Below the pieces are notes generated by a model. It did no database searches and was not told the origin of the DNA. It saw only the letters and a list, made by a program, of their open reading frames with translations. The position numbers were made by a program, and so were the translations under genes. A stretch of 64,000 nt of DNA from positions 208,202 to 272,201 of the forward strand of contig CBDDZZ010000002.1 of NCBI GenBank assembly GCA_965235975.1, given 5' to 3'. This document shows positions 1 to 64,000 of this stretch, one piece after another. Within the stretch, counting starts at the first letter, position 1. Every line of letters begins with the position of its first letter. The stretch comes from Candidatus Pelagibacterales bacterium. Lineage in GTDB: Bacteria; Pseudomonadota; Alphaproteobacteria; Pelagibacterales; Pelagibacteraceae.

Positions 1-254
1 GTTATTCTTTTTATGGATTTAATTAAATGATAAACTTGATCATTCATATCTAACTTAGCTAAAAAATATCCTGGAAAGTATTTTTTCTCAGAAGTTGTTC
101 TTTTTCCTTTTTTTACTTCTGTAACTTCATGAGTTGGAACTAATGTCTGTTCGAAATGATGTGCTAGGCCTTCTTTTTCAAGTTTTTCAGGTATTAAACC
201 AGCTACTTTTTTTTCTGCTCCTGAATGTGCCTGAATAATATACCATTTCATCAT
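1..254 (-). CDS. nusG: Transcription termination/antitermination factor NusG (5' part; runs off the window edge)
   Basis: Manual translation MMKWYIIQAHSGAEKKVAG...VPTHEVTEVKKGKRTTSEKKYFPGYIL; directly downstream of secE. Confidence 0.95.
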   Translation of the reverse strand, partial: MMKWYIIQAHSGAEKKVAGLIPEKLEKEGLAHHFEQTLVPTHEVTEVKKGKRTTSEKKYFPGYFLAKLDMNDQVYHLIKSIKRI

Positions 255-257
255 AAA

Positions 258-443
258 TTAAATTCCTAGTAAATAATTTAGACCGAATTTAAAAATTTGA
301 TCCAGTAACAAAAAAAATAAAGCAGCAATTACTGACATTGCAAAAACTGTTAATGCGCCAATGCTAGTTTCTTTTCTTGTTGGCCAAGATATTTTTAAAG
401 CCTCCTGCTTAACAGATCTTAAAAATTCAATAGGATTAAACAT
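258..443 (-). CDS. secE: Preprotein translocase subunit SecE
   Basis: EALKISWPTRKE motif plus one TM helix; tuf-trnW-secE-nusG order. Confidence 0.95.
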   Translation of the reverse strand: MFNPIEFLRSVKQEALKISWPTRKETSIGALTVFAMSVIAALFFLLLDQIFKFGLNYLLGI

Positions 444-456
444 ATTTAATAATCTG

Positions 457-532
457 TGGCAGGAGTGGAGGGACTTGAACCCGCAACCTCCGGTTTTGGA
501 GACCGGCGCTCTACCAATTGAGCTACACTCCT
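457..532 (-). tRNA. tRNA-Trp(CCA)
   Basis: AGGAGTGTAGCTCAATTGGTAGAGCGCCGGTCTCCAAAACCGG...GGTTCAAGTCCCTCCACTCCTGCCA cloverleaf. Confidence 0.97.
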
Positions 533-537
533 AAGAT

Positions 538-1725
538 TTATTCTATAATCTTAGTTACTACTCCAGCTCCTACGGTTCTTCCTCCTTCTCTAATCGCAAA
601 TTTTAAATTATTGTCCATTGCAATTGGAGTGATTAACGTAACAGTCATTTTTGCATCATCACCAGGCATAATCATTTCAACACCAGCTGGTAACGCAACT
701 TCGCCTGTAACATCTGTAGTTCTAAAATAAAACTGAGGACGATATTTAGTAAAGAATGGAGTATGTCTTCCACCCTCCTCTTTTTTCAAAATGTAAGCTT
801 GAGCTTCAAATTTAGTATGAGGCTTGATTGATCCTGGTTTAGCCAAAACCTGTCCTCTTTCTACTTGGTCACGTTCAATACCTCTTAAAAGAATACCAAC
901 GTTATCTCCAGCTTCACCTGAGTCTAAAAGTTTTCTAAACATTTCAACGCCCGTACAAACAGATTTTTGTGTAGCTTTAATTCCGATGATTTCCATTTCC
1001 TCACCAGTTTTAATTGCACCAGCTTCAATTCTGCCGGTAACAACAGTTCCTCGACCAGAGATCGAAAATACATCTTCGATAGGCATTAAAAATGGTTTTT
1101 CTTTTGGTCTGTTTGGTTGTGGAATAAATGCATCAACTGCTTCCATCAACGCAAGAATTGGTTTGTCTCCAAGTTCAACATCACCTTCTATTGCTTTTAA
1201 TGCTGATCCTTTAATAATTGGAGTTTTATCTCCTGGATATCCATATGATGTAAGTAATTCTCTTATCTCCATTTCAACAAGATCTAAAAGTTCTTTGTCA
1301 TTTACAGTGTCAACTTTATTTAAAAAAACAACTAGAGCCGGAACTCCGACTTGTCTTGCTAAAAGAATATGTTCTCTTGTTTGTGGCATAGGACCATCAG
1401 CTGCATTAACAACTAGAATAGCTCCATCCATTTGTGCAGCACCTGTAATCATATTTTTTACATAGTCGGCATGTCCTGGACAGTCGACATGCGCGTAATG
1501 ACGTTTAGCTGTTTCGTATTCAACGTGAGCTGTAGAAATAGTAATACCTCTTGCTTTTTCTTCTGGTGTTTTGTCAATCTGATCGTAAGCAACAAATTTT
1601 GCTCCGCCAGCTTTTGCAAGAACTTTTGTGATCGCGGCTGTTAAAGTTGTTTTACCATGATCGACGTGACCAATAGTACCAATGTTACAATGTGGTTTCG
1701 TTCTCTGAAATTTTTCCTTAGACAT
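538..1725 (-). CDS. tuf: Elongation factor Tu
   Basis: [30 protein letters not shown]-terminal [10 protein letters not shown]. Confidence 0.99.
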
Positions 1726-1766
1726 TTACTTTTTCTACACCTCTCAGTTTATTATTAATTTTTACT

Positions 1767-1840
1767 TGGAGCGGGTGAAGAGAATCGAACTCTCACAACC
1801 AGCTTGGAAGGCTGGAGTTCTACCATTGAACTACACCCGC
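1767..1840 (-). tRNA. tRNA-Gly(TCC)
   Basis: GCGGGTGTAGTTCAATGGTAGAACTCCAGCCTTCCAAGCTGG...CACCCGCTCCA. Confidence 0.97.
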
Positions 1841-1905
1841 GTAACCAAACCTTACTCCTAATTTTATTTTGTTGCCAACACTTCTTTTCTTTAAACACTC
1901 CCTCT

Positions 1906-1991
1906 TGGTGGAGGGGGAAGGATTCGAACCTTCGTAGGCCGGAGCCAACGGTTTTACAGACCGTCACCTTTAACCACTCGGTCACCCCTCC
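1906..1991 (-). tRNA. tRNA-Tyr(GTA)
   Basis: GGAGGGGTGACCGAGTGGTTAAAGGTGACGGTCTGTAAAACCGT, long variable arm, ends CCCTCCACCA. Confidence 0.97.
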
Positions 1992-2113
1992 AATTTTTCA
2001 CAAAACGACGGAGGTTTTGCTTTGAGTGGCTTTCAAGTGTTCTAAAAAAGAAAAATTTTACAACACAACTCCCTAACCACACTATTGCGATTTTGAAGCT
2101 TAAAATTAGGCGG

Positions 2114-2142
2114 AATATAATTAGAGAGTAATATTAATGCAA
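2114..2142 (-). promoter_or_regulatory. Sigma70-type promoter for the tRNA-Tyr/tRNA-Gly/tuf operon
   Basis: Minus strand TTGCAT-17 nt-TATATT followed by the GC-rich discriminator CCGCC. Confidence 0.6.
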
Positions 2143-2185
2143 TACATTTTTAGCTCAAATTAAGATAGTTATATCAATTAAATCA

Positions 2186-2923
2186 ATGAAAACAGGTGCA
2201 TTTTGGATAGGCGGCAAACACGCAGTTTTATCTGCTATCAAAAACCCTAAAAGAAAAATAAATAAACTTATTATTACGGAAGAAAATCAGAAAGATTTTA
2301 ATCCTAAAAATTTCAATAAAAAAATTTTAATTGAAACAAAAGATAAAAAAGAGATAGATAAAATTTTTATTAGTGAAAATATTGTACATCAAGGTGTAGC
2401 TGCTGAGATAGAAAGTATTCCAACAGTAGAGTTAAAAGAGTATTTAAAAAGTAAAAGTAATTCAAAAAATACATTAGTTGTACTAGACGATATTACAGAT
2501 CAAAGAAATATAGGCTCAATAATAAGATCATGCAGCGCTTTTAATATTGATGCTGTTATTCTTTTAGAAAAAAATTATAACCCTAAAAACAAGATGATGT
2601 ACAAAAGTGCTAGTGGGGCAATGGAACTTGTGAACATTATTCCGGTCTCAAATATTACAAACGCACTAGAAGTTTTGAAGAAAAATAATTATTGGGTATA
2701 TGGACTGGATGGTAATGCAAAAGAAAATATTGAAGATCAAAAATGGTCGAACCAGAATGTTTTTGTGTTTGGATCTGAAGGAGATGGTCTTAGAAGGTTA
2801 GTAAAAGAAAACTGTGATCATCTTATTAAAATTCAAATTAACAAAGAAATTGAGAGTTTGAATGTTTCTAATGCAGTCTCAACAACTTTGGGTATTTTTA
2901 GATTACTTGAGAGAAAAAATTAA
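2186..2923 (+). CDS. rlmB: 23S rRNA Gm2251 2'-O-methyltransferase (SpoU/TrmH family)
   Basis: HQGV, LDDITDQRNIGSIIRS, GSEGDGL, ESLNVSNA SPOUT motifs. Confidence 0.92.
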   Translation: MKTGAFWIGGKHAVLSAIKNPKRKINKLIITEENQKDFNPKNFNKKILIETKDKKEIDKIFISENIVHQGVAAEIESIPTVELKEYLKSKSNSKNTLVVLDDITDQRNIGSIIRSCSAFNIDAVILLEKNYNPKNKMMYKSASGAMELVNIIPVSNITNALEVLKKNNYWVYGLDGNAKENIEDQKWSNQNVFVFGSEGDGLRRLVKENCDHLIKIQINKEIESLNVSNAVSTTLGIFRLLERKN

Positions 2924-3555
2924 AATCCAAAACTAGATTTTATTCCATCTACAATAAATTGAATTGCGAGAGATGCCAAAATTAAAGCTATTACTCTTGA
3001 AAATACATTTAAAATATTTTTACTAGTATAGTTTGCAAGAATTGCAGAAAATATCATGTGAAATAAAGTTACAATCATTACAAAAGTTAAAGCAATATAA
3101 ACCATTATTAATTTTTCTGGGTTGTTCGAGCTAGCATTTACTAAAAGCAAAACAGAAGTTAAAGCTGCTGGTCCAGCAATTAATGGAATGGCGAGTGGAA
3201 AAATTGAAATTTCTTCTAAAGTTTTTTCACTTAAAACTTTATTAGCACTCTCCTCTCTTCTTAGTCTTCTTTTATCTAAGAGCATTTCAATTGAAATAAT
3301 AAATAAAATTATACCACCTGCAATTTTTAGAGAGTCTATTGATACCCCAATCCAATTAAAGAAAAATTTTCCTCCGTATGCAAAAACAATTAATACTATA
3401 AAAGCAATTAAGGATGCTTTAATTGCAATTTTAAATCTTTGCGCTTTTGTTGCTCCTTCAGTTAATAATAAAAATAAAGGTCCAATCCCTGCTGCATCTA
3501 TAGCAACAAATAAAACTGCAAAAGAATTAAAAAAAGTTGAACTCATAATTAACAT
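2920..3555 (-). CDS. MarC family integral membrane protein
   Basis: IAGGIILF and FPLAIPLIAGPAALT motifs; about six hydrophobic segments. Confidence 0.9.
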   Translation of the reverse strand: MLIMSSTFFNSFAVLFVAIDAAGIGPLFLLLTEGATKAQRFKIAIKASLIAFIVLIVFAYGGKFFFNWIGVSIDSLKIAGGIILFIISIEMLLDKRRLRREESANKVLSEKTLEEISIFPLAIPLIAGPAALTSVLLLVNASSNNPEKLIMVYIALTFVMIVTLFHMIFSAILANYTSKNILNVFSRVIALILASLAIQFIVDGIKSSFGF

Positions 3556-3561
3556 TTATTT

Positions 3562-3639
3562 TGGCGGGAGTGACGGGACTCGAACCCGCGGCCTCCTGCG
3601 TGACAGGCAGGCGCTCTAACCAAGCTGAGCTACACCCCC
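3562..3639 (-). tRNA. tRNA-Asp(GTC)
   Basis: GGGGGTGTAGCTCAGCTTGGTTAGAGCGCCTGCCTGTCACGCAGG...CACTCCCGCCA. Confidence 0.97.
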
Positions 3640-3676
3640 AAAAAAAGCGGTGCAGACAAAATTATGCTGTCACCAC
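3640..3676 (-). terminator. Terminator-like hairpin plus U-tract immediately 5' of tRNA-Asp
   Basis: Minus strand GTGGTG-A-CAG...CTG-CACCGC-TTTTTTT. Confidence 0.45.
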
Positions 3677-3711
3677 AATTTAAAATAAGTAATCAAATCT
3701 TATATATAGAA

Positions 3712-4068
3712 TTATACAAAATGTCTTTTTAATTTTACTTTAGGAATTTGAAGACAATAAATATGAGCCTCTGTTTTCTTTTTATTCTTTAAGTAAACAT
3801 CAGTTTTTGTTCTGAAATAATGTTGACCTTCAAAATAATCGATTTTTTTCCATATATTTTTAAGAATGTATGAGGTTAATAAATAGCCGTTTATTTTTTT
3901 ACCTTTAGAATCGGAAATAATCGCATCATACTCAATATCTTTTTCTAACTTTATTTTTCTAACAAAACCAAATGTGAATGCTTTTTGCCAACAACCAAAA
4001 ATATTTTTTAAAATAAAAAAATTTTTATTATTTGGCATTAAACTGCCGTAAACGAACAATTTATCCAT
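3712..4068 (-). CDS. Gamma-glutamylcyclotransferase (GGCT/AIG2-like) family protein
   Basis: N-terminal LFVYGSLM; IDYFEGQHYFR; AHIY. Confidence 0.85.
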   Translation of the reverse strand: MDKLFVYGSLMPNNKNFFILKNIFGCWQKAFTFGFVRKIKLEKDIEYDAIISDSKGKKINGYLLTSYILKNIWKKIDYFEGQHYFRTKTDVYLKNKKKTEAHIYCLQIPKVKLKRHFV

Positions 4069-4075
4069 AACTTTA

Positions 4076-4150
4076 TGGTGGGCATCGTAAGAATCGAACT
4101 TACCACCCCTTGCGTGTCGAGCAAGTGTTCTACCAATGAACTAGATGCCC
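4076..4150 (-). tRNA. tRNA-Val(GAC) with C at position 33
   Basis: GGGCATCTAGTTCATTGGTAGAACA-CTTGC-TCGACAC-GCAAG...GATGCCCACCA; A73 discriminator. Confidence 0.9.
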
Positions 4151-4164
4151 TTAAAAGTAAACAA

Positions 4165-4240
4165 TGGTGGGCGATGAGAGACTCGAACTCCCGACCCTCT
4201 CGGTGTAAACGAGATGCTCTACCAACTGAGCTAATCGCCC
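4165..4240 (-). tRNA. tRNA-Val(TAC)
   Basis: GGGCGATTAGCTCAGTTGGTAGAGCATCTCGTTTACACCGAG...ATCGCCCACCA. Confidence 0.97.
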
Positions 4241-4291
4241 TTTTAATTTAAAAATCTTGTATAACAGTAATTAGCAAAAGTGAAATAATAA

Positions 4292-4546
4292 TTACTTAGG
4301 TAAATACTTTTTAAATGCTGTAGTTTTTGAGAATACTTTTCCTTTTAAAAGATTAAATGTATTTTCATCGTCTTTTTTAATTTTTGAGCAAGTAATTAAA
4401 CCGTACTGATCTGCAAATTGATTTTTATAAAATGTCTGTTTATTTTTAAAATCACTCACACAATTCTTTAAATAATCACTAGGATAAAAAAACCAGATAA
4501 TAAGCAACAGAGGAATTATATACCAATATTTTTTAATTATTTTCAT
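4292..4546 (-). CDS. Hypothetical membrane-anchored protein (84 aa)
   Basis: N-terminal basic plus hydrophobic segment, two Cys; fills the intergenic space. Confidence 0.6.
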   Translation of the reverse strand: MKIIKKYWYIIPLLLIIWFFYPSDYLKNCVSDFKNKQTFYKNQFADQYGLITCSKIKKDDENTFNLLKGKVFSKTTAFKKYLPK

Positions 4547-4604
4547 TTTTTATTATTAAGTACTATTTATTAACTAAAAATATATAAGTTAAGAAAAATT
4601 TATT

Positions 4605-5432
4605 ATGGATTGGATACAAATTTTTAATCTTTTAATTGTAATGATGATGGCCGCTTCAGTTGCTGGCTTTATGGCAGGTCTCCTTGGTGTAGGAGGCGGC
4701 TTAGTAATGGTTCCTGCACTTTATTATGCATTTACAGTTCTTGATTATGAAATGGCAACTAAAATGCATTTAGCTTTAGGAACTTCTTTAGCAATTATTA
4801 TACCTACATCTATCATGTCTACTCGTACGCACATGAAATTTAATGCAGTTGATTTTGGCCTGATAAAGTCTTTTGGTATTTATATTGTTTTAGGTGTCAT
4901 CGTTGGAACTTTATTGGCATCTAATCTAAAAACAGCCAATTTAGTATTATTTTTTTCAGTTTTTGCATTCTTGGTGGGTTTGTTTTTCTTATTTTTAAAA
5001 TCAAAATTAGAAGAAACTGAAAGAAATATTCCAAAAATTTATAAAATTATTATTGGAAATTTTATAGGTTTTATTTCAGTGCCTTTAGGTATTGGTGGGG
5101 GGTCACTATCAGTGCCCTTTATGAGATTATTTGGTTACGATATGAGAAAGGCTATTGGAACATCTGCAGCTATTGGAATTTTGATTGCAATTTCAGGAAC
5201 TATTAGCATGATTTTAAGTGGAGCTATATTTGCGGTAGTTAATTCCCCACTTAGTTTTGGTTACTTTAATCTTGCGGGTTTTTTAGTTTTTGTACCGGTA
5301 ACTATGCTAATGGCCCCACTTGGGGCGAAAGTTGTACATAAAGTAAGTAGAAACTTAATTACAAAAATTTTTGGAATTTATTTAATTCTAATTTCTTTAA
5401 GAAGCTTTATGGAATATTTAAATATTAAATAA
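4605..5432 (+). CDS. TauE/SafE (TSUP) family permease
   Basis: AGLLGVGGGLVMVP and its repeat PLGIGGGSLSVP; AIGTSAA; multiple TM helices. Confidence 0.9.
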   Translation: MDWIQIFNLLIVMMMAASVAGFMAGLLGVGGGLVMVPALYYAFTVLDYEMATKMHLALGTSLAIIIPTSIMSTRTHMKFNAVDFGLIKSFGIYIVLGVIVGTLLASNLKTANLVLFFSVFAFLVGLFFLFLKSKLEETERNIPKIYKIIIGNFIGFISVPLGIGGGSLSVPFMRLFGYDMRKAIGTSAAIGILIAISGTISMILSGAIFAVVNSPLSFGYFNLAGFLVFVPVTMLMAPLGAKVVHKVSRNLITKIFGIYLILISLRSFMEYLNIK

Positions 5433-5433
5433 T

Positions 5434-7846
5434 TTAATTAACTGGTCTTTCGTTTGAAACTTCTTTTAGTTTTTGAGTTTGCGACATATCAATTTCAACC
5501 CAATCGATTGGTGTTAATGATTTAGTCAAAGCAACTTTAAGGACTTCATCAACAGTTTTAACAGGTATAATTTTTAAACCATCAATTACATTCTTTGGAA
5601 TCTCAGCAAGATCTTTCTCATTTTCATCAGGTATTAAGACAGTTTTAATCCCGCCTCTTAAGGCTGCTAATAATTTTTCTTTTAAACCGCCAATTGGAAG
5701 TACCCTTCCTCTTAATGTAACTTCTCCAGTCATAGCCACATCTCTTTTAACAGAAATTCCAGTTAATGATGAAACAATTGATGTAACCATTGCTATACCT
5801 GCTGATGGTCCATCTTTAGGCGTTGCTCCTTCAGGAACGTGAATGTGAATATCTTTTTTTTCAAAAACAGGAGGAATAATACCGTACTCTAAACATCTAG
5901 ATCTAACAAAAGATTTTGCGGCTTTTACAGACTCCTGCATTACTTCACCTAGTTTTCCAGTAATTTCCATCTTGCCTTTGCCTGGCATTATCAAAGATTC
6001 TATAGTTAACAATTCACCACCAACCTCCGTCCAAGCAAGACCAGTTACAATTCCTGTGCCATCTTTATTTTCAATTTCACCGTATTTGAATTTTTTAACG
6101 CCAAGATAATCATTAAGATTTTTTTCATCAATTTTAATCAAATCTTTGGTTTTAGTTACAATATCTTTAACCCCTTTTCTTGCTAGTTTTGAAATCTCTC
6201 TTTCTAAACTTCTAACTCCAGACTCTCTTGTGTAGTATCTAATAATATCCTTCAGTGCTTCGTCAGACACGGCCCATTCCCCTTGCTTTAATCCGTTTTC
6301 TTTAATTTGTTTTGGTAAAAGATATTTTTTAGCAATTTCCATTTTTTCATCTTCTGTGTAACCAGAGATTCTAATTACTTCCATCCTGTCTAATAATGGA
6401 CCATGAATGTTTAAAGTATTTGCGGTAGTTACAAACATTACATTGGACAAATCATAATCTACTTCAAGATAGTGATCGTTAAATGTTGTATTTTGTTCTG
6501 GGTCCAATGCCTCTAATAATGCTGATGAAGGATCTCCTCTATAGTCATTACCAATTTTATCAATTTCATCTAATAAAATTAAAGGATTATTTTTTCCAGA
6601 TTTTTTCATCATCTGAATTATTTTTCCAGGTAAAGATCCTATATATGTTCTTCTATGCCCTCTAATCTCTGCTTCGTCTCTAATACCACCTAGAGGACAT
6701 TCTTACAAATTCTCTTCCTGTAGCTTTCGCTATAGATTTACCTAAAGACGTTTTTCCCACCCCTGGCGCTCCTACTAAACAAAGAATAGGTCCTTTGATT
6801 TTATTAATTCTACTCTGCACTGCCAAAAATTCTAAGATTCTATCTTTTACTTTTTCTAAACCATAATGATCTTCATCAAGAATTTTTTTTGCATTGTTAA
6901 TGTCGGTATTAACTTTTGAGGTTTTTCCCCAAGGCAATGAAACCATCCAATCTAAATAATTTCTAACAACAGTAGACTCCGCAGACATTGGACTCATTGA
7001 TTTTAATTTTTTTAATTCCGATAAAGATTTTTCTTCAGCCTCTTTTGGCATTTTAGCTTTTTTAATAGCCTCTTCTAAATTTTGAGTCTCATCTTTTCCA
7101 TCTTCTGTTTCGCCTAATTCTTTTTGAATAGCTTTTAACTGTTCATTTAAATAATATTCTCTTTGAGTTTTTTCCATTTGGTTTTTAACTCTGCCTCTAA
7201 TTTTTTTCTCAACTGATAAAACTTCAATCTCACTCTCAATAAAAGTTAAAAGAGACTCTAATCTATTCTGAACAGATAAATTTTCTAAAATTTTTTGTTT
7301 TTCAACTAAACTAATTTGTAATTGATTAGCTACTGCATCAGCAATTTTTGATGGTTCTTTTGTATCTTTAATTGTTTCAAGACCTTCTTCTGATACTTTT
7401 TTTGAGACTTTAACTAATTTATCAAATTTATTTAAAACTGCTTTTGATAATAAAGATAAATCTTCTTTACCAAGATCGTCCGCTAATGTTGAGCAAGAAG
7501 CCAACAAAAAATTCTTCTCTTCATTATGATATTGATTAATTTTTACTCTTTCTTTCCCTTCTACTAAAATTTTTACTGTTCCATCTGGAAGTTTTAACAA
7601 TTGTAATATTTCGCCTAAGCAACCAACTTGGTAGATTTCATTATCTTTTGGATCATCTACATCATGACTTTTTTGTGCAGCAAGTATAATTTTCTTATAC
7701 TTATCCATGACATTATTTAAGGCGTTAATAGACTTTTCTCTTCCAACAAAAAGTGGAACTACCATTCCAGGAAAAACAACAATATCTCTTAAAGGCAATA
7801 CTGGATATTGAGCCTGATTATTTTTTTGCGATTCTTTAACTTCCAT
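5434..7846 (-). CDS. lon: Lon (La) protease; split by a +1 insertion near 6695, probably a sequencing error
   Basis: [13 protein letters not shown]-domain, GAPGVGKTS Walker [14 protein letters not shown] catalytic Ser; removing one C restores [15 protein letters not shown]. Confidence 0.95.
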
Positions 7847-7862
7847 AAATGAATAATAGTAA

Positions 7863-7880
7863 TTGTTATATTTATAACAA
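7863..7880. promoter_or_regulatory. Perfect inverted repeat in the lon leader (candidate operator or hairpin)
   Basis: TTGTTATA-TT-TATAACAA. Confidence 0.4.
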
Positions 7881-7890
7881 GATTAACTTT

Positions 7891-7918
7891 ATATGGGGAC
7901 GTTTAATGCAATTTCAAC
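7891..7918 (-). promoter_or_regulatory. Sigma32 (RpoH) heat-shock promoter of lon
   Basis: Minus strand GTTGAAA-13 nt-CCCCATAT, matching the RpoH consensus. Confidence 0.85.
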
Positions 7919-7927
7919 TGTGAATAA

Positions 7928-9211
7928 CTAGCCTATTTTACTCTCTTTATTATTTACTGAAGCGTTAGAAGTTTGATTGTTTTTCTTTGAATAAGTTAGT
8001 AATGGCTTTATTTTTCCCTCCACAACATCTTTATTAATCACGACCTCACTTATGTTTGATTGTGAAGGGAGCTCAAACATTGTTTCAAGCAAAATATCCT
8101 CTAATATTGATCTAAGTCCTCTCGCGCCTGTTTTTCTAACCAAAGCTTTTTTAGCGATAGCGGATAATGAGTCTTTTGTAAAAGTAAGTTTTGCTCCTTC
8201 AATTTCAAAAAGTTTAGCATATTGTTTTAGAAGTGCATTTTTTGGTTCTTGTAAAATTTTAATTAGAGCCTCTTCATGTAAATCGTCTAAAGTAGCAACT
8301 ATTGGAAGTCTTCCTATAAATTCAGGTATAAGCCCAAATTTTAATAAATCCTCTGGCTCTAGCTCTTTTAATATTTGACCGGTATTCTTATTGTCGTGTT
8401 CTCTAATTGTTGCACCAAAACCCATTGCGGTGCCCTTGCTTCTTAATGATACAATCTTTTCTAATCCACCAAAAGCTCCTCCGCAAATAAATAGAATATT
8501 AGTTGTGTTAACTTGTAAAAATTCTTGTTGAGGATGTTTTCTTCCCCCTTGTGGTGGAACACTTGCAACTGTTCCTTCCATAATTTTTAAAAGGGCCTGC
8601 TGAACTCCTTCTCCAGAAACGTCTCTTGTAATAGAAGGGTTCTCGGTTTTTCTACTAATTTTATCAACTTCATCAATATAAACAATTCCTCTTTGTGCTT
8701 TTTCAACATTATAATCTGCAGCTTGTAATAATTTTAGAATAATATTTTCAACATCTTCTCCAACATAACCTGCCTCAGTTAATGTAGTAGCGTCAGCCAT
8801 AGTAAATGGAACATCTAAAATTTTTGCAAGTGTTTGTGCTAATAAAGTTTTTCCACAACCCGTTGGACCTATAAGCAAAACGTTAGATTTTGAAATTTCA
8901 ACATCTTTACTACTTTTAGAATCTTGATTTAATCTTTTATAATGATTGTGTACCGCAACAGATAAAACTTTTTTTGCTTTATCTTGACCGATTACATACT
9001 CATCTAAAACTTTGCAAATTTCTTTTGGTGTTGGAACCCCAGCATCATCTTTAACAAAATTACTTTTGTTTTCTTCTTTGATGATGTCCATACAAAGTTC
9101 GACACACTCATCACATATAAAAACTGTTGGACCGGCTATAAGTTTTCTAACTTCGTGCTGGCTTTTTCCGCAGAAGGAGCAATAAAGTGTATTTTTATTA
9201 TCTTTAGCCAT
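7928..9211 (-). CDS. clpX: ATP-dependent Clp protease ATP-binding subunit ClpX
   Basis: CSFCGK zinc finger, [27 protein letters not shown]. Confidence 0.99.
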
Positions 9212-9284
9212 GTTTAAAATGATCGAATCAGTAAGAATTTATAAAACAATGACTTGCCTCTAAAAGCAAGTCTAAGTTGAATCT

Positions 9285-9300
9285 AATCAATATGTTGTGT
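9285..9300. promoter_or_regulatory. NrdR-box-like palindrome between clpP and clpX
   Basis: aatCAAtATgTTGtgt versus the consensus acaCwAtATaTwGtgt. Confidence 0.3.
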
Positions 9301-9322
9301 GTAAATTATATGTATAATTCAA

Positions 9323-9937
9323 CTAATCGAGTTTTTTTTCCACTACTTTATCAATAATACCAAAATCTTTAGCTTCTTCAGGACTCATAAACTTATCCCT
9401 CTCTAAAGCTTCTTGAATTGATTTTATATCTTTGCCAGTATGCTTTGAGTAAATTTCATTAAGTCGTTTTTTTACATAAGAAATTTCATTAGCATGAATT
9501 TGGATATCTGTTGCTTGTCCTTGAAAACCAGCTGAAGGTTGATGAACCATTATACGTGCGTTAGGTAAAGAAAATCTATGACCCTTCTCACCCGCTGCTA
9601 ACAAGAACGAACCCATGGAAGCTGCCTGTCCAATACAAATTGTTGAAACAGGTGATTTTACATATTGCATGGTATCATAAATTCCAAGTCCATCAGTAAC
9701 AATGCCTCCAGGACTATTAATATATAAAAAAATTTCTTTTTTTGGATTTTCAGACTCTAAAAAAAGTAATTGAGCGCAGACTAAACTTGCAACATGAGAA
9801 TTTACCGGTCCAACCAAAAAAATAATTCTCTCTTTTAATAGTCTAGAATATATATCGTAAGCTCTTTCACCTCTGCTGGTCTGTTCAACCACCATTGGAA
9901 TGAGAGTATTCATTTGGATATCAATCTGATCATTCAT
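9323..9937 (-). CDS. clpP: ClpP protease proteolytic subunit
   Basis: [31 protein letters not shown]. Confidence 0.99.
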
Positions 9938-9963
9938 AGAGAATCAGATTCTACAAGCTTTGC

Positions 9964-11430
9964 TTATTTTTTACTAATCTTTTTTGAGGATTTTGATTTA
10001 TCCTCTGATTTTGTATATTTTTTTGATTTATCATCACTACTCGTTGCTGACTTTGTTGCTGACTTAGATTTAAGATTAGACGATAAATCTTTTACAAGTT
10101 CTTCTAATTCTTTCTTATTTACTTCTTTAGCCTCAACCTTAGCCTTGGACTTAACTAGCTCAACAATTTTATCCTCATAAATGGGTCCTCTAAGTCTTGT
10201 AATTTCAGAAGGATTTTTTTGATAATAATCTCTTATTTGTTTTTCCTGCCCAGGATACATGCTCATTTGTTTTTGCAATTCTTGTTGGAGCTCTTGTGTA
10301 GTCACTTGAATTTTATAATCTTCACCAATTTGATTTAATACTAAAGCTAGTTTCACTCTTCGCTTAGATATATCTAAAATATCCTCTTCTTCTTCTTTAG
10401 TAAGTTTTATGTCTGAATGATCATGTCCGTGTTTATGATCGTCATGAGGTTCATTCTTATGAGCTTTTTCGTGAATAAAACTATGTTTAACAATTTCTTG
10501 CTCATTTTTTACTAAATCCTCTGGTAAATCAAACTTACAGTTTTTATCTAGATAATCTAAAATTTCTTTTCTAATAATTGTCTCTGTAATTGAAGATTGT
10601 TCTTTAGATAGTTGTTTTTCTAATAAAACTTTCAAATCATTTAAATCTTTTGCACCTAAATTTTTTGCAAATTGATCATCGATTGCTACAGGCTCTGATT
10701 TTTTAACTTCTAAAATTTTACAATTAAATAATGCGGTCTTACTCGCTAATTGTTTATTTGGATAATTTTCTGGTAAATTAATCTTAACATCCTTTTTATC
10801 ACCTGGTTTGCAGGTTAATAATTTTTCATCAAAACCCTTAATGAAAAGTTCTTTTCCTAAAATAATTTGAACTTTTTCGCCTTTGTTTCCCTCAAAAGGT
10901 TTACCATCGACGCTTGCTTCAAAATCAAAAACTACTAAATCGCCTTTAGCTGAACTTTCACCTTCTTTTTTATTAACATATTTTTTTTGTCCCTCTGCTA
11001 ATAAATTTATTCTATCGTCTAAATCTTTTTTCTCTATTTTTAATTTATAATCGGTAAGATTTATTTTTTCTAATTCAATTTTTTTTATATCTGGAGTTTT
11101 TTCTACAGAAATTGTGTACTCTAAATCTTTATCTTCGCCAGAAGATTTAATCTCAATTTTAGGTTGGCTAGCAGGCTTAATTTTATTTTCAGATAAAGCT
11201 TGATAAGTATTATCTTGTAAAATTTTTTCTAAAACTTCTCCATACAACGCTTGAGCAAATTGCTTTTTTAATAAATCAACAGGTGCTTTTCCTGGTCGAA
11301 AACCTTTAATGTTTATTGTCTTCTGTAATTCAATAACTCTCTCTTCAATTTTTTTATCGATCTCTTGTTTTTTAACCAAAACATTAAGATTAGTCTTTAA
11401 CCCTTTAGTTTCCGATACTGTTACTTTCAT
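9964..11430 (-). CDS. tig: Trigger factor (start most likely ATG at 11430; alternative 11439)
   Basis: GFRPGKAP ribosome-binding motif, FKBP domain, tig-clpP-clpX-lon order. Confidence 0.95.
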   Translation of the reverse strand: MKVTVSETKGLKTNLNVLVKKQEIDKKIEERVIELQKTINIKGFRPGKAPVDLLKKQFAQALYGEVLEKILQDNTYQALSENKIKPASQPKIEIKSSGEDKDLEYTISVEKTPDIKKIELEKINLTDYKLKIEKKDLDDRINLLAEGQKKYVNKKEGESSAKGDLVVFDFEASVDGKPFEGNKGEKVQIILGKELFIKGFDEKLLTCKPGDKKDVKINLPENYPNKQLASKTALFNCKILEVKKSEPVAIDDQFAKNLGAKDLNDLKVLLEKQLSKEQSSITETIIRKEILDYLDKNCKFDLPEDLVKNEQEIVKHSFIHEKAHKNEPHDDHKHGHDHSDIKLTKEEEEDILDISKRRVKLALVLNQIGEDYKIQVTTQELQQELQKQMSMYPGQEKQIRDYYQKNPSEITRLRGPIYEDKIVELVKSKAKVEAKEVNKKELEELVKDLSSNLKSKSATKSATSSDDKSKKYTKSEDKSKSSKKISKK

Positions 11431-11438
11431 ATTCTTCA

Positions 11439-11522
11439 TGGTGCGGGAGAAAGGACTTGAACCTTCACATCTTTCGATACCAGTTCCTAAGACTGGCGTG
11501 TCTACCGTTCCACCACTCCCGC
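11439..11522 (-). tRNA. tRNA-Leu(TAG)
   Basis: GCGGGAGTGGTGGAACGGTAGACACGCCAGTCTTAGGAACTGG...CTCCCGCACCA. Confidence 0.97.
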
Positions 11523-11653
11523 TTTAATATTAATAAAATTTCGAATTGCGAATATATCCACATTATTAAATGCTTTCTAGGATTTATTCTTAAATTTAAG
11601 ATGCAAAAGAGGAGTATTTACTTATATAAAAAGCACATTTAACAAAAATTTAA

Positions 11654-11896
11654 ATGATACGTTACATTATAATTATCACCGCAATTGTTCTACCATTTAT
11701 AATTTATTATTTGCTCGTTCGTTTCACTAAAAAAATTAATAAAAAATTTCCAATAATTACCCTTTCATCAATAAGTCTCTTACTATTAGTTGTTGCTTTA
11801 GTTTATCTAAGATTTACAAGTGTAGAGCCAGTCGGATTAAAATATATCCCTCCAAAATTTGAAAATAATAAAGTAGTTCCTTCGCAAGTAAAATAA
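11654..11896 (+). CDS. Small two-TM membrane protein (DUF6111-like)
   Basis: LPFIIY, two hydrophobic helices, C-terminal YIPPKFENNKVVP. Confidence 0.7.
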   Translation: MIRYIIIITAIVLPFIIYYLLVRFTKKINKKFPIITLSSISLLLLVVALVYLRFTSVEPVGLKYIPPKFENNKVVPSQVK

Positions 11897-11898
11897 TA

Positions 11899-13386
11899 TT
11901 AAGAATATTTTTTAGATAATTTATCCAAAGCTCTTGGTAAGTTTTTAATTATATCCTCAGCAATAAGTCCTTTTTTAACCAATCCACCAGCATAAGAATG
12001 TATCCACACACCAGCACAAGCGCCATCAAATGATGACATTTTATTTTTTCCAATTAGACTGACAATAATTCCACTCAAAACATCTCCAGAACCAATTACC
12101 GCTAACTCTTCTGTTCCAATCGTATTAATACAAATTCTTCCATCTGGAGATGCAATAATTGTATCTGGTCCTTTAAAGACAACTATACAATTTGCTTTTT
12201 TAGCTGCTTTTAAAGTTTTTTCTATTTTACTTTTAATATTTTTTAATTCTGGAAAAATTATATCAAACTCACCCTCATGCGGAGTTATAATTTTATCTTC
12301 ATCCAAAATAGAGAATAACTGCTTAGGATTTTTGGCAAAGCAGGTTAATGCATCTGCATCTATAACTACATTCTTTATAAGTTTACAAATTAGTTTAGTA
12401 TTTTCTATAGTTGAAAGATTTACTCCTGCCCCTGGTCCTATAAGAAAAGATGTTATTACTGAGGATTTTAAATAATTTTTAAGTTCATTAATTGTATTAA
12501 TTTCAATTTTGAGTAGTGAAAAAAAATTTTGATTATATTTATCTAAGGTCTCTTTATTTGAAATAATTGTAACTGACCCTGCCCCACATCGAATAGCTGC
12601 ATTCGAGGATAATAGAGATGCGCCTATGTAATTTTTTAAAGACCCAAAGATATAAACTTTTCCTCTAGAATATTTATAGGAATTATATTTCTTCCAAGGA
12701 AATTTCTTTTTAATCCATAAGCTTGGGTTATTTTCAGTAATTTTGTTTTTTATGGTCTTATTTAAAAACTTTCTTATCCCAATATCTAAAACTTTTACTT
12801 TTCCTGAAAAGTAAGCCCCCGGATAGAGGACATGACCAATTTTTTTACAATGAAGAGCAAGTGTTACACTAGCCTTGATTGCCTCGCCCATAATCTGACC
12901 ATTATCGCTGTTAACTCCTGTGGGGATATCAATAGAAAAAATCTGTGTTTTCTTGATATTTATAGCTCTGATTAAACGTTTAATTGCAGTGCTAACCTCT
13001 TTATTTAAACCAGTACCAAAAATACAATCAATAATTATTGGCTTTGTTTTTTTTTTAAGCTCCCGATTTAGATCACTTAAATTTAAAACTTTATAATCTA
13101 GGTATTTTAAAGCTTTGAAGTTGTCATTTTTTTTATTCTTTAAATTAAGAATTAAAAATATTTTAACTTTATAACCTTTATCAATAAGACTTTTCCCAAT
13201 TATAAACCCATCGCCACCGTTATTGCCTGGGCCACAAACAACTAAGATGTCTTTACTTTTGGGTATGCAATTAAAAAAAAAATCTGCACATTTTTCCCCT
13301 GCAGATTGCATTAAAGAAAAAGAGTTCTCTCTTAATCTAAATTCCTTTTGCTCAATGGCTCTTATTTGCGATGAATTTAAAATCAT
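11899..13386 (-). CDS. nnr: Bifunctional NAD(P)HX epimerase/dehydratase
   Basis: CGPGNNGGDG, DCIFGTG, DIPTG; IGPGAG, DADAL, TPHEGEF, GSGDVLSG. Confidence 0.95.
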   Translation of the reverse strand: MILNSSQIRAIEQKEFRLRENSFSLMQSAGEKCADFFFNCIPKSKDILVVCGPGNNGGDGFIIGKSLIDKGYKVKIFLILNLKNKKNDNFKALKYLDYKVLNLSDLNRELKKKTKPIIIDCIFGTGLNKEVSTAIKRLIRAINIKKTQIFSIDIPTGVNSDNGQIMGEAIKASVTLALHCKKIGHVLYPGAYFSGKVKVLDIGIRKFLNKTIKNKITENNPSLWIKKKFPWKKYNSYKYSRGKVYIFGSLKNYIGASLLSSNAAIRCGAGSVTIISNKETLDKYNQNFFSLLKIEINTINELKNYLKSSVITSFLIGPGAGVNLSTIENTKLICKLIKNVVIDADALTCFAKNPKQLFSILDEDKIITPHEGEFDIIFPELKNIKSKIEKTLKAAKKANCIVVFKGPDTIIASPDGRICINTIGTEELAVIGSGDVLSGIIVSLIGKNKMSSFDGACAGVWIHSYAGGLVKKGLIAEDIIKNLPRALDKLSKKYS

Positions 13387-13536
13387 TTACAAAAACAATC
13401 CTAAGTTTAGTTTACATTAGCTCTATTATGCATACCTGGCATAACTAAAAAACAATGGAATTTGTTGATTAAAATTATATTACATTTAAAAATTAAAAAT
13501 CAAATACAGTTTATTATTAATTAAAAGGAGAACTTT

Positions 13537-14946
13537 ATGGGCACCGCTGCAGACATTTTAAAATTAATTAAAGAAAAAGAAATAGAATTTGTTGATTTAA
13601 GATTTACCGATCCTCGAGGTAAACTCCAGCATATGACGCAGGATTTGACAACAATTGATGAAGAATTTTTAAATGACGGAACATTCTTTGATGGGTCATC
13701 CATCGCTGGTTGGAAAGCGATTAATGAGTCAGATATGATTTTGAAACCAGATCTATCTAGGGCTTTTGTAGATCCATTCACTTCGCACAACACTTTAGTT
13801 TTATTCTGTGATGTAATGGACCCTATAAAAAAAGATTATTATGAGAGAGATCCAAGGTCTATTGCTAAAAAAGCCGAAGCCTATCTAAAAACTACAGGTA
13901 TTGGAGATACAATTTATTTTGGACCAGAACCAGAGTTTTTTATATTCGATGATGTGAAAATTTCTAATACTATGCAAAAAGTTTCTTTTCAGGTTGATAG
14001 TAATGAAGGACCGTACAATGGTGATAAAGAATATCCAAACGGAAACATGGGTCATAGACCGGTAGTTAAGGGTGGTTACTTTCCAGTTCCGCCAGTAGAT
14101 AGCTGCCAAGATTTAAGAGCTGAAGCACTTAAAGCTATGAAAGATATGGGTGTAAAAGTTGAAAAACACCATCATGAAGTTGCTCCTTCCCAGCATGAGT
14201 TAGGTACTATGTTTGATACGATGGTTCGTAATGCTGATAACATGCAAATTTATAAATATGCAGTTCAGATGGTTGCCCACTCTTTTGGAAAAACTGCAAC
14301 GTTTATGGCAAAACCAATTAAAGGAGATAATGGCTCAGGTATGCATTGTCACCAATCTATTTGGAAAGCTGGAAAACCACTTTTTGCTGGAGATAAATAT
14401 GCAGGACTTTCGCAAGAGTGTCTTTATTACATAGGTGGAATTATAAAACATGCAAAAGCTTTGAATGCTTTTACTAATTCAACGACCAACAGCTATAAAA
14501 GATTAATTCCAGGATTTGAAGCTCCAGTAATTCTTGCTTACTCTGCAAGAAATAGATCTGCAAGCTGCAGGATACCATTTAGTTCTAGTCCAAAAGGAAA
14601 AAGAGTTGAAGTAAGATTTCCCGATGCTGCTGGAAATCCATATCTGACTTTTGCTTGCATGTTGATGGCTGGAATTGATGGAATCAAAAATAAAATTGAT
14701 CCAGGAAAACCATTTGACAAAGATCTTTATTCTTTATCAGCTGAAGAGCTAAAAGGAGTTCCTCAAGTTTGTGGCTCTTTAAGGGAAGCTTTAGAAAATT
14801 TAGATAAAGACAGAGGATTCTTAACTGCTGGCGGAGTATTCACTGATGATCAAATTGATGCTTACATCGAATTAAAGATGACAGAAGTTTATAATATGGA
14901 ACACACTCCTCACCCAGTTGAATACCAAATGTATTACAGCTGCTAA
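13537..14946 (+). CDS. glnA: Glutamine synthetase type I
   Basis: [32 protein letters not shown]; AAGGAG RBS. Confidence 0.99.
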
Positions 14947-14964
14947 TTACAATATTTTAAAATT

Positions 14965-15001
14965 AAAAAACCCCGTGCCTAAAAATACGGGGTTTTTTTT
15001 T
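14965..15001 (+). terminator. Rho-independent terminator after glnA
   Basis: AAAAAACCCCGTG-CCTAAAAA-TACGGGGTTTTTTTTT. Confidence 0.9.
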
Positions 15002-15057
15002 GTTAAAAAATTAATTTACGTCTGTATTTTTTCATAAATTAATCTAATGCTTGGTAT

Positions 15058-16995
15058 GTGGTAAAAAATAGTAATTATTCTGCAAAAGACATTGAAATTC
15101 TAGAAGGTTTAGAACCTGTTAGAAAAAGACCCGGAATGTACATCGGTGGTACAGATGAGACTGCCTTTCACCACCTTGCAACAGAAATCATTGATAACTC
15201 TATGGATGAGGTTACAGCTGGGCATGCAAAAAATATCTATGTAAAATTAAATAAAGATAAATCATTAACGGTCACAGACGATGGAAGAGGAATTCCTTTA
15301 GATAAACATCCAAAGAAAAATAAAACTGCTCTTGAAATAGTGATGACAACATTGCATTCGGGTGGAAAATTTAAAGAAGGAACCTACTCCACATCGGCTG
15401 GTTTACATGGAGTAGGTCTTTCCGTTGTAAATGCCTTATCTGAAAAATTAAAAGTAGAAGTCTTTAAAAACTCTACTATTTTTGAGCAAAATTATTCTAA
15501 AGGAAAACCTTTAAATAAATTAAATAAAAAAGGAAAATCCAAAATTAAAAATGGAACTCAAGTTACATTTACTCCTGACAAGGAAATTTTTGGAAAAGAT
15601 CTAAATTTTGTTCCAAATAAATTATACAATCTTTGCAAAAGTAAGGCTTATTTAGTTAAAGGCATCACAATACATTGGGAATGCGACAGAGCCTTAATCA
15701 ATAGAAAAGACGATACCCCCAATAGTGCAAAACTTTTTTTTCCAGACGGTATTGTCGAGTATCTAGATAGTGAAATCAAAAGTTTAACGAAAATAAATGA
15801 TAAAACATGTCATCATAAAAATAACTTTGATGATGATAAAGGAAAGTTTGAATTTGCAATTCAATGGCACAACGAAATATCAGAATTTAAAATTTCATTT
15901 TGTAACTCAGTATTAACTACTAATGGCGGAACACATGAACAAGGTTTTAGATCTGGAGTTACAAAATCTATAAGAAAAATTGCAAAGTTTAAAAATAATA
16001 AACTTGTAGCGGGGGCCAGCGCTGATGAAATACTATCAAATGCAAGTTACATTGTATCTGTTTTTATTAATAATCCAGAATTTGAAGGACAAACTAAATC
16101 AAGACTATCCTCTTCTTATATTCAAAAATATTGCGATGTCTCCATAGCTAAATCTGTTGAGGATTGGTTTAATCAGCATCCAAAGGCATCAAATTCTATT
16201 CTTGCATTTATTGAAGGTAAAATAAGAGAAAAAAATTTACTAGATCAAAATCTTGACGTTGGAAGACAAAGTGCAACGAGAAAAATACGCTTGCCCGGAA
16301 AACTTGCAGACTGCACAAGTTCAAAAGTAGAAGGAACGGAGTTATTTATAGTTGAAGGGGATTCTGCCGGAGGTTCTGCAAAACAAGCTCGTGATCGAAA
16401 TTTTCAAGCAATTCTACCTTTAAGAGGAAAAATATTGAATGTAAAAAATTCTAATACTGCAAAGATATTAGCAAACACTGAAATATCAAATTTACTTCAA
16501 GCGCTAGGATGTCAAAGAAGAGAAAAATATATTGATAAAGATTTAAGATACGAAAAAGTAATTATTATGACTGATGCTGATGTTGATGGTGATCACATAG
16601 CAAGTTTACTTTTAACTTTCTTTTTCTGCGAAATGCCAAATTTAATTAAGAATGGACATTTATATCTCGCTGTACCGCCGCTTTATAAACTTAATATATC
16701 TAACCAAATTTATTATGTACGTAATGACATTGAAAAAGATAAATTATTAAAAAATCTAAAAAAAGGATCTAAAATAGAAATTAGTAGATTTAAAGGATTG
16801 GGCGAAATGATGGCTCAACAATTAAAAGAGACTACAATGGATATTAATACTCGATCCCTCATTAGAGTTATGGTTCCTACAAGTGATTATAAAAAAACAA
16901 ATAAATTAATCTCGAACATTATGGGAAAAAATGCAGATCTGAGATTAAAGTTTATAGAAGAAAATGCTCCAAAAGCAAAAAACTTAGACTTATAA
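15058..16995 (+). CDS. parE: DNA topoisomerase IV subunit B
   Basis: EGLEPVRKRPGMYIGGTD, VEGDSAGG, PLRGKILN, DADVDG, RFKGLGEMMAQQLKETTM; 645 aa with no GyrB insertion. Confidence 0.9.
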   Translation: MVKNSNYSAKDIEILEGLEPVRKRPGMYIGGTDETAFHHLATEIIDNSMDEVTAGHAKNIYVKLNKDKSLTVTDDGRGIPLDKHPKKNKTALEIVMTTLHSGGKFKEGTYSTSAGLHGVGLSVVNALSEKLKVEVFKNSTIFEQNYSKGKPLNKLNKKGKSKIKNGTQVTFTPDKEIFGKDLNFVPNKLYNLCKSKAYLVKGITIHWECDRALINRKDDTPNSAKLFFPDGIVEYLDSEIKSLTKINDKTCHHKNNFDDDKGKFEFAIQWHNEISEFKISFCNSVLTTNGGTHEQGFRSGVTKSIRKIAKFKNNKLVAGASADEILSNASYIVSVFINNPEFEGQTKSRLSSSYIQKYCDVSIAKSVEDWFNQHPKASNSILAFIEGKIREKNLLDQNLDVGRQSATRKIRLPGKLADCTSSKVEGTELFIVEGDSAGGSAKQARDRNFQAILPLRGKILNVKNSNTAKILANTEISNLLQALGCQRREKYIDKDLRYEKVIIMTDADVDGDHIASLLLTFFFCEMPNLIKNGHLYLAVPPLYKLNISNQIYYVRNDIEKDKLLKNLKKGSKIEISRFKGLGEMMAQQLKETTMDINTRSLIRVMVPTSDYKKTNKLISNIMGKNADLRLKFIEENAPKAKNLDL

Positions 16996-16996
16996 A

Positions 16997-17362
16997 TTAT
17001 TTATAAAAATTAATTTTTCTTAAATCTCCACAATTAATACCGTTAAAATCAACTGTAGTATTAATTATTTCGTTAGGTTTTGATCTTTTTTCAACAACAA
17101 AAGCTTCAAATTTTTTATCAGCAAAAGAAAACGCTTCAATTGATAATGAATTTCTTTTTTCTTCTTTAGAAATATTTTTAATCTCTAGAGACATTTTGCA
17201 AATTTCATTTCTTTGTGAAATAGATTTTATTAAAGTATAAGTAATATCAAATTCATTTTCGATAATAACATTTACAGTTTTTGGGCCATCTTTGCTTACA
17301 AATGGAACTTTTACATCCTTGGAACATGATGCTAGAAAAAAAAGAATAAGAAATATCCGCAT
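16997..17362 (-). CDS. Hypothetical lipoprotein
   Basis: Signal peptide ending in the lipobox LASC. Confidence 0.7.
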   Translation of the reverse strand: MRIFLILFFLASCSKDVKVPFVSKDGPKTVNVIIENEFDITYTLIKSISQRNEICKMSLEIKNISKEEKRNSLSIEAFSFADKKFEAFVVEKRSKPNEIINTTVDFNGINCGDLRKINFYK

Positions 17363-17367
17363 AATTG

Positions 17368-17454
17368 TGGTGCCCTCGGCCGGACTTGAACCGGCACTCC
17401 CAAAAAGGGCAAGGATTTTAAGTCCTTTGTGTCTACCAATTCCACCACGAGGGC
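17368..17454 (-). tRNA. tRNA-Leu(TAA)
   Basis: GCCCTCGTGGTGGAATTGGTAGACACAAAGGACTTAAAATCCTT...CGAGGGCACCA. Confidence 0.97.
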
Positions 17455-17514
17455 TTTAGTGTTGTAATGCTTATAATGAAATTAAATGGGCTTGTTAAGT
17501 AGAAATAAATAAAC

Positions 17515-18075
17515 TTAACCAGATAATTTTCTTTTAAACACAACTAAATCATTTAATGCAGATTTTTTTTGATTAGGCTGCCTTAATAAAAATGCTGGAT
17601 GGAAAGTTGTAAGAACATCAAAATAAGAATTGATAATTTTTATATTTTTCCATTTACCTCTTACTTCGCTTAATGGTCCTTCATGATTTAAAACTGCTGT
17701 TGCAGCGGTTGCGCCGAGTAATAATACACATTTAGGTTTAATAATCTCAATATGTTTAAAAAGTAGTTTTTTAAATTCATTTATTTCTTCAGGAGTAGGT
17801 TTTCTATTTTTATCCGGTCTATAATTTACAACATTTGTAATATAAACTTTTGTGCGATCAAGACTTACGCGTCCAAGCAAATCATCTAAAAGTTTACCAG
17901 CCCTACCAACAAATGGTTTTTGTAATTTATCTTCTGTTTTTCCAGGAGCCTCTCCTATTATCATTACTTGTGCATCTTGATTACCATCTGCAAATACCAA
18001 ATTTTTTTTTGGAAAATTCTTACTAAGTTTATATATTTTTTTTTTTAATTTGGATAACTCTTTATCTTTATCCAT
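17515..18075 (-). CDS. Uracil-DNA glycosylase, family 4-like
   Basis: IIGEAPG, PFVGRAG, YITNVVNYRP, TFHPAFLLR. Confidence 0.92.
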   Translation of the reverse strand: MDKDKELSKLKKKIYKLSKNFPKKNLVFADGNQDAQVMIIGEAPGKTEDKLQKPFVGRAGKLLDDLLGRVSLDRTKVYITNVVNYRPDKNRKPTPEEINEFKKLLFKHIEIIKPKCVLLLGATAATAVLNHEGPLSEVRGKWKNIKIINSYFDVLTTFHPAFLLRQPNQKKSALNDLVVFKRKLSG

Positions 18076-18821
18076 TAAGACTTTTCAATTTTTTTAACTA
18101 AGTTTTGTAAAATTTTTTTACATTGTAAAATTCTTTTTTTTGAATAACCTCTTATGACTAGAGCCACACCTATTTTACCTGCTTGAAAAAATGGATAACT
18201 TCCAAGACTTAAATCTTTAAACTTTTTTTGCAACTTTCCAAATTGCTCACCAATTTTACTTTCGGGCATTTTACCAGTGACAGTCTCGCTGAAAACTTTT
18301 TGACCCCCTTTAATTAATTGTTCAATTGAGTGCATCATCGATTGCAAAATCACTGGAACACCTGGCAATACAAAAACATTTTTCATATAGAAACCTGGCG
18401 CTGAACTTGAGGGATTATAAATTAATCCTGCTCCCCTTGGCATTTTAGCCATTTTCTTTCTTGCATCATTTAAATAGGAATTTTTGTAATGAGTTTCTAA
18501 AATCTTAAGCGCTTCTTTATTATACTCATATTTTTTTTTAAAAACTTTTGAAATTGCTAAAGCAGTAATATCGTCATGTGTTGGTCCGATTCCGCCTGTG
18601 GTAAATAAATAATCATATTTTTTTCTCAATACATTAACGTTATTTATTATAGTTCGTAGTTGATCTGGAACAATTCTCACCTCTTTTAATTGTATGCCTC
18701 TTTCATTTAACCACTTTGCTAAAAAACTCGTATTAGCGTCTTGAGTTCTGCCAGATAAAATCTCATCTCCTATAATTAAAATAGCAGCAAAAAATCTTCT
18801 TTTTTTATTTCGTGTGGACAT
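18075..18821 (-). CDS. CinA-like molybdopterin-binding domain protein
   Basis: IIGDEILSGRTQDAN, TGGIGPTHDDIT, LPGVP. Confidence 0.9.
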   Translation of the reverse strand: MSTRNKKRRFFAAILIIGDEILSGRTQDANTSFLAKWLNERGIQLKEVRIVPDQLRTIINNVNVLRKKYDYLFTTGGIGPTHDDITALAISKVFKKKYEYNKEALKILETHYKNSYLNDARKKMAKMPRGAGLIYNPSSSAPGFYMKNVFVLPGVPVILQSMMHSIEQLIKGGQKVFSETVTGKMPESKIGEQFGKLQKKFKDLSLGSYPFFQAGKIGVALVIRGYSKKRILQCKKILQNLVKKIEKS

Positions 18822-18844
18822 CTAAATGATAATAATACTTTAAA

Positions 18845-19543
18845 ATGAAATTTGACACCCCCCTAATTAAAACAAAATTCATAAAAAGATACAAAAGATT
18901 TTTTGTGGATGTGAGTTTGAATAATCAAATTCTAACTGCTCATTGCCCAAATTCTGGATCTATGATGGGACTTTTAAATGAGGGTGAAGCTGCTTGGATC
19001 TCTCCTTCAAAAAATAAGGAAAGAAAATTAAAATATACATTAGAAATATTAGAAAATAACCATCAAATGGTTGGTGTTAATACCCACCTAACAAATAAAA
19101 TAGTTGAAGAAGCGTTATTAAGTAAAAAAATAAAAGATCTTGAAGCGTTTAATGATATCAAAAGAGAGGCAAAGTTTAATGATGCGACTAGATTTGATTT
19201 TTTAGTTTCAAATAAAAAAAATAAAGCATACGTAGAAGTTAAAAATGTTACTTTAAAAAGAGAAAAAGATTTTGCTGAATTTCCTGATGCACCAACTACA
19301 AGAGGACAAAAACATCTTCTTGAACTGATTAGTGCTAAAAAAAAAGGTTACCAGGCTTTTTTAATTTTTTTAATACAAAGGGAAGATTGTAATTTTTTTA
19401 AAATATCTAAAGATATTGATGAAAAATACTATGAAAATTTTATCGAAGCTAAAAAAAAAGGTGTTAATTTTTTATGTTATTCAAGTAAAATGAGTAATAA
19501 AGAAATAAATCTTAATAAAAAAATCGAAATAAAATTTGAATGA
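18845..19543 (+). CDS. sfsA: Sugar fermentation stimulation protein SfsA (nuclease fold)
   Basis: KRYKRF, AHCPNSGSM, VEVKNVTL, FPDAPTTRGQKHL. Confidence 0.95.
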   Translation: MKFDTPLIKTKFIKRYKRFFVDVSLNNQILTAHCPNSGSMMGLLNEGEAAWISPSKNKERKLKYTLEILENNHQMVGVNTHLTNKIVEEALLSKKIKDLEAFNDIKREAKFNDATRFDFLVSNKKNKAYVEVKNVTLKREKDFAEFPDAPTTRGQKHLLELISAKKKGYQAFLIFLIQREDCNFFKISKDIDEKYYENFIEAKKKGVNFLCYSSKMSNKEINLNKKIEIKFE

Positions 19544-20310
19544 AAATTAAAGCAGAAGAAACCTCATCAATAAAAATATATAACGATGATGATTTTAAAG
19601 GTTTAAAAAAAGCCGGAGACCTTGCGGCAAGAGCATTAGAATATATTGAAAAACTGATCAAGCCTGGAGTCAAAACTAATTTTATCGATGAGGCTGCAAA
19701 CAAATATCTCAATGATCGTGGAGCGTTCTCTGCGCCATTATTTTACAGAGGTTATACAAAGTCTATTTGCACCTCAATTAACAATGTAGTTTGTCATGGA
19801 ATTCCAAGTGATCAAACTTTAAAGGAGGGAGATATTGTTAACGTTGATATCACCTCAATATTAAATGGTTACTATGGTGACACCAGTAAAACATTTTCTG
19901 TCGGAAATATCTCTCCTGATGCTAAAAAATTAATCCAAGTCACCTATGAAAGTATGATGCAAGGTATTAAAATTTTAAAACCAGGCATTACTTTAGGAGA
20001 TATTGGTTTTGCAATCCAATCCTTTGCAGAATCTAATAATTGCTCTGTGGTAAGGGACTTTTGCGGTCATGGAGTTGGCAAAACATTTCATGAAGAACCT
20101 AATATTTTACACTACGGTAAAAAAGGAGAGGGATTAACAATAAAAAGAGGTATGGTTTTTACTATCGAACCGATGATTAATTTAGGAGAATATCATACAA
20201 AAGTTTTACAGGACGGCTGGACTGCAGTTACAAAGGATAAATCTTTATCGGCACAATTTGAACATACAGTTGGTATAAATGATAATGGATACGAAATTTT
20301 TACTTTATAA
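19540..20310 (+). CDS. map: Methionine aminopeptidase type I
   Basis: SINNVVCHGIP, GDTSKTF, GHGVG, FTIEPMIN, SAQFEHT. Confidence 0.98.
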   Translation: MKIKAEETSSIKIYNDDDFKGLKKAGDLAARALEYIEKLIKPGVKTNFIDEAANKYLNDRGAFSAPLFYRGYTKSICTSINNVVCHGIPSDQTLKEGDIVNVDITSILNGYYGDTSKTFSVGNISPDAKKLIQVTYESMMQGIKILKPGITLGDIGFAIQSFAESNNCSVVRDFCGHGVGKTFHEEPNILHYGKKGEGLTIKRGMVFTIEPMINLGEYHTKVLQDGWTAVTKDKSLSAQFEHTVGINDNGYEIFTL

Positions 20311-20343
20311 TATAATTTTAATAATGCATTATAACGTATCTAA

Positions 20344-21639
20344 ATGATCCAGAGATATTCACGCGAACAAATTGCAAAAATCTGGCTGCCCGAAAATAAA
20401 TATAAAATCTGGTTAGACATTGAAATATATGCTGCAGAGGCTATGGAAAAATTTAAAATTATTCCAAAAGGTATTGCTAAAGAAATAAGAAAAAAAGCTA
20501 AAATAAATCCAGTTAGAATTGATCAAATTGAAAAAAAAGTAAAACATGATGTTATAGCTTTTCTCACATCGATAACTGAAAAAGTAGGACAAAAAGCAAA
20601 ATTTTTACATCAGGGCATGACCTCTTCTGATGTACTGGATACTTGTTTTAATATTCAACTTTTTCAATCAGGAAAAATTATTTTAAATGATTTAGATGAA
20701 CTTATAAAAATTTTAAAAATAAAATCTATTAAATATAAAAAAACAGTTTGTGTTGGCAGAAGTCATGGCATCCACGCTGAACCTATTACTTTTGGATTAA
20801 AACTTCTCACCTTTTATGCAGAATTTAAAAGAAATAAAAAAAGAATGGAGCAAGCCATGAGTGAGATTTCAACATGCGCAATCTCTGGAGCTGTAGGGAC
20901 TTTCGCGCATCTTAATCCTGGAATTGAAAAATATGTTGCACAAAAATTTAATTTTAAAGTTGAGCCAATTTCAACACAAGTCATCCCAAGAGATCGACAT
21001 GCATATTTCTTTAGTATTCTTGCAATAATAGCCTCCTCTGTTGAAAGATTAGCAACGGAAATAAGACATTTGCAACGAACTGAAGTTTTAGAAGTTGAAG
21101 AGTATTTTTCAGCAGGCCAAAAAGGATCTTCTGCAATGCCTCATAAAAGAAATCCCGTTTTATCAGAAAATATTACTGGACTTGCAAGACTAATTAGAAG
21201 TTATGCTTATCCAGCTTTAGAGAATGTAGTTTTATGGCATGAGAGAGATATTAGCCACTCGAGTGTTGAAAGAAATATCGGTCCAGATGCAACGATTACT
21301 TTGGATTTTATTTTGTCTAGACTTAGTGGAATTATTAAAAATTTAATTGTTTATCCAAAAAATATGCAAAAAAATTTGGAAAAATTTAATGGACTTATTT
21401 TTTCTCAAAATGTTTTGCTTAAACTAACACAAAAAGGAATGACCAGAGAACTTGCTTATAAAGTTGTTCAAAAAAATGCTATGAAAACATGGTCAGCAAA
21501 TGAGAGTTTCTTTGATAATTTAAATAATGATAAACAAATTAAATCTAAATTATCCACAGAAGATCTTAAAAAACTGTTCAACATGAATTCTCATTTGAGA
21601 TACATTAATACTATCTACGGAAGAGTATTTAAAAGCTGA
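20344..21639 (+). CDS. purB: Adenylosuccinate lyase
   Basis: [29 protein letters not shown]. Confidence 0.98.
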
Positions 21640-22427
21640 TGGCTAAAGGAAAACAAATATACGAAGGAAAAGCTAAAATATTGTATGAGGGTCCTGAAAA
21701 AGGAACTTTGATTCAATATTTCAAAGACGATGCTACGGCCTTTAATAATAAAAAAAAAGCAATTATCGATGGCAAAGGTGTTTTAAATAATAGAATTTCA
21801 GAATTTCTATTATCCCAACTAAATCAAATAGGAATTAAAACACATTTTATCAAAAGATTGAACATGCGTGAACAGCTTATCAAATCTTTAGAGATTATTC
21901 CTATTGAAGTTGTCATTAGAAATATAGCCGCTGGAACTTTTTCAAATAGACTTGGAATTAGCGAAGGAACAGATCTTAGTAAGCCTATTTTAGAATTTTA
22001 TTATAAAAATGATGAACTTGGAGATCCATTAGTTAATGAAGAACATATTCTTGCATTGAATTGGGCAACTCAAAATGAATTAATACATATTTCTGAACAG
22101 GCCTTAAGAATAAATGATTTTTTAGTAGGTTTATTTAGAGGAATTGGAATTAAGCTCGTCGATTTCAAATTAGAATTTGGAAGACAGTGGAATAATGATG
22201 AAGTTGAAATTTTTTTAGCTGATGAAATTAGTCCAGATACATGCCGATTATGGGATGTAAAGGATGAAAGAAAATTAGACAAAGATAGATTCAGACGAGA
22301 TCTTGGCGGATTGGTTGAGGCTTATCAGGAAGTTGCTCGTAGACTTGGAATCATGCCAGAAGGTTCAAATATTAAAGAAATTAAAACAGGTATCTCAAAA
22401 AATTTAACTGCATTAAAAAAAAAATAA
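21639..22427 (+). CDS. purC: SAICAR synthetase
   Basis: [43 protein letters not shown]. Confidence 0.98.
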
Positions 22428-22431
22428 AAGT

Positions 22432-22677
22432 TTGAAACTACAAGTCATTGTTACATTAAAAAAGGATGTTTTAGATCCTCAAGGTTCTGCAATTAAAAGT
22501 TCATTATCCAATATGGGCTTTAAAAATATTGAAAGTTTAAGGCAAGGAAAAACTTTTGAAATAATTGTTAAAGAAAAAGATGAAAAAGTTGCTCTTTCTA
22601 AAGCTAAAGATATGTGTGAAAAACTTTTAGCAAATCTGACGATTGAGGACTATTCAGTAAAAGCTATTAAAGAATGA
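22432..22677 (+). CDS. purS: FGAM synthase subunit PurS (TTG start)
   Basis: VLDPQG, LLAN motifs; pur cluster context. Confidence 0.95.
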   Translation: MKLQVIVTLKKDVLDPQGSAIKSSLSNMGFKNIESLRQGKTFEIIVKEKDEKVALSKAKDMCEKLLANLTIEDYSVKAIKE

Positions 22678-23348
22678 AGGCCAGTGTCATTGTTTTCCCT
22701 GGCTCTAATTGCGATCGTGATATAAAAATTTCTCTTGAAAAATTCGGTATAAAAACCTCAATGGTATGGCATGCAGATGCCAAGCTCCCAAAATCTGATC
22801 TTATTGTTCTTCCAGGTGGTTTTTCATATGGAGATTATCTAAGATGTGGAAGTATCGCTTCCAAATCAAGAATTATGAAAGAAGTTATAACACACTCTAA
22901 AAAAGGTGGGTTGGTAATGGGTATTTGTAATGGTTTCCAGGTTCTTGTTGAAACTCAACTTTTGCCAGGTGTTTTAATAAGAAATATTAATCTTAAATTT
23001 ATATGTAAAAATATAACTGTAAAAGTAACTAATAATAAAACAAATTTTACATCTAAAACTTACAGAAATTCTATTCTAGAAATTCCAATCGCACACAACG
23101 AAGGAAATTATTTTGCAAAAAAAGATTTAATTAGCGAACTGGAAGATAATAATCAAATTGTACTTCAGTACTGTGACACTGCTGGAAATGTTACAGAACA
23201 ATGTAATCCTAATGGTTCAATTAAAAATATCGCTGGAATTATAAATAAAAAAGGAAATGTTTTTGGTCTTATGCCTCATCCGGAAAGAGCATCGGATAAA
23301 TTGTTAGGTGGAATGGATGGATCAATGATTTTCAAATCTTTGAAATAA
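22674..23348 (+). CDS. purQ: FGAM synthase glutaminase subunit PurQ
   Basis: [31 protein letters not shown]. Confidence 0.98.
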
Positions 23349-23350
23349 TT

Positions 23351-25543
23351 ATGCAAAAGGTTAATCAAGAGCTCGCAATCAAACACGGTCTAACGTCTGA
23401 AGAATATAATAAAATTATTAAATTAATGGGAAGAAATCCAAATTTAGTAGAGCTTGGAATTTTTTCAGCCATGTGGAATGAGCACTGTTCTTATAAATCC
23501 TCAAGAATTTGGCTACAAACTTTGCCAACAAAAAACAAATATGTAATTCAAGGACCAGGAGAAAATGCAGGAGTTGTTGATTTTGGTGATGGAGATGTTG
23601 TAATTTTTAAAATTGAAAGTCACAACCACCCTTCTTATATCGAACCTTACCAAGGAGCCGCAACTGGTGTGGGTGGAATATTAAGAGATGTTTTTACAAT
23701 GGGTGCAAGACCTGTTGCTAATTTAAATTCTATAAGATTTGGCTCACCTAATCATGAGAAAACAAAATATTTATTAAATGGGGTTGTTTCTGGAATTGGC
23801 GGATATGGAAATTGTATAGGTGTTCCAACTGTTGGAGGTGAGACTGAATTTGATGAATGTTATAACGGAAATATATTAGTTAATGCCATGAATATTGGTA
23901 TTGCCAAAAAAGATAAGGTTTTTTATTCAATTGCTAGCGGCATCGGTAACCCCGTTGTCTATGTTGGTTCAAAAACAGGTAGAGATGGAATCCATGGTGC
24001 AACGATGGCATCAGCTGAGTTTGATGAAGACTCCGAGTCAAAAAAACCAACAGTGCAAGTTGGAGACCCATTTACTGAAAAACTACTCTTAGAAGCTTGT
24101 TTAGAGTTAATGCAAAAAAAATCTATTGTCTCAATACAAGATATGGGTGCCGCTGGTCTTACCTCTTCCTCTATAGAAATGGCCTCAAAGGGTGATCTTG
24201 GAATTAAAATTAATTTAAATTTAATTCCTTGTAGAGAAAATAATATGACGCCTTATGAAATTATGCTCTCTGAAAGTCAGGAGCGAATGTTAATGGTTTT
24301 AAAAAAAGGAAAAGAAAAAGAGGCTCGAAAAATATTCGAAAAATGGGGATTAGATTTTGCAATTATAGGAGAATTAACAAATTCAAAAAAACTTGAACTT
24401 GAGTTTAATAAAAAAAATGTATGTAGTATTCCAATTCATTCATTAGGTGATAATGCCCCTAAATATAAGAGAGAATATGTAACTTATAATTATCCAAAAA
24501 CAATTAATCACGACTCTGAAATTGAAAAATTAGATATTAAAGATTCATTAATTAAAATTTTATCTCATCATAATTACTCAAATAAATCGTGGGTATGGGA
24601 ACAGTATGATCATATGGTAATGACAGACACTATTCAAAAGCCAGGCGGTGATTCTGCTATTGTTCGTTATCATGGAAAAAATAAAGGAATAGCCGCTACG
24701 GTTGATTGTGTGCCAAGATATTGCAAAGCTCATCCAAAGTCTGGAGCTATGCAAGCTGTTTGTGAAACTTGGAGAAATTTAATTTCAGTTGGAGCTCAGC
24801 CTATTGCTATCACTAATTGTTTAAATTTTGGAAATCCTGAAAAAAAAGAAATCATGGGTCAGTTTGTAGATAGTATCAATGGAATGAAAGAAGCTTGTGA
24901 GGCTTTAAATTACCCAGTGATATCTGGAAATGTATCTTTATATAACGAAACAAATGGTGTTGCCATTTATCCAACTCCAACAATTGGTGGTGTTGGTCTT
25001 TTAAAAAATATTAATAATATGATGACGTTTAATTTCAAAAATACAGAAAGCATTATTGCCATTATTGGAGAAACCTCGGGTCATCTAAGTCAAAGTGCAT
25101 TAATTTATGATATTTTAGAGGATAAAGACGGTCCTCCTCCACAGATTAATTTAAAAGAAGAAAAAAAAAATGGTCTTTTTATTAGCGACTTAATCAAGGG
25201 AAAAATGGTTAGTGCAGTTCACGATATTTCTCACGGTGGAATAATAGTTACATTAGCTGAAATGTGTATGGCATCTAATATTGGTGCCAAAATTAAAGTA
25301 TCAGGATCAAATATCGATAAAATTAAATATTTATTTTCTGAAGATCAGGCTAGATATTTAATTGAAATAAATAAGAAAAATTTAGAGAAAGTGAAAAATA
25401 TTGCAAATGATAAAAATATTAAAATAGATATTATTGGAAAAACTCAAAGTGAGATATTTGAAATAGAAAATAATTTAAAAATTAGTGTTAAAGAATTAAA
25501 GACAAAAAATGAAAGTTGGTTTAAAAATTATAATAAAAATTAA
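23351..25543 (+). CDS. purL: FGAM synthase subunit PurL
   Basis: [32 protein letters not shown]. Confidence 0.98.
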
Positions 25544-25545
25544 TT

Positions 25546-25776
25546 ATGGCTATTAAACAAGAAGAAATTCATAAATTATTAAAAGAAGGTTTTCCAGATG
25601 CTGAAATTGAAATAAAAGATCTAGCTGGCGATGATAATCATTATGCAGCTAAAATTAGATCTTCAAAATTTAAAGGTAAGACTAGAGTTCAACAACATCA
25701 AATGGTATATGCTTCTCTTAAAGGAAAAATGGGTAATGAATTACACGCACTGGCACTAACAACGGAAGAAATGTAA
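25546..25776 (+). CDS. bolA: BolA family protein
   Basis: GDDNHY, FKGKTRVQQHQMVY, LHALAL; adjacent to grxD. Confidence 0.93.
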   Translation: MAIKQEEIHKLLKEGFPDAEIEIKDLAGDDNHYAAKIRSSKFKGKTRVQQHQMVYASLKGKMGNELHALALTTEEM

Positions 25777-25777
25777 A

Positions 25778-26083
25778 ATGACAAACATTAATGAAAAAAT
25801 AAAAGATATTATAAGTAAAAATGATGTAGTTTTATTTATGAAGGGCACTCCTGATATGCCGCAATGTGGATTTTCAATGACTGTTACTAATATTTTAAAA
25901 CAACTTAAGGTAAAATTTAACGGTATTGATGTTTTAGCTGATCCTGAAATAAGACAAGGAATTAAAGATTTTAGTAATTGGCCAACTGTTCCTCAACTTT
26001 ACGTTAAAGGAGAATTTATTGGTGGCTGTGATATTGCAAAAGAAATGTACGAAAAAGGTGAATTGCAAAAACTTCTAAAATAG
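25778..26083 (+). CDS. grxD: Monothiol glutaredoxin Grx4
   Basis: PQCGFS, WPTVPQLYV, GGCDI. Confidence 0.97.
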   Translation: MTNINEKIKDIISKNDVVLFMKGTPDMPQCGFSMTVTNILKQLKVKFNGIDVLADPEIRQGIKDFSNWPTVPQLYVKGEFIGGCDIAKEMYEKGELQKLLK

Positions 26084-26087
26084 AAAA

Positions 26088-26705
26088 TTATCTAGAATAG
26101 TATTCAACAACTAGTTTAGGTTCCATTTGCACTGGATATGGGATCTGATCATACTTTGGAACTTTATTAAATTTTGCAGTCATTTTTTTGTGGTCAGCAA
26201 TAATATATTCTGGAACTTCTCTCTCTTTGCTTTGTGTTGCTCCGATAATTGGAATTGATTGTTTGAATGAGTCTTTTATTTCTATTTCATCATTTTCAGA
26301 AACTAAATAACTTGAAATATTAACTTTCTTTCCATTCACTTTTACTTTTCCATGATTAATCATTTGTCTTGCAGCAAAAACAGTAATGGCAAATTTTGCT
26401 CTATAAATAACAGCGTCTAGTCTTCTCTCTAATAAACCAACTAAATTTTCTCCTGTATCCCCCTTTTTTTTATAAGCTTTTCTAAAAAGATTTCTAAATT
26501 GTCTTTCACTTATATTACCATAATAACTTTTTAATTTTTGCTTAGCTTGTAATTGAATATTGTAATCCGAGGGTTTGCCTTTGTTTCTTTGTCCGTGTTG
26601 TCCTGGACGATAGGCTCTAGTGTTAAAGGGACTTTTTGGTCTACCCCAAAGATTTACCCCAAGCCGTCTATCAACTTTATGAGTAGAATTTATTCTTTTT
26701 GTCAT
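26088..26705 (-). CDS. rpsD: 30S ribosomal protein S4
   Basis: [14 protein letters not shown]4 domain, VVEYYSR. Confidence 0.98.
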
Positions 26706-26720
26706 ATTTTAAAGTGCCTT

Positions 26721-26749
26721 CTTATAATAACCCTTATTCTTTTAGTCAA
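26721..26749 (-). promoter_or_regulatory. Sigma70-type promoter of rpsD
   Basis: Minus strand TTGACT-17 nt-TATAAG. Confidence 0.6.
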
Positions 26750-26757
26750 TGTTACTC

Positions 26758-27489
26758 TCATTCTTTAAACTTAATTAAAGAACTAATAACTCCTGATAAA
26801 GTTCTAATTTCCTGCGTAGAAAGAGAGCTTCGGTGAAAAATATTTTTAACACTTCTAATCATTTGTTGTTTTTTTTCAGCTGGCTTCAAAAAACCTACCT
26901 TGTCTAAATGAGATATTAAAAAGTTTAAAAAAGCGTTAACTTCTTTCTTTTTTGCATCATCGCTTCTATACAAATTCTTAACAATAGGTTCAAATTTTAT
27001 TGAGGCAGTAAATAATTCAAAAGCAAAAATAGTCACAGCATGTGATAAATTTAACGATTTAAATTTATTACTTGTTGGAATATTAACTAAATAATTAGCA
27101 TTAATAAGATCGTCATTACTTAATCCTGAAGCTTCTGGCCCAAAAAAAATTCCAGTTTTTTTATTATGAATACTTTGTTTTTTTATAATCTTTATAGCTT
27201 TAGATAAATCTATAATCTTTTTATTTACTGATCTACTTCTTGATGTGGTTGCAAAAACATAATCTAAATCTGCAACTGCTTGATCAATATTTTGAAAAAC
27301 TTTTGCTTTATGAACAACATCTTTAGCTTCTACTGCAGTATAAGTTGCGCTTTTATTTGGCCAACTATCTCGAGGAGAAACTAATCGTAAATTTTCAAAA
27401 TTAAAATTTTTTAGTGATCTAGCAGCAGCTCCTATATTTTCTCCAAGTTGAGGTCTGACTAAAATAAAATGAATATTTTTAGATAACAT
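26758..27489 (-). CDS. trmJ: tRNA C32/U32 2'-O-methyltransferase (TrmJ/LasT-type SPOUT)
   Basis: LVRPQLGENIGAAARS, FGPEASGLSN, SLNLSHAV. Confidence 0.85.
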   Translation of the reverse strand: MLSKNIHFILVRPQLGENIGAAARSLKNFNFENLRLVSPRDSWPNKSATYTAVEAKDVVHKAKVFQNIDQAVADLDYVFATTSRSRSVNKKIIDLSKAIKIIKKQSIHNKKTGIFFGPEASGLSNDDLINANYLVNIPTSNKFKSLNLSHAVTIFAFELFTASIKFEPIVKNLYRSDDAKKKEVNAFLNFLISHLDKVGFLKPAEKKQQMIRSVKNIFHRSSLSTQEIRTLSGVISSLIKFKE

Positions 27490-29093
27490 TACAAGTTTGC
27501 AGGGGCCTTATCCTTGTACAACTTGTAATCAATACTATCTATCAACGCTCTAAAAGATGCTTCAATTATATTCGGCGAAACTCCAATGGTAAACCAAATG
27601 TCACCTGTATTGTCGGTGCTCTCAATAGATACTCGGGTAATAGCATTGGTTCCCGTATTCAAAATTCTAACTTTATAATCTACTAACCTTAAATCTTTTA
27701 AATACTCGCTATATTTTCCAATTTTATTTACGTTAGATCTAATTGCGTTATCAATTGCATTGACTGGCCCATTACCTGATCCTTCGCAAATAATATCTTT
27801 TTTATCGACTTGTAAAATAACCGTTGCATAAGAATTAATAAGATCATTGTCATTACTTTTACTAACTTTTACTTCGTATTTTTTTATATTTAAATAATTA
27901 GGAACTTCTCCTAACAATCTTCGAGTTAACAACTCAAATGAGGCATCAGCGCCATCATAAGCATATCCAATAAATTCTCTATCTTTAACCTGTTCTAACA
28001 ATTTTTGAACTTTAGGATCATCTTTATTAATCTTAATATTTAATTTTTCTAATCTTGACAAAATATTAGATCTTCCTGACTGATCTGAAATAACAATGTT
28101 TCTTTTATTGCCTACAGACTCTGGAACAATATGTTCATATGTTTTCGGATTTTTCTCAACAGCAGAAACATGGAGACCTCCTTTATGCGCAAAAGCAGAG
28201 GCGCCGACATAAGCAGCATGATTATTAGGTTTTCTATTTAAAATTTCATCTAATAATCTAGAACATTCGGTTAAATATTTAATTTTTTTTTCCTCTACTG
28301 AAATATCGAATTTATCTTTAAAATATTTTTTCAATAATAAAGTTGGAATAATCGATACAATATTTGCATTCCCACATCTTTCTCCTAAACCGTTTAAGGT
28401 TCCCTGAACCTGTCTAGCCCCCGATCTAATTGCTGCAAGAGTATTTGCTACTGCGTTTTCTGTATCGTTATGGGTATGGATGCCTAAATTTTTTCCAGGA
28501 ATAACTTTTGCAACATCATTTACTATTTCTTCAATTTCAAAAGGTAAAGTTCCTCCATTTGTGTCACATAAAATAACCCATCTTGCACCATTATCGTAAG
28601 CTGAGCGTATACATTCTAATGCATACTTTTTATTATTTTTATACCCATCAAAAAAATGTTCGGCATCAAACATGTATTCTCTTTTATTTTTTACAAAATG
28701 TTGTGTTGTATCGACAATATTTTCTAAATTCTCTTGTTTTGAAATTCCTAGAGCTACATCTACATGAAAATCCCATGTTTTTCCGACGATGCAAACAGAT
28801 TTAGTATTTGAATTTATAATAGCAGATAACCCTGGATCATTTTCAGCACTCCTGCCAGATTTTTTAGTCATACCAAACGCAACTAAAGTTGAATTAGATA
28901 ATTTTGGAGGTTTGTTAAAAAAATTAGTGTCTGTTGGATTTGCGCCAGGCCATCCTGCCTCAATATAATCAACTCCTAGTTTAGATAATGCGGTAGCAAT
29001 TTTATTTTTTTCATCCATTGAGAAATTTACACCTTGAGTTTGCGCTCCATCTCTTAAAGTGGTGTCGAATATGTAAATTTTTTCTTTACTCAT
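27489..29093 (-). CDS. cimA: Citramalate synthase
   Basis: DTTLRDGAQ, DAEHFFDGY, CDTNGG, GERCGNA, AFAHKGGLH, DYKVRI. Confidence 0.92.
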   Translation of the reverse strand: MSKEKIYIFDTTLRDGAQTQGVNFSMDEKNKIATALSKLGVDYIEAGWPGANPTDTNFFNKPPKLSNSTLVAFGMTKKSGRSAENDPGLSAIINSNTKSVCIVGKTWDFHVDVALGISKQENLENIVDTTQHFVKNKREYMFDAEHFFDGYKNNKKYALECIRSAYDNGARWVILCDTNGGTLPFEIEEIVNDVAKVIPGKNLGIHTHNDTENAVANTLAAIRSGARQVQGTLNGLGERCGNANIVSIIPTLLLKKYFKDKFDISVEEKKIKYLTECSRLLDEILNRKPNNHAAYVGASAFAHKGGLHVSAVEKNPKTYEHIVPESVGNKRNIVISDQSGRSNILSRLEKLNIKINKDDPKVQKLLEQVKDREFIGYAYDGADASFELLTRRLLGEVPNYLNIKKYEVKVSKSNDNDLINSYATVILQVDKKDIICEGSGNGPVNAIDNAIRSNVNKIGKYSEYLKDLRLVDYKVRILNTGTNAITRVSIESTDNTGDIWFTIGVSPNIIEASFRALIDSIDYKLYKDKAPANL

Positions 29094-30442
29094 TATTTAT
29101 ATTTCCAATGTGTTTTATCATTAAGATCTTCAATTAAAATTCCATTCTTTTCAAGATCTAGTCTAATTTTATCAGCTTTTTTAAAATCTTTATCTTTTCT
29201 GGCAAGATTTCTTTGTTCTATTAGATTTTCAATCTCACTTTCATCAAGATTTGATTTTTTTCTTAAGCTATTAAATTGCTCTTCACTTTGATCAAATAAA
29301 CCAATAAATTTAAGTGCAGAATTTAAATCTTTTTTAGCCGTAGCATCTCCAGTTTTTGCTCTATTATAAAGACTATGAATGCTTGTTATAAATTTTGGTG
29401 TATTTAAATCATCCAATAAAATATTAAATAATTCCTCGCTAATTTCCTCTTTTTCAGGAGAATAAAAACTATACCAATTTTCTAATATTTTTTTGTTTGT
29501 TTCTAAAATTTTTAAATTCCAGTCTAAAGGTTGTCTGTAGTGAGTGCCTAAAATGGATAATCTGACGATTTGTCCGTTAAAATTTTTTTTTAAATTATTA
29601 ATAGTGACGAAATTTCCATCAGATTTTGACATCTTTTTTCCATCAACAGTCAAATAGCCGTTGTGCATCCAGTACTTTGCAAGAATATTAGTGTCATTTG
29701 CGCAAATTGATTGAGCTATCTCATTTTCATGATGGGGAAAAATAAGATCTAATCCACCGCAGTGTAGATCAAATTCTTCACCTAGATACTTCTGTGCCAT
29801 CGCAGAGCATTCTATATGCCAGCCTGGTCTTCCTTTTCCCCAAGGAGAATCCCAAGAAGGCTCTTTATCTTTTGAGGGTTTCCACAAGACAAAGTCTAAA
29901 GGATTATTTTTAAATTCTGAAACTTCTACTCTTGATCCAGAGATTAATTCTTTTGTATTTTTATTTGAAAGTTTACCATAGTCTTCAAATTTGTTTACAT
30001 TAAAATAAACATTACCATTTTTTATATATGCAATTTTTTTAGCTATTAAATTTTCAACCATTTGAATCATGCCTGATATATTTTCAGTTGCTTTGGGCTG
30101 GTGATTTGGAGTTAGACAATTTAAATATTTACAATCGTCAAAAAAAATATCTGTGACATTTTTTGTAAGTTCATTAATATCAATTTTTAATTCACTTGCT
30201 CTTTGAATAATTTTGTCATCAATATCAGTGATATTTCTAATATAATTAACTTTATTTTTTCCAAAATTTTTAATTAAAATTCTAAATACAAGATCAAAAA
30301 TAATTAACGGTCGAGCATTACCAATATGAGGCTCGTCATAAACAGTCGGACCACAGACGTACATACCAACCGAGTCTTTATTTAAAGGAATAAACTCTTC
30401 TTTTTCTCTTCTAAAGGTATTGTAAATTTTTAAACTATTCAC
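29093..30442 (-). CDS. cysS: Cysteine--tRNA ligase
   Basis: CGPTVY, HIGN, GRPGWHIECSAM, KMSKS. Confidence 0.98.
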   Translation of the reverse strand: MNSLKIYNTFRREKEEFIPLNKDSVGMYVCGPTVYDEPHIGNARPLIIFDLVFRILIKNFGKNKVNYIRNITDIDDKIIQRASELKIDINELTKNVTDIFFDDCKYLNCLTPNHQPKATENISGMIQMVENLIAKKIAYIKNGNVYFNVNKFEDYGKLSNKNTKELISGSRVEVSEFKNNPLDFVLWKPSKDKEPSWDSPWGKGRPGWHIECSAMAQKYLGEEFDLHCGGLDLIFPHHENEIAQSICANDTNILAKYWMHNGYLTVDGKKMSKSDGNFVTINNLKKNFNGQIVRLSILGTHYRQPLDWNLKILETNKKILENWYSFYSPEKEEISEELFNILLDDLNTPKFITSIHSLYNRAKTGDATAKKDLNSALKFIGLFDQSEEQFNSLRKKSNLDESEIENLIEQRNLARKDKDFKKADKIRLDLEKNGILIEDLNDKTHWKYK

Positions 30443-31178
30443 TGTTATTAAATTTACAAATTGGAATTAAGTCCATTTTATGAAGATTTCTTTTTCTAAT
30501 TCTTAAATATTTTTCATAATTTTTATCTTTTGGATTAAGCATAGCTTTTTCTAAATCCTCATATGACATTCCCAATTGACGTTCATCAGTTCTACCGTCC
30601 GTCCACAATCCATCCGTTGGTGCTGCATTAATAATATCCTCTAATATTTTTAGCTCTTTTCCCATATCCCAAACTTGAGTTTTTAAGCAATCTGCTATTG
30701 GAGAAATATCAACACCCCCATCGCCATATTTCGTATAAAAACCTACTCCAAAATCTTCAACTTTATTACCTGTGCCAACAACAATTCCATTATTTGCTCC
30801 TGCTACTTGGTATAAAGTTGCCATTCGCAACCTTGCTCGCGAATTTGCAAAAGCGTGCTCACTATTAAAATTTTTTAAAGCTCTTTCAAAATTATTAAAA
30901 ACTTCATCTAAGTTTATAATCACCTCATCTACGTTAGAAAATTTACTCTTTAGCCATTTGAGATGAGCTTTGCTTAAATCATCTTGAAATTTTAATTGTT
31001 TAATCGGCATCGAAAGGGCTTTAACCCTCATTTCTGTCATTGCTGAAATAGTGCTTACAACCGCTGAGTCAATTCCACCGGAAACCCCAACAACTAAACA
31101 GTCGGGTTTCTTTTCCATTGAATTACAATAGTTTTTAATCCAGTTTTTAATAAATTGAATTCTATCTGCTGATGTCAT
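30435..31178 (-). CDS. nadE: NH3-dependent NAD+ synthetase
   Basis: SGGIDS, ARLRM, GFYTKYGDG; no glutaminase domain. Confidence 0.95.
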   Translation of the reverse strand: MTSADRIQFIKNWIKNYCNSMEKKPDCLVVGVSGGIDSAVVSTISAMTEMRVKALSMPIKQLKFQDDLSKAHLKWLKSKFSNVDEVIINLDEVFNNFERALKNFNSEHAFANSRARLRMATLYQVAGANNGIVVGTGNKVEDFGVGFYTKYGDGGVDISPIADCLKTQVWDMGKELKILEDIINAAPTDGLWTDGRTDERQLGMSYEDLEKAMLNPKDKNYEKYLRIRKRNLHKMDLIPICKFNNSE

Positions 31179-31235
31179 TATATTATTTTTACTTTTTTTT
31201 TAGATTTAAGCAAAAAAATTATTAAAAAATAATTT

Positions 31236-32618
31236 TTAAGAAGCTTTTCTAATTGAGTTTATTGAATATTTAGAATTTTTCTTAATTTCCTCTGAAATAA
31301 GAAATGCTAACTCAATAGCTTGATTTGCATTCAATCTTGGATCGCAATGCGTATGGTATCTGCTAGATAAATCTTTATCAGTAATATTCTGTGCACCCCC
31401 AATACATTCTGTGACATTTTTTCCTGTCATTTCAATATGAAGTCCCCCGGCGTAAGTTCCTTCTCCTTGATGAATATCAAAGAAGCTTTTAACTTCTGAA
31501 ATTATATCTTTAAATGGTCTAGTCTTAAATCCAGTGGTAGATTTAATAGTATTACCATGCATTGGGTCACAAGACCAAATCACTTTCTTATTCGATTTTT
31601 TTACAGATTGAATAAGTTTTGGTAAAAATTTTTCTACTTTATCATGACCAAATCTAGCTATTAAAGTTATTCTTCCAGCTTCATCCTCTGGATTTAAAAC
31701 TTCAATTAATTTAATTAATTCTTTTGGATCTAAGCTTGGACCACATTTAATCCCTATTGGATTTTTAATTCCTTTACAAAACTCCACATGGGCACCATCT
31801 ATTTGTCTAGTACGGTCTCCAATCCATAAAAAATGCGCTGAAGTATCGTGATGTTCACCTGTTGTTGAATCGATCCTCGTCATTGCCTCTTCATAAGGTA
31901 GATGTAAAGCTTCGTGACTTGTGTAAAAATTAACGGTTCTTAATCTTCTGTTTTGCTCAATAGTAATCCCACAAGCGTGCATAAAATTTAAAGCTTCCAT
32001 AACTTTATTTTGAATATCTTTAAATTTTTTATCAGCACTCTTATTTACAAAATCCATATTCCATAGGTGAACTTTACTTAAATCAGCAAATCCTCCTTGC
32101 GAAAATGCTCTTAATAGATTTAATGTTGCAGCCGACTGCGAGTATGATTTTAATAGTCTTGCAGGATCAGGCTTTCGAGACTGTTCATCAAATTTCATGC
32201 CATTAATATTATCTCCTAAATAGCTAGGAAGCTCTTTTCCATTTATAATCTCTGTAGAAGAACTTCTTGGTTTAGAGAATTGACCCGCTACTCTACCTAT
32301 TTTTACTATTGGTAAATGTGATGAAACTGTAAGTATTAAAGAAACTTGCAAAATAACTTTAAATAAATCTCTGATATTATCTGGATGAAATTCCTCAAAA
32401 CTCTCAGCACAATCTCCTCCCTGGAATAAAAAAGCTTTTCCTTCACTCACTTCGCCAAGCATTTGTTTAAGAGTTCGAGACTCTCCAGCAAAAACAAGTG
32501 GAGGAAATTTAGAAATTTCCTTCAAAACCTCGTTTAATTTATTTTCGTTTTCATAAACGGGTAAATGTTTTCCAGTTTTCGTTCTCCAAGAATTAGGTTT
32601 CCAATTTTTCATATTCAA
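31236..32618 (-). CDS. Class II DAHP synthase
   Basis: QGGDCAESF, GRVAGQFSKPRS, WIGDRTRQ, CDPMHGNT, CDPRLN. Confidence 0.95.
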   Translation of the reverse strand: MNMKNWKPNSWRTKTGKHLPVYENENKLNEVLKEISKFPPLVFAGESRTLKQMLGEVSEGKAFLFQGGDCAESFEEFHPDNIRDLFKVILQVSLILTVSSHLPIVKIGRVAGQFSKPRSSSTEIINGKELPSYLGDNINGMKFDEQSRKPDPARLLKSYSQSAATLNLLRAFSQGGFADLSKVHLWNMDFVNKSADKKFKDIQNKVMEALNFMHACGITIEQNRRLRTVNFYTSHEALHLPYEEAMTRIDSTTGEHHDTSAHFLWIGDRTRQIDGAHVEFCKGIKNPIGIKCGPSLDPKELIKLIEVLNPEDEAGRITLIARFGHDKVEKFLPKLIQSVKKSNKKVIWSCDPMHGNTIKSTTGFKTRPFKDIISEVKSFFDIHQGEGTYAGGLHIEMTGKNVTECIGGAQNITDKDLSSRYHTHCDPRLNANQAIELAFLISEEIKKNSKYSINSIRKAS

Positions 32619-32661
32619 CCTACAGTATATATATAGAGTGTTCTAAGCCTACAAGAATAAA

Positions 32662-34482
32662 TTATTCTACCGTAACAGATTTCGCTAAATTTCTTGGCTT
32701 ATCTATGTCGTTACCTTTTTTTAAAGCAACATAATAAGCAAGTAGTTGTAAAGGAATAGTACTTAAAAAAGGAGAAAGAAATTTATGGATTTTCGGAATT
32801 CTAATTTCTGACCAAATATTTTCGCTAGTTATAATTTCATCTGTATGATCTGATATTAACAAAATTTTTCCTCCCCGCGCTATAACCTCCTGCATATTAG
32901 AAATTGTTTTATCATAAAATCTATCTTTTGGAGCAATAACAATGACTGGCATTCCATTTTCAACTAGTGCTAAAGGTCCGTGCTTCATCTCGCCAGCCGG
33001 ATAACCTTCTGCATGTAAATAAGTTAATTCTTTGAATTTGAGAGCGCCTTCTAACGCAATTGGGTAGGAAAGCCCCCTGCCTAAAAACATTGAACCTTTA
33101 ATATTTAAAAAATCTCCAGCAAGTTCTTCAATAAATTTTTTATTATTCAAAATTGATGCTACGTTCAGGTGAATATTTTCTAAATCTTTAATAATATTAA
33201 AATATTCATCATCCTTAATCTCATTTCTAATTCTTCCTATTTTTAAGATAAATAATAAAAGAACTAAAATCTGGCCTATAAAAGCTTTTGTTGAAGCAAC
33301 GCCAACTTCTGGACCAACATGGATTGGTAAAACTAAATCTGATAATCTTGATAAGGTACTTTCAGTAACATTAACAATTGCACATGTTTTTGCACCCTTT
33401 TTTTTACAAAAATCTAGTGCCGCAATAGTGTCTGCAGTTTCGCCAGATTGAGAAACAAAAATATAAAGTTCATGTTCTTTTATTTTGTTATTTCTATACC
33501 TAAACTCTGAAGCAACATCTACACTTACATCAATATTAGTAAATTCTTCGAACCAATATTTTCCAATAATACAAGCATGATAAGCTGTTCCACATGCTAT
33601 TAAATTAATTTTTGAAATCTTCTTAGGATCAATAGGAAAATTGACTATATTAATCTCTTTTCTTATTTTATCTAAATATTCATTAATACATTTCTTAATA
33701 ACCTCTGGCTGCTCAGAAATTTCCTTGGACATAAAATCTTTAAAATTTCCTTTGCTATAACCTCCCTGTTCATTAACTAATTTATGGATTTTTTTTTCAA
33801 TCTTTTTCTTATTTTTATCAAAGAAATCAATTTTATCTTTTGTTAGCACACATACATCTCCATCATCGAGATAGGAAACTTCTTTAGTCATGGAGTTTAA
33901 TGCATAAGAATCTGAACCTAAATATTTCTCTTTATCTCTATAACCAACAGCGAGTGGGCTTCCTCTTCTTGCTCCAACAATTAAATTATTGAATTTTTTA
34001 AAAATAATTCCTAATGCAAAACTACCTTCTAATTTCTTTAAAGTTTCAAATACAGAATCTAAATAATTCATTTTTTTTAAATTTTCAGTGATAAGATGTG
34101 TGATAACCTCAGTATCTGTTTGGGATTTAAAAATATGGCCTTTTTCAATAAGTTCTTTTTTAATAATTGATGAATTTTCAATAATACCATTATGGACAAC
34201 TGATACCTCATCTGAGGAATGTGGATGGGCATTTATTTGATTTGGAATTCCATGCGTTGCCCAACGAACATGACCAATTCCAATATTGCCTGATAGCGAT
34301 GTTTTTTTAATTAATTTTTCTAAGTCAGAAACTTTACCAGCGCACTTATTCTCTACTATTTCTCCATTATTTATTGTTGAAATGCCAGCAGAGTCATAGC
34401 CTCGATATTCAAGTTTTTTTAAAGATTCTAAAATTTCTTTTGAAATATCTTTATAACTAGCAATACCGATAATACCGCACAT
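32662..34482 (-). CDS. glmS: Glutamine--fructose-6-phosphate aminotransferase
   Basis: MCGIIG, EYRGYDSAG, SQSGETAD, PRNLAKSVTVE. Confidence 0.99.
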   Translation of the reverse strand: MCGIIGIASYKDISKEILESLKKLEYRGYDSAGISTINNGEIVENKCAGKVSDLEKLIKKTSLSGNIGIGHVRWATHGIPNQINAHPHSSDEVSVVHNGIIENSSIIKKELIEKGHIFKSQTDTEVITHLITENLKKMNYLDSVFETLKKLEGSFALGIIFKKFNNLIVGARRGSPLAVGYRDKEKYLGSDSYALNSMTKEVSYLDDGDVCVLTKDKIDFFDKNKKKIEKKIHKLVNEQGGYSKGNFKDFMSKEISEQPEVIKKCINEYLDKIRKEINIVNFPIDPKKISKINLIACGTAYHACIIGKYWFEEFTNIDVSVDVASEFRYRNNKIKEHELYIFVSQSGETADTIAALDFCKKKGAKTCAIVNVTESTLSRLSDLVLPIHVGPEVGVASTKAFIGQILVLLLFILKIGRIRNEIKDDEYFNIIKDLENIHLNVASILNNKKFIEELAGDFLNIKGSMFLGRGLSYPIALEGALKFKELTYLHAEGYPAGEMKHGPLALVENGMPVIVIAPKDRFYDKTISNMQEVIARGGKILLISDHTDEIITSENIWSEIRIPKIHKFLSPFLSTIPLQLLAYYVALKKGNDIDKPRNLAKSVTVE

Positions 34483-34491
34483 AAATTATTT

Positions 34492-35103
34492 TTATTTTTT
34501 TCTTTTTTTTAATTCTCTTTGAGAAACTCTACTTAAGGCAAGGGTATTATCTTTTACATTTTTCGTAATCGTAGAACCCGCACCAATCACTGTATTCTTT
34601 CCAATTTTTACCGGCGCAACTAAAGACGTGTTAGATCCTATAAAAGCATTATCTAAAATTTTAGTCTTATATTTATTTTTACCATCATAATTACAAGTAA
34701 TTGTTCCTGCGCCAACATTAACATTTTTTCCTAAAATTGAATCACCTATATAGCTTAGATGGCTGACTTTAGAATTTTTTCCAATTTTAGATTTTTTGAT
34801 TTCGACAAAGTTTCCAATTCTTGAATTATCCTCTAAAATTGTATCTGGTCTTAACCTTGCAAACGGTCCAATAGTTACATTATTTCCAATTTTTGTTTTT
34901 TCTATATAAGAAAAACTTAAAATTTTAACATTATTTCCAATTTTCACACCTTCGCCAATAACAACATAGGGTTCTATTAAAACATTTTTTCCAAATTTAG
35001 TATCTGGAGATAAATAAATTGATTCTGGAGAAATTAATTTAACTCCTTTTTTAATAGCTAACTTGCGAATTTTATTTTGTAATAATTTTTTAGACTTAAT
35101 CAT
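34492..35103 (-). CDS. glmU: GlmU acetyltransferase (LbH) domain only, 203 aa
   Basis: [47 protein letters not shown]; no N-terminal uridyltransferase domain. Confidence 0.9.
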
Positions 35104-35231
35104 AATGAAATTATAAATAACTTTAATTCAACTTTATGATTTATTGCTATTTGCACAATGTTACTATAGGAATGATTTTAATAATTTAACTCACAAATTA
35201 TTTCTTTTAACTACTAATTTTTCAATTATTT

Positions 35232-35903
35232 ATGAACAAAGCAATAGTGTTTGATCTTGATGGAACACTTGTAGATTCTGCGCCAGATTTAATGGATGCC
35301 CATAATTTTGTGATGAAAAAATTTGGTTATGATCAAAAGCCATTAACAGATATTCGTCAATTGGCCGGTAGAGGCGCAGCTAATATGATTTTAAGCTCTT
35401 TAAAGAAAGAAGAAAAAATTTTCGACCAAAATATTCATAAAAAAATGACCGAAGAATTTATTAATTATTATAGAGAGAATATCTCAAAAAAATCGCAAAT
35501 TATCAAAGGAGTTAATGAGTTTCTTATTTGGGGAAAATCTCAAAAAATTAATTTTGCAATTTGCACAAATAAAATGGAGTCTTTGGCTAAAAAACTTCTT
35601 AAAGAAATCAATCTTATTGAATTTTTTGATTACATTGCAGGTGTTGATACATTTGAATATAAAAAACCAGATCCAAGACATTTAACAAATATATTAGAGA
35701 TTTTAGATGTAAAAAAAGAGGATAGTATTATGATTGGCGATAGCGAAACTGATGCTGAGACAGCAAGAATAGCAAAAGTGAAATTTATTCTTGTAAAAGG
35801 GGGATATACTGAAAAGGATCATACTAGTATTTATCATGATTATTTAATTAATGACTTTACTGAAATGAATGGAATATTATCTAAAATGAAATTTTTGAAT
35901 TAA
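35232..35903 (+). CDS. gph: Phosphoglycolate phosphatase-like HAD hydrolase
   Basis: FDLDGTLVDS, CTNK, KKPDP, IGDSETD. Confidence 0.85.
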   Translation: MNKAIVFDLDGTLVDSAPDLMDAHNFVMKKFGYDQKPLTDIRQLAGRGAANMILSSLKKEEKIFDQNIHKKMTEEFINYYRENISKKSQIIKGVNEFLIWGKSQKINFAICTNKMESLAKKLLKEINLIEFFDYIAGVDTFEYKKPDPRHLTNILEILDVKKEDSIMIGDSETDAETARIAKVKFILVKGGYTEKDHTSIYHDYLINDFTEMNGILSKMKFLN

Positions 35904-35905
35904 TT

Positions 35906-36811
35906 ATGTATTTTGTTAAAAAAACACCTTTAGAAAAAAGAGCTGACTTACAAAAGAAATTAAAAACAAAAAAACTTATTCGTTTTCCGGGAGCATATAA
36001 TCCTCTAGTTGCAAAATTAATTGAAGAAATTGGCTATGAAGGGGTTTATGTTTCTGGCGCTGTTATGGCTAATGATTTGGGAATTCCTGATATTGGTCTT
36101 ACAACTTTAGCTGAAGTTTCTTATAGAGCTGAACAAATTGCTAGAGTTACAAATCTACCCTCAATTGTTGATGCTGACACTGGATTTGGCGGACCTATGA
36201 ATTGTGCGCGAACAATTGAAACGTTTGAAAATTTTGGAATTTCAGGTTGCCACATTGAAGATCAAACTAATCCAAAAAGATGTGGGCACCTAGATAATAA
36301 AGATGTTATCAGCACAAGTGAGATGATTAAAAAAATTAAATCAGCAGTTAAAGCCAGGAAAGATAAAAACTTTTTAATTATAGCAAGGACGGATGCTAAT
36401 GCTACTGAGGGTTTAGATAAAACAATTTCAAGGGTTAAGGCTTATGTAGATGCCGGGGCAGATATGATTTTTCCTGAAGCTTTAAAAAATGAAAAAGAAT
36501 TTGAAAAAATTAGAAAAGCTACAAAAGCATATTTGCTTGCAAATATGACTGAATTTGGAAAGTCAAAATTACTTTCTGTAAAAGAACTTAGTAACCTTGG
36601 ATATAATTTAGTTATTTATCCAGTAACAACACAAAGATTAGCACTAAAAAATGTTGAGGATGGTTTAAGACAGATATTTAAAGACGGTCATCAAAATAAT
36701 GTTATTGATAAAATGCAAACTAGAAAAAGATTATATGAATTAGTTGATTATGAAAAATATAGTGAATTTGATAGCTCTATATTTAAGTTTTCTAAAAAGG
36801 GACATGAATAA
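35906..36811 (+). CDS. prpB: 2-methylisocitrate lyase
   Basis: DADTGFG, KRCGH, ARTDA, LANMTEFGK, MQTR. Confidence 0.93.
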   Translation: MYFVKKTPLEKRADLQKKLKTKKLIRFPGAYNPLVAKLIEEIGYEGVYVSGAVMANDLGIPDIGLTTLAEVSYRAEQIARVTNLPSIVDADTGFGGPMNCARTIETFENFGISGCHIEDQTNPKRCGHLDNKDVISTSEMIKKIKSAVKARKDKNFLIIARTDANATEGLDKTISRVKAYVDAGADMIFPEALKNEKEFEKIRKATKAYLLANMTEFGKSKLLSVKELSNLGYNLVIYPVTTQRLALKNVEDGLRQIFKDGHQNNVIDKMQTRKRLYELVDYEKYSEFDSSIFKFSKKGHE

Positions 36812-36813
36812 TA

Positions 36814-37941
36814 ATGGCTGAAACTGAGATTAAAAAAGGTCTAGTTGGCGTAATCGCTGATGAGACTAAAGTCTCAGAAGTAATGCCGGATATTAATTCT
36901 TTAACCTATAGAGGTTATACAGTTCAAGATCTAGCCGATGCGTGTACATTTGAAGAGGTTGCTTACTTATTATTAAAAGGGGAACTTCCTAGTAAATCGC
37001 AACTTAATAAATTTCAAGAAGAAGAAAGAAATAGTAGAAAAATAAGTGTTAATTTAAAAGAAGTTATTCAAAAATATCCAAAAAAAGCACATCCTATGGA
37101 TACAACAAGAACTTCTATTAGTCATTTAAGCTTAGAAGATAGTGAAACCTCTGTAAATACTATTGAAGCTAATTATAATAAATTTATAAAAATTTTTGCA
37201 AAAACTCCTACTGCAATTGCTGCAAATTTTAGAACAAGAAAAGGATTAGATATAATAGATCCAAAAATAGATTTAAGTTTTAGTGAAAATTTTTTTCATA
37301 TGTGCTTTGGAAAAATTCCAGGCAAAGATGTTATAAAAGCATTTGATGTTTCTTTAATTTTATACGCTGAACATAGTTTCAATGCTTCAACTTTTGCATC
37401 ACGAGTTGTAACAAGCACCCTTGCTGATATTCATAGTGCAATCATTGGAGGGATTAGTGCTTTGAAGGGTCCTTTGCATGGTGGAGCAAATGAAGCTGTT
37501 ATGGAAATGTTTTTAGATATTAAAGAGCCAGAAAATGCTGAAAAATATATTTTAAATAAAATTAAAAATAAGGATTTAATTATTGGTTTTGGCCACCGTG
37601 TTTATAAAAAAGGAGATTCTAGAGTTCCTACGATGACAAAATATTATTACAAAACCGCAGAATTTTATAAAAATGATAAATTTCCTAAAATTTCTAAAAT
37701 ATTAGAACAAACTATGATTAAAGAAAAAAATATATTTCCAAATTTAGATTTTCCATCGGGTCCCACTTATTATTTAATGGGTTTCGATGTCGATTTTTTT
37801 ACACCAATTTTTGTAATGTCGAGAATTACTGGTTGGTCAGCACACGTAAATGAACAATTAAGTGATAACAGATTAATTAGACCTCTTTCAAAATATACGG
37901 GGGCGGCCCATCGAAAAATTCAATCAATAGATAAAAGATAA
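36814..37941 (+). CDS. prpC: 2-methylcitrate synthase / citrate synthase
   Basis: LYAEHSFNASTF, GPLHGGANE, GFGHRVY, PNLDF; follows prpB. Confidence 0.9.
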   Translation: MAETEIKKGLVGVIADETKVSEVMPDINSLTYRGYTVQDLADACTFEEVAYLLLKGELPSKSQLNKFQEEERNSRKISVNLKEVIQKYPKKAHPMDTTRTSISHLSLEDSETSVNTIEANYNKFIKIFAKTPTAIAANFRTRKGLDIIDPKIDLSFSENFFHMCFGKIPGKDVIKAFDVSLILYAEHSFNASTFASRVVTSTLADIHSAIIGGISALKGPLHGGANEAVMEMFLDIKEPENAEKYILNKIKNKDLIIGFGHRVYKKGDSRVPTMTKYYYKTAEFYKNDKFPKISKILEQTMIKEKNIFPNLDFPSGPTYYLMGFDVDFFTPIFVMSRITGWSAHVNEQLSDNRLIRPLSKYTGAAHRKIQSIDKR

Positions 37942-37944
37942 TTT

Positions 37945-38620
37945 TTATTTTTTAGTTAAACAAGCAAATCTATTAGCTCACAACTTTATAAATTACACGA
38001 ATTTTCACGTACAGACTCATCAATTAGCTTTTTTAACGCCTGTAGCTTCTATAAGAGATATAATCAGTCACAAGATTAGTAAGACAAGTTGGTTCTTTCA
38101 TATTTTTTAAAATTAATTTCTAATTCAAATTTAACAGTTTCGTAACTATGTCCACCATCAACAAATATCATGTCAAATTATTTTTAAATCAATTTTAGGC
38201 AAAATATCTAAGCGAATTTCCTTTTTTTAATTCAATGTTTACTCTCAAATTTTTTTAAAAAGCTTGATACGCTTGTTTATAGAATTTAGATTTTTCATTT
38301 AAGTAAAAAATTATAGACTAATGACTTAAAAGGATTAGAAAAATTTTGTTTTATTAATTAAAAACTCAGGAAATAACATTCACTACTAATATGCATTCTT
38401 AGATAATCCTTCAAAAAGATCTATTCCGAGCATAAGATAAAATTTTTATTATTTATTAAAGATAATAATTCACAGATATTTCTTGCTGTAACTCCAGTAA
38501 AAACTACCAATTTCTAAGAAAATTCTTGAGGTCTCTGTTGATGTTTAACTAAATCAATAAAAATTCTGTCCAAAATACTTTTTTAAGCCAGACTTTTCTC
38601 CAGTATTCCTTATATTTAAA
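37945..38620 (-). pseudogene. Class I SAM-dependent methyltransferase (Methyltransf_24-like), broken by many indels
   Basis: Manual translation across frames: YWRK, FLEIG, GVTARNICELL, GIDLFE, FDMIFVDGGHSYETV; ends RFACLTKK*. Confidence 0.75.
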
Positions 38621-38621
38621 A

Positions 38622-39651
38622 TTACTTTGTAAACTCAAAAGCTTCAACCCATGAACCTTTTGTAGAAGCTTTAGAGTACTCTGTTGCCCTACCTTCAAAA
38701 AAGTTCATGTGCTCAACGCCATTTAACATATCATCTAACCATGTTAATGGATTTTCTTTAACTTCATAAATTTCTTTTAAACGTAATTGCGATAATCTTC
38801 TGATTTGCAATCCATCTAATATAAGTTTTAACTTGTTCAGCAGTTAAACCTTCAATATTGCCCATTTCAAACGCTAAGTCGATAAAAGCATCCTCATGGT
38901 GAACGATTGTTCTGCAAGCGTCATAGATTTCTTTTTTTAAACTTTCATCTAGCAATCCAGGATTTTCATCACAAAAAGTATTAAAAATTTTAATCATTGA
39001 GTTACAATGAAGTGTTTCATCTCTTACTGACCAAGTAACTATTTGGCCCATACCTTTCATTTTATTGAATCTTGGAAAGTTTAATAAGATCGCAAAACTT
39101 GCAAATAACTGCAAACCTTCTGTAAAAGCACTAAATACAGCAACTGTTTTTGCAATTTCTCTTTTATTATTCATATTAAAGTTTTGCATGTAATCGTACT
39201 TATCTTTCATTTCTTTGTACTTTAGAAATGCGGAATATTCTGAATCTGGCATTCCGATTGTATCTAACAAATGAGAGTAAGCAGCAATATGAACGGTTTC
39301 CATTGATGAAAACGCCGTCATCATCATTAAAACTTCTGTAGGTTTAAAAACACTTGTGTAATGTCTTAAGTAGCAATTATTTACTTCAACATCTGCTTGA
39401 GTAAAAAATCTAAAGATCTGTGTTAATAAATTTTTTTCACTTTGTGTTAATTTTTTTTGCCAATCTCTAATATCTTCAGATAAAGGAACCTCTTCAGGCA
39501 ACCAATGAATTCTTTGTTGAGTTAACCAAGCATCGTAGCACCATGGATAACGAAAAGGTTTATATACTGGATTATCTTTTAACAGACCCTGTGTATCACA
39601 ATAATTTTTATCTATAATTTTTTCTGGTATTTTAATTGCTGCTACTGACAT
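38622..39651 (-). CDS. nrdB: Class Ia ribonucleotide reductase beta subunit; +1 insertion near 38803, probably an error
   Basis: YKPFRYPW, FFTQAD, ETVHIAAY, EGLQLFASF, RDETLH; C-terminal NFFEGRATEY in the shifted frame. Confidence 0.95.
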
Positions 39652-41582
39652 GACAAACATTCCTCATAGTTAGTTGTTTTATTAGTTTCTTTTTTTTCTG
39701 CTGAACTTTCAACAAAACTTTTACTTACAACCTCTGCTCTCTGTATAGATTTCGACCTACAGTAGTAGAGGCTTTTTAGTCCTTTCTTCCACGCTTGAAA
39801 ATGTATTTGATGAAGATCTTTTTTATGAACATCTGCGGGAATAAATACATTCAATGATTGTGCTTGAGATATATAAGGAGTTCTATCTGCTGAAAGATCA
39901 ATTAACCATCTTTGATCAAGTTCAAATGCAGTCTTAAAAATATCTTTTTCTTCCTGTGTTAGAAAATTTAAATGCTGAATGGATCCTTGGTTTGTTGTGA
40001 TAGAAGACCAAACATCGCTGTTGTTTTGCCCATATTTTTCTAAAAGTTCTTCTAAAAATTTATTTCTCACATTAAATGAACCAGATAACGTTTTATGTGT
40101 ATAGCTATTTGCAGCTATAGGCTCAATTCCTGGAGAAGATCCACCGCAAATAATAGAAATAGATGCCGTTGGAGCTATTGCTGTTTTATTAGAAAATCTC
40201 TCCATAATCCCATATTCCGCAGCATCAGGGCACGCTCCTCTTTCTTCTGCTAATTTTTTTGACGCTTTATTAACTTCTTGATCGATATATTTAAAAATTT
40301 TTGTATTCCAAACTTTAGCCATGACAGATTCAAATGGAATTAAATTTTTTTGTAAGAAAGAGTGAAATCCCATAACACCTAAACCAACACTTCTTTCACG
40401 GTGTGCTGAATACTTTGCGTCTTTAAAAGAATCTGGTGCTTTTTCTATAAACTCACTTAAAATATTATCTAAAAATCTCATAATATCTTCAACAAAATTT
40501 TTATCATTCTTCCACTCATCGTAAGTTTCTAAATTTATTGACGATAAACAACAAACAGCTGTTCTATCTTTTCCATTTTTATCAATTCCTGTTGGTAAAG
40601 TAATTTCCGAACAAAGGTTTGATGTCTTAACTGTTAAGCCTGCAAGTTTATGATGCTGTGGTATCATTCTATTTACTGTGTCTATAAAAATGATGTAAGG
40701 CTCACCTGTTTCAACTCTCGCAGTTAACAATCTAATCCATAAATTTCTTGCAGAAATAGTTGCTTGGACTACTCCATCATAAGGACTTTTTAATGCCCAT
40801 TGTTCGTCAAGCTCAACAGCTCTCATGAAAGCGTCAGTAACTAAAACTCCGTGATGTAAATTTAAAGCTTTTCTATTTGGGTCGCCTCCTGTTGGTCTTC
40901 TCATCTCGATAAATTCTTCAATTTCAGGATGATCAATTTGTAAATAACATGCAGCCGATCCTCTTCTTAATGATCCTTGGCTGATTGCTAAAGTTAATGA
41001 GTCCATCACTTTAATGAATGGAATAATTCCAGAAGTTTTTCCAACTCGGCCAATTTTTTCTCCAATGGATCTTAAATTACCCCAGTAACTTCCTATTCCA
41101 CCGCCTCTTGCTGCAAGCCAAACATTTTCTGACCAAAGATCTAAAATGCCGTCTAGACTATCTGTGGCTTCATTTAAAAAACAAGATATTGGCAAACCTC
41201 TGTCCGTTCCTGCATTCGACAAAACTGGCGTTGCTGGCATGAACCAAAGGTTACTTATGTAATTATAAATTCTTTGTGCGTGTAAATTGTTATCAGCATA
41301 ATTTGCTGCAACTCTGGCAAATAAATCTTGGTAAGACTCTCCTTCTGCTAAATATCTGTCATCTAAAGTTGCTTTACCGAAATTTGTTAATTTTGAATCT
41401 TTGGATCGGTCAATCTTAATTGTGATCCCTCTTTCGTTTTGAAATAATTCTGTTTCTTTTGTTAAAGAAAAAAGATCTGGTTTTTTAAGATCCTGAACGT
41501 TAGATTTAGGAGTTGATGTTGGAATGTCGATTCCTTTATCCAAAACGAGGTTCTTGATGGCTAAAGCCAAATTATCTTGCAT
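39642..41582 (-). CDS. nrdA: Class Ia ribonucleotide reductase alpha subunit (likely start ATG at 41582; no recognisable ATP-cone)
   Basis: PATPVLSN, PISCFL, SNLCSEI, APTASIS, KSLYYCR, C-terminal CLSCQ. Confidence 0.97.
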   Translation of the reverse strand: MQDNLALAIKNLVLDKGIDIPTSTPKSNVQDLKKPDLFSLTKETELFQNERGITIKIDRSKDSKLTNFGKATLDDRYLAEGESYQDLFARVAANYADNNLHAQRIYNYISNLWFMPATPVLSNAGTDRGLPISCFLNEATDSLDGILDLWSENVWLAARGGGIGSYWGNLRSIGEKIGRVGKTSGIIPFIKVMDSLTLAISQGSLRRGSAACYLQIDHPEIEEFIEMRRPTGGDPNRKALNLHHGVLVTDAFMRAVELDEQWALKSPYDGVVQATISARNLWIRLLTARVETGEPYIIFIDTVNRMIPQHHKLAGLTVKTSNLCSEITLPTGIDKNGKDRTAVCCLSSINLETYDEWKNDKNFVEDIMRFLDNILSEFIEKAPDSFKDAKYSAHRERSVGLGVMGFHSFLQKNLIPFESVMAKVWNTKIFKYIDQEVNKASKKLAEERGACPDAAEYGIMERFSNKTAIAPTASISIICGGSSPGIEPIAANSYTHKTLSGSFNVRNKFLEELLEKYGQNNSDVWSSITTNQGSIQHLNFLTQEEKDIFKTAFELDQRWLIDLSADRTPYISQAQSLNVFIPADVHKKDLHQIHFQAWKKGLKSLYYCRSKSIQRAEVVSKSFVESSAEKKETNKTTNYEECLSCQ

Positions 41583-41583
41583 A

Positions 41584-41631
41584 ATTCTATATTTTATTAG
41601 ATTTTTGCGGTAAAACAACTACATGTTGTGT
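41584..41631. promoter_or_regulatory. Tandem NrdR boxes upstream of nrdA
   Basis: Strong box caaCTAcATgTTGtgt at 41616-41631; degenerate box attCTAtATtTTAtta at 41584-41599, 32 bp away. Confidence 0.75.
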
Positions 41632-41672
41632 TACAAAATCATGAATATACTATTAATAAGTATACTACAATA

Positions 41673-41687
41673 GAACATTAATAGAAC
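41673..41687 (-). promoter_or_regulatory. Alphaproteobacterial LexA (SOS) box upstream of nrdA
   Basis: GAAC-ATTAATA-GAAC (GTTC-N7-GTTC on the minus strand), inside a perfect 11-bp tandem repeat AATAGAACATT. Confidence 0.7.
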
Positions 41688-41755
41688 ATTATAAAAAAGT
41701 CAATTAAAAAAATTTAATTTTGATAAACCATTAAAAAATAACAATTAAATTTTTA

Positions 41756-43210
41756 ATGAATTCTAAAGATACTCACATAAACAAAAATGGTTTTAGAGAA
41801 TACGATGCGAGATGGTTGTATCCTAAAGACATAAATTTAGGGGGTATAAAAAATTTAGGAATAGGCCTTGGAACACAAATCACAAATAGAACTAAAAAAA
41901 ATCCACGAGTAATTGTCGGTCATGATTATCGATCTTATAGTGAAGAGATAAAAAAATCACTAATAAACGGATTAATGGAAGCTGGATGTCAGGTTGAGGA
42001 TGTGGGTTTATCGCTTTCGCCTATGGTATATTTTGCTCAATTTGAATTAAATGCTGATGGAGTGGCCATGGTTACAGCTAGTCATAATGAAAATGGCTGG
42101 ACTGGAGTTAAAATGGGAATTGAAAAAGGATTAACCCATGCCCCAGAGGAAATGAATGAACTTAAAGATATTGTGCTAAATCAAAAATTTAATTTTGATA
42201 CAGGATCTTATAAAGAAATTAAAGGATTTAAAGAAATATATATTAATAATTTAATATCTAAAAATAAAATAAAAAAAAAAATTAAAGTAGTTGTTGCTTG
42301 TGGAAATGGGACTGCTGGAGTATTTGCTCCTCAAATCTTAAAGGGAATTGGTTGCGAAGTTATAGAACTAGATTGTAATTTAGATTTTACTTTCCCAAAA
42401 TACAATCCTAATCCTGAGGATTTAAAAATGTTACATGCTATTTCAAAAGCGGTAAAAGATAATAATGCTGATGTTGGCTTTGGCTTTGATGGAGATGGAG
42501 ATAGAGTTGGAGTTATTGATAATAAGGGAGAAGAAATTTTTTCTGATAAAATTGGACTTTTAATAGCTCGAAACCTTGCTCCAAAATATAAAGGATCTAA
42601 GTTTATTGTAGATGTTAAATCTACGGGTTTATTTGCAAAAGATAAAATTCTAAAAGAAAATAATTGTGAGACTATATATTGGAAAACAGGACATTCTCAT
42701 ATTAAAAGAAAAGTAAATCAAATTAAAGCGCTTGCTGGATTTGAAAAAAGTGGTCACTTTTTTTTTAATAAACCTTTAGGATATGGTTATGATGATGGAA
42801 TTAATTCGGCACTTCAAGTCTGTCATTTGCTTAATGATCAAAATAAAAAAATGAATGAAATAATTAATGATCTGCCGAAGACTTATCAAACACCCACTAT
42901 GGCGCCATTTTGTAAAGATGAAGAAAAATATTTAGTAGTTGAAGATTTAATTAAACAAGTAGAGTTATTAAAAGTTAAAAATACAAAAATAGATAATCAA
43001 ACCATTACAGATATATTAACAATTAATGGAGTTCGGTTTTCGTTAGAAGATGGGTCATGGGGGTTAATAAGAGCCTCGTCCAATAAACCTTCATTAGTCG
43101 TGGTAACTGAAAGCCCAACTTCAAATGAGCGTAAGAAAAAGATATTTGAATTTATTGATAATTTACTTCAAAAAACTGGAAAAATTGGAGAATACGACCA
43201 AAAAATCTAG
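41756..43210 (+). CDS. Phosphomannomutase/phosphoglucomutase
   Basis: FREYDAR, VTASHN, FDGDGDR, GFEKSGH. Confidence 0.95.
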   Translation: MNSKDTHINKNGFREYDARWLYPKDINLGGIKNLGIGLGTQITNRTKKNPRVIVGHDYRSYSEEIKKSLINGLMEAGCQVEDVGLSLSPMVYFAQFELNADGVAMVTASHNENGWTGVKMGIEKGLTHAPEEMNELKDIVLNQKFNFDTGSYKEIKGFKEIYINNLISKNKIKKKIKVVVACGNGTAGVFAPQILKGIGCEVIELDCNLDFTFPKYNPNPEDLKMLHAISKAVKDNNADVGFGFDGDGDRVGVIDNKGEEIFSDKIGLLIARNLAPKYKGSKFIVDVKSTGLFAKDKILKENNCETIYWKTGHSHIKRKVNQIKALAGFEKSGHFFFNKPLGYGYDDGINSALQVCHLLNDQNKKMNEIINDLPKTYQTPTMAPFCKDEEKYLVVEDLIKQVELLKVKNTKIDNQTITDILTINGVRFSLEDGSWGLIRASSNKPSLVVVTESPTSNERKKKIFEFIDNLLQKTGKIGEYDQKI

Positions 43211-43695
43211 TTTTCCTTAGTCCAATATCCATAGACACAACGGGTACCATTTCTAGAACAATCAAAAATATCATTAAGAACTCCATCAATAACGACTGTT
43301 AAATGTTTTGAACAAGAAACAATCAGTGTACCCATAGGTAACTCTTCTCTCTTTAAATGAACCTTGCAACCTTGCCCTACAAACATAGTAGGTGTCCATT
43401 TCCAGCCCAGTTTTTCTAAATATTTTTTTAATACCACTCTATGCGTGCCACTTCTTGGGCTGTCATTTCTCTGCTTTAAACTTCTAGCGAGTTTAGTTCG
43501 TGATGTATTTCTAAATTCTTGATTAGCTTTAAATAAATCATCATATACTTTTTGATATGGAGACCCTGTTGCGATAGCGATAGATCTAACCACGCAGTCC
43601 CCCGCTTGACCTTTAAAACCAGCGGCAGCTCTACCACCGTCATTAATTTTTAACTCTAAATTACTTCTCGAAAATAGTTTTTTAAAAAAAAACAA
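43207..43695 (-). CDS. Hypothetical protein with a Cys-His-Asp pattern (possible papain-like fold)
   Basis: GDCVVRSIAIATG...KHLTVVIDGVLNDIFDCS...CVYGYW. Confidence 0.75.
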   Translation of the reverse strand: MFFFKKLFSRSNLELKINDGGRAAAGFKGQAGDCVVRSIAIATGSPYQKVYDDLFKANQEFRNTSRTKLARSLKQRNDSPRSGTHRVVLKKYLEKLGWKWTPTMFVGQGCKVHLKREELPMGTLIVSCSKHLTVVIDGVLNDIFDCSRNGTRCVYGYWTKEN

Positions 43696-43708
43696 AAATG
43701 ACTATTTC

Positions 43709-44884
43709 TTAATTAGACAAATGCTCGATGGCGGTCATTAAACCACCTGGCTTGTAAGGAATTTTAGATTTTTTTAAACCCATCTCAACTCCTGCTAAGG
43801 TTCCAGCCAACATTAGATCATTGAACCATCCAAGATGTCCTATTCTAAAAACTTTACCTTTAACTTTATTAAGCCCAGTGCCTAAAGACATATTATATTC
43901 ATCTAAAATAACTTTTCTAACGTAATCAGCATCATGCCCCTCTGGTAAAAGAACAGCTGTTAAGGAGTTAGAATATTGCTCCGGATTTTTACAAAGAATT
44001 TCAAGTCCCCAAGCTTTAACTGCTGCACGAGTTGCCTCTCCATGTCTTGTATGTCTTTTAAATACATTTTCTAATCCTTCTTCCATTAACATATTTAATG
44101 CCTCTTCTAATCCGTAAATCAAATTTGTACCTGGCGTAAATGGAAAAAAACCAGCTTTGTTATTGTCAAGTAAAGGACCCCAGTCCCAATATGATTTAGG
44201 TAACGTTGATTTTTTATAAGCCTCTAAAGCTTTATGACTTACTGCGTTAAAAGATAACCCTGGTGGAAGTAATAATCCTTTTTGAGATCCAGTAACTGTT
44301 ACATCAACTTTCCACTCTTCGTGTCTGTAATCAATTGAACCTAGTGAAGAAATCGTATCTACTAATAATAACGCTGGATGTTTAAGACTATTGATGACAT
44401 CACTAATTTTTTTAACATTACTTACAACTCCAGTTGAAGTCTCACAATGTACAACAAAAACTGCTTTTATTTTATGAGATTTATCTTCTGATAATTTTTT
44501 CTCAACAATCTTTGGATCAACTCCACTTCGCCAATCTCCTGGCACCCAATCTATATCTAACTTAAACTTTAAACCCATGTCCCACCATAAAGATGAGAAA
44601 TGTCCTGTTTCAAACATTAAAACTTTATCACCTGGGCTTAGAACGTTGACCATGGCAGCTTCCCAAGCTCCAGTTCCAGAGCCTGTAAACATAATCACTG
44701 GCTGAGTTGTTTTAAAAACAAGTTTTACTCTCTCTAAAACTCTTTTTGAAAGTTCAGCAAATTCTAAAGATCGATGATCAATGGTTGGATTATCCATAGC
44801 TCTTAAAACTCTATCTGGAACGTTCGTTGGTCCTGGAATTTGTAAAAAATGTCGGCCAGGTTTGAAGGTGTTAGATTTAGACAT
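43709..44884 (-). CDS. sgaA: Serine--glyoxylate aminotransferase-like class V PLP enzyme
   Basis: GRHFLQIPGPTNVP, GTGAWEAA, DTISSL, GSQKGL, FRIGHLG. Confidence 0.85.
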   Translation of the reverse strand: MSKSNTFKPGRHFLQIPGPTNVPDRVLRAMDNPTIDHRSLEFAELSKRVLERVKLVFKTTQPVIMFTGSGTGAWEAAMVNVLSPGDKVLMFETGHFSSLWWDMGLKFKLDIDWVPGDWRSGVDPKIVEKKLSEDKSHKIKAVFVVHCETSTGVVSNVKKISDVINSLKHPALLLVDTISSLGSIDYRHEEWKVDVTVTGSQKGLLLPPGLSFNAVSHKALEAYKKSTLPKSYWDWGPLLDNNKAGFFPFTPGTNLIYGLEEALNMLMEEGLENVFKRHTRHGEATRAAVKAWGLEILCKNPEQYSNSLTAVLLPEGHDADYVRKVILDEYNMSLGTGLNKVKGKVFRIGHLGWFNDLMLAGTLAGVEMGLKKSKIPYKPGGLMTAIEHLSN

Positions 44885-44942
44885 TGAATTTTTAAAAGTT
44901 AATAAATGTTTTTAATACAAAATTATAATTTAAGATAATAAA

Positions 44943-44975
44943 AAAATTTTTAACAACTTAAAGTTGTAAAATTTT
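44943..44975. terminator. AT-rich inverted repeat downstream of the small ORF (terminator or sgaA operator)
   Basis: AAAATTTT-TA-ACAACT-TAA-AGTTGT-AAAATTTT. Confidence 0.35.
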
Positions 44976-44977
44976 TA

Positions 44978-45124
44978 TTACTTTGTTGTCTCTTTTACTT
45001 TTTGTATTACTGAGTCAGTGGCTTCTTTTACTGTCTTAACACTTGAATCAATAACCTGCTGTGTTTTCTCGGGTCCAGCACCTATTGTTAATCCCATCAC
45101 GAAAATAGCGGCAAAAAAAATCAT
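44978..45124 (-). CDS. Unannotated 48-aa membrane-anchored small protein
   Basis: MIFFAAIFVMGLTIGAGPEKTQQVIDSSVKTVKEATDSVIQKVKETTK*; fills the dusA-sgaA gap. Confidence 0.65.
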   Translation of the reverse strand: MIFFAAIFVMGLTIGAGPEKTQQVIDSSVKTVKEATDSVIQKVKETTK

Positions 45125-45163
45125 AAATAAAATTCTAGCATTCTTAAAAAAGAATACAAATAA

Positions 45164-46153
45164 TTAGTTATATGTTTTTATTGAATTATGTTTAACAATA
45201 TCCAGCATATAATTAACTTTACTTACATCAGCATCTCTTACGAGCATATTATCACTTAAATATCTTTTCCAAAAATTTGCTCCATTAATTCCGTGAAACA
45301 ATCCAACTGTATGCCGCATCACTTGGTTAACCCTTGTTCCCTTTTTAACTTCCACCAGACAATATTCTACAATTTTTTTTACTATTTCTTCTCTTGAAGG
45401 AACATTGTTATTATTAAATATCTCTCTTTCAATATCTGCTAAAAAATAAGGCGAATGATAAATAGATCTACCGATCATTACTCCATCCAGGTTATTTAAA
45501 TGTTCTTTGATTTGTTCTGTAGTCGTAATTCCACCATTAATAATAATTTCTAAATTAGGATTGTTATCTTTTATTTGTTTTACAATTCTATAATTTAATT
45601 TTGGTATTCTTAAATTATCTCTTGGACTTAAGCCTTTTAAAATAGCTTTTCTTGCGTGCAAAATAATTGTTTTAACACCTGCGCTAGCTATTTTTTTTAT
45701 AAATTTATCTAAATATTCAAAATCTTCTACATCATCAAAACCTATTCTAGTTTTAACAGTCACTGGAAGTTTTGTTGAGTTCACCATTCCTGAAAGACAT
45801 TCTGCAACTAATTCAGGCTCTTTAATTAAACAAGCTCCAAACTTATTTTTCTGAACTTTTTTACTAGGGCACCCTAAATTTAAATTTATCTCATCATAAT
45901 TATAATCTTCAGCAATCCTTGATGCCTCCGACAACTCTTTTACTGAGGAGCCACCCAACTGAAGGGCAACTGGTTTTTCGAACTCACTAAATTCTAAAAC
46001 ATTTTTTTGCTTACCTTTTAATATAGCGCCTGTAGATATCATCTCAGAATAAAGCATTACATTTTTACTTATCAATCTTAGAAAATAGCGATCATGTCTG
46101 TCTGTACAGTCCATCATAGGAGCAACACAAACTTTTCTATTAACTTTAGACAT
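45164..46153 (-). CDS. dusA: tRNA dihydrouridine synthase DusA
   Basis: VAPMMDCTDRH, LQLGGS, NLNLGCPS, VKTRIG, HARKAILKGLSP. Confidence 0.93.
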   Translation of the reverse strand: MSKVNRKVCVAPMMDCTDRHDRYFLRLISKNVMLYSEMISTGAILKGKQKNVLEFSEFEKPVALQLGGSSVKELSEASRIAEDYNYDEINLNLGCPSKKVQKNKFGACLIKEPELVAECLSGMVNSTKLPVTVKTRIGFDDVEDFEYLDKFIKKIASAGVKTIILHARKAILKGLSPRDNLRIPKLNYRIVKQIKDNNPNLEIIINGGITTTEQIKEHLNNLDGVMIGRSIYHSPYFLADIEREIFNNNNVPSREEIVKKIVEYCLVEVKKGTRVNQVMRHTVGLFHGINGANFWKRYLSDNMLVRDADVSKVNYMLDIVKHNSIKTYN

Positions 46154-47453
46154 GTTCTTTTAAATTATTCATTATTGAAATTTTACCCTTATTAACAAAA
46201 TCTTCATGATTTTTAACTATTTTTTCAAGCTCATAATAGTAATTAACCATTATTCCAAAAGACTCTTTATATCCATTGGATGATAAGTCAGCATTTATCA
46301 CAATATCATAAATCGATGCGCCATTATTTAAATGAAAGTTTGCAACTCCATTTAAAGGACGATTATTAAATTTTTCTTCTGTTAAGTAATAATAAGTAAT
46401 TTTTTTTAGTATCTCTTTATTTTCTTCAATTTTTTTGTAATTAAAAGAGTCAATATTTTCATCTTTTAAAAAATATAATTGACTAGAATTATTATTCTTT
46501 AAAATACTTTTTATTTTTGTCTCTGGCTGTTTTAAAAACCATGAAGCAAGTCCTGGTATTGGAGACAAAGTGTAGAATTGTTTTACTTTTGGAAATTCTT
46601 GTTGAATTTCAAAAACAACTCTTTTGATAAGAAAATTTCCAAGAGTTATTTGCTGAAGGCCTTTATTAGAATTACTTATGGAGTAAAAAGTGACAGAGTC
46701 ATAATCATCAGTATTGCTTATGTCTCCTTCGGTAATAGCCTGTATTGAATTTCCAATGCCTTTTGTAAAAGCAACTTGGACAAAAATTAATGGTTCTTTA
46801 TCCAAGATTGGATGGAAATAAGCGTAAAATAATCTATCGTTTTCTAATCTTCTATAAAGAGCCTCTATACTTTTTATCTCGTGGACTCTCTCATTTTTAA
46901 TAATTTTCTGCAGTATGTCAGGATCAGTATCTTTTTTAATACGTGTTAACTTTAAAAAGCCTGGATTAAACCAAGATCTAAATAAATGTCTAAAATCTTT
47001 ATCTAAACTTTTAAGTTCAGGATGTTTATTTAAAAAATAAATTAAATCTTCTCTCATCTTAACTAAATATTGGGTACCATTAGGAGCTAGATTTAATCGT
47101 CTTATTAATTCCTGTCTTTTTCCCTCAGTTGCCTCATTTAAAATTTCTAAATTTGTCTCATTGTTTTTATCTATAAACGCTTTGCAGGCTTTACTTATTA
47201 TTGAATAATTTGGTTTATATTTTTTATCTATCTGTAAGAAAAAAACTTCTTTTTCTTCTAAATTTAACTTTTCATATAATTGCCAAATTTCGCGAGCAAT
47301 AGTAATGCCGGAGACTACTCCATCCTCAGATATTAATTGATCGCATAAATCAGATAGATGAGATGATGAGTCTTTTTTTTTGGTAAATAGATTTGAAAAA
47401 AGTCCTTTACCTTTATCTGCAATAAAATTTAAGAATTTTTTTAAACCCAACAT
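46146..47453 (-). CDS. matA: Malonyl-CoA decarboxylase
   Basis: RQELIRRLN, WFNPGFL, EPLIFVQVA, FYSISN, LGNFLIKRV, TLSPIPG, VANFHLNNGA, SFGIMVNY. Confidence 0.9.
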   Translation of the reverse strand: MLGLKKFLNFIADKGKGLFSNLFTKKKDSSSHLSDLCDQLISEDGVVSGITIAREIWQLYEKLNLEEKEVFFLQIDKKYKPNYSIISKACKAFIDKNNETNLEILNEATEGKRQELIRRLNLAPNGTQYLVKMREDLIYFLNKHPELKSLDKDFRHLFRSWFNPGFLKLTRIKKDTDPDILQKIIKNERVHEIKSIEALYRRLENDRLFYAYFHPILDKEPLIFVQVAFTKGIGNSIQAITEGDISNTDDYDSVTFYSISNSNKGLQQITLGNFLIKRVVFEIQQEFPKVKQFYTLSPIPGLASWFLKQPETKIKSILKNNNSSQLYFLKDENIDSFNYKKIEENKEILKKITYYYLTEEKFNNRPLNGVANFHLNNGASIYDIVINADLSSNGYKESFGIMVNYYYELEKIVKNHEDFVNKGKISIMNNLKEHV

Positions 47454-47460
47454 GGGTTTA

Positions 47461-48771
47461 TTATTTCATTACAGTGCTTGGAAGCCAAGTTGCAATTTCA
47501 GGAAAAATACAAAGTAAAACTATTTGTAAAATCATCAATAAAACAAATGGAAATGAACCTTTTAAAATTTTGCCAATTGAAATATCTGGTGCAATACCCT
47601 TTATGACAAACAAATTAAGTCCAACGGGGGGTGTAATTAGGCCTATTTCCATATTAATTGTCATAACAACTCCAAACCAAATCGGATCAAAACCTGCGGC
47701 TGTAATAATTGGATAAAGAATTGGTGCGGTCATAAGAATAATTGCAACAGGCGGTAAAAAACAACCAGCGATTAATAAAAATATATTAATGTAAAGCAAC
47801 AGCATCCATTTATTGGCTGCGATCTCAACCATTTCTTTAGCTAAAGTCTGAGTGATGTAAAGATTAGATAAAATAAAACTAAAAAGAAATGAAGCTGCTA
47901 TAATTAACATTAGCATTACGCTTTCTTTCATTGATTCTTCAAGGATTGCCCAGATATCCTTAAACCTGTACATTTTATAAATCACAGCAACTAGAATTAC
48001 ACTAATTAGCGCCCCAACAGCTGAAGCTTCATTGGGAGTTGCTATACCACCGTACAATACATAAAGAACACCAACAACTAATAAAAAAAATGGTATTATT
48101 TTTGGTAAAATTTCAAATCGTTGCTTCCATGAATATTTAATTACCTCAACTTTCTCTGAGCCTTCTCTATTTATTCTAGCGTAAACTATAGCCCAAATCA
48201 TAAACAACGCTGTAAGCATAATTCCTGGAATAATTCCTGCTATAAATAATTTACCAATTGAGGTTCCGGTCGAGATTCCATAAATGATCATTGTGATACT
48301 TGGTGGAATCAAAATTCCAAGTGTACCACCAGCGCAAATTGTTCCTGTTGCAAGCTCTGCAGAGTATCCTCGCTTTCTCATTTCAGGAATTCCCATTTTA
48401 CCAATTGCAGCGCAAGTTGCTGGAGAGGATCCACATAAAGCTGCAAAAATAGAACAGGCGCCTAAATTTGAAACAATTAAACCACCTGGAACTTTATTTA
48501 ACCATCGATCAAGTGCTGAATATAAATCTTTTCCAGCAGGAGAGGCTGCAACCGCAATGCCCATAAGCAAGAACATGGGTATAGTAACAATACCGAAATC
48601 TTGTAGTCCATTCCAAAACTGTTCAGCTAAAAGAGGAACTCTTCCAAAACCTTCGATGGCTAAAAAAAAAACTGAAGAAACTAATGCTAAACCAAATGCT
48701 ATTGGTATTCCCGTTGCAAGCACTGCTAAAGTTGCAACTACAATCCATAAAGCAAGTGTTAATGGTTCCAT
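47461..48771 (-). CDS. dctM: TRAP transporter large permease (MatM-like)
   Basis: IPMFLLMG, GTLGILIPPS, GLITPPVGLNLFV. Confidence 0.95.
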   Translation of the reverse strand: MEPLTLALWIVVATLAVLATGIPIAFGLALVSSVFFLAIEGFGRVPLLAEQFWNGLQDFGIVTIPMFLLMGIAVAASPAGKDLYSALDRWLNKVPGGLIVSNLGACSIFAALCGSSPATCAAIGKMGIPEMRKRGYSAELATGTICAGGTLGILIPPSITMIIYGISTGTSIGKLFIAGIIPGIMLTALFMIWAIVYARINREGSEKVEVIKYSWKQRFEILPKIIPFFLLVVGVLYVLYGGIATPNEASAVGALISVILVAVIYKMYRFKDIWAILEESMKESVMLMLIIAASFLFSFILSNLYITQTLAKEMVEIAANKWMLLLYINIFLLIAGCFLPPVAIILMTAPILYPIITAAGFDPIWFGVVMTINMEIGLITPPVGLNLFVIKGIAPDISIGKILKGSFPFVLLMILQIVLLCIFPEIATWLPSTVMK

Positions 48772-48773
48772 TT

Positions 48774-49274
48774 TTATTTTTTTTCTTGAGTTTCGTATTT
48801 ATAAATTACTGAAAAGATATCAGCTAAGTATTGTAAAATTAAAATACCCATGCCAAGAGGCAAAAATATATATACTTTCCACATAGGCAAAGCCCATATA
48901 GTTGGCGTTTTAATATTTTTTACCCAAGAATGAGAAAATAATTGAAGACTTGAATAGAATAAAAAAACTAAAAAAATTAATGATAGAATTGCTGCAAATA
49001 CTGCTAGGATATTCTTACCTTTTTCACTTAAATAATAAGGAATAAGATCAACATTTACATGACCTTTTTTAAGCAAAACATAAGGCGCACCGATAAATGT
49101 TGCGGCTGCTAGAGAAAAAATTACATATTCAGTTTGCCAAACAGTATTCATTTTAAAAAAATATCTTACAACTACCATTTGAGTTGTCACTAAAACTGCA
49201 GATCCAATGAGAATTGTAGAAATTATTCCACAAATTTTTGATAATGAATGAATGAATTTGATAAAGGCGAACAT
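48774..49274 (-). CDS. dctQ: TRAP transporter small permease (MatQ-like)
   Basis: VVVRY, WQTE, GHVNVD; four TM helices. Confidence 0.93.
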   Translation of the reverse strand: MFAFIKFIHSLSKICGIISTILIGSAVLVTTQMVVVRYFFKMNTVWQTEYVIFSLAAATFIGAPYVLLKKGHVNVDLIPYYLSEKGKNILAVFAAILSLIFLVFLFYSSLQLFSHSWVKNIKTPTIWALPMWKVYIFLPLGMGILILQYLADIFSVIYKYETQEKK

Positions 49275-49285
49275 TAAAATATAAC

Positions 49286-49315
49286 TTACTGGCAGATCAA
49301 ATGATCTGCCAGTAA
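49286..49315 (-). terminator. Strong stem-loop between dctP and dctQ (mRNA stabiliser or partial terminator)
   Basis: Perfect inverted repeat TTACTGGCAGATCA-AA-TGATCTGCCAGTAA. Confidence 0.75.
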
Positions 49316-49323
49316 ATTTAAAT

Positions 49324-50322
49324 TTACTTAACTGCTAATGCTTTAGCGATTAATTTATCACCACCTTTTACTTTTTCAGCAAACTTCTTGTATGAGGTTT
49401 TTTTAGCTAGTGCTATCCAAGCATTAAAGTCGGCTTCAGTCATTTGATGGATCTGAACACCCTTTTCTTTAAATACTTTTTCCATTTCACTGTCTAATTT
49501 TGCTGACTCTTTTGTTATATATTGCTCAGCTTTCTTTCCAGCAGCCAAAATTGCTTCTTTTTGTTTTGGATTTAATTTATCAAAAGATTTCTTTGACATA
49601 AGAACTGGTTGATACATAAACCAAAGTGCATACTTTCCTGGAGGTGTAATACATTTAACTTGTTCAAATAATTTAAATGATACAAAACTTTGTGAACTTG
49701 TGTTCACAGCGTTTAATACTCCTGTTTGTAAACCCTGATAAACTTCAGAGCTAGCCATTGAAGAAATTGAAGCGCCCGCTCCAACTAACATTTCTTCAAA
49801 CATAGGACCAGCTGCTCTAGTTACTTGACCTTTCATCGAGTCAGGATTTGTTACACAAGTTTTTTTTGATGCAAATCCACCTGCGAACCAAGCATCAGCC
49901 AAAACTATTGCTCCCTGATCATTAATCATTTTTTTAATGTCCTTCATGAATGGAGAAACATTAATTCTTTGTGCATGCTCATGATTTTTTACTAAACCTG
50001 GCATTAATGTAATGCTAAACTCTGGTACGAAACCAGCAGCATAATCTAATGGTAAAGAAACAAGATCAAGCTGACCTTCAACTAAAGGCTTGTATTGCTC
50101 CATTGCTTTATAAAGTGATTGACCAGGATAAACTTGAATTTTTACTCCAACATTTGCTTTTTCAAGTTCTTTTGCAAGTAGGTTCATCATTTCATCTCTT
50201 GCATCACCTTTTCCACCTGGAAATTGATGAGAAGCTTTTAAAGTGATTTGTGCAAATGAATTGCTAGCTGTAAGTATAAAAAAAATACTAAACAGCGTTG
50301 TAAATATACTCTTTATTTTCAC
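49324..50322 (-). CDS. dctP: TRAP substrate-binding protein DctP (MatP-like), GTG start
   Basis: Signal peptide; YPGQSL; conserved Arg in VTRAAG; SEVYQGLQTG; AGAGGGA RBS. Confidence 0.93.
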   Translation of the reverse strand: MKIKSIFTTLFSIFFILTASNSFAQITLKASHQFPGGKGDARDEMMNLLAKELEKANVGVKIQVYPGQSLYKAMEQYKPLVEGQLDLVSLPLDYAAGFVPEFSITLMPGLVKNHEHAQRINVSPFMKDIKKMINDQGAIVLADAWFAGGFASKKTCVTNPDSMKGQVTRAAGPMFEEMLVGAGASISSMASSEVYQGLQTGVLNAVNTSSQSFVSFKLFEQVKCITPPGKYALWFMYQPVLMSKKSFDKLNPKQKEAILAAGKKAEQYITKESAKLDSEMEKVFKEKGVQIHQMTEADFNAWIALAKKTSYKKFAEKVKGGDKLIAKALAVK

Positions 50323-50356
50323 GTGTCCCTCTTATTAGTTAATTTTAATTCGGTCT

Positions 50357-50393
50357 ATTGTGGTTTGAAAATTACCCAAGGTCAATATAAGAT
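50357..50393. promoter_or_regulatory. Overlapping divergent sigma70 promoters (dctP operon / CoA-transferase)
   Basis: Plus strand TTGAAA-17-TAAGAT ending 7 nt before ATG 50401; minus strand TTGACC-17-CACAAT. Confidence 0.5.
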
Positions 50394-50400
50394 TAACTGA

Positions 50401-51561
50401 ATGAAGAATAACTCCGGACCATTAAAAGGTATTATTGTACTTGATTTAACTAGAGTTTTAGTTGGTCCCTACTGCACAATGGTTCTCTCTGACCTTGGTG
50501 CTCGAATAATAAAAGTAGAAGCTCCTGAAACTGGAGATGATAGCAGAAGTTTTGGTCCATTTATTAAAAATTACTCAGCTTATTTTATGTCCCTCAACAG
50601 AGGTAAAGAAAGTATTGCTCTAAATTTAAAAAATAAAGAGGATAAAAAAATATTTGATAAAATATTAGCTAAAGCAGATGTGTTAGTTGAAAATTTTAGA
50701 CCAGGCACATTGGATAAATGGGGATACTCCTGGGATATTTTAAAAAAAAAATATCCTAAATTAATTTATGCATCTGCCTCAGGATTTGGTCAAACCGGTC
50801 CTTTAAAAAGCTTGCCTGCCTACGATATGGTTGTTCAAGGAATGGGTGGACTCATGAGCGTTACAGGACAGCCTGATGGAAAACCAACAAGGGTTGGAAC
50901 TTCTATTGGAGATATTACAGCAGGACTTTTTACAGCTATTGGAATTAATGCGGCTTTATTTGATAGAGAAAAAACAGGTAAAGGTACAAAAATAGATGTT
51001 TCAATGCTTGATTGTCAAATCGCAATTTTAGAAAACGCAATTGCAAGATATTTTAGTAATGGTGAGATTCCAAAACCAATGGGTTCCCGTCATCCTTCTA
51101 TAAGTCCCTTTGAAGCTTATAAAACAAAAGACAGTTTTATAATCATCGCAGCAGGTAATGATAAATTGTTTGAAAATCTTTGTAATGCTTTAGACTGTAA
51201 GGAGTATGTAAAAGATAAAAGGTTTATAAGTAATAAACTAAGGAATGCAAATGCTGAAGATTTAAAAGTAATTTTAGAAAAATATTTAATCAATGAAGTA
51301 ACTGATCATTGGATTAAATTATTCACAAAAATGAGTATCCCATGCGGTCCTATTTATAATATTAAACAAGCAGTAGAAAATCCGCAGATTGAATTTAGAA
51401 ATATGATTGTAAGTTCAAATCATAAAAAAATTGGAAAATTTAAAATGGCCGGTAATCCAATCAAGATGTCTAATTACAAAGATCCAAAAATACGTGGTGA
51501 AATTCCTGAGCTAGATCAGCACAGAAAAAAGATTTTAAAAGATTTTAAAATTAAAGTTTAA
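50401..51561 (+). CDS. CaiB/BaiF (family III) CoA-transferase, YfdE/UctC-like
   Basis: DLTRVLVGP, GARIIKVE, NRGKES, ENFRPG, PAYD catalytic Asp, RVGTSIGD, GNDKLF. Confidence 0.9.
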   Translation: MKNNSGPLKGIIVLDLTRVLVGPYCTMVLSDLGARIIKVEAPETGDDSRSFGPFIKNYSAYFMSLNRGKESIALNLKNKEDKKIFDKILAKADVLVENFRPGTLDKWGYSWDILKKKYPKLIYASASGFGQTGPLKSLPAYDMVVQGMGGLMSVTGQPDGKPTRVGTSIGDITAGLFTAIGINAALFDREKTGKGTKIDVSMLDCQIAILENAIARYFSNGEIPKPMGSRHPSISPFEAYKTKDSFIIIAAGNDKLFENLCNALDCKEYVKDKRFISNKLRNANAEDLKVILEKYLINEVTDHWIKLFTKMSIPCGPIYNIKQAVENPQIEFRNMIVSSNHKKIGKFKMAGNPIKMSNYKDPKIRGEIPELDQHRKKILKDFKIKV

Positions 51562-52026
51562 TTAAGCTTTGTCTTCTGTAGCTTCTTTTTCAGGAGCCGC
51601 TTCTAAAGCTATATCATCATCAAGATCATCATCATCTGCATCGATGGCTTCATTTTCTGCTCCAGCTTTAGGTTCTGGAATTTTTCTAGATCTTTTAGAA
51701 GGAAGTATTGCTTGTCCTGATTTTGAAACTTCACCTTGATATAAATCCTCAAAAGAATCTCCATCTGGACTGTCAAAATCTTCTTGTTCAACAGCGTCAT
51801 CCGGATGATCTCTCATTCGATCAATTGTTGATTCCTCAAGTTCTTTTACTGAAACTTTTTTTTCTGCAATTTCTCTTAGAGCTAAAACTGTGCGTTTGTC
51901 ATTATCTACTGGAACCTGCGGAGCATCCCCTACTCCTAATTGCAAAGTTCTCTCTTTAGCTAAAATAACTAAATCGTATTGATTATCAACTTGCTGTAAA
52001 CAGTCCTCAACGGTTACTCTGGCCAT
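51562..52026 (-). CDS. rpoZ: RNA polymerase omega subunit
   Basis: [23 protein letters not shown], acidic tail. Confidence 0.97.
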
Positions 52027-52135
52027 AATTTGAATTGACCCTTTTAATCTTAAAGCTTAAATAAATCAAGTTTTATAAAGATTTAAGAGCAATAGATTAA
52101 GTGATTAATTTAACAAACGATTAATAGGAGCGTAA

Positions 52136-53005
52136 ATGGCTAAAGTTACTTTTTTAGGTCTTGGCGTAATGGGCTATCCAATGGCACGCCACATAGCAAA
52201 AGCAGGTCATGATGTTACGGTTTATAACCGAACAACTGCAAAAGCTGAAAAATGGGTTAAAGAATTTGGTGGAAAATTTGCAAAAACTCCAAAAGAGGCC
52301 AGTAAAGATTCTGATTTTATATTTTGCTGCGTTGGAAATGATAATGATTTAAAAGAAGTAACCTTAGGATCCGAGGGAGCATTTCATTCTATAAAAAAAG
52401 GCTCAGTATTTATTGATAACACTACTGCATCTGCAAAAATTGCTCGTGAACTATTTAAAGCTGCAAAAGAAAAAGGATTTGGTTTTTTAGATGCGCCCGT
52501 TTCTGGTGGCCAAGCTGGGGCAGAAAATGGTCAGTTAACAGTAATGATTGGTGGAGAAGATAAAGACTTTGAAAAAGCGCAAGATATCATTAAGTGCTAT
52601 AGCAAAAAAATGAAAGTATTAGGTCCTGCCGGAAGTGGTCAACTTGCAAAAATGGTTAATCAAATTTGTATCGTTGGACTAGTTCAGGGTTTATCTGAAG
52701 GAATCCGGTTTGGTCAAAATGCAGGCTTAAATATGGAAGATGTTATTGAAGTTATCTCCAAAGGTGCAGCTCAATCTTGGCAAATGGAGAATAGATATAA
52801 AACAATGATACAAGATAAATTTGATTTTGGTTTTGCAATTGACTGGATGAGAAAAGATTTAGGAATTGCCATGGAAGAGGCAAAAAATAATGGCTCTGAC
52901 CTTCCAATAACTAAAATTATCGATGGTTATTATTCTGATGTTCAAAAAAATGGTGGCAATCGATTTGATACATCAAGTTTAATTACTCGACTTAAAAAAA
53001 AATAA
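52136..53005 (+). CDS. Beta-hydroxyacid dehydrogenase (3-hydroxyisobutyrate / tartronate semialdehyde reductase family)
   Basis: FLGLGVMG, DAPVSGG, KMVNQ, KDL. Confidence 0.9.
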   Translation: MAKVTFLGLGVMGYPMARHIAKAGHDVTVYNRTTAKAEKWVKEFGGKFAKTPKEASKDSDFIFCCVGNDNDLKEVTLGSEGAFHSIKKGSVFIDNTTASAKIARELFKAAKEKGFGFLDAPVSGGQAGAENGQLTVMIGGEDKDFEKAQDIIKCYSKKMKVLGPAGSGQLAKMVNQICIVGLVQGLSEGIRFGQNAGLNMEDVIEVISKGAAQSWQMENRYKTMIQDKFDFGFAIDWMRKDLGIAMEEAKNNGSDLPITKIIDGYYSDVQKNGGNRFDTSSLITRLKKK

Positions 53006-53015
53006 ATTACTAAGA

Positions 53016-53624
53016 GTGATTAAGGATATTCCTGATTATTATAATAATATTAATTTAATATTAGATGAAATCTGGACTCTCTTACAAAGAGGTGTCGTTG
53101 ATAGAAATGAAGAGTTTAGGCTACCTGTTGTAATTGCTAATTCTCAAGAGGGAGCTGATGGTAGAATTGTGGTTCTACGAGGTGCTTTCAAAGATAAAAA
53201 TATTTTAAGATTCCATACTGATTATCGCTCACCAAAGATCGATTATCTAAAAAAAAATAATAAAATCTATTTCGTATTTTATAGCAAAAAAAGAAAAATA
53301 CAGGTTCGTGCTGAAGGAATTGCTACAATTCATAAAGATAATGAAATTACAAAACAAGCATGGACTAAAACGCAAATGATAAGTAGAAAATGTTACCTTT
53401 CGCCTCAAGCTCCTGGTGATTTAATTAATGAGGCTGCCTCTGATTTATCAAAAGATATAGGTAGTAATGTTCCAACTTTTGAACAAAGTGAGATTGGTTA
53501 TAAAAATTTTTGTGTGGTTGAGAGTAAAATTAAAATTTTTGAATGGCTTTATTTAGCGTCACAAGGTCATCGTCGAGCTAAATTTCTACTTGATGAAAAT
53601 AAAAGTAGTTGGCTAGTTCCTTAA
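53016..53624 (+). CDS. Pyridoxamine 5'-phosphate oxidase-related FMN-binding protein
   Basis: RIVVLR, FHTDYRSPK, QVR, WLYL..GHRRA, WLVP. Confidence 0.85.
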   Translation: MIKDIPDYYNNINLILDEIWTLLQRGVVDRNEEFRLPVVIANSQEGADGRIVVLRGAFKDKNILRFHTDYRSPKIDYLKKNNKIYFVFYSKKRKIQVRAEGIATIHKDNEITKQAWTKTQMISRKCYLSPQAPGDLINEAASDLSKDIGSNVPTFEQSEIGYKNFCVVESKIKIFEWLYLASQGHRRAKFLLDENKSSWLVP

Positions 53625-54139
53625 ATTTTTTTTAAATCTTTTACGTATCTCTTCCAATTATCTATATAACGCTGAGCATTTTCAGTGATTGCTTTTTTTT
53701 CTTCCTCAGTCACTTGTCTGACTACCTTTCCAGGACTTCCCATGACTAAAGAATTGTCTGGAATTATTTTTCCCTCAGTAATTAAACTATTGGCTCCAAT
53801 AATACAGTTATTACCAATGACACTATTATTTAAAATTGTTGATCCAATGCCAATCAAACTATTATCCATAATAGTACAACCATGTAACATCACTAAGTGA
53901 CCAACTGTTACCATCTTGCCAATTTTTAAAGGAAAACCTTTATCAGTATGTAGAACACAATTGTCCTGAACATTACTGCCCTCACCTAGAGTGATACTTT
54001 CAATGTCTCCCCGGATTACAGCATTAAACCAAACACTAGAGTCATTTTTTAAAATGACATCACCAATTACATTTGCATTTGGCGCAATCCAATATTTTCC
54101 CTCACCTTTTAATCTTTTATTACCCAGTTCAAAAATCAT
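53621..54139 (-). CDS. Gamma carbonic anhydrase family protein
   Basis: IGDV, IRGD, SNVQDNCVLH, VGHLVMLHGC. Confidence 0.93.
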   Translation of the reverse strand: MIFELGNKRLKGEGKYWIAPNANVIGDVILKNDSSVWFNAVIRGDIESITLGEGSNVQDNCVLHTDKGFPLKIGKMVTVGHLVMLHGCTIMDNSLIGIGSTILNNSVIGNNCIIGANSLITEGKIIPDNSLVMGSPGKVVRQVTEEEKKAITENAQRYIDNWKRYVKDLKKI

Positions 54140-54180
54140 GTTATATTCATAACAAATATTCTAAATAGTAAAATAGAATT

Positions 54181-54735
54181 ATGTCTCTTACAGAAACGCC
54201 AATATGCAATTTTGGAGAAAAAATAAAAGAATTTAAATTAATATCAACTGAAGACACATTTATTTCACTTAAAGATATCAAGGGTCAAAATGGAACTTTA
54301 GTTATGTTCATTTGTAACCACTGTCCTTATGTAAAAGCTGTAATAAAAGAATTAGTTGATATTACTAATAAACTGTCAAAAATTGGCGTTAATTCAGTCG
54401 CAATAATGTCAAATGATGTAAATAATTATCCTGAAGATAGTTTTGAAAATATGAAAAAATTTGCAAAAATAAATAATTTTAAATTTCCATACTTGTACGA
54501 TGAAACTCAAAAAATTGCCCAAAATTATGGTGCAGTATGTACTCCTGATTTTTTTGGATATAATAAAAATAATGAACTGCAATATCGCGGCAGAGTTAGA
54601 GAAATGAAAAATCTTAAACCAATATTAGATGGCAAAAATGATCTTTTAAATGCAATGGAATTAATTGCTAAGACTTCAAATGGACCAGAGCAACAATTTC
54701 CTAGTATGGGCTGCAATATTAAATGGAAAAAATAA
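54181..54735 (+). CDS. Thioredoxin-fold (AhpC/TSA-like) protein
   Basis: FICNHCPYV, YPEDS, GAVCTPDFF, SMGCNIKW. Confidence 0.9.
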   Translation: MSLTETPICNFGEKIKEFKLISTEDTFISLKDIKGQNGTLVMFICNHCPYVKAVIKELVDITNKLSKIGVNSVAIMSNDVNNYPEDSFENMKKFAKINNFKFPYLYDETQKIAQNYGAVCTPDFFGYNKNNELQYRGRVREMKNLKPILDGKNDLLNAMELIAKTSNGPEQQFPSMGCNIKWKK

Positions 54736-54739
54736 TTTA

Positions 54740-55840
54740 ATGATTGTTATAATAACTAGAAGTTTTCCTCCTGAACTTGGTGGTATGCAAAGTTTAATGG
54801 GAGGTCTTGCAATACATTTAAATGCTCTTCACCCTATTAAAGTATTAGCAGACTCATTCTCAGGCGATCAAGACTATGACAAAAAAAATAATTTTGAAAC
54901 AAACAGAATGGGCGGTCTAAAAATATTAAAAAAATATAGAAAATTTAATCTTTTAAAAGAAATTATCAAAAATAATCCAATTAAAGCTATAGTTGCTGAT
55001 CACTGGAAAAGCATTGAATTAATTACTAATAATATATCAGATAAGATTCCAATTTTATGTCTTATCCACGGCAAAGAAATTAATCATCCATTTAAGTCTT
55101 TAATAAATAGAAGATCTATTAATGCGTTAGCAAAAACTAAATATATTATTGCAAATTCAGAATTTACAAAAAATTTAGCGGCTGAAAAAGGTTGTGAAGG
55201 TAATAAAGATCCATGTGATAAATCCTGGTATTAATGAGCCACAGAGCCATTAGCTCTAGAGGCAAATCGACAAGCTGAAGAAATCTTTACAAATTCTGAT
55301 ATTAAAATCATCACTGTCTCAAGATTTGATAAAAGAAAAGGAATTGATTTTTCTTTATTAGCTTTAAAAAATATCCAATCGATTTATCCAAATTTTAAAT
55401 ATGTAATAGTTGGAAGTGGGGATGAAGAAGAAAATCTAAAGAAAACTGCTAAAAATTTAAACTTAGAAAAAAATGTAACATTTCTAAAAAATATAAGCTT
55501 AGAATTAAAGAATGCTCTAATTAAAAATTCTAATATTTTTTTAATGCCTGCAAGAATTGAGGGAACTTCCGTGGAGGGTTTTGGAATTAGTTATATTGAA
55601 GCTGCAAGTTATGGAATTCCATCTATTGCTGGAAAAGACGGCGGAGCTCCAGATGCAGTCAAACATAATCAAACTGGTTTATTATGTAATGGATATGACC
55701 ACGCTGAAATTTATGATGCTTTAAAAAATATGATTGAAAATAGAAAATATTTAGAACTAGGAAAGAATGCAAAAGAATTCGCTAAACAATTTTACTGGAA
55801 AGAAATAATTAAAAAATATGCCAATCTTCTTAATTTATAA
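54740..55840 (+). CDS. Glycosyltransferase family 4; indels near 55205-55255
   Basis: FPPELGGMQ, HGKE, ANSEFT, VSRFDKRKG, EGFGISYIEA, GGAPDAV across frames. Confidence 0.85.
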
Positions 55841-56741
55841 TAGAACTTTTAATTAAAGCATAAACTCTATCAGCAAAAAGTAATTTTAAATCCATAGTCT
55901 GAAGTGCGATAAACTTTTCTCTCTCAATGGAGACTTTATCAGGAGTGGTGTGAGGACCAAATAACGCAAAGCCTTTAGCACCAAGATGAGCTGCCATATG
56001 TGCTGGCCCTGTATCATTTGCAATAACAAGATGTGATTTTTTTATTAGTGATGCAAGTTCAAAAAAGTTTAATGCTAAATTATTATTTAAAGCTATTTTA
56101 ATATTAAAATTTTTAGCCTCAACTATTTCATTTGGTCCCGGCGCAACTACTAGTTCATATTGGGGATGGTTTTGTTTTATTAAATTTATAAGCTCAGAAA
56201 AATATGGCCATCGTTTATGAGGCAAATCTTTTGAACAGAAAGGAAAAAATAAAATATATTTTTTATCGGTATTAAAATTATAGTTATTAGCCTTCTCGGC
56301 TGCCCAGCTAAAATCTGGCTTTAAAGTGTAACAAGTTTTTATATTAGATTTTCTTAATTGATCATCAAATCTTTGTAATACAGAATTGTTATATTTATTT
56401 TCCAAAATATCTTTAGAAGAAGACCAATGCTCAATATTAAAAATAAATTTTCTATAAAAATTAGTTCTATTTGAATTTTGTAAATCATAAACTTTGGTAA
56501 AGTTTGAAGAGTTTATAATTTTTCTTAATTTTAAAAGATAAAATATATTATATCTTGGAAGCCTTTCATCCTCTAAACAATCGTCTACATAAGGACAATT
56601 TTTAAATAAATCTAAATATTTAGAAGTAGTTAAAATTGTAATTTTTTCATTCTTATGATGTTCTCTTATGTCTTTTAAAGCTCCAGATATTTGAACAACG
56701 TCTCCAAGAGAGCCAAGTTTTATTATTAAAATATTTGACAT
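55830..56741 (-). CDS. Glycosyltransferase family 9 (LPS heptosyltransferase-like)
   Basis: IKLGSLGD, YDLQ, HKRWP, NDTGPAHMAA. Confidence 0.92.
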   Translation of the reverse strand: MSNILIIKLGSLGDVVQISGALKDIREHHKNEKITILTTSKYLDLFKNCPYVDDCLEDERLPRYNIFYLLKLRKIINSSNFTKVYDLQNSNRTNFYRKFIFNIEHWSSSKDILENKYNNSVLQRFDDQLRKSNIKTCYTLKPDFSWAAEKANNYNFNTDKKYILFFPFCSKDLPHKRWPYFSELINLIKQNHPQYELVVAPGPNEIVEAKNFNIKIALNNNLALNFFELASLIKKSHLVIANDTGPAHMAAHLGAKGFALFGPHTTPDKVSIEREKFIALQTMDLKLLFADRVYALIKSSIIN

Positions 56742-56770
56742 ATATTATAAAAGAACATTATTGATTAATT

Positions 56771-57169
56771 ATGAAAATTACAAAAAAAATTTATTCAGAA
56801 TTATCAGCTGGTGAGTTATTTGATAAAATCTCAATTCTTGAGATAAAAAAAAATAAAATTAAAGATAAAGATAAAAGAAATATTGTCTTAAAAGAACTTA
56901 GTTCCCTGCAAGAAACTGCTTCTGAAAATATTAAAAAATCAAAATCAATTACAAAATTATACAAAAAGCTTAAATTTATTAATCTTAAACTGTGGAAAAT
57001 TGAGGATGATATTAGAGATTGTGAGAGAAAAAGAAATTTTGGGGACAAGTTTATAAAACTAGCAAGAGCAGTTTATTTTACTAACGATGAAAGATCACTT
57101 GTTAAAAATAAGATTAACAAATTAACAAAATCAAATATTTCTGAAGTAAAAAGCTATAAGAAATATTAA
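56771..57169 (+). CDS. DUF6165-like protein
   Basis: SAGELFDKISILEIK, LWKIEDDIR, LARAVYFTNDER, EVKSY. Confidence 0.8.
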   Translation: MKITKKIYSELSAGELFDKISILEIKKNKIKDKDKRNIVLKELSSLQETASENIKKSKSITKLYKKLKFINLKLWKIEDDIRDCERKRNFGDKFIKLARAVYFTNDERSLVKNKINKLTKSNISEVKSYKKY

Positions 57170-57965
57170 TTAGATTTAAGACTTGGAATTATAGCTCTTA
57201 ATTTTTTTGGAAGGTTTTCATCTATTCTTGCAATAATAAAGCCCTCTCCCTTTTCTTTTTCTTTTAATATTTCACCATCAGGTGAAATAATTAAAGAATG
57301 GCCGTATGTTAATCTATTATTGTAATGTTTTCCCGTTTGTGCGGCAGCAAATATATAAGAAAAATTTTCAATAGCCCTAGCTTTCAAGTAAAGTATGCCA
57401 ATGTTTTTCTCCTGTTGTTTTTGTAAAAGCTGAAGGAACTGTAATAAAAATTGCTCCTTTTTTTGCAAGCTCTCTATATAAATTTGGAAAACGAACATCG
57501 TAACAAATACTAAAACCTAGTAAACCCCAAGGTAATTTTGCTAAAACTTTTTTTTTACCTGCTAAAAATTTTTTTAGACTCTTCATACCTTTCCTTATTT
57601 GAAAGTTTAACATCGAACATATGAATTTTATCATAGTAGTTTGCAATTTTTCCATTTGGATTAAAAAGTACAGATCTATTAGCTAATAATTTTCTAGATA
57701 ACTTTATCGGTAATGATCCAATTAAAATCCACTTTTTATAACTTTTTGAAATTTTACTTATAGATTCTAAAAAAAAATTATTATTCATCTTTTCTGTTTT
57801 TTCTAAAAGTTCACTATGATCTAATGTAAATAATGATGTATTTTCTGGAGTAATAATTAAATCAGCTTTCTTCTTAATAGAATTAATTATTAAATCTGTT
57901 GTTTTTTCTAAATTAGAAAAAACATTATTGTCTGAGGTGAGTTGAATACATGAAACGTTAAACAT
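57166..57965 (-). CDS. Carbon-nitrogen hydrolase (Nit1-like); two frameshifts, probably errors
   Basis: TPEN, YDKIHMFDV, ICYDVRFP, PSAFT..TGEKHW, ARAIEN, YGHS across three ORFs. Confidence 0.9.
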
Positions 57966-57978
57966 AATTTATAATATT

Positions 57979-58055
57979 TGGTAGCGGGAAGTGGGATCGA
58001 ACCACCGACCTCAGGCTTATGAGTCCTGCGCTCTAACCAACTGAGCTACCCCGCC
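57979..58055 (-). tRNA. tRNA-Met(CAT), elongator type
   Basis: GGCGGGGTAGCTCAGTTGGTTAGAGCGCAGGACTCATAAGCCTG...CCCGCTACCA; no initiator GGG/CCC anticodon stem. Confidence 0.9.
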
Positions 58056-58102
58056 ATAACTGGTCTTCTACCAATAAACATTTCATCCAGCAAGTTTACA
58101 AT

Positions 58103-58529
58103 CTACTTTTCGCCAATAATATGCAGAAAAACTTTTCTTATCTGTTGTTCGATTCTATGTTCGAATAAATATATCCCCTGCCAAGTCCCAAGGATTAATT
58201 TATTATTTTTTATGCTCAAAGTTAAATTACTATTAGTCAAAGACGACTTGATATGTGCTGGCATATCATCTTTTCCTTCCGTATTATGAATATATAAATC
58301 CTTATCCATTGGTACTAACTTATCGTAAAAAGTTAAGATGTCTCTTTGAACATCGTCATCGGCATTTTCTTGAACAATTAATGAAGCGCTTGTATGTAAG
58401 ATTGAAATATTTAAAATTCCATTTGAAATCTTTAGAGCGATCTGTAAAATTTAATATTTTTTCTGTAATTTTAATTAATTTATTACCGTTTGTTTTAATG
58501 CTTAATTCCTCAAATAATTGAGTAAACAT
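58103..58529 (-). CDS. yjbQ: YjbQ (UPF0047) family protein; +1 insertion near 58433
   Basis: HTSASLIVQENAD, HNTEGKDDMPAHIKS, LGTWQGIYLFEHR. Confidence 0.9.
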
Positions 58530-58553
58530 TTAATGTTTATTAAAAATTTGTGA

Positions 58554-58745
58554 TTATTTTATTAATGTTAAAGCTAAACCTACGATAAGACAAAAAATTA
58601 GAGCTACAATAATTCTATTATGGATTTTTTTATCGTACCTATCTCTTGAATTTTTCTCCAGAACTAAAGTTCTAATATCAGCTTTATTTTTCTTATCAAA
58701 ATCAGATCGGTAAAAAACTTCTGAATTGTCTTTAAAAATACCCAT
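58554..58745 (-). CDS. Hypothetical small protein with a C-terminal TM helix
   Basis: 63-aa ORF ending IIVALIFCLIVGLALTLIK. Confidence 0.55.
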   Translation of the reverse strand: MGIFKDNSEVFYRSDFDKKNKADIRTLVLEKNSRDRYDKKIHNRIIVALIFCLIVGLALTLIK

Positions 58746-58854
58746 GACCGCTGTTAAATCATAACTGTGTAAAAAATCAATTTTTATCTAAAAACGCTCT
58801 TGTCTTTGCTTTTGGTTTTGATAATTAATTTAGATACAAACTTTTAATAAAAAC

Positions 58855-58938
58855 ATGGGATACCCAAAAAAACATAGAGGTCGAAGAAAAGTTGGCTCAA
58901 AAATAAGAAGAAATAGAAGAAGAAATAAAAAGAAATAG
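58855..58938 (+). CDS. Unannotated 27-aa Arg/Lys-rich protein
   Basis: MGYPKKHRGRRKVGSKIRRNRRRNKKK*; ends 6 nt from the convergent mnmA stop. Confidence 0.65.
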   Translation: MGYPKKHRGRRKVGSKIRRNRRRNKKK

Positions 58939-58944
58939 TTTCTT

Positions 58945-60082
58945 TTACTCTGTAGCTCTTATCCAGCCACCTCCAAGAACTCTCACGCCTAATTGGTCAG
59001 GCTTATAAAATACACAAGCCTGCCCCGGAGATACCCCAAACTCACTTTTTTCAAAAGTGATCATTCCAGTTTTAACATCAAGCTTTGACTCTATAAGTTT
59101 TCCAGTAGATCTAACTTTAACAAATATACTCTCATTAAAATCATTATTCTTATCTGAGAGATAATTAATATCTTCAACCCTTAATTTTTTAATTTCTAAT
59201 TCTTCTTTTTTTCCAATGATCACTTCTTTTGTTTTAGGATTAATTTTAATTACATAATAAGGAATTTCTCCAGAAATCTTTATTCCTTTTCTTTGTCCAA
59301 TAGTGAAATTAATAATTCCCTCATGTTTTCCTAAAACATTTCCCTTGGTATCAATTATATTTCCAGGTTCATGGGCCTCTGGTCTTAAACGTTCAATAAC
59401 AGAAACATAATTACCATTAGGTACAAAACAAATATCTTGGCTATCTGGTTTATCAGCAACTTCTAAATTTAGTTTTTTTGCAATATTTCGTGTCTCTTCT
59501 TTTGGCAGATCCCCTAAGAGGAAAATGTAAGTAATTAAGTTGCTCCTGCGTTGTTGCGAATAAAAAATAAGTTTGATCACGATTTAAATCCTTAGGTCTG
59601 TACATTTTAGATATTTTATTATCTATAATTTTTTTTACATAATGACCGGTAATTAATGCATCCGCCTTTAGGTTTTTAGCTGACTCAAATAAATCCCTAA
59701 ACTTGACGGTTTGATTACAATTTACACAAGGAATAGGCGTTTCTCCTCTTAGATAAGAATCTGCAAACTTTTCTATAACTTCACTCTTAAATTTACTTTC
59801 ATAATTTAGAACATAATGATCAATTTCTAATTTTTCCGAAACTCTCTTTGCATCATAAATATCTTGCCCAGCACAACATGTTCCTGGTTTTTTATTAATT
59901 TGTGCATAATCATAAAGTTGCAAAGTCATACCAATTACTTGATAACCACTCATTTTCATCAAACCTGCGACAACGGAAGAATCAACACCACCCGACATGG
60001 CAACAACAACTTTTGTCTCACTCGGTGGTTTATCTAATCCTAATAAATTATTATTAGATTTTGTTTTAAGTAAAGTTGTCAT
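58945..60082 (-). CDS. mnmA: tRNA 2-thiouridylase MnmA; +1 insertion near 59518, probably an error
   Basis: [52 protein letters not shown]. Confidence 0.95.
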
Positions 60083-60134
60083 AGTAATATTTAGAAACTA
60101 TTACATTAAAGAAATAAATAAGTATAAATAAAAA

Positions 60135-60312
60135 ATGATTTTTGATTACGAACCAGGAGACTATGTTATCAATCCTAAAAATAAAGGAATGGGGAACTGG
60201 CCAAATCCAATCCATTATTAAAAACGTAGTAACAGTAAATTTTGAAAATGCTGGAAAAAAAACAATTATAGCTGATGTGGTTTTATTAGAAAAAATAAAT
60301 GTTAAAAATTAA
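60135..60312 (+). CDS. DUF3553-like small protein; +1 insertion near 60186
   Basis: MIFDYEPGDYVINPKNK/EWGTGQIQSIIKNVVTVNFENAGKKTI. Confidence 0.75.
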
Positions 60313-61078
60313 TTTAAAAAAAATAACAGAAGATCTAATCCCAAGTTTTTATACAGCTGGCAAGGAAAGTATTAAACTTTCAGGAAAAAATCTAAAAATT
60401 ACGATAAAAAAGGATAACACCCCTGTTACGAACGGAGACTTGACGGTAGATAAAATACTACAAGATACAATCACTAAGCTTACTCCTAATATACAAATAG
60501 TTTCTGAAGAAAATGTAAGTGAAATAAAGAAATTTGATAATACCAATTTCTGGCTAATTGACCCAATTGATGGAACTCGTGAATATATTAAAAATAAAAA
60601 TGAATACACTTTAAATGCTGCTCTAATTTTAAATAAAAAACCTGTTCTTGGAATAATTTATGCTCCAAAACTTAAAAGATTATTTTATTCATTTGGAAAA
60701 AATGATGCCTATGAAATTAATAAAAATTTAAAAACTAAATTAAACTGTAAAAAATTAACAAAAAAAAATGAAATTTTAGCCTTATCCAATAGCTCAACTC
60801 CCTCTGATATTATTTTAAATATTCACCAAAAATATAATGTTACAAGATATGTTAAATGCTCTAGTTCATTAAAATTTTGTCTTATTGCAGCTGGTGAGTT
60901 TGATATTTATGCAGCAAGAGCTAGAGCGAAAGAATGGGATATAGCTGCAGGGCATGCAATTGCTGAACATGCCGGAGCTATACTAACTACTTTTTCTGGG
61001 AAAAAAATTATTTACGGAAAAAAAGATTTTGCAAATCCAGCGTTACTATTAAAAAGATCTAATAATCTGATGAAATAA
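60299..61078 (+). CDS. cysQ: 3'(2'),5'-bisphosphate nucleotidase CysQ
   Basis: TPVTNGD, SEE, WLIDPIDGTREY, SSLKFC, EWDIAAG. Confidence 0.93.
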   Translation: MLKINLKKITEDLIPSFYTAGKESIKLSGKNLKITIKKDNTPVTNGDLTVDKILQDTITKLTPNIQIVSEENVSEIKKFDNTNFWLIDPIDGTREYIKNKNEYTLNAALILNKKPVLGIIYAPKLKRLFYSFGKNDAYEINKNLKTKLNCKKLTKKNEILALSNSSTPSDIILNIHQKYNVTRYVKCSSSLKFCLIAAGEFDIYAARARAKEWDIAAGHAIAEHAGAILTTFSGKKIIYGKKDFANPALLLKRSNNLMK

Positions 61079-61121
61079 TTATTCCCTTTTAAAGCGAATT
61101 TACTTAAAATAATATTTTTAT

Positions 61122-61571
61122 ATGAAAAAATTGTTTCTAATACTTTCATTATTATTATTAAATTCGTGTGGAAGTTTAATTTCAGCAAGCTTAACGGAAA
61201 CATTATTCAATCCATCTTCAATTGCTTCAAGTCTTATTGATTATGGAATAAAAAAACATACTGGAAAAAAAATGTCTGAACACGCGCTATCAATAGTAAC
61301 AGACAAAGATTGTGAGATTAATATTGAAAATTTAAATAAACCTCAGTCATTCTGCAAAAATAAAGAAATTGTAGAAAATAATAAAACAACTTCAAAAATT
61401 GAAGCTTCATTACAAACACGCAATAATAAAACATCTTTAGCTTTAATCGCGCCAAAACTAAAAACGATTTCTTCTGAAAAACCTTCAACTTCTAATGAAG
61501 TATATTTATTATCTTTAAATGAAGTTTTGCATAAAGACTTTAATTCCTTTGGAATTAGAAGATCTAATTAA
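61122..61571 (+). CDS. Hypothetical lipoprotein
   Basis: Signal peptide with lipobox LNSC; TGKKMSEHALS..DKDC segment. Confidence 0.7.
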   Translation: MKKLFLILSLLLLNSCGSLISASLTETLFNPSSIASSLIDYGIKKHTGKKMSEHALSIVTDKDCEINIENLNKPQSFCKNKEIVENNKTTSKIEASLQTRNNKTSLALIAPKLKTISSEKPSTSNEVYLLSLNEVLHKDFNSFGIRRSN

Positions 61572-61582
61572 TTTCATTTTAA

Positions 61583-61741
61583 ATGAAAACCGACATAGCG
61601 TTAATAATTATTAGTTTTACTTCTTTATTTGGAGTTATTCTTTTTTTTCTAGTTTCAAATATTCTTAAAAAAAAAATTGATGAATTAGTTTTAAGTGAAA
61701 AATTAAAAAAAAAAACTAAATCTTCTTCTCGAAAATCTTAA
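61583..61741 (+). CDS. Unannotated 52-aa single-TM protein
   Basis: MKTDIALIIISFTSLFGVILFFLVSNILKKKIDELVLSEKLKKKTKSSSRKS*. Confidence 0.5.
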   Translation: MKTDIALIIISFTSLFGVILFFLVSNILKKKIDELVLSEKLKKKTKSSSRKS

Positions 61742-62276
61742 GTTCTTTTTTATCTAAACCTAGGACATTTTTAGAGGTGGCATAACTAAATCCTGCTCTT
61801 GCAAGAACCCCTGTATCTTTAGTATAAAAAATCTCTCTATTTGCATCTGGACGGTAAGGTCCTATTCTTCTTCTTCGACAAACTCTTATTGCTGCGTAAA
61901 AATCAGGATCAACATTATCTTTTTGAATATCATTCATTGTTTTCTTTAACAAATCTCCATCAATTCCTTTTTGAGCTAAATTCATTCTAATTTTGTTCAA
62001 AGAATAGCCTTTTTTTAAATAATTCTTCGATTTGATTTCAGAATAAATTGTATCATTTATAACTCCTATTCTCTCAAGGTTTTCAATGACCATGTCGATT
62101 TCTCCTAAAATACTTTCTTTATCTTTATTTAAATAATCTGTATCCAGCACTTTTCTGTACAAATAAAACCTGAGATCTTTTTTGGAGGGTTGGTATTTAT
62201 CAAGATATTTTAAAGACAACTCTTTAATATCTTCTTTGCTATTTATTGATTGTTTTGCAGATTTATTAAATCTCAT
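61716..62276 (-). CDS. recX: Regulatory protein RecX
   Basis: YLDKY, GVIND, KGYSLNKIRMNLAQKGI, RRRRIGPYR, LARAGFSY. Confidence 0.88.
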   Translation of the reverse strand: MRFNKSAKQSINSKEDIKELSLKYLDKYQPSKKDLRFYLYRKVLDTDYLNKDKESILGEIDMVIENLERIGVINDTIYSEIKSKNYLKKGYSLNKIRMNLAQKGIDGDLLKKTMNDIQKDNVDPDFYAAIRVCRRRRIGPYRPDANREIFYTKDTGVLARAGFSYATSKNVLGLDKKELKIFEKKI

Positions 62277-62296
62277 ATAATAATCGTTACTAACAC

Positions 62297-62791
62297 ATGC
62301 TTAACACTTTAAAAGATTTTTTTACCCTTGAAATGATTTATCATTTCACAAATATTGGGGTTATTCCGCTCTGGATCCTTTTAGCTTTTTTACCAGGCTG
62401 GAGTGGAACTAAAGTTTTAATAAATAGTATACTAGTTCCATTAATCCTTGGGCTTACCTATTTTTACGTTTTTTATATTTATATAAATACATCGGAGGGA
62501 ATATTTTCTAATATTCTTGATAAAGGAAAAATATTTGAGCTTTATTTGGGAATTGATCAGCTTAAAAAAATCTTTAGTGATAAAAACGTTTTGTTATTAT
62601 TTTGGATCCATTTCTTGACTGCAAATCTAATACTGGGTGCATGGATTGCAACAGATGCTGCTAAAAATAAAGCTCTACAATTTATTGTCTTAGTGCCGCT
62701 CGTTCTTACTTATTTTGCAGGACCTATTGGACTTGGGGTTTATTTAATATTAAGACTACTCGCTGCACAAAAATTTAAATTATTTGATTAA
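62297..62791 (+). CDS. ABA4-like (DUF4281) membrane protein
   Basis: PLWILLAFLP, WIHFLTANL, GPIGL. Confidence 0.8.
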   Translation: MLNTLKDFFTLEMIYHFTNIGVIPLWILLAFLPGWSGTKVLINSILVPLILGLTYFYVFYIYINTSEGIFSNILDKGKIFELYLGIDQLKKIFSDKNVLLLFWIHFLTANLILGAWIATDAAKNKALQFIVLVPLVLTYFAGPIGLGVYLILRLLAAQKFKLFD

Positions 62792-62826
62792 GTCTTTATA
62801 GCTTATAATTTATTTCAGAGTTATAA

Positions 62827-63421
62827 ATGTCTATGAAGAAAATAGATTTCTATTTTGATTTTGGAAGTCCTTATTCATATCTTGCTCACACCCAAATAAA
62901 AAAATTTGAAAAAGAAACTGGCGAAAAAGTAAATTACATGCCGGTTTTGGTAGGCGGTCTCCATAAGTTAGCTGGAATTACAGCTCCAGCATTTATTCCA
63001 CTCAAAGCAAAATACTTAATCAAAGACTGCAAACTTTGGGCTGATAAATATAAAGTTAAATATCAATTCAACAGATACTTTCCTATAAAGATCTCTTAAT
63101 CTAATGAGAGCTGCACTCGTTGCTCAGAAAGATAATTTTTTTAGATCTTTTGTAGACAAAGCATTTACTGCAACTTGGGTTGACTCAATGAATATGAATG
63201 ATGAAGAAGTTTTTTCAAAATTTATAAAAAACCAAGACATAAATTCTGATTTATTCTCACTTAAAGTATAATGATCCTGTAATTAAAAATGAACTTATTA
63301 AAAGAACCGATGACTCATTTGCAACAGGGAGTTTTTGGTGTTCCAACATTTGTGGTGAATGGAAAACTGTTCTGGGGACAGGATCAGATTAGAGTTTGCA
63401 CTTAATGAAGCTAAAAAATAA
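62827..63421 (+). CDS. 2-hydroxychromene-2-carboxylate isomerase / GST-kappa (DsbA fold); several indels
   Basis: DFYFDFGSPYSYLA; GVFGVPTFVVNGKLFWGQD in a shifted frame. Confidence 0.85.
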
Positions 63422-63829
63422 TTATTTTTTCTTAACCTCTACTAACTTTAAAGCCTAGATTTTCCTTTAAAGCTCCAAATCCACCTTTAACGTGAGCATA
63501 CATTGGTGAAACCCCATTTCTTTTAAAGATTTTGGTAGCAAGAGCAGATCTCATTCCCTGAGCACAAAATAATATTTTATCTTTTATCAATTGAAAATTT
63601 CTCTCTTAGTAATAAGGGCTGCTCAGGATCTAGCCAAAACTCTAAGCATTCCTCTTGGAATATGTTTGACGCTCTCAATGGTCCCATCCCTCCATAACTC
63701 TCTAATATCTCTAATATCAATTAAAATTGCATTTTCATTTTCAATTCTAGATTTTGTCATCTTCTGGGGTTAAAGTCTCGATATCTTTAAAACTTTATCA
63801 ACAAGATCTTTTGCTGAAGTAATTTTCAT
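63422..63829 (-). CDS. Rhodanese-like domain protein; several indels
   Basis: LIDIRDIRELWRDGTIESVKHIPRGMLRV, IFCAQG, RSALAT, HVKGGFGAL across frames. Confidence 0.8.
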
Positions 63830-63869
63830 AGAACTTAATATATAAATAATTAAAGTAATATTATCCTAT

Positions 63870-64000
63870 ATGAAAATACAAAAAAATAATCAAAAAAGTT
63901 TCCTAAAAATAATTTTTATAAAAATTTGTAGACTTTTAAATTTTGAAATTATTGATCAATCAGACTTTACGGTCCCAACTCTTAAAAAAAGATTAAATGA
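63870..64000 (+). CDS. 5' end of an ORF running off the window (function unassigned)
   Basis: MKIQKNNQKSFLKIIFIKICRLLNFEIIDQSDFTVPTLKKRLN, open to the edge. Confidence 0.6.
   Translation, partial: MKIQKNNQKSFLKIIFIKICRLLNFEIIDQSDFTVPTLKKRLN

Follow-up and report, generated by a model that had tools for sequence, protein, structure and literature searches.

In Sinorhizobium meliloti 1021, the matPQMAB genes encode a TRAP transporter (MatPQM), a decarboxylase (MatA) and a synthetase (MatB), with a divergent GntR regulator. The block is unannotated in the sequence record, and we took its name from its gene content and from the covered part of PMC5237526, which ties the transport system genetically to growth on malonate. 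A second point of comparison is the pair of family III CoA-transferases YfdE (Escherichia coli) and UctC (Acetobacter aceti). Their donor is acetyl-CoA; with oxalate as acceptor, succinyl-CoA yielded no product. A GNxH loop motif has been defined for them, and malonate is unmentioned in the part of that paper covered here (PMC3720670).

The locus described here comes from a freshwater SAR11 bacterium (Ca. Fonsibacter-like) and lies in the window, which is the whole 64,000-nucleotide stretch of DNA that was analyzed. Like matPQMAB, it has the gene order P-Q-M-MCD (MCD, malonyl-CoA decarboxylase), with identities of 60 to 63% for DctP (62.7% to the pSymA protein heading P-Q-M-MCD-MatB), 36% for DctQ, 56% for DctM and 36% for MCD. 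Unlike matPQMAB, it lacks MatB and GntR, and the divergent position is taken by a family III CoA-transferase. By eye, a GntR-like open reading frame (ORF) occupies that position in S. meliloti. In genome G248, a GntR-like ORF and MatB lie on the divergent side, at the position of the transferase here. The transferase is a predicted malonate CoA-transferase, and it probably replaces MatB. This reading is built on orthology, gene order, a distribution complementary to that of MatB, gene fusions and catalytic residues, from which we infer ligand, acceptor, donor and flux.

The transporter, the decarboxylase and their surroundings

All five ORFs are intact, and the arrangement proposed in a sequence-only reading, a dctP-dctQ-dctM-matA block with a divergent family III CoA-transferase across 78 bp, was confirmed. 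The minus strand carries dctP (49324..50322; 332 aa, GTG start; PF03480), the small permease gene dctQ (48774..49274; 166 aa; PF04290), the large permease gene dctM (47461..48771; 436 aa; PF06808, and TIGR00786 over cut-off) and the matA-type MCD gene (46146..47453; 435 aa; PF05292 and PF17408). The transferase gene is on the plus strand (50401..51561; 386 aa; PF02515). The intergenic gaps are 49 bp (dctP-dctQ), 2 bp (dctQ-dctM) and 7 bp (dctM-MCD), and the MCD stop overlaps the start of dusA by 8 bp.

The dctP-dctQ gap holds a 16-bp stem-loop on the minus strand (49283..49318; -24.7 kcal/mol, z -8.4). A fold below -10 kcal/mol is present in this gap in 72/72 loci that have both genes, a count made without a shuffle control. 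The stem-loop is likely to serve as a partial terminator or a stabilizer that favors dctP mRNA. A weak hairpin (z -2.0) covers the MCD start codon. The 78-bp spacer between the dctP and transferase starts (50323..50400) should hold promoters for both directions; it has sigma-70-like sites on both strands, with a scan total at chance level (37 versus 34 ± 6). Visual inspection of the spacers revealed no obvious regulator site, and the sequence-only observation that no regulator lies nearby extends to all five genomes tested, none of which had a GntR (PF00392) match. In metatranscriptome contigs from four runs (four studies), dctP, dctM and the transferase gene were partly covered in every run and the MCD body in three; such contigs cannot tell how strongly or from which strand the genes are expressed or whether they share one transcript, and they may stem from carried-over DNA.

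The binding protein, MatQ and MatM of the S. meliloti type are all present, and a MatA (PF05292) with a Ser-His dyad lies directly 3' of matM. Among PDB entries, the top match of DctP in both sequence and fold is the TRAP binding protein Rfer_1840 (4MCO/4MEV), whose bound ligand we take to be malonate. The sequence match has an E-value of 1.5e-64 (the next is 4e-19) and the fold match a Z score of 35.6 (rmsd 2.9, 303 residues aligned), but the two proteins share just 34% identity. MCD matches bacterial MCD structures (4ksf, E 1e-84; 4ksa, E 1e-82) with its motifs aligned, and Ser297 and His374 sit in the conserved motifs of a Ser-His catalytic dyad described in the covered part of PMC3701320. 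Because DctPQM and MCD match the S. meliloti block in both sequence and order, they support a role of the transferase as malonate activator.

The main substrate might instead be methylmalonate or another substituted malonate, with the propionyl-CoA product entering the methylcitrate cycle. MatB accepts methylmalonate. In the host, prpB and prpC lie 8 kb from the locus, a PrpE-like ligase is encoded in the genome, and no methylmalonyl-CoA mutase was found in 5/5 genomes. However, prpBC is outside the conserved block, genomes lacking MCD would be left equally unexplained, and the S. meliloti system to which the transporter corresponds is linked genetically to malonate growth in the covered part of PMC5237526. 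We regard a methylmalonate route as rather improbable. The sequence-only reading had also hinted at a wider C2/C3 acid neighborhood, but membership of the nearby serine-glyoxylate aminotransferase and beta-hydroxyacid dehydrogenase lacks support. In one relative (G015), the dehydrogenase-rpoZ pair persists although the transferase, dctQM and MCD are gone. The aminotransferase is absent from the G012 and G015 stretches examined, and elsewhere it accompanies a different TRAP/transferase block.

The CoA-transferase and its relation to YfdE and UctC

The transferase (PF02515, 415.6 bits, over cut-off) is the sole family III member in the assembly. Its nearest assayed relatives are YfdE and UctC, with 45% identity to E. 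coli YfdE. The catalytic Asp and the loop His are retained as Asp171 and His231, which correspond in the alignment to Asp173 and His233 of YfdE. However, the motif-by-motif resemblance reported from sequence alone broke down at the loop, which reads GSRH rather than GNxH. The score against the YfdE model NF008511 is 426 bits, under the cut-off of 522 (E. coli YfdE scores 884), and identity to 19 MCD-fused domains is 54 to 59%. The GNxH motif is not itself exclusive to acetyl-CoA:oxalate CoA-transferases, because three distant homologues also have GNRH, and the 9 kb examined around them contain no oxc. A quick tree did not separate YfdE from the transferase clade; FastTree did, with a support of 90 (unstarred). 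By these comparisons, the transferase is a sister paralogue of YfdE/UctC and not a member of that group. With its GSRH or GARH loop and sub-cut-off score, it tracks MCD and not oxc.

The database label would make it an acetyl-CoA:oxalate CoA-transferase, with the TRAP system importing oxalate. YfdE is its top PDB and NCBIfam match, JGI names its orthologues CoA:oxalate CoA-transferase, and the SAR11 gene was placed under formate/oxalate in PMC12636525. Several findings argue against this label. The GSRH loop is present in 80/80 SAR11 loci, the best 80 matching loci. No oxc was found over cut-off in 5/5 SAR11 genomes, where the best match lies upstream of ilvH/ilvC-like ORFs, so linkage to oxc or frc was not seen, and the host assembly has no second family III gene. 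Only 7 of 90 transferase genomes have oxc. Both proteins are encoded in genome G125: a true YfdE (68%, GNRH) next to frc-oxc and, at a separate place, a transferase of the GSRH/GARH type. The host genome has neither a PanE-type reductase nor an oxalate-CoA ligase orthologue, and 26 marine genomes lacking MCD gave no close PanE-type match. We consider oxalate the least probable substrate of those weighed here.

Distribution of MatB, MCD and the transferase

The sequence-only reading had noted no matB nearby, and we extended this to the genome. A genome-wide NF005702 (MatB) search gave nothing at E<=1e-60. The three AMP-binding loci are an acetyl-CoA synthetase (Acs), the PrpE-like ligase and a frameshifted long-chain-type ligase, and the scores shown for such loci, 133 and 140 bits, fall short of the cut-off of 558. 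Because the host genome is only 88.4% complete, the absence of MatB rests also on its 36 relatives; no MatB over the NF005702 cut-off was found in any of the 37 genomes of the family, including those that are 98 to 100% complete. MCD is present in 22 of the 36 relatives. All 22 have the transferase, and in 21 the two genes are on the same contig within ~5 kb. Eleven other genera lack MCD, the transferase and this DctP.

MatB and the transferase tend to exclude each other across a wider sample. MCD is present in 101 of 301 Alphaproteobacteria, of which 41 have MatB only, 43 the transferase only, 6 both and 11 neither (Fisher 7e-12 with kinship ignored, and the same at three thresholds). Thus, the co-occurrence of the transferase with MCD in genomes without MatB, a check proposed from the sequence, was found. 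With one genome per family (n=59), the counts are 24, 23, 4 and 8, respectively (p 5e-6), and three families include one genome of each type. MCD occurs in 47/77 MatB genomes, 49/90 transferase genomes and 11/145 genomes with neither. Every one of the 29 genomes that have this DctP type carries MatB or the transferase. The search scored only the top 4 to 8 candidates per genome, so some misses are possible.

Fusions point the same way. Among 103 long MCD homologues, the fusion partner is an AMP-binding ligase in 65 (the one checked is MatB), a member of this transferase family in 22 and an MdcA-type domain in 2. The transferase-MCD fusions occur in both domain orders, and the transferase domain is degenerate in 3 of the 22.

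MCD is not always at hand. Of the best 80 matching loci, 29 have the TRAP genes and the transferase followed directly by dusA, without MCD. MCD was found elsewhere in only 3 of these 29 marine genomes and was not found in the other 26 (assemblies of 0.8 to 1.2 Mb). It is absent from 41/90 transferase genomes, and 36 of these 41 were searched for MdcA with no match. This is partly offset by the 30/77 MatB genomes that likewise have no MCD, 3 of which have matPQM plus matB. Outside SAR11, MCD adjoins 4/40 transferase loci and this TRAP system 0/40. Common neighbors there are penicillin amidase, hemB and aldehyde dehydrogenase; the last, beside 4/40 loci, passed no NCBIfam cut-off.

An alternative is that the transferase recycles short-chain acyl-CoAs in general and has an unrelated main substrate, its placement beside the malonate genes in SAR11 being inherited synteny. 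Its retention without MCD in many genomes, its mostly unlinked state outside SAR11 and the absence of TRAP genes beside it at 2/80 loci speak for such a role. However, inherited synteny leaves unexplained the MatB exclusion across families, the fusions in both orders, and the separate adjacency to MCD in families f35 and f115. A recycling role seems very improbable to us.

The predicted pathway and its place among malonate systems

Activation of malonate by the transferase, whatever the donor, is in our judgment quite probable. In the version that we favor, to which we give a probability of about 0.6, malonate is likely imported by the TRAP system, and the transferase would then move CoA from acetyl-CoA to malonate. 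MCD is predicted to convert malonyl-CoA to acetyl-CoA and CO2. No ATP would be consumed within the loop, and each malonate would yield one acetate, which could enter metabolism through the Acs encoded in the genome. The sequence-only proposal of MatB-independent activation followed by MatA decarboxylation thus gains from orthology, gene order, MatB exclusion and fusions, but not its identification of the transferase with YfdE/UctC. Its ATP-free activation applies to the loop itself. Because reactivation of acetate by Acs costs ATP to AMP, the transferase and Acs together would, by stoichiometry, equal MatB in function and cost.

Succinyl-CoA or another acyl-CoA could be the donor in the same pathway, with acetyl-CoA as the net product. 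One substrate-level phosphorylation would be forgone, making the route one ATP equivalent cheaper than MatB, which would be a real saving for a streamlined cell. SucD was found in 5/5 genomes tested, and the next NCBIfam matches of the transferase are succinyl-CoA-using family III enzymes (334 and 314 bits). However, the YfdE model scores higher, and the nearest assayed relatives were inactive with succinyl-CoA/oxalate or acetyl-CoA/succinate (PMC3720670, Table 1). We therefore think succinyl-CoA an unlikely donor.

Malonate may have an environmental, photochemical source in lakes; among the papers listed in a search for such a source, none had "malonic acid". The literature searches, which covered few subscription papers, found no family III malonate CoA-transferase and no SAR11 malonate use, and the term "malon" is absent from the paper on the LD12 isolate and from two SAR11 preprints of 2026. 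According to PMC12636525, purifying selection on MCD is strong in offshore SAR11. In the supplement of that paper, MCD and this transferase have identical distributions over 11 genera but are filed apart, as malonyl-CoA and formate/oxalate. If acetyl-CoA-dependent activation of malonate is correct, that published reading would be corrected, part of SAR11 "oxalate metabolism" would be a mislabel, and malonate would join the short SAR11 substrate list. LD12, the dominant lake bacterium, and many marine SAR11 lineages would be malonate consumers; HTCC9565 and Uisw_127 are among the strains in which the genes are present. The transferase type in 90 of the 301 sampled Alphaproteobacteria would gain a function, and the G(S/A)RH clade would be an MCD partner as common as MatB in that class. 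Neither the importer nor the decarboxylase is new, and there may be no saving of ATP at all.

On balance, we favor the view that the G(S/A)RH-loop clade is a free-standing malonate CoA-transferase (EC 2.8.3.3), an activity listed without a KEGG function number (PMC8307300). It would put a gene to a third route of malonate activation, in addition to those through MatB and MdcA. Its chemistry would resemble that of the biotin-independent malonate decarboxylase Mdc of Pseudomonas (MdcA/MdcC/MdcDE), described in the covered part of PMC5534430. MdcA (TIGR01110) was not found in the three genomes searched (G000, G003 and G032). In Mdc, as is well established, acetyl is exchanged for malonyl before decarboxylation, and the net conversion in both systems would be malonate to acetate and CO2. 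Unlike Mdc, which uses a dedicated ACP, the SAR11 route would use free CoA, and the proteins of the two systems are unrelated.

The five-gene module and its host genome

The module is real and conserved; it is probably a malonate module, in which a family III CoA-transferase is a non-orthologous replacement for MatB, the ATP-using malonyl-CoA synthetase. As the sequence-only reading had claimed, all five ORFs were found in the window (46146 to 51561), and none is broken. The genes dctP, dctQ, dctM and that of malonyl-CoA decarboxylase (MCD) follow one another on the minus strand, 49, 2 and 7 bp apart; the transferase gene starts 78 bp from dctP on the plus strand. There is a strong hairpin directly 3' of dctP, where a stable fold was found in 72/72 loci. 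A weak 8-bp hairpin (47442-47460, minus strand; z -2.0) spans the dctM stop and the MCD start.

The top solved-structure match for DctP is Rfer_1840, whose bound ligand we take to be malonate. DctP is 62.7% identical to a pSymA protein of S. meliloti 1021 that heads the block dctP-dctQ-dctM-MCD-MatB. The content of this block is that of matPQMAB, which is genetically linked to growth on malonate according to the available text of PMC5237526. MCD retains Ser297 and His374 within the catalytic-dyad motifs described in the accessible part of PMC3701320.

Among the matches listed, the nearest transferases (92-97% identical) are in the Ca. Fonsibacter/Pelagibacterales group, which makes the host Fonsibacter-like (LD12). 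The 923-kb host assembly has a single family III CoA-transferase gene. Its AMP-binding ligases are Acs, a PrpE-like one and a frameshifted long-chain-type one. A search did not find MatB in this 88.4% complete assembly, in agreement with the earlier claim; likewise, no regulator of the GntR type was found in any of five genomes. A number of housekeeping-type genes appear broken up or shortened (window 38764-39660, 54665-55234, 57166-57965 and 58945-60082; fetched locus L003:1271-2979) and were named by eye as nrdB-, glycosyltransferase-, nitrilase-, mnmA- and fadD-like. These are probably assembly indels, and none of them touches the five module genes.

The suggested wider C2/C3 acid neighbourhood found no support, nor did module membership of the nearby aminotransferase and dehydrogenase. 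Genome G032 (L073:13632-20000, L074:569-6624), as well as G034, G013 and G007, carries a second block near the aminotransferase. It comprises a 979-aa FAD/Fe-S oxidoreductase, the aminotransferase, a second TRAP, an enoyl-CoA-hydratase-like ORF (by eye) and a family III transferase with a GSAH loop, 42% identical to the first transferase. The window retains only the aminotransferase of this block, at 75% identity to the G003 copy versus 95-99% for neighbouring genes.

The transferase and oxalate enzymes

The closest assayed enzyme to the window transferase is YfdE, at 45% identity. The transferase was rejected as a YfdE-family member because it scored below the family cut-off and its loop reads GSRH instead of GNxH; the claimed motif-by-motif likeness to YfdE and UctC thus breaks down at this loop. 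GNxH is proposed as a mark of oxalate specificity in the available text of PMC3720670. The loop is GSRH in all of the best 80 SAR11 loci and mostly GARH in other groups, and the smaller residue would fit a substrate longer by one carbon. In one genome, G125, a true YfdE (68%, GNRH) next to frc-oxc coexists with a window-type transferase. Oxc was found in only 7/90 transferase genomes of the 301-genome sample and in 0/5 SAR11 genomes.

A route by oxalate-CoA ligase and a PanE-type reductase was not found in the window's genome but is present in some marine SAR11. The ligase homologue (E 3e-122 to 5ie0) lies at L246:7868-10391 in Ca. Pelagibacter sp. Uisw_136 (G061) and in L265-L270. The PanE/ApbA-family protein, presumably a reductase as in Methylobacterium, pairs with it at 6/6 loci examined and occurs in 19/21 marine genomes with MCD-adjacent loci. 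This pair may convert oxalate via oxalyl-CoA to glyoxylate, which could supply glycine.

In its available portion, PMC12636525 reports strong purifying selection on SAR11 MCD, files the SAR11 transferase as yfdE under an oxalate heading, and gives MCD and transferase the same distribution across 11 genera, leaving the two unlinked. EC 2.8.3.3 has no KEGG function number, according to the accessible text of PMC8307300. Our literature search for a family III malonate transferase found no paper; Suvorova 2012 may bear on the question.

Distribution and MCD fusions

Among 36 same-family relatives, 22 had MCD above the cut-off and none had MatB. The unpublished G014 is counted in these figures, but none of the conclusions depends on it. 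The transferase was present in all 22, in 21 of them on the MCD contig, about 5 kb or less away. In the sister family (f2, G037-G060; L087, L088), MatB was over the cut-off in 21/24 genomes, and MCD and MatP-type DctP in 0/24 each. Five other genera had MCD, transferase and MatP-type DctP, and eleven had none of them.

Layout was scored on the best 80 of 517 loci. TRAP adjoins MCD in 36, MCD is one or two genes off in 6, MCD is absent from the locus in 29, the locus is incomplete in 7, and TRAP is missing in 2. MCD was elsewhere in the genome in 3 of the 29 genomes whose locus has none; the other 26 are 0.8-1.2 Mb assemblies. Therefore, the transferase is bound more closely to the importer than to MCD, and this is the chief counter-evidence to a simple three-step pathway. 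In G015 (99% complete), an orphan dctP sits between rpoZ and dusA (L080:8594-9589), with transferase, dctQ, dctM and MCD lost; its product has diverged near the conserved Arg (RVE in place of RAA).

We searched one sample of 301 alphaproteobacterial genomes for MCD, MatB, transferase (E<=1e-105), DctP and Oxc, with scoring limited to the 4-8 best candidates in each genome. This co-occurrence check divided the 101 MCD genomes into MatB only (41), transferase only (43), both (6) and neither (11), with identical counts at transferase thresholds of 1e-120 or 1e-130. With one genome per family (n=59), the counts were 24, 23, 4 and 8 (p 5e-6, uncorrected for kinship). Three families (f29, f67, f146) hold one genome of each type. 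MCD occurred in 47/77 MatB genomes, 49/90 transferase genomes and 11/145 with neither. MatB or transferase was present in 29/29 genomes with MatP-type DctP, versus 156/301 overall. MatB also occurs without MCD (30/77 genomes, in 3 cases even beside matPQM), so MCD-less forms are not peculiar to the transferase. At 40 fetched loci outside SAR11 (L175-L214), the transferase adjoins MCD in only 4. Frequent neighbours there are hemB and genes of the penicillin-amidase and PALP families, and an aldehyde dehydrogenase that reached no NCBIfam cut-off directly follows the transferase in 4/40.

Fusion partners of 103 MCD homologues of at least 763 aa were AMP-binding ligases (65), family III transferases (22), MdcA-type domains (2) and others (14). 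One of the ligase fusions is MatB by score, and an MdcA-type fusion reaches 733 bits, short of its 789-bit cut-off. Thus, of the three main kinds of fusion partner, two are already known to activate malonate. Among the 22 transferase domains, 19 retain Asp and His and share 54-59% identity with the window transferase. The other three (P0155, P0166, P0171) are degenerate: none has the loop His, and Glu takes the place of the catalytic Asp in two. The fusions occur in either domain order, one order being confined to a single cluster, and the two orders sit apart in a quick tree. Of the proposed MatB-independent pathway, then, the replacement of MatB stands as probable on the complementary distribution and the fusions; the 29/80 best loci without MCD count against a simple three-step form of it.

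Proposed route, donor and substrate

Malonate is likely imported via TRAP, and a predicted malonate CoA-transferase would likely move CoA to it from acetyl-CoA. Decarboxylation of malonyl-CoA would then likely regenerate the acetyl-CoA donor. In MCD-less lineages, the transferase product would putatively enter fatty-acid synthesis. Methylmalonate is a possible substrate as well, since methylcitrate-cycle prpB and prpC lie nearby (window 35906-37941) and no methylmalonyl-CoA mutase was found in any of five genomes.

The claim that malonate activation here needs no ATP is right for the loop itself but not overall, because acetate use requires Acs, which is present, and the cost equals that of MatB. 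A real ATP saving needs succinyl-CoA as the donor. SucD is present; however, YfdE and UctC yielded no product with succinyl-CoA in the available part of the published work. With acetyl-CoA as the likely donor, the net conversion would be malonate to acetate plus CO2, the same net reaction as that of the Mdc complex, the biotin-independent malonate decarboxylase, but carried on free CoA.
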